The notes below the pieces were generated by a model. That model saw only the letters and a list, made by a program, of their open reading frames with translations, had not been told where the DNA came from and did not search any database. Positions 1-64,000 of a stretch of 64,000 nucleotides of DNA are shown in pieces. This DNA is from Octopus vulgaris (taxonomy: Eukaryota). A program made the translations under genes and the position numbers. The stretch covers positions 6,820,001-6,884,000 of the forward strand of contig OX597816.1 in NCBI GenBank assembly GCA_951406725.2, given 5' to 3'. How positions within the stretch are numbered: the stretch's first letter is position 1; the number at the start of each line of letters is the position of its first letter.

Positions 1-239
1 TCCGCCTGTTTCTGGAAATAGATTAAGCCAAACATCCAAACATCACCTGAGAGCACACTAGGCACATACTACATCCCCTCTCTTTGCTCACCTCCTCCAC
101 CACCTCTCAGAACCACTTCTATTTATCCTTATCTTCCTTGGCCACAATTTCCACCAATCACCCCTTTTCTGTGCATTTAGCCCTTGCTCTCTCCCCTCTG
201 CTATAATCCATCCTTTACACCTCTCTTATCTTTCCTGTT

Positions 240-652
240 TCTTTATTGCCCACAAGGGGCATACACACAGAGGGGACAAACAAGGACAGACAAATGGATT
301 AAGTCGATTACATCGACCCCCAGTGCATAACTGGTACTTAATTTATCAACCCCGAAAAGATGAAAGGCAAAGTCGACCTGGGCGGAATTTGAACTCAGAA
401 CGTAGCGGCAGACGAAATACCTATTTCTATTTCTTTACTTCCCACAAGGGGCTAAACACAGAGGAGACAAACAAAGGCAGACAAACGGATTAAGTCGATT
501 ATATCAACCCCAGTGCGTAACTGGTACTTATTTATCGACCCCGGAAGGATGAAAGGCAAAGTCGACCTCAGCAGAATTTGAACTCAGAACGTAACGACAG
601 ACGAAATACCGTTAAGCATTTCGCCCGGCGTGCTAACATTTCTGCCAGCTCA
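240..652 (-). mobile_element. tRNA-derived SINE family A, dimeric copy
   Basis: On -: A-box-like TGGCAGAAA.GTTAGC, B-box GAGTTCAAATTC, body GCCTTTCATCCTTTCGGGGTCGAT; many copies in the window. Confidence 0.8.
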
Positions 653-1147
653 CCTCTCTTATCTTTCCATCACCCTCTATGTCCTTGCATATCTATCACA
701 GCCCCACTAAACCACTCCTATATCTCACACCATCACTTGCTACAGTCACCTCTAGCCCATCTCTTCTAACACTTGTATAAAACTCCCCTTCTATACCACC
801 CTGCCCACTCACACAGTCTAGTCCACTATGTCACTTCACCTCTGTTCACCCCCAATTGTACCTTGGGTGTACAGCTGGGGGTGAATAAAGCCAAAGATGT
901 CCCAACACATCTCCACCTCCATCTCTCTGTCTATCTAGCTAGCTAGCTGTTTATCAGTTTATCCATCTATTTATTTATCTATCTATCCATTTATCTATAC
1001 ATCTACACTCTCGGAGTGGTTGGCGTTAGGAAGGGCAGCCAGCTGTAGAAACTCTGCCAGCTCAGATTGGAGCCTGGTGCAGTCATCTAGTTCGCCAGTC
1101 CTCAGTCAAATCGTTCAACCCATGCTAGCATAGAAAACAGACGTTAA

Positions 1148-1179
<32 letters not shown>

Positions 1180-1282
1180 CTATCAATCTATCCACCTATC
1201 TATCTATCTATCTATCTATCCATCTCTCTATCTATCTACCTATCTATCTATCTATCTACCTATCTATCAATCTATCCATCTC

Positions 1283-1332
<50 letters not shown>

Positions 1333-1367
1333 CATCTCTCTATCTATCTACCTATCTATCTATCTAC

Positions 1368-1400
<33 letters not shown>

Positions 1401-1440
1401 CATCTATCAATTTATCTATCTATTTATCTATTTATCTATC
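1180..1440. repeat. (TATC)n microsatellite
   Basis: Read directly. Confidence 0.95.
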
Positions 1441-1442
1441 TG

Positions 1443-1655
1443 TCTGCCTGAAGAAAGACCCAAACAAGGGGGACATAATAGATAACTTCAGGCCCATCAC
1501 TCTGCTCAATACAGACTTGAAGATTTTGGCCAAATTGTTAGCCAAAAGGTTGGTGCTTGTCATCAAGAAACTGGTCGACAAGGCACAAACGTGCACCATG
1601 CCGGGCTGGAGTATCCATGACAACCTCTATCTGATGCGCTACATCATAGACAGGG
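1443..1655 (+). mobile_element. L1/Tx1-type LINE reverse transcriptase fragment
   Basis: KKDPNKGDIIDNFRPITLLNTDLKILAKLLAKRL...AQTCTMPGWSIHDNL. Confidence 0.8.
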
Positions 1656-3861
1656 TACAAAGCCGCCTCCCTCAAAACTACTCCCTACTCCCAGTCAAGG
1701 GGTCTTTGTCTTACAAGTTACTTGGTGACCCTCCACCAGTGCTGGTGCCATGAAAAAAGGCACCCAGTACATTCTGTAAATTGGTTGGTATCAAGAAGGA
1801 TATCCACTCATACAAACCATACTGAATCAGACAAAGGAGCTCGGGACAGCCCCTTGGCTTACCAGCTCCTGTCAAACCGTCCAACCCCTGCCAGCATGGG
1901 AAATGGACATTAAATGATGATGATGATAATCCAAAGGTTTTTCTGATATTTTTCCAATGATTGTGACTCCTCTCTATTGAAGCTTTGCCATTTCACTGCA
2001 AAGAAGGCACCGAGTTTGAAACGGAACTTGTCCACATTCTTTGAAACTTCTGACACCAGAACCTCAATTACAAAACCCCTTCACCAACAACAGAGAACCT
2101 GGTGATGTGTCGTGCAATATAAAAACCACAGCAATAGTATTAATAGTGAGTTTGTATTCAATATTTAGTAACCAAATTGTCTCATCTTATACTCGTTTCT
2201 GTCATCAGACAGCTGCCATGCTGGAGCACCACCTAGAAGAATCCTAGTTGAACAACTTTTTTTTTTAAAGCCTGCTGATGGTGATGATGATGGTTGTGGT
2301 GATGGATCTCTGTCATTTCACAATGTGGATTCAACGGATTAAGTCGATTACATTGACTCCAGTGCGTAACTGGTTCTTATTTAATCAACCCCGAAAGGAT
2401 GAAAGGCAAAGTCAACCTCGGCGGGAATTTGAACTCAGAACGTAGAGGCAGACAAAATACTGCTGAGTATTTCACCTAGCATGCAAATGATTCTGCTGGC
2501 AAAGATGAATTGTACCAGGGATTCAAAAGGTCCAGCCTTATCGCATTCAGTGTCATGGTGAATCTCTCCCAGAAAACTATGTTAGGGGTATGCACCAGGG
2601 ACATGCCGCCTGGGTAGGCAAGGTAGGCAGTGCCTACCTTGAATAAAATAGATCGATAGCAACATTTTCTTTTTATGGCAAAATATGCACCAAATTCAAT
2701 AAAATTTTGAAGGTTATTCTGATTACAATGCATAAAATACAAAATATTTTAATTTTTGTAGATTAGCCAGGCATAATTCACCCCTGCTTTTCAATCTCAC
2801 TATTTAAGCTATGCATAGAACTGCTGTAGTACACATGCTGCGTACACTCCTACAACACTGTTTTCTTTACATGTTATAAAGGCAGAAGTAAATCTGTCTT
2901 CAACTCAGTTGCACATCTGGGTTTTGCTTATTTTTTGTGTTTTACTACATAAACGTCACCAACTGCCTACCCTAAGTAATTACTGATGGCACGTGCCTGG
3001 TGCACGTGTCTGTGGAGTGTCCAGCCATTTGCATGTTAATTTCAAGAGCAGGCTGCCCCATTGATCAGATCAACTGGAACACTCATTCTCATAACCGGTG
3101 GAGCACCAGTTTTCATGAAGGAGAGTGGCTTAATGGTTAAGAGTATTCAGCTCACGATCGTTAAGTCATCAGTTCAATTCTCAGTGGTGCACTGTGTCCT
3201 TGAGCAAGGTACTTTATCTCACCTTGCTCCAGTTCACTCAGCTGGCAAAAACGAGTAGTACCAGTAATTCAAAGGGCTAGCCTTGTCTCATCCTGTGTCA
3301 CACTGAATCTCCCTGAGAACTTTGTTAAGAGTACACGTGTCTGTGGAGTACTCAGCCACTTGAAGGTAATTTCACGAGCAGGTTGTTCCGTACATCGGAT
3401 CAATGGAAACACTCATCATCGTTACTGACAAAGTGCCAGGTTTTAAAGTTTTTCATAATTAAAATGTCTTTCATTAGTAACTCTTAATGAAACAGAAAAC
3501 CTGTTCAGGAATGAGGAGTCGGAATGGAAATATAAAGAAACAAAAAATTCATTTGTACTGCAAGGAATCCATTATTTCTCAAATCTATCTCAATTAATTT
3601 GGCTCCCATTCAACACAGCATTCACAGAGAGCTTGGTAGCCTGGAACAACATCTGAGGCACATCATCAAGTGCTAAACAAATAAACAACAACATTAACAA
3701 CAACAAACACACAATTAAATATATCGATATTTCGAGTGGAATCAGTTTGCTAAGGTTTTTCTTCTTTGTTACAAAATTCTCATTGAATACATTGAAATAT
3801 TGGATGGAGTTGTGTGATAATAGCTCAAAGACATTGCGAAAAAAATTGTGAAAAAGAAACT

Positions 3862-4273
3862 GGAGTGGCTGTGTGGTAAGTAGCTTGCTTACCAACCACA
3901 TGGTTCCGGGTTCAGTCCCACTGCGTGGCATCTTGGGCAAGTGTCTTCTGCTATAGCCCCGGGCCGACCAATGCCTTGTGAGTAGATTTAGTAGACGGAA
4001 ACTGAAAGAAGCCCGTCGTATATATGTATATATATGTATATGCGTGTGTGTGTTTGTGTGTCTGTGTTTGTCCCCCTAGCATTGCTTGACAACCGATTCT
4101 GGTGTGTTTACGTCACCGTTACTTAGCGGTTCGGCAAAAGAGACCAATAGAATAAGTACTGGGCTTACAAAGAATAAGTCCCGGGGTCGATTTGCTCGAC
4201 TAAAGGCGGTGCTCCAGCATGGCCGCAGTCAAATGACTGAAACAAGTAAAAGAGTAAAAGAGAGTAAAGAGTA
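3862..4273 (+). mobile_element. tRNA-derived SINE family B
   Basis: GGAGTGGCTGTGTGGTAAG...GGGTTCAGTCCC head, internal (TA/TG)n, (GTAAAAGA)n tail. Other copies at about 4921-5465(-), 7648-8038, 29126-29515(-), 33178-33510, 40664-41056(-), 44518-44873. Confidence 0.8.
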
Positions 4274-4481
4274 TTTAATGAAACCTCCACACCAATTACG
4301 GTTGGTTTTCATGGAATTAAATTACTTGTGGGTTACGAGATCATCTCCAGTTTTTTCTTGTTTTGTTAAGTTGTAAAGTTAGAAACCAGACAGAAAATAT
4401 TTGAAGAACTTCAAGAAGACGAACCATTCCACATTTTTACTAGAAATAGCTGAAGGAGAGTTTATATGATAATTCTCTATA

Positions 4482-4876
4482 TCTTTATATATAAAAGTGA
4501 AGTTGTATGTCTGTCTCCCACAATTTAGATTCCTAACTACTCCCACATTTTGTGGTGCAGTGTAACCAAAAGCGGGTATCTTATAGTCGTGATTCATATC
4601 GAGCCCTTCTGGGTATTAGCGCACGTCTACGATGAGCCTACGATTTTAAAAAAAATTTACCATAATTTTTTCCCATTTTTCATGCATTTTTTTGCTATTA
4701 TATAAGGGAAGTAACTCTCTAAAAATGTATTATTAAATCTCAGAACATAAAAAGCTACAGTAACACCCCCCTTTGTGGTTAGCCGTATTGAGATGGCTAT
4801 TATACTTTACATCTCTAAAAATGCTTATATAGTTATTTCCCTTACAAACCCAAGCAACGCCGGGCAATACTGCTAG
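4482..4876 (+). mobile_element. Non-autonomous Helitron
   Basis: A|TC...CTAG|T termini with sub-terminal hairpin CCCAAGCAACGCCGGG; same family at 12632-13034 (-). Confidence 0.75.
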
Positions 4877-5714
4877 TTGTATATAAATGTATACATTAAC
4901 ATATATATATCTCTTTTATCTCTTTTACTTGTTTCAGTCATTTGAATGCGGCCATGCTGGAGCACCACCTTTAGTCGAACGAATTGACCCCAGGACTTAT
5001 TCTTTGGAAGCCTAGTACTTATTCTATCGGTCTCTTTTGTCCAACCACTAAGTTATTGGGACATAAACACACCAGCATCAGTTGTCAAGCGATGTTGGGG
5101 GGGCAAACACAGACACACAAACATATACACAGACACACATACACATATACGACGGGCTGTTTTTAGTTTCCGTCTACCAAATCCACTCACAAGGCTTTGG
5201 TTGACCCGAGGCTATGGTAGAAGACACTTGCCCATGGTGCCATACAGTGGGAATGAACCAGAAACCATGTGGTTGGGGGCAAACACAGACACACATACAT
5301 ATATACGACGGGCTGTTTTTAGTTTCCGTCTACCAAATCCACTCACAAGGCTTTGGTTGACCCGAGGCTATGGTAGAAGACACTTGCTCATGGTGCCATG
5401 CAGTGGGAATGAACCCGAAACCATGTGGTTGGTAAGCAAGCTACTTACCACACAGCCACTCCTGCACCTAAAAAGAATTATTTGACTGACGCTCTAATGA
5501 TGCTGCCAACCTTTCTAGACATAGATTTAGATGAATATGGTACATAAGTTGAGGCACCAGAATTTAGTATGGTATTATCCATACAATTCAAAATGGGGTG
5601 ATTTCAATCAAAATAAGCAACAAGGATATCCAGAGGTAATGCAGTACGATCGTTTCATCATTCATATTTGCCATTCACTGCCTTTACTTCTATTCCTATC
5701 TCCACTTTCACGCT

Positions 5715-6422
5715 ATCATCATCATTGTTCGACCGTGGTTGAGACAATGGAATTTACCATGCTACGCCAGACTTCACGGTCCATCATGGCATTACAGAGG
5801 TCCTGTTGCTGGATACCTGTATCCCTGGAGATTACATCAGGGTAGGAGAGTGTGCGCCCTCTGGTATTGCGAGTAGATGGCTTCCAGAGGAGAAGAGTAG
5901 AAATTACTTCTGTTTCAGCTCTACAACAATGTCCAACAAACTGGACTCTCTTACCTTTCACAAGAGATGACACAGGTGGTAGTTTTCCATATATTTGCAT
6001 TTTGGTTGGATGGTGCTTCCACGGGAGATTTTGAGCTCTCATAAGAAGGCGAGTGTAGGTTCCATCCAACCGCCTCTCAAGCTTCTTTGATAACGTCCAG
6101 GTGTCTGAGCCATATAGTAGAATTGGTTCGACTGTGTCTTTGAAGATTTCAAGTTTGAAGTCTCTACTTAGATTTGATGACCAGATCTTATGCATGTCAT
6201 TACAGGCTGACCAGGCCATACCCTTTCTAGTTAGAAAGTCTTTTCCAGATGATGATATGTATGACCCAAGATATTTGTAATCAGAAACCATATTTAAGGG
6301 CGCATTGTTGAGAGTATGGATGATGCAATCAGTTGGACAGGCACTTGTTTATGTATTCAGTCTTGGCCTCATTGAGGTAAAGACCTACACAATTTGAGGC
6401 TTGTTCAAGAGATTGTAAAAGA
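5715..6422 (-). mobile_element. LINE 3' fragment (RT C-terminus, RTE-like)
   Basis: YKYLGSYIS...EPILLYGSDTWTL...RVQFVGHC; short (TGA)n tail; second copy at about 27325-27630. Confidence 0.8.
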
Positions 6423-6852
6423 GACAGCCACCCAGCTACCCAACAAGCCATCCTTGATTCCCCAACTTTGTTCTTTCTCTTCCATCTTCTTTGTACCTTG
6501 AGGGTATGCCCTAAAACCTCATCTCCATCATCCTTTCTCCCTTACCTGTAAGGTAGCCATGCATCTCCTCTACAGCATCACACCTGCTTCTCCTCACCTG
6601 TCATACTTTAGCCTCTCAACACCTGCCATAAAGCCACCCCCATCAATACTGCCACCACTCCCCCTCCCCACTCTAAGTTACTTGGTGACCTCATTTGTGC
6701 TGGCCCTCATAAAAGAGCACCCAGTACACTCTGTAAAGGGATTGGTTTTAGGAAGGGCATCCGGCTGTAGAAACCTTGCTAAAGTAAACACTGGAGGTTG
6801 ATGCTGCCCCCAAGTTGGTCATCCTGTAAAACTGTAAAACCCAGGGCTAAAT

Positions 6853-6923
6853 AACATACATACGTACATACATACATACACACATACATACACACACATA
6901 CATGCATACATACATACATACAC

Positions 6924-6954
<31 letters not shown>

Positions 6955-7360
6955 TACATACATGCATACACACACACATACATACATACATACATACATA
7001 CACACACATACATGCATACATACATACATACAACATACATACATACATACATACATACATACATACATGCATACATACACACATACATACATACATACAT
7101 TCACACATACATACATACATACATACACACACATGCATACACACATACATACATACACACACACATACATACATACATACATACACACACATACATACAT
7201 GCATACATACACACACACATACATACATACATACATACATACATACATACATACATACATACATACATACATACATACATGCATACATACATGCATACAC
7301 ACATACATACATACATACATACATACATACATACATACATACATACATACATACATACAT
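6853..7360. repeat. Imperfect (CATA/CA)n microsatellite
   Basis: Read directly. Confidence 0.95.
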
Positions 7361-7361
7361 G

Positions 7362-10062
7362 CAAACAAACAAAATTGATGCAGAAACCTTTGCTATAGCA
7401 GTAGGCAAACTGCAGAATGGGAAGGGACCTAATAGTTGGATACTGGTACAAGAAGCCAACATTTTATAGAAACCAGTTGGTATGTATGTTCGAAAGGACT
7501 GTGGAAGGTCAGACTGCTATACCAAATTAGCTTGCTACATCAGGGACAAATCTTGTTGCCAAAAATGAAATCACCGAGATGGCAGGAAACTACAGGCCCA
7601 CTGCTTGTCTAAACATTATGTACAAACTGTACACAAGTTTGTACATAGACGCAGGAGTGGCTGTGTGGTAAGTAGCTTGCTAACCAACCACATGGTTCCG
7701 GGTTCAGTCCCACTGCGTGGCATCTTGGGCAAGTGTCTTCTGCTATAGCCCCGGGCCGACCAAAGCCTTCTGAGTGGATTTGGTAGACGGAAACTGAAAG
7801 AAGCCTGTCGTATATATGTATATATGTATGTGTGTGTGTGTGTTTGTGTGTCTGTGTTTGTCCCCCTAGCATTGCTTGACAACCGATGCTGGTGTGTTTA
7901 CGTCCCTGTCACTTAGCGGTTCGGCAAAAGAGACCGATAGAATAAGTACTGGGCTTACAAAGATTTGTTCGACTAAAGGCGGTGCTCCAGCATGGCCGCA
8001 GTCAAATGATTGAAACAAGTAAAAGAGTAAAAGAGTAAAGTTGCCTTGACCAATTCCTCCAAGACCATCGTGAGTCGAACAACAGCGTGACTGATGAACA
8101 GGCTGGTGGAAAGAAGTGATTGTGGGGATGTGCCAAACAGCTTTTAATAAACAAAGCTGCACTGTCTCAAGTAAGAAAACAATGCAGAAACCTTGTGACA
8201 GCATGGTTTGATGATTAGAAGGCATTCAACTCTATCCTTCATTCATGGCTGTTGAAGTGCCCTACATCTGGCAAACGTACCTACCATGCTAATTGCTGCT
8301 GTAGAGAGACTCACAAAGACATGGACACCTATTCTTACCCTTACTAATGAGAACGAAATAATTGTTTCTGATAGTATAGACATTACGAAGGGAATATTCC
8401 AGGGAGATAGTCTTTCTGTACTTCTTTTCATTTTGGCACTGAATCCATTATCGTTTCTACTGCAGAAAACAAATGGTTACGTGCTAGGATCTTCACCTGC
8501 CAGAATTATCAATGTAAATCATAATTTCTCTGCAGATGACCTGAAGATTTATGCTAAAAGTGTTAACAATGCCAAAAAACAACTGGAATTAATAACAAGA
8601 TTTTCAACTGATATAGGCATGGAATTTGGCCAAAAAAAAAAAAGAATGTTCATATTTGGTTATAGAATGAGAAATGCCAGTCCACCAAAGCCCACACCTG
8701 TGCATCAATGGTCCCTCTATCTCCCCCATTCCACACATTCCATATTTGGTTATAGAACGAAGAAAGTCAGTCTCCCAAACGCAAAACCTGTGTATCAACA
8801 GTCTCTTTATCTCCCCCATTCCACACAAAGAATGTTTCAAGCACCTAAGTATAGACGAAAATGTATCATCAATGTGAATAAAGGTAGAGTGACCCGAGAA
8901 TATTACACCAGGCTTAGGAAGATACGGCAGACGGAACTCTCCTCTCATAACAAAACAATATCCCACAATGCATTTGCAGTACCAATGCTGGTCCCAACAT
9001 TTGGGATACTTGATTAGTCTGTAGAGGAAATCGACTCCATAAATATCAAAACCCGCAATGTCCTGACAACAACTGGGAACTTCCACAGAAGCAGTGATGT
9101 TGACAGGCTCTACCTAAGACGAAATGAAGGTGGTAGAGGCCTGAGGTCAGTGCAGACGGCATTCGAATGCTGTATGGTATCATTGAGGCTGCACCAGCTG
9201 GACAACAGCAGCAAAAATAAATATATAAATGCAGTCCTGAAAAGTGAAGTAAGTTGGCAGTGAGCTCCTCGACAAACACTCTCTTCCTGATGATCTTCTA
9301 TACAGCCCCAAAACAGCTGGGCTGTCTTACCTGCACTCACCAAACAAAAAAAAAAGACTATGCATGGGTATGTTGCCCGGAAGCTTGAAGCAGACAGTAG
9401 AATTGACACGAAGCGCAGCCTCTCTTGGACACAAGGCCACTACATTACATCATACTTTGAAGGCTATGCATTTGCAATCCAGGAACAGGAGATTGCCACA
9501 TAGAACCTGGTGAACAAGAGAGACAGTGATGCTCTTGTAATCCCAAGGTTCAACCGCATGTGTAGGCCATGTCATGTTTCTGTGGAAGACATTATGCATG
9601 TGATTAACACCTGTCCTAAAATGTCGGATAATGTAGTTTGGGACAGAGGGGCAAAGGTATGAGCTGTCATATAGTTTAGGTGCCTTGCAGATATAAATAT
9701 CTCTTTGAAAATCAAAGAAAAAGAGGATATCTATGGATTATTGTTTCGAAACCTCCGGTTTCTATATCCAGACTATTAATTCATATTCATACCAATAATA
9801 ATTGGAGCAATAGGTTTTGTTAGTAAATGCTAAAAGGAGAATCTGGATAAACTGGGATTTTCAGAAAGAGAAACTGACTGGCTAATTCGTACATTACAAG
9901 TGCAATCTGTGAGTGGAACAGTAAAAATATGCAAGACTTTTCTCAAGTTCCAAATGTGAATTTGTCTGTGTTAACTACATCCCAAAGATGGAGCCTTGTG
10001 TCTTTGTTGGAAACTGTCTCCCTCCTCAGTGGAAGATTTATAATAAATGAGAAATAGAAGAG
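7362..10062 (+). mobile_element. Degenerate R4/Dong-like non-LTR retrotransposon, interrupted by a SINE
   Basis: NYRPTACLNIMYKLYT, KGIFQGDSLSVLLFILALNPLS, DDLKIYAK, RLYLRRNEGGRGL, CRPCHVSVEDIMHVINTC knuckle, IPIIIGAIG; frameshifts and stops; AATAAA near the 3' end. Confidence 0.8.
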
Positions 10063-10246
10063 ACATACATACATACATACATACATACATACATACATAC
10101 ACACATACATACATACATACATACATACATACATACATACATACACACACACACATACATACATACATACATACATACATACATACATACATACATACAT
10201 ACATACATGCATGCATGCATGCATGCATATATGCATGAATACATAC
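10063..10246. repeat. (CATA)n microsatellite
   Basis: Read directly. Confidence 0.95.
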
Positions 10247-10599
10247 CTCAAGAAGTCAGGGTGTATGAGAGGTGAACACATTTATTTAACCACTTGATAT
10301 CCATAGGATTAGATCCATTTCACAGCCTCCATCAAGTAATAAGAATTTTAGTGTAGAATGAATTACTTTACAGGCATGCACCAACACACATGCACCAATG
10401 TGCATGCTGCACACTGTACTCTACAACTTCAGATGGATTTCAGCTGCACTGAGCTCTACATTATACTTTTCTATATTGGATTATTTGACTTAACTGTTGT
10501 TCGCCGTGTCTCAGCCCCCATACAATAACACCGCTTTTATGTTAGTGTTAAAAATTCTTATTTTGTTCTTTATTGAAATTTCACATGCGCTCCATAATT

Positions 10600-10980
10600 T
10601 CTTTAACAGGTGTAAAGCGGTCCTTGCCTTACTTATTCTTGCATAGTGTACTTAAAATTAGATGGCCCGAACACATAAGCAATATGGATCTATGGCAAAG
10701 AACAAATCAAGTTTCGATTAGGGAGCAGATATTTAAGAAAAAGTGGAAGTGGATTGGTAGCACAATTAGAAATGACACACCAAATGTAGCGAAAAGTGAT
10801 TTACAGTGAAAACTGGATGGATATAGAAGGAGAAGTAGGCCTAAGAAGTCGTGGCAGAGATCAACACAAAGGAACTAGAGAAAGGGGGACATTCACGGCA
10901 GAGTATTAGTACAGAAGCCAAAAATTATGCGACATGGAATTCAACTATAAGTGGCCTATACTCCGCGTTGGAGGGTTAAA
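10600..10980 (+). mobile_element. RTE-type LINE 3' fragment
   Basis: LKIRWPEHISNMDLWQRTNQVSIREQIFKKKWKWIG. Confidence 0.7.
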
Positions 10981-12241
10981 GGCATAAAGAAAAATAATTT
11001 TGGATTATTAAAAGGTTTGATAGCCAGGTCCAGTAAAGGAGTTTTTCCTTGATTGCCACAGAATTCCATGAGTCAACATATTGTACTAGAAATTTATTTA
11101 TATATAATATGTAAATGTAAGATCCAAGAATCCAGGTGTAGGAAGTTAGTAAACTCCAAGCAGTCCATAATAGGTATAAAATAACAACTTTCAGGAACAA
11201 TAATAGTTTCTTGGCATAAAAGGTTGTAGGTTTTTCCCATATAGAAGTTTCATATGCTGAAAAAAGTTTTTTTATAGTTCACAGTTAGCAACCAGGGTTG
11301 TTCTGAATGTGAGTAAAAATATCCAAATTGAGGGAATGTAGCAGGTACCTTTGGATTGATGAGCAGCTAGTGGGAGTACTCAATATTGGGTAATTATTAC
11401 TTCTGAGGTTCTGCTAGCTAGGAAGCATATGTAGCCTGGATTTTACCAGTTCCATTCCCTCAATTTGGATTTATATAGATATATGTGTGCATGTGTGTGT
11501 GTGTGTATATATGGGGTCGAATTCCTCGACTAAAGGCGGTGCTCCAGCATGGCCGCAATCAAACGACTGAAACAAATAAAAAAAATATATATATATATAT
11601 GTATTTATATATATATAGTATTGTAGAAAAGTTAGGGTAACAAACTTCTCACCACACGGCCATGCGTGCGCCTTTACTTAGTTTTGGGGTTTTTTTTTCT
11701 CCTGGTTGCCTCTGACACATGAGGCAGTGTCCACACATGTATGTATGTATAGGAACATATACGTATATATGAGCACCTGTATGTATTTATGTGTGTGTGT
11801 TTGTGGAGACAGCGAGCATGATGACATAAAGGGAAGCCATGCAAACGCAAAATTATTTCCAAGGGGAAATAACTTTTTCCAACTTCTTCCAGGTATTGCA
11901 TGTTTATTTCCCTTACTCTTTATAACGACTTCATGGCAAAAAGCGAAATTAAGAAATGGTAGAGGCACCAATCTGTAGCAGACAGAGAAATGCTCAAATG
12001 AACTGGATCCGGTTTGTTTTAACAAATGTAGAATGATGTAAAGTCGATTCTAGCAGAATTTTAAATAAAGAGCTATGGTAAACGAAACTAACTTTGGTTA
12101 ATGCTACGGGAGGGTGCGGAGAGGACTTTGGTAAAATTCACAAGATCCGAGCTTTTCCCTCGAAACTTTCAGGAAAATGGTTTTTTCGCTAAAATTTATA
12201 GAAATACCTTTCAAACAGAATACATTACGATTATAAAGAAA

Positions 12242-12630
12242 ATAGCAGTATCGCCCGGCGTTGCTCAGGTTTGTTTCGACCCTTTAGAATTGGAATTTTT
12301 GAAAAGTAAAAAGTTTGCATTATGTAGCTTGTTATTCTCTTTAAGTGAACATTTTTCTGGTTGAAATACACCGAAATATGGCGACACAGCAGTCAAAAAA
12401 TCGAATAAAAAATAGGGATTTTCATAGAAAAAAAGCACCTTTTTGATGTAAATAATTTTTGGTGTTAACATGGTCCGATTTGAATTTTTTTCTTCTACGG
12501 ACGGAAGAGCAAGCCTTCTTCTATCATACTCTCAATTTTGGTCAACTTGCGCCACAGGGTCTTGGAGGAGATAGTGTTAGTTGAAGGCTACCAAACCTGC
12601 CATACACAGACAACTTCAGCTTTATATATT
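12242..12630 (-). mobile_element. Non-autonomous Helitron, second family
   Basis: Hairpin and (C)TAG terminus on -; close copies at 61119-61546 and 63885-64000. Confidence 0.7.
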
Positions 12631-12631
12631 A

Positions 12632-13034
12632 CTAGCAGTATCGCCCGGCGTTGCTCGGGTTTGTAAGGGAAATAACTATATAAGCATTTTTAGAGAGTTA
12701 TAGTTAAAAAATAGCAAAAAAATGCATTAAAAAGGGAAAAAAAATGATGGTAAATTTTTTTTTAAATCGTTGACTCATCGTAGACATTTTTAGAGAGTTA
12801 CTTCCCTTATATAATAGCGAAAAAATGCATTAAAATGGAAAAAAATTATGGTAATTTTTTTATTTTAAATCGTAGACTCATCGTAGACACGCGCTAATAC
12901 CCAGAAGGGCTCGATATGAATCACGACTATAAGATACCTGCTTTTGGTTAAACTGCACCGTAAAATGTGGGAGTAGTTAGGAATCTAAATCGTAGGAGAC
13001 AGACAGCACACAACCTCACTTTTATATATAAAGA
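12632..13034 (-). mobile_element. Non-autonomous Helitron
   Basis: Reverse-complement copy of 4482-4876 with TC and CTAG ends. Confidence 0.75.
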
Positions 13035-13049
13035 TAGAGATTGCCTGTG

Positions 13050-13465
13050 GCGATATCTGCAAGAATGAATTGCATTGATATAAAAACTGCCGATCATTGG
13101 TACCAGTTCTGTAGAGATGTTTGTTCGGCAAAACTGGTGCAGGACAAAACTCTCCATTGGTGGTCCGGATCATACGGTGGAGATCGATGAAAGCTTGTTC
13201 TTCAATAGCAAGAACAATGTGGGAAGAATGTGTGTCAAAACTTGGGTTGTCAGATGTTATGACACCACAATCAGAAAAGGATTCTTCAGGATGCACCCGA
13301 TAGGAGTACAGAGATGTTGGAGGATGTTATCAGACAAAACGTTCTTCCAGGAACTATGGTTATGACTGACAACTTGGCAAGCTATTGTAATCTCCACATA
13401 CTCGGATACATTCACCATATGGTAAATCATTCCCCAAATTTCATAGATCGGTCACCGGGGCATGT
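13050..13465 (+). pseudogene. Merlin (IS1595-like) transposase remnant
   Basis: WYQFCRDVC, IGGPDHTVEIDESLF..K..GR...WV, IRQNVLPGTMVMTD..SY..L..LGYIHHMVNHSPNFID in shifting frames. Confidence 0.8.
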
Positions 13466-13681
13466 ACAAATCGGCAGAAGTAAAGATCATGGACTGCACC
13501 CCCTTTGGGGTATTTTTGGGGTTTCATTTTTATATGAACACACTATATCGAGGGCAGAGATTCCGAATCTGCCAAAAAATTTGCATTTCAAAATTTATAT
13601 TGTATCCCCCCCCTACACACACACACAAAAAAAAAAAACACATATAAATAACAAAATACACCTTTACTCACTCACTATCTC

Positions 13682-13925
13682 GGTACTACTTGAGTAGAGT
13701 GGTCCCGGTGCACGCACTTGCGTAGTCGCGCATCCGCGCAAGCCAGTCGTGACTAGTCGATCCTACAACGACTCTCCTAGCAAAGTAAATAAAACACAAA
13801 ATAAATAATTTTTGTTAACCAAAGTAAATAAAACACAAAAACACAAAGTAAGGATCGACTAGTCATGACTAGCTAGCGCGGATATGCGAGTGCGTGCACC
13901 GGGACCACTGTTCTCAAGTAGTACC
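13682..13925. mobile_element. MITE with long imperfect terminal inverted repeats
   Basis: GGTACTACTTGAG.....GTGGTCCCGGTGCACGCAC at the left end is mirrored by GTGCGTGCACCGGGACCAC.....CTCAAGTAGTACC at the right end. Confidence 0.75.
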
Positions 13926-14934
13926 CACTCTCTACCCCACCTCTCTCTCTACACGAAATCGAAGAGTACTTGTTACCCATTTAAAATTTTGGCGCGAAAA
14001 ATTGCTAAAGGAAACTGGAAACCCTTGTCTCAATTTCAAAACTGCTTTGGAGCTTTGGGCTTATACTTCCTGGGATCTATATATATCCAGCAATTTTAGC
14101 AGGTAGGTAAAAGATATTGTTTTAATACACATTGACTTGTTTCAAACAAACACTAACATAGTCTTTTTATTTTTTTTTGTACAGACATCGTTGCCACTAA
14201 TTTTTTTATAATTTCAGCTTTCATTTATTATTCTTTTCAAACTTCTGAATAAACTCAACATCATCATCATCGTTTAACGTCCATTTTTCATGCTAGCATG
14301 GGTTGGATGGTTCGACCGGGGTCTGGGAAGCCAGGAGGCTGCTCCAGGCTCCAGTCTGATCTGACAGTGTTTCTACAGCTGGTTACCCTTCCTAACACCA
14401 ACCACTCCGTGAGTGTAGTGGGTGGGTGCTTTTTACATGCCACCGGCACAAGGGACCAGAGGAGCTGGCATCAACCACGATCAGATGGTGCCTTTTATGT
14501 GCCACCAGCCAAGGTGGCACTGGCATCAGCCACATTCGGATCGTGCTTTTTATTTGCTACTGGCACGGGGTCCCCAACTACAAAATAAATACTGTTTGTA
14601 CATCAGTAATTGGAGGCACCAAATCTAATTCCTACCAACTTCCCTTCTGCATATCAAATATGATCCCTTCCCAGATGGGAGCTGAATCCTGCCATTTTTC
14701 TTGCCAACTAAAACCTTTGACTTTACTAAATTTACTTCAAGGTTTCTAAATCCAGGGATTTTCTTCTACATTTGAAATTTTATTCCATGGCCATATTTAT
14801 CTAAAATTCCTGAAATAAAGAGAAAAAAAAAGATTCATTATAAAATCATATCATATAAAATATAAAAAAAAAGAAATTTATGCAACAGAAAATTATAAAA
14901 AATACAAATAAAAAAAGGGCTTTACTTCTGCTGC

Positions 14935-15678
14935 ACCCTGAAAGGATTTGTGGTTTGTCTGCCTTCCTACTTATTAAGACTTTGGTTTTAGCTAAGTTGA
15001 CACTAAGGCCCTTTGATTCTAATCTTTGCTTCAATACCTGAAATTTTTCCTCTAGTTCTGATAGTGACTCAACAATTAGAGCAAGGTCATCAGAATGGAG
15101 GAGCTCCCAGAGGCATCCTGTCTTGAATTCCTCTGTTATTGCCTGGAGAGCTATGATGAATAAAATGAAGCTGAGGACTGATCCTTGGTGGACTCCTACT
15201 CGGAATTCTTCACTGTACCTGTTGCCAACCTTCACCTTACTGACAGCATCCCTGTACATGGCTTGCACAGCTCTCACTAACCATTCATCTATCCCTAGTT
15301 TCCTCATTGACACAAGATAAGGGATCGGGGGACCCAGTCAAAAGCTTTCTCCATGTCAACGAAAGCCAGGTACAGAGGTTTATCTTTGGCCAGGTATTTC
15401 TCCTGCAGCTGTCTTGCCAGGAATATAGCATCAGCAGTGCTTTTCCCTTGCATGAACCCAAACTGTATCTCATTTAGACTGACCCTCTCCGTGACCTTCA
15501 TTACCTGATCCAACAACTTGATACCTCTGTAATTATTTGTATCTAAAGTGTCACCTTTACCTTTGTAGCAGTTGACTATAGTGCTGCTACACCAGTCATT
15601 GGGTATGGCTCCTTCATGTATCACCTGGTTAACTATACGGGTGACTCGGCTATAGCTGACACTACCAGATATTTTGAG
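14935..15678 (-). mobile_element. RTE-type LINE RT fragment
   Basis: YKGKGD..NYRGIKLL, QFGFMQGKSTADAIF, AFVDMEKAFD, GVHQGSVLS, SDDLAL. Confidence 0.85.
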
Positions 15679-15949
15679 CAACATGTGGCACATAAGAAAA
15701 CACCATCCGAGCGTGGCCGTCTGCCAGCCTCGTCTGGCACCTGTGTCGGTGGCACATAAAATCACCCACTACACTCTCGGAGTGGTTGGCGTTAGGAAGG
15801 GCATCCAGCTGTAGAAACACTACCAGATCTGACTGGCCTGGTGCAGCCTTCGGGCTTGCCAGACCCCAGTTGAACCGTCCAACCCATGCCAGCATGGAAA
15901 GCGGACGTTAAACGATGATGATGATGATGATGATATATATACATACACA

Positions 15950-16011
<62 letters not shown>

Positions 16012-16814
16012 CACAAAGTATGGGGGTGTAGTTCACAAGTGATCTAAACAATTAGGTATGCTAGATAAGTGCTATAACAGATTACTGGGGCTGCAAGGTT
16101 ATAGCTGAGACGGTAGTTAAGGAGCCATTGCAGATTTCCGATAGAGCGGATATATAATTGTTAGAGAGGACAGCAAACATGCAAGGCAAAGCAAACATCT
16201 CAAGCCATATACGTTATTATTATTGGAAAAAATTCAAAGGCTTATACCCATTTCTGGGATATCCCCGAGTATGGGATATTCCATCATCAGAGACAAATAG
16301 GGGAAAATAGGGAAAATGAGAAAGGTATATATTAATGAGAAGACGATATAGAAGAAGGGAGTAAAAGAATGAGGAGATGGAAAGAGAGAAGAAAAAAGAA
16401 GCATAAAAGATCATAGTTCAACTTTCTGATGTTGTAGAAAGAAGGACATAAGGCCTTAGGTGCAATCCTGAGCAGTGGATGGGATTTATGTTGAAATTAT
16501 TGTGTAGAGTGCTCAGGTGTACTACAACTCATCAAAGGTGCATAGAATTACAGAATACATAGAATTATGTAGAAAAGTCAGGAAAGTGAACAATGTATGA
16601 GGAGTCATGATATACATGTGTGCATGTGTATGGAGGTGGGTATATATATCAGGTGTAGTGTTGGCGAATTTCAGGAAGCATGGAAGTTTTAAAGGATGCA
16701 ACTAGCAACTGATGCAGGTAGTTTGTTCCATGGTTCAGCAACTCTGAGAGTGAAAAAATGTTTCTAAAAGTCATGGGGGCTGAGCTGTTTTCTGACTTTG
16801 TAGGCATGCTTTAT

Positions 16815-17730
16815 ATTAGTTCCACTACTGTGTGGGGCCTTCTTACATATACCGTATCCTTGAGGTAACCCCACAGAAAGTAGTCCACTGGAGTTAGATC
16901 CAGTGATCTGGATGTCCAGTGGATATTACCAAATCTCGAAATGAGATGTTCTCAGGAAATTGTTCTCGAAGAGTTGTCATTGACAGTCACGCTGTATGAC
17001 TAGCGGCACCATCTTGTTGCATCCACATCAGAGGAAGCCTTTGTAACTCAGGAAAGAAGGCCTTCAGCATATGTTTGTTGCACTTAGCAGTTGCTGTAAC
17101 AGCTGCACCATGTTTGTCCTCAAAAAAGTCATTGCTCCATGTTTGTCCTCAAAAAAGTCATTGCTCCATGTTTGTCCTCAGAAAAGTCATTGCTCCATGT
17201 TTGTCCTCAAAAAAGTCATTGCTCTATGTTTGTCCTCAAAAAGTCATTGCTCCATGTTTGTCCTCAGAAAAGTCATTGCTCCATGTTTGCCCTCAAAAAA
17301 GTCATTGCTCCATGTTTGTCCTCAAAAAAATAATTGCTCCATGTTTGTCCAAAAAAAAAACCATTGCTCCATGTTTGTCCTCAAAAAAATCACTGCACTC
17401 TGCCTGTCTCACAGAGGTTTGTAACAGCACACAGGATCACCTTTCAGGATGATGCCTCTCACTTTCCAAAATGCTGTCAGATTTTCTTTGTACTGAAACG
17501 ATGGATCTTTGGCTAGTGAAGTATGCTTCAAGCACGTTTGCAATTTCTTTTGGTGTCCACAACATCATGAGGGTCACCAACACCAACCACCTGCAAAAAA
17601 TAGTAAAAACTTAGATAACATGTTGAACCCCTAAATATCAGTTATGTAATAAATATATTCGGTACTCTATAATTTTTATAATCCAAGAGAGTAGCATTTA
17701 GAATGTGTCCCATCATTACGGCCCACTCTG
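16815..17730 (-). mobile_element. Tc1/mariner-superfamily transposon remnant, internally deleted
   Basis: Terminus CAGAGTGGGCC; N-terminus MLWTPKEIANVLEAYFTSQRSIVSVQR; catalytic region WMQQDGAASHT...WTSRSLDLTPVDYFLWGYLKDTVY. Confidence 0.75.
17108..17392. repeat. 29-bp minisatellite, about 10 copies
   Basis: Unit CATGTTTGTCCTCAAAAAAGTCATTGCTC, no spacers. Confidence 0.95.
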
Positions 17731-18009
17731 TGTGTATATATTTATATATAGATTTACGCGCACATACACATACACGCTTCAATATCAATAAATTCTGGAA
17801 ACCAAAATGTGGCAAAAGAGTTCTTTCATTAATTTTTTATAAAACCTTGGAGAAGTCTCTTTAGAAGTGAAGAAGTCTCTAAAGAAGCAAAGACAGGCGA
17901 AAACTAGTTTCCCAAAATATATTCAAGATGACATTATTTATAAGGTTTTAATAATTAACAACAAATTTAGCTAAATAACAATTCCTAGCTAAAATTCGTA
18001 CCGTTATCT

Positions 18010-18972
18010 TTTCTATTCTAGGCACAAGGCTTGAAATTTGGGGGAGGGTAGTCGATTAGATCGATCTCAGTACGCAACTGGTACTTAATTTATCGATACC
18101 CGAAAGGATGAAAGGCAAAGTCGTCCTCGACGAAATTTGAACCCAGAACGTAACGGCAGACGAAATACCTATTTCTTTATTGCCCACAAGGGGCTAAACA
18201 TAGAGGGGACAAACAAGGACAGACATAGGTATTAAGTCGATTATATCGACCCCATTGCGTAACTGGTACTTAATTTATCGACCCCGAAAGGATGAAAGGC
18301 TAAGACGACTTCGGCGGAATTTGAACTCAGAACGTGGAAGCACTCCGTCGGTTACGACGATGAGGGTTCCGGTTGATCCGAATCAACGGAACAGCCTGCT
18401 CGTGAAATTAACGTGTAAGTGGCTGAGCACTCCACAGACACGTGTACCCTTAACGTAGTTCTCGGGGATATTCAGCGTGACACAGAGAGTGACAAGGCCA
18501 GCCCTTTGAAATACAGGTACAACAGAAACAGAAAGTAAGAGTGAGAGAAAGTTGTGGTGAAAGAGTACAGCAGGGATCACCACCATCCCCTGCCGGAGCC
18601 TTGTGGAGCTTTAGGTGTTTTCGCTCAATAAACACTCACAACCCCCGGTCTGGGAATCGAAACCGCGATCCTATGACCGCGAGTCCGCTGCCCTAACCAC
18701 TGGGCCATTGCGCCTCCACGAACTCAGAACGTAGCGGTAGACGAAATACCTATTTCTTTACTACCCTCAAGGGGCTAAACACAGAGGGGACAGACAAACG
18801 GATTAAGTCGATTACATCGACCCCAGTGTGTAACTGGTACTTATTTAATCGACCCTGAAAGGATGAAAGGCAAAGTCGACCTCGGCGGAATTTGAACTCA
18901 GAACGTAGCGGCAGACGAAATACGGCTACGCATTTCGCCCAGCGTGTTAACGATTCTGCCAGCTCGCCGCCT
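18010..18972 (-). mobile_element. Multimeric SINE family A array containing a nested SINE
   Basis: Three tandem bodies with the head at about 18972. Confidence 0.75.
18336..18719 (-). mobile_element. Full-length tRNA-derived SINE family C with 13-bp TSD
   Basis: Head GGAGGCGCAATGGCCCAGTGGTTAGG...GGTTTCGATTCCC; GAACTCAGAACGT duplicated at 18323-18335 and 18720-18732. Confidence 0.85.
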
Positions 18973-19473
18973 TTCTTACCGTTATTTATAGCAAGATGAA
19001 TTAGATTCTGATCATGCAGTGGAGTTCAGAGATACACAACTAGTTGTAAAATCTCAGAATGTACTTTCATTTAAATTCAAACAGTTTTTACTGAGAGTTA
19101 CATCACTCCACCGTTGTCTTTTTGTTGTTTAATTTCCTCCTATACATAATTAAATATAAAGCTCAATAAATATTTCCCACATTTATTCGTTCTTACGGCT
19201 GTCTTACATTCATTAACTTTTAAGTTACTATAAAACTACTCCTGTGTATTTCGACGACTCGATTTATATAAAGCAAATTACAAAAAATACTTAAAACACT
19301 AAATTATTGCACTAAATCCTATTTTTATTATTCTAAAAAGATATTTTTTTTCTGTTTAAAGTCTATCTCTAAAATTGTTATTTCTATTTTCTATTTTCTT
19401 TAAAAACAAAATTAAATCCTCTTTTTTCGTTTCGTCTTTTCCTACGATAATTTTTGTAAGAACCATAGAAAAA

Positions 19474-19496
19474 GCGCGCGAAATATCTCCCGCCAA
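19474..19496 (+). promoter_or_regulatory. Paired E2F-type sites in the MCM5 proximal promoter
   Basis: GCGCGAAA (19476-19483, = TTTCGCGC) and TCCCGCCAA (19488-19496), 60-80 nt upstream of the ATG, in otherwise CpG-poor AT-rich DNA. Confidence 0.7.
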
Positions 19497-19556
19497 CTTA
19501 TCCGCTTCTAAAATCTCGTTGTTTGTCTTCAGCTGTAACTAAATTTGTTCGGGAGA

Positions 19557-46038
<26,482 letters not shown>

Positions 46039-46172
46039 TTCTTTGCCACAAACTGAAGATTGTAGATAAAGGGCAAATATCCCAAAAAATCAAATTTTTT
46101 TTTATAAAATTGTATTGTTATCCCCGAAAATATTTTGTATATTTGTAAAGCTAAATTTAATAATTGTGTCTT

Positions 46173-46178
46173 AATAAA
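46173..46178 (+). terminator. Probable MCM5 polyadenylation signal
   Basis: AATAAA about 135 nt after the stop codon, followed by T-rich sequence. Confidence 0.6.
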
Positions 46179-47297
46179 GTCTCTTTATTTGATTTCCAAA
46201 CTTCTTCTTTCTTATCCGTTTATTTCCAAGTTTTTTATTGTTGAGGGAATTTTCTGAAATCTAAAGTTCTGACTGACACTTATCAAGTTGTTATAATGAT
46301 AATAATAATAATAATAATGGCACTCTGTCGGTTGCGACAACAAGGGTTCCAGTTGATCCGATAGACAGAACAGCCTACTCGTGAAATTAACGTGAAAGTG
46401 GCTGAGCACTCCACAGACATGGATATCCCTAGCGTAGTTCTCTGGGAAGTTCGTCGTGACACAAAATGTGACAAGGCTGGCTTTTTGAAATTACATATAA
46501 TATTCATTGTTATCAGCTGAGTGGAGTGGACCAATGTGAAATAAAAGTGCCTTGCTCAAGGACATATCATGCCACTGGGAATTGAACACACAACCATATG
46601 GTTGTGAGCTGAACACCCCCTAACGATTAAGCCACATGCCTTCTCTCTACTATTGAGACCCCTTTGATTGCAACTAGAAAGTTACCCTCCCAGTTGCCCA
46701 TGCATACCAGCCTCCCCTCTCCACACCACTGATGTTATCCAAGAGAAAAGCAAAGGGGCCGATATAGCTTGGCACCTGTGATGTCGCAACTCGTTTCTAC
46801 AGCTGAGAGAACTGGAGCAACATGAAATAAAGTGTCTTGCCCAAGAACACAACACGCAGCCTGGTCCAGGATTTGAACTCACGACCTCTCAATCGTAAGC
46901 TCGATGCTCTAACCACTGAACCATGCACCTTAGTATATACCTAACAGTTTGACTTCTATAACTCAACTGTGTTTTAGAACATAGCGTTTTTACAGTTTAA
47001 TCAACATTTCATGTGCATTTCCAATATTTGAGTCACAGCCACTGACAATGTCCTCCAATATCTCTCTTTATTGAACGTTTTGAGACAAATGGTCATGGAA
47101 ATTCTTAGACTCTTTGCAAAATTCTTTCACTTAAGAAACTTTTTCATGTAAAACCTGAGACGTTCCCTTATTAGTCCCTACATCATCATCATTTCACCCT
47201 TTCATTTCTGTATTTTGAGATGCTCTGTGTTTCATTCAATTAATTGGTAGTTTCAGCCTGGTTGGTATCAAAAGGGTTAAAAATATGGGGACTTTAA

Positions 47298-47509
47298 CCC
47301 TTTTGTTACCATATTTCTTGCTCTGATGCTCTGTGTTTCTTTCAATTACTTTAAATATAACAAAGAATTTAGTAAAATAACTTAGTTATCATTAAGCTAG
47401 TGTTAGGAACATAAATTGTGACTAAGGTTTGGTGGAAGATTTTAATTCAGAACTTATGAAAACAAAACATTTGTACTACAGAGGCAGAGTCGGGTTGCTA
47501 ACGAAAGGG
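47298..47509. mobile_element. piggyBac-type MITE
   Basis: TTAA|CCCTTTTGTTACC ... GCTAACGAAAGGG|TTAA. Confidence 0.8.
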
Positions 47510-49515
47510 TTAACATCCGTTGTCCATGGGTTGGACGGTTTGACTGGGGCTGGAAGGCTGCACCAGACTCCAGTCTGATTTGGCATGGTTTTCTACAGCT
47601 GGATGCCCCTCCTAACACCAACCACTCAGGGTGTAATGGGTGATTTTATGTGCCACTGCATACCATTATTTAAATCAGGTTGTTGATCATTCCACTGAGA
47701 TAATTCTTATTTCTTTATTGCCCACAAGGGGGCTAAACATAGAGGGGACAGACAGACGGATTCAGTCGATTACATCGACCCCAGTGCATAACTGGTACTT
47801 AATTTATCGACCCCCGAAAGGATGAAATGCAAAGTCGACCTCAGCAGAATTTGAACTCAGAACACAGTGGCAGACGAAATATCACAAAGAATTTCGCCCG
47901 GCAATGCTAACGTTTCTGCCAGCTCGCCGCCTATTTACGATTGATTAAGTCTTTCTTTGCAACATAGTAGCGATTCATCTCCAAATCTTGCTGCTCAACT
48001 GATTACCCAATCCTATCGGGCTTCAATGTAGAAGACATAAATTATTATTTTAACAACTGGATACGTTTTACACTGTTCACTCACTTTTCATCCAGCGCGA
48101 TTTCATTATTTGCTTAACATGCAGAGTTACGTCCCTTTACCCATACTGTGGACTCTTGTCCCATTAGTCTTAAAATAATCCTTTCCACTGAGGGCACAAG
48201 ACCTTGAAATTTGAGGGGAGGGGACTAGTCGATTACATCGACCCCAGTATTTCACTGGTACTTAATTCATCGGAAGGCTAAGTCGACCTCGGCGGAATTG
48301 AACTCAGAGCGCCGCAGCTGACGAAATACCACTAAGCACTTCACCCATGCAAATGATTCTGCCAACTCGCCCCTTCAGTCCAAAAATAATAATTCATGAT
48401 GGCTTTAGTGGTTCAGTCCTGATGGTCAAAGTGGACGCATGGGGAAAGTCTTCATCATCATTTAATGTCCATTTTTCATGCTGGCATGGGTTGGATAGTT
48501 TGATAAATGGACATTAAATGATGATGAAGACTTTCCTCCAACAGTACTGCCTGATTGGCACTCATGCCACTGGAATGATAAAAGCACTTCTGAGTGTGAT
48601 CGTTGCAAGGGCAAGAGTCGACCAAGGTTCCATAGTCTGTTTCAGTCCTTTGTTTCTACAGCCGGATACATTTTACGTAGCAACCTGACCAGTGCCCTTC
48701 AGGGAAAAGCATTACCAAAGTGGTTTTAGGATATCAATTCTGTTGTGATGGGCACAACAGATTGTCTTCAGTGCACCAAATACTTCAGTCCTTTGTCATC
48801 TCCTTCATAAGGTTCCGTGTCCACTTTGACACAATGGCATGCTGGCGTCACATAGGAAGCACCTGTGCTGGCACCACACAGTGAGTGCCCATGCTGGTGG
48901 CACATAAAAAGCACCCATCACACTGTAAAGTGGTTGGTATTAGCAATGGCACCCAGCTACAAAAAAACATGCAAAAACAGATGCCTGAAACCTAATACAA
49001 TCTTCCAGCCTTGCCCACCATGTCCAACCCATGACAGCATGGAAAACGGATGTAAAATGATGATGGATGGTCAATTAAAAACTAAAAGTGGAACTTCATT
49101 ACTGCAAGCTAAACCAGTAAGAATTGGTTAGATTGAAGAATTAGCTGTGGATTTGTTGTCAGAATCCGTAGAAGACTGAAGTTGGATCCTTAATCCAAAA
49201 GCCATCAAAATCTAGTTTATATTCCTTCAGGATCAATAAAATAAATCCCAGATAAATGATTAGGCTGATTCATTTAATTATGTTGACCCAATAAAATCAA
49301 TAAGCTTGAGTCATTATTAAAGTAATTATCAAGTGCTGCTGTGTTAGGTTAATCAAACAACCAATTGATGTTGAAACTTTAAGAATTTTAGCATAAACTG
49401 AATGTTTTACTGACAGCAGCAGATTCCAAGTTCGATTCCAGGCAGTGACCTGAATAATAATAATAACATCGAAAGATACCTTAGGAATAAGAACCCAGGT
49501 TTGAAATTTACCCAA

Positions 49516-49561
49516 GACACCTGATGAAGGCTGGAGGGTATATCAGCCGAAACGTTATGTT
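49516..49561 (+). ncRNA. Minimal type I hammerhead ribozyme-like motif (Penelope-associated type)
   Basis: GACAC-CTGATGA-A-GGCTG(loop)CAGCC-GAAA-CGT-T-ATGTT. Confidence 0.6.
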
Positions 49562-51097
49562 AACAACAAACAAGATCATCATCATCATTTAACGTCTATT
49601 TTCTATGCTAGCATGGGTTGGACGGATTGACTGGGGTCTGTGGAGCCAGGAGGTCTCACCAGGCTCCAGTCTGATCTGGCAGTTTCAACAGCTGGATGTC
49701 CTTCCTAACGCCAACCACTCCATGAGTGTAGTGGGTGCTTTTTACGTGGCACAGGAGCCAGGGGAGGCGATGAGGACAAATATCCATCAAATGTAAATAA
49801 TGTACATAATTCCTCATCTCTTAAATATAGAATTGTATTCTGAGACATGTTAGAACTTTGACAATGTATGGCAGATAATCTTCCAAAATGAAAAGATTTA
49901 GATATAATCTAATAAATTGGAGTTATAGGTTTCAATTTATTTTATTTTTCAAATTAGTAACGGCAGTGCTTGTGACTTCTTTCAGGTATTCCTTGATCAA
50001 TGCTCAGCACAAGTGTTTGTAAATAAAAATGGGGGTGGAAGGGACACAATGTTTGCTCTGAATCTTTGCAATAGAGGAATTCTGCTAAAGGCACCCCAAG
50101 GACCAGATGCAACCACTCCAAGAGTGTAGTGGGTGCTTTTATGTGCCACCAGCATGAGGGCTAGTCAAGCGGTTCTGACAACAACCACGCTCAAAAGGTG
50201 TTTTTTACATGCTACCTGCATGGGAGCCAGTCTGGCAGCACTGGCAACGACCACACCTGAATGTTGTTTTTCATGTGCCAGTAAGGCAATGCTGGCAACG
50301 ATCATGCTTGACTGGTGCTTTTCACATACCACCAGCATGGGAGCCAATCCGTGGCCCTGGCAATGATCACTCGGATGTGCTTTTATCGTTCCAGTGGCAC
50401 GAGTGCCAATCAGGCAGTACTGTTGGAGGAAAGTATTTCATTGGAGCAAAATCATAACTGGAAACCCTTTTCCCAAATGATCACTAAACCACAATATAAT
50501 TTGTTTGTACCTTATTCTGACTATAGTAAGAATTGAACCCATGACCATATCGATAACAAGTCAGTATCTTAACCTCCAATCTAGTTTGCTTCTCTACAAA
50601 TGCAAAGAATTAACACTAATTGAAAGCTAGTTATTGCCAATTCCACAATAATCTGAGACCCCCTTCGGTCATGAATGACCATGGGATTGCACCTAGAAAG
50701 TTATCCTCCAAGGCACAAGTCCGGGCAAGGTTGTTTATGGAAGACCAGCAGTCGCCCATGTATACCGGCCTCCCGTCTCCACGCCACTGATGTTATCCAA
50801 GGGAAAGACAAAGGTCGATACAGCTTGGCACCAGTGACGTCACAACTCATTTCTACAGCTGAGTGAACTGGACCAATGTGAAATAAAGTGTCTTGCTCAA
50901 GACCACAGCACTCAGCCCGGTCCAGGATTTGAACTCATAAGCCAACGCTCTAACCACTGAGCCATGCACCTTCACAATTCCACAATAAAAGACCCAACAT
51001 TAAACGAAGAAATAATGAGTGATTTTTTTTAATATTTTGTTATAAAATAAAAATTCATTAAAATTCCAAATGTAATTAACAGTTTAATTAGCAGTTG

Positions 51098-52358
51098 TTA
51101 CGTTGTTTTCGGTTGTTGTATCTGGAAATTGCAAAGTAGACAAGCAACGGCCCACATTTGTGAGACCGTTTCTTTGATATTCGATGGAACACAGAGAAAA
51201 AGTTGATTTTCAAGGATCTTTCTCATCACATTTTTGATGGGTGACCAGAAGACAGTCATATCTTCTGTTATTTCTGATGTTTCCCATAGTTTATAATCGG
51301 AATGGTACACTTTAATTCCACGCTCGGAACACAGTTTGTTTATCTTAAAATCACTGTCCACAACTATAGCGTCACCTTTTTCACAGAGATCTAAAACGCC
51401 AGATTTTATCGTTAAATCTTGGTCAGACAGAGAATGAGACATAAGAGGAGAGACAAATATCACGGTGCCATTTGGGATGATAGCTATGAGACCTTTGTGA
51501 GTATAAGTTGATTTATATTCTTTATATGGCAGACTTTTCAAAACATGGGACGCAGATGTTTCTGATCTTAATTCCACGCATTCAAGACAAACTCGAGCGT
51601 CACTTAGTTTGAAACCATTCAGGCTACTCGGCAACAGACTTTCTCTCACTTCTTCTTTCGACGGCCAAACTGTCATAACACCAAGAAAAAAGAACAAAAT
51701 ATCTGCCCAGGTAATAATTATGTCCCAAACGGTATCAACCGGCACCAGAAATCTTGCTGCTAAATCCATGACGGACAGTCCTCGATATATATACATTTGG
51801 TACAAAACTAGTTGGTCAATGAGTTGAAGCCCCTTCTCACAGCTGACCGGCTGCAACCCCTCGGTAGTTCTGCTACTCACACGAATCTTGGACCGCATAA
51901 TCGAAGCATGTTCCCACTCTTCAAGAGTATGAAAGAATTTGGTTAAAATTCCATAAGAATCAAAGCCAGTGTAATGTTCCACTAAAGCATCATCGGCACT
52001 GTACCGTTCTAAGGAAAATCGAAAACTGTCGATTTTTGCTTGGTCAAGTTGTCTCCTTAAATCCTGAATTATCGTCCCAGCATCGTCGATTCCACTCGGA
52101 AGGCTATAATTGTGCATCATATCAATGACTGGTACCTCTGTATGTTCAAAGTTGCAATTATTATTCGTCTCCATTTGACATTCCTCTGTTCCCGACGATC
52201 TTCTGCCCCAGTTGTTCCAGCTAAATAATGTTGGATAAGCATTATCATAAAGCCGCAAAGAATGACCAGGTTGACCATAAAGCTTGTTCCTTCTGGTTCT
52301 TGGCTTGTAATCTTCATTGTTGAAATGTTCGCTACACACAAGAGTATCTTTCGTAATT
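51098..52358 (-). CDS. THAP/Harbinger-derived gene, coding exon 2
   Basis: 1261-nt open exon after a polypyrimidine tract and AG; THAP C-terminal half, HTH and DDE-like domain. Confidence 0.9.
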
Positions 52359-54359
52359 CTGAAAAAAAAATCAAAATAAATGTATTGCAAAAGGAAAAAA
52401 ATAAACCTTTTTGAGCGTTAGCCATCACATAAGAGCAATCTTTGGAAATATATTTTTACTACATCATCATCATCATCGTTTAACGTCCGCTTTCCATGCT
52501 AGAATGGGTTGAACGATTTTGACTGAGGGCTGGCGAACCAGATGGCTGCACCAGGCTCCAATCTTGATCTGGCAGAGTTTCTATGGCTGGATGCCCTTCC
52601 TAACGCCAACCACTCCGAGAGTGTAGTGGGTGCTTTTACATGCCACTGGCATGGGGGCCTGTCAGGCGGTACTGGCAATCAGGAAATATGGTAGACATAC
52701 AAGAATTAGAATTTCTCTTGTATCAAATTTCTACACGCTTATATAAAATGACTGTAAAGGTATGTGACTTAATTGTTAGGACATTTGACCCATGAGCATA
52801 AGGTCGTAAGTTCAATTACTGGTGGCACCTATGCAAGACACTTTATTTCACCTTGCTCCAGTTTACTCAGCAATATGATGATAGGCAAAGCAGTTAAGGA
52901 TATGAGGACAGGTTAAGCCCCTGGTCGGTCAGAAATTACTGTGGTGATGCTTCAAGTATCTGATGGCGTAGAATACAACCTAATAATCCCTCATACTTGA
53001 TCAGGTTGGACACGAAGAAGTCATACTCAACGACTGGTGGAGCAAAAGCATTATAGTCAACTGCTACAAAGACAAAAGGGGCCAGTGTTTGGAATCTAAA
53101 TTAACAAGACATTCTGATGAAAGGTTAAGAAGCTTATATCATAGAACCGGGGGCAGTTTCAGGTGGGTTGATATCAAAAGGGTTATGCAAAACATTATGT
53201 ATCAGGAGCAAAAACAGTTTTTAAATCTCTAAATGAGATTTAAATAGTAACGATACTGTACTGGAAAAGTTTATTTGCCAATGTAAGGTGGCCGTTCTAG
53301 AACCCTTACTACCTTTTAAGGGCGGCGAGCTGGCAGAAACGTTAGCACGCTGGGCGAAATGCTTAGCGGTATTTCATCTGTCGCTACGTTCTGAGTTCAA
53401 ATTCCGCCGAGGTCGACTTTGCCTTTCGTCCTTTCGGATTCGATCAAATAAGTACCAGTTACGCACTGAGGTCGATATAATCGACTTAATCCCTTTGTCT
53501 GTCCCTTCTGTGTTTAGCCCCTTGTAGGTAGTAAAGAAATAGGTATTTCGTCTGCCGTTACGTTCTGAGTTCAAATTCCGCCGAGGTCGACTTTGCCTTT
53601 AGTCCTTTCGGGTTCGATTAAATAAGTACCAGTTACGCACTGGGGTTGATGTAATCGACTTAACCCCTTTGTCTGTCCTTGTTTGTCCCCTCTATGTTTA
53701 GCCCCCTTGTGGGCAATAAAGAAATATATATTACTACATTTTAACCCCAGGAAGACATCTTTTCCAATTCTCAGGAAAAGCCATAGACACAGGACCTTGC
53801 TCCAAACAGAACTTAAATGTATACATGTGTGTGTGTGTGTGTGTGTGTAGTATGAAAGACTGATGTGTGCAAGGTAGACTGTGAAATATACAGATGTTGA
53901 CTAAGAAAGACCCGAGGACTTTTCCCCGTGAGACAACATTCGAGACACGGGGAAATAATAGGTGTATGTGTGACACACGATCGATCTAGCGCCGACATCG
54001 GAAAAATCCATAACTGATTCAGAAAGTACACAACTACTTTTTCTGACCAAGTAATCGATTATCTCCCTACTACATTATACACTGTATAATGTAAGGGATA
54101 CGACAGACATGTCTTCCTCGTGTTCTGAGTGAAGTAAGAGAAGTAGTTTCAAGGTGGGATAGAAAAACCCTGTGCAACACAATTCTGCTTCTCTGCACTC
54201 GGTTTACATGAAGTCGACTTGAAATCGGAAACTAATAAAAAGAAGGGAATCCGAGAAAGGGCAAGAATAAGTTAATATTCGGAGTCAGGACATGAGATTA
54301 ACATTAAACAATATTGTATTTCAACATAAAACGGGGTTTTTCCCCACTTTAACGTAATG

Positions 54360-54418
<59 letters not shown>

Positions 54419-55226
54419 TGATGTTGATGATGATTTTTTTGGCACAAGGCGGGGGAGGGGCCAAGTTGATTGCATCGAACCCAGAACTCAACTGGTCCTT
54501 ATTTTATCGACCCCCAAAAGGATGAAAGGCAAAGTTGATCTCAGAACGTAAAGAGCCGGAAGAAGTGCAGCAAAGCACTTAATCCGACGTGCCAACGATT
54601 GTCCAGCCTTGATAATAATTTTCTGCAACAATAAGGAGTAGTAAATATTACACATTCGATCCGAGATCTATAAATCTAATCAAAACTAAACGATTTTAAT
54701 TAATCCAGTCACTAATTAATAATACTGAATTGTAAAGTATATTTCTTTGCAAAAAAAAATCTAATTTTAAAGTTTTGTTTATCTATATTAAGGGGTTGGG
54801 GTACCTGGATCTTTCCAAATAATTAACTTACTTGAATTTTTTGCGGTGGATTTGACAAAGCCAAACTTTGCGAAGATTTTCTCCACATCGAGCACCTGAA
54901 GTGATTATCTTGTCTTCTTTTGGAAAGGTGTGGAAATGCAAATTTGGGTTTTTCTTTGAAGAATTCTTACACATCGGGACACAACAGAAAGCATTCTGTC
55001 CTTTCTGCTTGGAGATGAACAACTGAAGCAGCTTCGTTTTGTTCTCGTCCGACGATGGCTTAATTGTGGTCACGGCCACAGCAGCCACTGGAGGAGGGGT
55101 CTCTGAGCTGATCGAACCCTTTCCACCCGATACAGACATCGATGACGTCGATGTGGTCGTTGTTGTTGTTGTTGTTGTTATACAGGTCGAAGCCGTCGTC
55201 ACCCCAGGTGTTTGATTTCCAGCCAT
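51098..55226 (-). CDS. THAP-domain / PIF-Harbinger (ISL2EU-like) transposase-derived protein, 2 coding exons (55226-54832, 52358-51098), 551 aa
   Basis: Phase-2 GT-AG intron (TTC AA|gtaagt ... tttttcag|A ATT ACG) joins the THAP halves CCVPMC..FHTFP..W and CSEHF..AYPTLF. Downstream: coiled coil, YTGF motif, HTH (QLVLYQMYIYRGLSVMDLAARFLV), and a DDE_Tnp_4-like core (YKSTYTHKGLIAIIPNGTVIFVS..SD..SGVLDLCEKGDAIVVDSDF). No stops or frameshifts. Confidence 0.88.
53320..53725 (+). mobile_element. Dimeric SINE family A in the intron of the THAP gene
   Basis: One tRNA-like head and two bodies. Confidence 0.8.
54832..55226 (-). CDS. THAP/Harbinger-derived gene, coding exon 1
   Basis: ATG at 55226 with an in-frame upstream stop; Thr/Ser-rich leader, then the first half of THAP; strong GTAAGT donor. 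Confidence 0.85.
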
Positions 55227-55497
55227 TTGGTATCGATCCGGATCTAATCAATCCAACAACACTTTAATTAATCTTGATGATGCTTGTTGTTGCATCAAAC
55301 TTTTTCTCCTTTATTTTCCACCTCCTTCCTTTTCTGGTTGGCTTCGTACATTTTTAAAGCATCGGTTGTATATTCAGAAAGGAACTATCATCATCATCGC
55401 CGTAAAACCCGATGTTTATAAATAATCTGGGATCTTGGCTTTAATTGTGATAAAGTTTTGTTTTGATTCCTCCTGAAAAGCGTGGAACAGAGAGGTA

Positions 55498-55552
55498 GTG
55501 ACGTCACTTCCGGTTCGGTTTCGTACCCGGAAACAAAATAAACTACTTCCGG
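55498..55552 (-). promoter_or_regulatory. ETS-CRE composite element plus two further ETS sites; promoter of the THAP/Harbinger-derived gene
   Basis: Minus strand of 55498-55513 reads CCGGAAGTGACGTCAC; CCGGAA at 55527-55532; ACTTCCGG at 55545-55552; about 270-330 nt upstream of the ATG. Confidence 0.7.
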
Positions 55553-55589
55553 AATAAAAAGGCACCGTCTATATATGTACATATATAGT

Positions 55590-56001
55590 ACCTATTTCTT
55601 TACTACCCACAAGGGGCTAAACACAGAGGGGACAAACAAGGACAGACAAACTGATTAAGTCGATTATATCGACCCCAGTGCGTATCTGGTACTTAATTTA
55701 TCGACCCCGAAAGGATGAAAGGCAAAGTCGACCTCAGCGGAATTTGAACTCAGAACGTAGCGGCAGACGAAATACCTATTTCTTTACTACCCACAAGGGG
55801 CTAAAAACAGAGGGGACAAACAAGGACAGACAAAGGGATTAAGTTGATTATATCGACTCCAGTGCGTAACTGGTACTTAATTTATCGACCCCGAAAGGAT
55901 GAAAGGCAAAGTCGACCTCAGCGGAATTTGAACTCAGAACGTAGCGGCAGACGAAATACCGCATAACATTTCGCCCGTCGTGCTAACGAGTCTGCCAGCT
56001 C
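55590..56001 (-). mobile_element. Dimeric SINE family A
   Basis: Same structure as 53320-53725, reverse orientation. Confidence 0.8.
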
Positions 56002-56218
56002 TCTATGGTCTTTTACTTGCCTCAGTTTTTAGAGTGCGACCGTGCTGGGGCATCGATTTGAAGGGTTTAGTCAAACGAACCGACGCCAGTACTTGAAAAT
56101 AAATGCGAGTACTTATTTTGTCGGTGGCTTTTGCCGAACCGCTAAGTAACGATTGTCAAGCGGTGGTAGGGGACAAACAGAGACACAAAGACACACACGC
56201 ATACGTACATATACATAC

Positions 56219-56334
<116 letters not shown>

Positions 56335-59300
56335 ATGTATATATAATCATCATCATCATCGTTTAAGGTCTGTTTTCCATGCTAGCATGGGTTGGACGGT
56401 TCGACCAGGGTCTGGGAAGCCAGGAGGCTGCACCAGGCTCCAGTCTGATCTGGCAGAGTTTTTACAACTGGATGCCCTTCCTAACGTCAACCACTACGTG
56501 AGTGTAGTGGGTGCTTTTTACATGCCAGCAGCACAGGGGCCAGAGGTGGCTGGCAAACAGCCACGATTGGTTGGTGCTTTTACATGTCACCAACATGGAC
56601 GCCAGTCAGGTGCCTCTGGCAACTGTCACGTTCGGATGGTGCTTTATACATGTCACCGGCACAGGTGTCTTAACTACAATTTCCATTTGATTTTTATTTT
56701 GATGTTGGTGTTGACGTATTTGAATCAATAGGTCTCCTCAATAACAGCGGGTCACTCTACGATCCAAGGTTAGCACAGCAGGCTGTCCTGAGAGCCATGA
56801 ACTCACTTCATTTGTCGGGCCTTCGAAGTTACGGCATATCTCCAGAGGTGACTTTGAAGACCCGACAAATGAAGTGAGTTCATGGCTAGAGGCGAGCTAT
56901 TGTATATATATATATACATGTATGCACGCATGTGTGTGTGATGGGATTTGTTCAGCTTCTGTCTACCAAATCCACTCACAAGGACACGTTCAGAGGAGCA
57001 GGGGTCACTGACATGGGAGCTGTTGCTGCTTGCATCTTGTTTCAGCAAAATATCTAATGATGCTCCGGAGGGGATCTGTCAGACCCAGTGTTCCACCTTC
57101 ACAATAATCCATGGTAATGCCGAGAAGGTTTCAAATGACTTCAAAAATTTTCAGAGAACACTAGCAGAACTGAGAGTGTGTGTATATCAATTTATATTAT
57201 TATTGTTATCTTCAGTGTATTCACAACTGTAATCACTGGTTCCCAACCCGCCCTTTTCTTCTGACGATGGGATGGGTTACAGATCACATTCTGTGCAATA
57301 CAAAAAATGCACAGATTTACCTCTAATTTGCAACTTTCCCAGAAACAGCTGTAAAGTATCTGCACTTTCCCTATCCTGCACTTGTGAGTTTTTCTCCAGT
57401 GATCCCATGGATTTTACTTGTCTAGGTTAAATCAATGATAAGTACATCTCAAATTCAGACCTGCCTCATCATGGAGTATACCTATCTACGCCAAACCACT
57501 ACGAACTTCCACCTTCCGATGTTTCCTGGTTTCCTTCTATATTCATATTCACACACACATTCATAACATGTAATGATAGGCGCAAACATGGATGTGTGGG
57601 AAAATACTTTACTTCCCAACCACATGGCTTCGGGTTCAATGTCACTGCGCAGCACCTCGGGCAAGTGTCTTCTATTATCATCAAGGTATCTACCATTTAA
57701 ATCCACATCAGACCCCAGTTTAGCTGTAGTATTGATTCTCTGTTGAAAGAGGGCAATACCAAAGGAGTCGCACTCTGCTGAACTCCTGATGAAGAACACA
57801 CTGGTCACCTACGTGTGTCCAAACAGGTTGAGACGTATGTGTGTGTGTGTGTGTGTGTGTGTCCTTGCCTCCCTCTGCTGACTGAGCTATTTCAAGTGCC
57901 TTAACATCACAGTCACCCATGATAATGCTGTGAGTGTCCTGGGGTGTCTTGGTGGTTCTCATCCAGGGTCCATAAATTTTTTTCTTTTTGTTAATATTTA
58001 TCTGCAATAAACTGCTTAGACTTCCTCAATAAACCAAAGATCTAAATTTTTTTCCATGCAATTCCTAATAATATTTAATAAAAAAATCAAATGGAAATTG
58101 TAGTTGTGATACCTGTGCCGGTGGCACGTAAAAAGCACCATCCAAACGTGGCCGTTGCCAGAACCGCCTTGACTGGATTCCGTGTCGGTGGCATGTAAAA
58201 ATCACCAACCGATCATGTGAGCCTCCCCTGGCACCTGTACCCATGGCACGTAAAAAGCACCTACTACACTCACGGAATGGTTGGCATTAGGAAGGGCATC
58301 CAGCTGTAGAAACACTGCCAGATCTGACTGGAGCCTGGTGCAGCCTCCTGGCTTCCCAGACCCCCCAGTCGAACCGTCCAGCCCATGCTAGCATGGAGAA
58401 CGAACGTTAAATGATGATGATGATGATGATGATGAAAAAAATAATAGGATTTTTTAAACACCGAATGGTTCTGAGATTCCACCTTGGGTTAAAAAGTGGG
58501 TGAGAACCACTGGGATATCTTGATAAGTTCTAGGAGAAGAGATACCATTTTTACTCAGGGGTGGGGGTTCTTTTTGATTTTAGTTAACTTCTCTCCACAA
58601 CTGTAATGTTTCATGTCACAACTACAACCATTTTTTTTTTAAGCGAAAGACTGCAGGATGGATTGGAGGGAATTTCTGCCACCCAAATAGGTATGGAGTA
58701 TTTTTTATTATTAATCAAAGCATTCCTTCGGTGTTGGTCTACAAAGTGTGAGGAGACGACATCATTCATCTTTTTCAGCTTAGCCTCTTTATCTTTGTCA
58801 TGAGGGAAGGTTGTGTAAGTGGATGAAGTCGGAAAGACTTCCACCCGTCCCCCACCCCCATTTTCTCCCAAATTTGTTTATTAAATTTTTTTTTTTTTTT
58901 TTTTTTGCCAAAAATCCCCGTTTTCGGATACGGGGGTTCCGGAAAATTGCCAAAAATCGGCATTGTGAAATCCCCCCCCCCCCCACACTCACACACTTTC
59001 TTCTCAACTTCTTCAATTTTGACTTTTTTCCCCAACACTAACCCTAAAACCGTAAGTACAGAGATGTTTTGAAAATTTTGTCCGAATCATGATGTCCGTA
59101 TTTTTTCGCATATTAATAAAAAAAAAAAATTCTGAAAAAAATTTTTACAGAAATTTTTGGAAAATTTTTTCAGAATCATAATCTCCGTATTTTTCCGCAT
59201 ATTTTGAAAAAAAAAAATTTCTGACAAAAATTTAAAAAGTGAAGGAAATGAGGGTGGAGGAGGTGGTAATTTAAAAATGCCGATTTTTACCAATTTTTTT

Positions 59301-59872
59301 GCAGATTCGTATTCCCCGTAGCTTTTAAAAAGGGTGGGGTTTTTTGGTGGGAGGACGGGTGAAAGTCTTGCCTGAAGGGAAGTCGTGCATCAATATCGAA
59401 GCATTGCTTTAATTTCTCGAAAAATAATTGATATTCGTAATTAGCTTGAAACACCGCATGAGTAGAATTTTTTTTAAAGTCTGCTCTGGTGTTTCAGACC
59501 CAAGCAACCCCACCACACTCTTTCTTAGAGTGTAGATGTCTCCTTTTTAATTATTTACTCATTACTTTTTCATCATTTTCCCTTTTATTGCCAACTTCGT
59601 CGTAAATTCTGTTTTTAATTACGGTTTTAATTAGACAGGTGCGCGCACTGACTGTGAGCTCTCCTGTGTTAGAGGAAGACAACTATAAACACTCCAACAC
59701 GTGGTAATCAATTTCTTTAAAGGCTTCTTTCCCTCTCCTTAATTTAATTGTTTAAATTAAACCCCAATGTCATCTTCGGCATTCCTGTAACCGAATCTAT
59801 CACCAACTACAACCATTCTGTCTCTCCTATACTCCGCCATCCTTTAAACAGGTTCCCGTCTCCAAGACAGAC

Positions 59873-59959
59873 ATGCCGGTTCTTTTAGGTGTCAAAGATG
59901 TTGCTATACCAAAGACGACCGTCACATCTTCTTTTACCAATAAAATAGGTGGATACCCT
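59873..59959 (+). CDS. PDCD2L: Programmed cell death protein 2-like, first coding exon (gene probably continues beyond the window)
   Basis: MPVLLGVKDVAIPKTTVTSSFTNKIGGYP matches the PDCD2/PDCD2L N-terminal pattern PVLLGxxD...sKxGGxP and ends at a strong donor (ccct|gtgagt). Later exons were not securely found. Confidence 0.65.
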
Positions 59960-61118
59960 GTGAGTACTAGAACGATTTTTTTTGGTAAAAAATTCTTATC
60001 GTATTTCGTGATGAAAGTCTTGTCGGCATTCCTTCGATATAACTCGACAACTTTTGACAGTTCGGTTCGGATATCTTCGGTATATCTGGACAATTCCCTT
60101 CGGATATCTCCCTCACCTCTTGTCCAACGGGTGAATGGTTCCTACTACAAGGGAAAATATACCGAAGATATCCGAACCGAACCCTAAATTGCTATAAAAT
60201 AGGAATTTTGTTTATGTTCTTCAGCTCATAACGTATTAAATTCCAATAGTCCAAAAGATTTCGCAGACGAAATGTGAAACTCCAAAACACCTGGAATAAT
60301 GTTGTTGACAATTTGGAATGGCATCAAACCTTCCAAGAATTTATAAATAGAAAAAGTACTCCTTTAGAAATTATTATTTTGATGAGATTCTGTATAATGT
60401 AAACATGTGTGGCAATAAGTCTAAATAATTTAAAGAAACTTAGTAGAAACATTCGAAATTCTAGCAGCAGTTATTTTTATTCTTTTCTTTCTACATTGAA
60501 GAATATTGATATGTTATAAAATTCATTATGAAATTATTTTGGGGCGAATGCAGTTTCGCACCTCTCCTTGAAAAATGCTTTTTTATTTAAAAAGAATATT
60601 TTGAAGGAGAGATTAACCCTAATTATAGCACAGAGACGTGGTGTTTACTTTATAATAAGTAAAAAGTGACACTCGATAGGTTTTGAGGAAAATCTGCTGG
60701 CGGACTTTCGTAATTGCTGTCACGAATTACATAGAATTTCTTCTTTTTTTTTTTTCTTTTGTTCCGTCACATTCTGAAACACTTGTAATTGCCATCAAAA
60801 TTTTAAAAATAATAAAAAAAAACAATTTTAAACATTTGTTTTTCAAATTTCTCATCCTCCACCCATACAAAACAAAAACGGTCAAACTAAAGCGACATGC
60901 ATTTAAGTTGCTCACAAAATTATTCTAGGAATATATTGTAAAAATGTTTATGAATTTGCTTTGCAAGATTCCGCAACGGGCGGAAGTGTTTCCAAGATTC
61001 CTGAAGTGAAACCTTGGGTTGAAACAGATATTCTTATATTTCGGAACGGTCATTTTATTTATCTATTTATTGCCAAATAAACACACGCACTATATATATA
61101 TACACACACACGCACACA

Positions 61119-61497
61119 CTAGCAGTATCGCCCGGCGTTGCTTGGGTTTGTTTCGACCCTTTAGAATTGGAATTTTTGAAAAGTAAAAATTTTGCATTAT
61201 GTAGCTTGTTATTCTCTTTAAGTGAACATTTTTCTGGTTGAAATACACCGAAAAATGGTGACACAGCAGTCAAAAAAATCGTAAAAAATAGGGATTTTCA
61301 TAGAAAAAAAAAGCACCTTTTTGATGTAAATAATTTTTGGTATTAACATGGTCCGATTTGAATTTTTTCTTCTACGGAAGGAAGAGCAAGCCTTCTTCTA
61401 TCATACTCTCAATTTTGGTCAACTTGCGCCGCAGGGTCTCAGAGGAGATATGTGTTAGTTGAAGGCTACCAAACCTGCCATACACAGACAACTTCAG

Positions 61498-61546
<49 letters not shown>
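61119..61546 (-). mobile_element. Non-autonomous Helitron (second family)
   Basis: Close copy of 12242-12630; CTAG terminus at 61119. Confidence 0.75.
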
Positions 61547-61549
<3 letters not shown>

Positions 61550-62487
61550 GTTGTTTATTCGTTTATTATTGTTCTAATTTTATCTTAGGTCCATTGTTTG
61601 GAAATCTTTCGTCACACATCTGTGACCTCTTCAGCAACTCTTCCATCCATATGTTTGTTCCTGTTCTGTTTAGTCCATTCTGGAAAGAGTTACTGAAGAG
61701 TTCACAGGTACAAGACGAAAGATTTCTACACGACATAAGATAAAATAAGAACAAATATAAAGTGCTTGTGTTTATTTGACAAGGAAGAATAAATGACCAT
61801 CACGAAATATAACAATATCTGTTTCAACACACGATTCCACAACAAGAATCTTGCGAAACAAATTCATAAACTCATAAACATTTGACGCACTAATAACTGA
61901 ATTGTTTAGAGAAATTAAAATTCCAGCAGCCCACCAGGCTAGAAGAGGTTTGCCCCTCCCTCAACTGTTTTACTAATTTTCCATTAACTGCGAATATCGC
62001 ACAAAAGACTTGAACCCAAACATTTTGGTTTGCCTCTGCCTGGCACATTGCTTGCATCCATTCAACAACTCTCAGATTTTAGTGTTGCAAATGTGGGCTT
62101 CTTTCTGAGAAGTACAACCACATTTTATAGAGCAGGAATGGAGTCATTAAATGGACACGGTATGTTACTGGTATTTGTAGTTTATCAGAGGTCAGCAACA
62201 TTGATTCAGGCAACAGATGAATAGAAATGCAATTAGACATTTGGTCTAGCACCATGCCAGTATCCTAATCTCGAGTCTTGTAAACATTGCTGTAAGTTTT
62301 TTGTTGTTGTTGTTGTTGTTGTTTGTTCCTTCTCGAGCAATGATTGGCTCATAAGGGCCGGTTTCCCGGTTTCTTGGCATATAGGTTCCCCACCTGGATG
62401 GGACATCAGTCCATTGCAGGTGAGCTGCAAGATGCAGGAGGAAAGAGTGAGAGAAAGTTGTGGTGAAAGACTCAGCAGAAGAATCGC

Positions 62488-63002
62488 ACTATTTCACACA
62501 GCTATCCTCATCCATTCTCACCACATGACCATACCAGCGCAGTCGTCTCTCTTGCACACCACATCTGATGCTTCTTAGGTCCAACTTTTCTCTCAAGGTA
62601 CTTACACTCTGTCGAGTATGAACACTGACATAACACATCCAGCGGAGCATACTGGCTTCATTCCTTGCAAGCTTATGCATGTCCTTAGCAGTCACGGCCC
62701 ATGTTTCACTGCCATGTAGCATAGCTGTTCGTACACATGCATCATACAGTCTACCTTTTACTCTGAGCAAGAGGCCCTTTGTCACCAGCAGGGGTAAGAA
62801 CTCTCTGAACTTTGCCCAAGCTATTCATATTCTAGCTGCTACACTCTCAGAGCATCCACCCTTGCTACTGACTTGATCACCTAGGTAATGGAAGCTATCA
62901 ACTACTTCTAGTTTTTCTCCTGGGAATGTGGCAGAAGTTGGTCTCTGTACAATTTCAGTGTTTATTGCTCCTGAGCATCTGCCACATACAAAAACTCTCT
63001 TC

Positions 63003-63003
<1 letters not shown>
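62488..63003 (-). mobile_element. RTE-type LINE fragment
   Basis: LEVVDSFHYLGD, LYDACVRTAMLHGSETW, RRLRWYGHV. Confidence 0.85.
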
Positions 63004-63067
<64 letters not shown>

Positions 63068-63156
63068 ACAAGAAATAATATTTATCTCGTATTATAGAAA
63101 TAAAAGAACTGCAAAAGAAGTGCTCAAATATAAATGAGACAAAGATAAAGAAGCAT

Positions 63157-63491
63157 TGGTTATAGAACAAACATTAAATTTGGGTCAACGACTTTATATA
63201 CAACACCACCCCTCAAACATTTATAAAAATCACCAAGGTCTACAAGCATAAAAAAATATAATACATATACATAAAATCACAGAATGTAAAAATATATATA
63301 TTCTAATAAAATACAAATAGAACGGCTCTAATTGTATTTTTTTAGAATATATATATTTTACATTCTGTGATTTTATGTATTATTTTTTGTGTTTGTAGAC
63401 CATGGTGTTTTTTTTATATATGATTAAATGTTTGAGGGGTGGCATTGTATATAAAGTCACTGACCTGAATTTAATGTTTGTTCTATCACCA
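63157..63491. repeat. Imperfect palindrome of about 335 bp (fold-back / MITE-like)
   Basis: ATAGAACAAACATTAAATT...ACATAAAATCACAGAATGTAAAAATATATATATTCTAA mirrored around about 63325. Confidence 0.85.
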
Positions 63492-64000
63492 GCGTTAGGA
63501 AGGGCATCCAGCTGTAGAAACTCTGCCAGATTAGATTGGAGTTTGGTGCAGCCCCAGGCTCACCAGTCCCCAGTCAAACCGTCCAACCCATGCCAGCATG
63601 GAAAGCGGGCATTAAATGATGATGATGATATATAAATATATAAATGGAGCAAAAACGCCATAGAGGACATTAAAACATTCGGACAGATAGACGATACAAA
63701 GGCGGACAGGAGAAACAACAATTGGAAGGACAGGCAAAAACAGACAGGTCATTTGTGGCTCTCTTTCCTCAGTAAAGTTCCAGCAGTCATGACCATTTCG
63801 GGCAAGAGAGAGAGAGAGTGAGAGAAATTTCATAACGACGATGTTTTGTGTTTGTTTGATGATGGTTTGGTGAATATGTATAAACTAGCAGTATCGCCCG
63901 GCCTTGCTCAGGTTTGTTTCGACCCTTTAGAATTGGAATTTTTGAAAAGTAAAAGTTTTGCATTATGTAGCTTGTTATTCTCTTTAAGTGTACATTTTTC

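Follow-up and report, generated by a model that had tools for sequence, protein, structure and literature searches.

The window analysed here, a 64-kb stretch of octopus DNA taken as a whole, carries on its minus strand a two-exon gene in which a THAP domain precedes the body of a DDE transposase (the THAP-DDE gene). Its coding sequence (55226-54832 joined to 52358-51098) runs to 1656 nt and translates to 551 amino acids with one terminal stop, so the uninterrupted spliced reading frame of the original prediction holds. The intron (52359-54831; 2473 nt, GT..AG, phase 2) falls inside the THAP domain, as the predicted 2.47-kb intron did, and is filled with high-copy repeats; an alternative in-frame acceptor is present at 52406, and transcript contigs splice at 52358. 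The product is 100% identical to P0013, a protein record named Octopus vulgaris, and the gene model is already in databases, as an uncharacterised protein. The neighbour named in the prediction, MCM5, is in place at about 30282-43800, tail to tail with the THAP-DDE gene. On the plus strand, a PDCD2_C exon is found 9 kb after the last position of the window; an exon at 59873, which we take to be the putative start of PDCD2L, is on the same strand. The features of the gene, from its 5' side, are:

55552-55545, minus strand: a second CCGGAAGT (sequence)
55498..55513, minus strand: likely proximal promoter, with the ETS-CRE composite motif CCGGAAGTGACGTCAC lying a short way before the points where transcripts begin
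55227..55487, minus strand: 5' UTR (exon 1), from contigs of runs X1, X5 and X11
54832..55226, minus strand: exon 1 coding sequence, a Thr/Ser low-complexity N-terminus and the first THAP half (translation, Pfam, alignment, model)
52359..54831, minus strand: intron, 2473 nt, GT-AG, phase 2 (sequence, contigs)
51098..52358, minus strand: exon 2 coding sequence, aa 132/133-551 and stop (translation, contigs)
52220..52358, minus strand: second THAP half, with C140, H143 and the AYPTLF box (Pfam, alignment, family profile)
52106..52117, minus strand: MHNY, aa 213-216, in the alignment column of the transposase D/E-H-x-Y
52022..52090, minus strand: predicted long helix, coiled-coil-like, aa 222-244 (structure model)
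51692..51829, minus strand: HTH_Tnp_4-like helix-turn-helix, aa 309-354 (Pfam under cut-off, structure model)
51128..51583, minus strand: DDE_Tnp_4 / RNase H-like core, aa 391-542 (Pfam, alignment, structure comparison)
51583-51581, 51358-51356 and 51235-51233, minus strand: altered triad E391, D466 and K507 (alignment)
51020..51097, minus strand: 3' UTR as far as contigs cover it (the X1 contig ends at 51020)

Transcript and upstream region

Transcripts were sought in contigs from 4 of 24 listed runs (X1, X5, X11 and X15) aligned to the locus. X1, X5 and X11 are probable RNA runs, a label guessed from the data, none being recorded as RNA. Spliced transcripts across 54832/52358 had been proposed as a check on the gene, and the exact join is present in a 1994-nt contig of X1 and in a 1755-nt contig of X5, two of the three probable RNA runs; the X11 contig, which covers exon 1 from contig letter 81, is compatible with the splice, the joint itself not being spanned. 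Contigs of X15, a much larger run, read through both splice boundaries.

The contigs of the three probable RNA runs begin at 55483, 55487 and 55458, just downstream of the 16-mer at 55513-55498, which is the ETS-CRE motif described for human proximal promoters (PMC3464117, PMC4555227), and this region is likely to be the proximal promoter. An O. bimaculoides cDNA in the supplement of PMC10027918 begins, when compared by eye, at the end of the same motif. The 16-mer has 71 genomic copies, against none for a reversed control, and 11 of 12 sampled copies sit in one Tc1-like repeat, so we reject the idea that the 71 copies mark a general octopus promoter motif. The flanks of the motif in the window are unrelated to that repeat. 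Still, the presence of a promoter motif in a transposon family counts against the host-regulator mechanism discussed below.

Domains, relatives and the catalytic triad

The predicted THAP, helix-turn-helix and DDE_Tnp_4-like parts are all recognisable to Pfam, with DDE_Tnp_4 at E 4.7e-15, HTH_Tnp_4 at E 6.5e-4 (under cut-off), and THAP split by exon into profile positions 1-41 (25 bits, over cut-off) and 51-87 (19.1 bits, under cut-off). A profile of the family matches solved THAP2 at 3e-19 and THAP1 at 8e-18, and the protein carries the C2CH zinc-ligand signature with W and P, placed N-terminally, that marks THAP factors. THAP, HTH and DDE domains in one open reading frame is likewise the arrangement of ISL2EU transposases. 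The AlphaFold model (mean pLDDT 75.7; aa 1-75 below 50, core mostly above 85) has the ISCth4 transposase as its best structural match (Z 9.4, rmsd 3.9, 207 aligned), and aligns with the P-element THAP at Z 7.0 (rmsd 3.0, 74 aligned); no Foldseek match to the model reached E 0.001. The coiled coil noted earlier corresponds to the long helix of aa 222-244, which the model predicts to be coiled-coil-like.

The first protein search returned nine proteins. Named members of the clade come from O. sinensis, O. bimaculoides (97% identical), Argonauta hians (76%) and a Sepia pharaonis cluster (about 62%); P0005 and P0007 are 60-62% identical and P0008 41-44%. Beyond the clade identity drops to about 25-40% among 3572 matches, whose hosts, where named in the 20 rows looked up, are fish, sea stars, gastropods and a spider, and whose annotations say only THAP-type or DDE Tnp4 protein. 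The nine clade rows stand together in FastTree (138 of 141 rows, 315 columns; support 1.0, stem 0.73) and again in IQ-TREE (49 chosen rows; SH-aLRT 100), where P0008 falls outside (Octopus, Argonauta) plus (Sepia cluster, P0007); the sister group of the clade differs between the two trees. P0008 finds its best match in the octopus genome in the window gene, as would be expected of an orthologue from a lineage that branched off earlier. Two fragments of the Sepia cluster, P0020 and P0024, leave the reading frame after the residue before ITKD, where P0005 and P0006 enter, which points to an intron at the same site in the cuttlefish-like records. An older origin shared with the triad-less sea-star proteins P0063 and P0099 is unsupported, as both trees place these elsewhere, and a metagenome scan for DNA neighbouring the gene gave no match. 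The gene had been suggested to be possibly lineage-specific. It is conserved in a cephalopod-like clade that reaches beyond octopus, to Argonauta and Sepia; judged from these trees, the gene dates back at least to the split of octopods and decapods, some 270 million years ago, and is not octopus-specific.

Within the clade, the THAP residues C81, C86, W122, C140, H143 and P174 are present in every row that covers them. The catalytic residues have fared otherwise. The D-D-E columns read E391/D466/K507 in the octopus protein, E-N-K in Argonauta, E-D-D or E-N-D in the cuttlefish group and E-E-E in P0008 and P0025; the first Asp has become Glu in every member (9/9), and the triad is intact in none of nine clade rows as against 77 of 132 other relatives in the alignment. 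The remaining 55 of the 132, which include truncated and degenerate proteins and perhaps misaligned ones or other domesticated genes, also lack a D-D-E reading, so triad loss alone is no proof of domestication. The neighbouring motif residues described for PHIS transposases (PMC4122938) are altered as well (columns G440, G468, P485 and R508), and the loose PHIS motif D..K..D..D..P..R(3)E matches 72 of the 77 DDE relatives and, out of register, a single clade row of nine. A subset of core residues, K420, P427, G429, S435 and D461, is invariant in transposases and clade alike. The DDE_Tnp_4-like core of the original prediction stands as a fold; the replacement of D-D-E had been overlooked, and the octopus protein is probably inactive as a transposase.

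Copy number, element ends and selection

Our genome search scores best candidates only, 16 for the exon-2 protein, and among these it places the protein at seven sites, namely the gene itself and six at 33-41% identity; the gene is single-copy among the scored candidates, and the copy-number check attached to the original prediction turned up no near-identical copies. A search with exon-1 DNA found the gene itself and six short triplet-repeat matches. The six weaker protein matches are pieces of a decayed transposase family, broken by stops and frameshifts, in which D, D and E motifs are still visible. Related elements therefore decay in the same genome in which the THAP-DDE gene does not. A profile of the family run across the window found no second remnant, and L016 and L017, the genome's two other THAP loci, showed no DDE core in the 10 kb examined. 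Beside genome loci L002 and L005 are THAP remnants to which a fish relative gave a weak match and the THAP domain of the gene gave none.

The absence of terminal inverted repeats and of a YqaJ partner had both been noted earlier, and both were upheld. A repeat search of the gene flanks yielded only high-copy repeats, short matches at chance level and one palindrome-based 11-nt match. We rejected as terminal repeats the inverted pairs 53327-53705 / 55613-56001, which are high-copy and flank exon 1 only, and the 11-nt pair 50833 / 55508, which is built on a palindrome; there are no element ends or sister copies from which an AT target-site duplication could be defined. No YqaJ gene lies in the window, and the only genome match is on another contig (C15). 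That gene has relatives at 39-69% identity in molluscs (bivalves, gastropods), echinoderms (sea stars) and hemichordates, and looks like an old host gene. Co-domestication of this sole YqaJ gene with the THAP-DDE gene is rejected as unlikely, given the separate contigs and its close relatives far outside cephalopods.

The listed differences of the four runs hold at least 21 coding variant sites in at least 20 codons, and all of these codons are synonymous; taken singly, 20 of 21 sites are synonymous against 22.8% synonymous sites expected (P 2.4e-12, uncorrected for transition bias). For exon 2 the variant lists are complete for X11 (11/11) and X15 (12/12), and other lists are short by zero to two sites. 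Run contigs also lack three bases outside the listed differences, consistent with a protein shorter by one Thr, like the 550-aa P0003. The predicted host gene under purifying selection is thus supported by 20 of 20 listed variant codons being synonymous, by a single copy, by an exact splice and by intact cephalopod relatives.

Constraint is uneven along the protein. Identity to the cuttlefish-like P0021 is 84% in THAP, 81% in HTH, 53% in the core and 17% in the linker; to P0005 and P0021 together it is 77-84% in THAP and 53% in the core, the least conserved folded part, and to the deepest member, P0008, it is 71% in THAP and 37% in the core. That THAP and HTH are the best conserved of the folded parts, and the core the worst, suggests selection on reading DNA rather than cutting it.

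Origin, possible function and known systems

We regard it as close to certain that the THAP-DDE gene is a host gene, and the domesticated transposase of the original prediction is supported by its single copy, splicing, synonymous-only variants and one intact clade. The source looks to be an ISL2EU-type element, an assignment made because the THAP domain lies within the transposase chain, and not PIF/Harbinger in the strict sense; of the predicted THAP plus PIF/Harbinger (ISL2EU-like) source, the ISL2EU part survives. ISL2EU elements, of the PHIS superfamily, are described as encoding THAP, HTH and DDE in one open reading frame, with terminal inverted repeats usually starting GG, an AT target-site duplication and YqaJ as a second open reading frame (PMC4482050, PMC9179366), and in the available parts of two surveys ISL2EU is the only PHIS group for which THAP is described (PMC4482050, PMC4122938). 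The octopus protein has the same THAP, HTH and DDE_Tnp_4 in one chain (PMC4482050, PMC4122938), and many animal THAP-DDE proteins, the majority with D-D-E retained, are 25-36% identical to it overall. Unlike ISL2EU elements, however, it has no triad, terminal repeats or adjoining YqaJ, and is single-copy with a likely host-type promoter and a conserved intron; its assignment to them is by domain content.

From sequence we infer a role as a DNA-binding regulator of chromatin or transcription, as had been proposed. The reading that we favour, at somewhat better than even chances, is that this single-copy, spliced cephalopod gene without a triad encodes a predicted non-cutting, sequence-specific regulator of one of these processes. 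An ISL2EU-type element would have inserted in a cephalopod ancestor, and its ends and YqaJ gene would then have been lost as the transposase came under a host-type promoter. The active site would have decayed, the first Asp giving way to Glu in every member, while the zinc-binding THAP, perhaps with the HTH, may have come to read a fixed genomic motif. The coiled-coil-like helix and the dead core could provide surfaces for dimerisation and for cofactors, with MHNY as a possible recruiter of HCF-1. Against this, the entire core has been retained, mostly at pLDDT above 85, and a pure DNA-binding factor would not need it.

The retained core could instead mean that the protein serves chiefly as a scaffold within a chromatin complex, as do ALP1 or HDP1, with DNA binding secondary, which we think unlikely. 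The core is full-length in all full-length clade members, folds confidently and keeps the residues that it shares with transposases, and there is a precedent in ALP1, reported to lack two of the three triad residues and to have become part of PRC2 (PMC4671723). But a scaffolding core would sit oddly with being the least conserved folded part, and the octopus protein has its own DNA-binding domain, unlike ALP1 or HARBI1. Improbable, to our minds, is control of transposons, in which the dead transposase would bind the ends of ISL2EU-type elements or poison their transposase. Its DNA-binding parts are indeed the best kept, and a decayed family of related DDE transposases is present on several contigs of the genome, yet those copies are just 33-41% identical, the gene's THAP finds none of the THAP remnants beside L002 and L005, and 71% THAP identity over the deepest split with no non-synonymous variants fits a fixed target better than an arms race. 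Residual nuclease activity in DNA repair or rearrangement, from a rearranged acidic site (E391, D444, D466), we consider very improbable: the first position is acidic in 9/9 rows and D444 is kept in 7/9, but the second position is Asn in 2/9 and the third Lys in 4/9, and Ping transposition reportedly falls drastically when one triad residue is changed (PMC4671723). A transposon that arrived recently or still moves, or a neutral relic yet to decay, has the domain order of ISL2EU transposases (PMC4482050) and a possible parallel in the transcription reported for ISL2EU-type elements (PMC9179366), but is scarcely credible for a single copy without ends, partner gene or triad, whose variants are all synonymous and whose tree sets octopods apart from the cuttlefish group.

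How a DNA-binding regulator of this kind might act is suggested by MHNY, which directly precedes the long helix; M-H-x-Y is present in 7/7 clade rows examined, and in transposase relatives the same columns hold D or E in 68, H in 79 and Y in 68 of 129. D/E-H-x-Y beside a coiled coil is described as the HCF-1-recruiting motif of THAP proteins, present in most, not all, human THAPs, and non-canonical motifs in THAP4 failed in co-immunoprecipitation (PMC13631171); BAP1 carries a non-canonical NHNY (PMC9601668). The acidic residue that opens the consensus is missing from the cephalopod motif, so HCF-1 recruitment through this motif is no more than a lead, and an H-x-Y inherited from transposases need not mark a new role. 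We located octopus HCF-1 and folded its Kelch domain with aa 198-244; the score of 0.00, obtained without controls, speaks neither for nor against binding. We speculate, and only tentatively, that the taming of an ISL2EU transposase goes back to the origin of cephalopods or earlier, P0008 lying outside the split of octopods and decapods. Its product would be a self-contained THAP and HTH factor that recruits HCF-1 by its inherited H-x-Y, and would belong to a recurrent and so far undescribed class of animal regulators derived from ISL2EU elements. If true, this would be a route by which THAP factors got their cofactor motif straight from transposases, and the D/E-H-x-Y in many transposase relatives hints that cofactor recruitment predates domestication.

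THAP1, THAP11 and THAP9 resemble the octopus protein in an N-terminal C2CH THAP and an H-x-Y beside a coiled coil, the octopus MHNY departing from their D/E-H-x-Y. THAP1 and THAP11 are not known to have a transposase core. THAP9 is described as of P-element origin with transposase activity kept, unlike the octopus gene. ALP1 is similar in that it, too, is a PHIS-type transposase kept by the host in low copy number, with an altered catalytic site and an intron close to its 5' end (PMC4671723); ALP1, HDP1 and PANDA, however, are reported to come from PIF/Harbinger/Pong and to have a separate Myb/SANT DNA-binding protein, whereas the octopus THAP is in the same chain. HARBI1 (PMC9392472, PMC5753468) and insect PIF-derived genes (PMC9710019) are domesticated Harbinger-type transposases, likewise animal host genes from a DDE_Tnp_4-type transposase, but they pair with Myb-like or MADF partners, and the available parts of these sources describe no THAP for them; we infer an independent origin.

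Plants, vertebrates and insects are known to have tamed Harbinger-type transposases, in most cases ones that work with a separate Myb-like protein, and the octopus gene adds a THAP-bearing ISL2EU type with its own DNA-binding domain and with strong conservation confined to a cephalopod-like clade. The gene is a concrete candidate for a lineage-specific regulator in animals whose regulatory novelties are sought, and can be tested in cuttlefish or squid. Its general kind, the domesticated transposase, is known, and we found no published case from the ISL2EU source group: no title or opening in our search of mostly open-access literature dealt with an ISL2EU-derived host gene or with this cephalopod gene, and a search of main texts for the accessions gave no paper. 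The gene has nevertheless been listed once. O. bimaculoides XP_014767474, in the 2023 supplement of PMC10027918, is the same gene (97% identical) and stands there among potentially transposon-derived THAP factors, classed only as 'THAP' and lacking the DDE_Tnp_4 label that Capitella rows carry. The abstract of that paper states that no listed factor has homologues in closest neighbours (PMC10027918); given the relatives found across cephalopods, this statement fails for the THAP-DDE gene within that group.

Neighbours and repeats around the gene

The domesticated THAP-DDE gene lies between two host genes on the opposite strand, the second of which we take to be PDCD2L and which probably begins some 4.4 kb away from where transcription of the THAP-DDE gene starts. 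The first exon and promoter of the THAP-DDE gene are flanked by tandem pairs of a high-copy repeat that are about 90% alike.

Genes and repeats in the window:
30282-43800, plus strand: MCM5, tail to tail with the gene
59873 onward, plus strand: probable PDCD2L gene, head to head with the gene
53327-53705 and 55589-56001, inverted orientation: tandem pairs of the high-copy repeat

Transposase and THAP loci elsewhere in the genome

Features in the O. vulgaris genome (G000):
C1, C4, C5 (L002-L006, L015, L018): decayed ISL2EU-like transposase family
C2 (L016/L033): other THAP locus
C4 (L017/L032): other THAP locus
C1, C2 (L019-L021, L023-L030): Tc1/mariner-like family
C15 (L031:1471-2070): YqaJ/lambda-exonuclease-like gene, annotated as uncharacterised

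The ISL2EU-like copies carry stops and frameshifts and are separate from the window gene. No DDE core was found within 10 kb of either of the other THAP loci; at L017 the intron lies one base off the position of the window gene's intron.

The Tc1/mariner-like family, presumably Tc1-related judging from its translated N-terminus, is young, with copies 92-99% alike over 516 nt. It contains a perfect copy of the ETS-CRE 16-mer, the composite motif also found just upstream of the window gene's transcript 5' ends; in this family the motif sits on the strand opposite to the transposase ORF, some 130-160 nt upstream of it. Of the 12 genomic copies of the 16-mer that were sampled, 11 belong to this family.

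Relatives and a YqaJ gene in other animals

Among the transposase relatives outside the cephalopod clade (P0038-P0185), 54 of 129 have the D/E-H-x-Y motif, mostly ahead of the coiled coil. Many of the sea-star and fish proteins lack the D-D-E triad, and these relatives may represent further domestications.

The YqaJ-like gene is single in O. vulgaris and conserved across molluscs, echinoderms and hemichordates. In the sea star Patiria miniata, its orthologue (P0237, LOC119743003) and a triad-less THAP-DDE gene (P0063, LOC119742998) may be adjacent, because their locus numbers are nearly consecutive and their contigs are equal in length, but it is also possible that this is due to chance.

Finally, the Sepia pharaonis protein P0016 (754 aa) joins an orthologue of the window gene to an unrelated tail, which contains a membrane-like segment and has no match in the 64-kb window; this annotation probably merges two genes.
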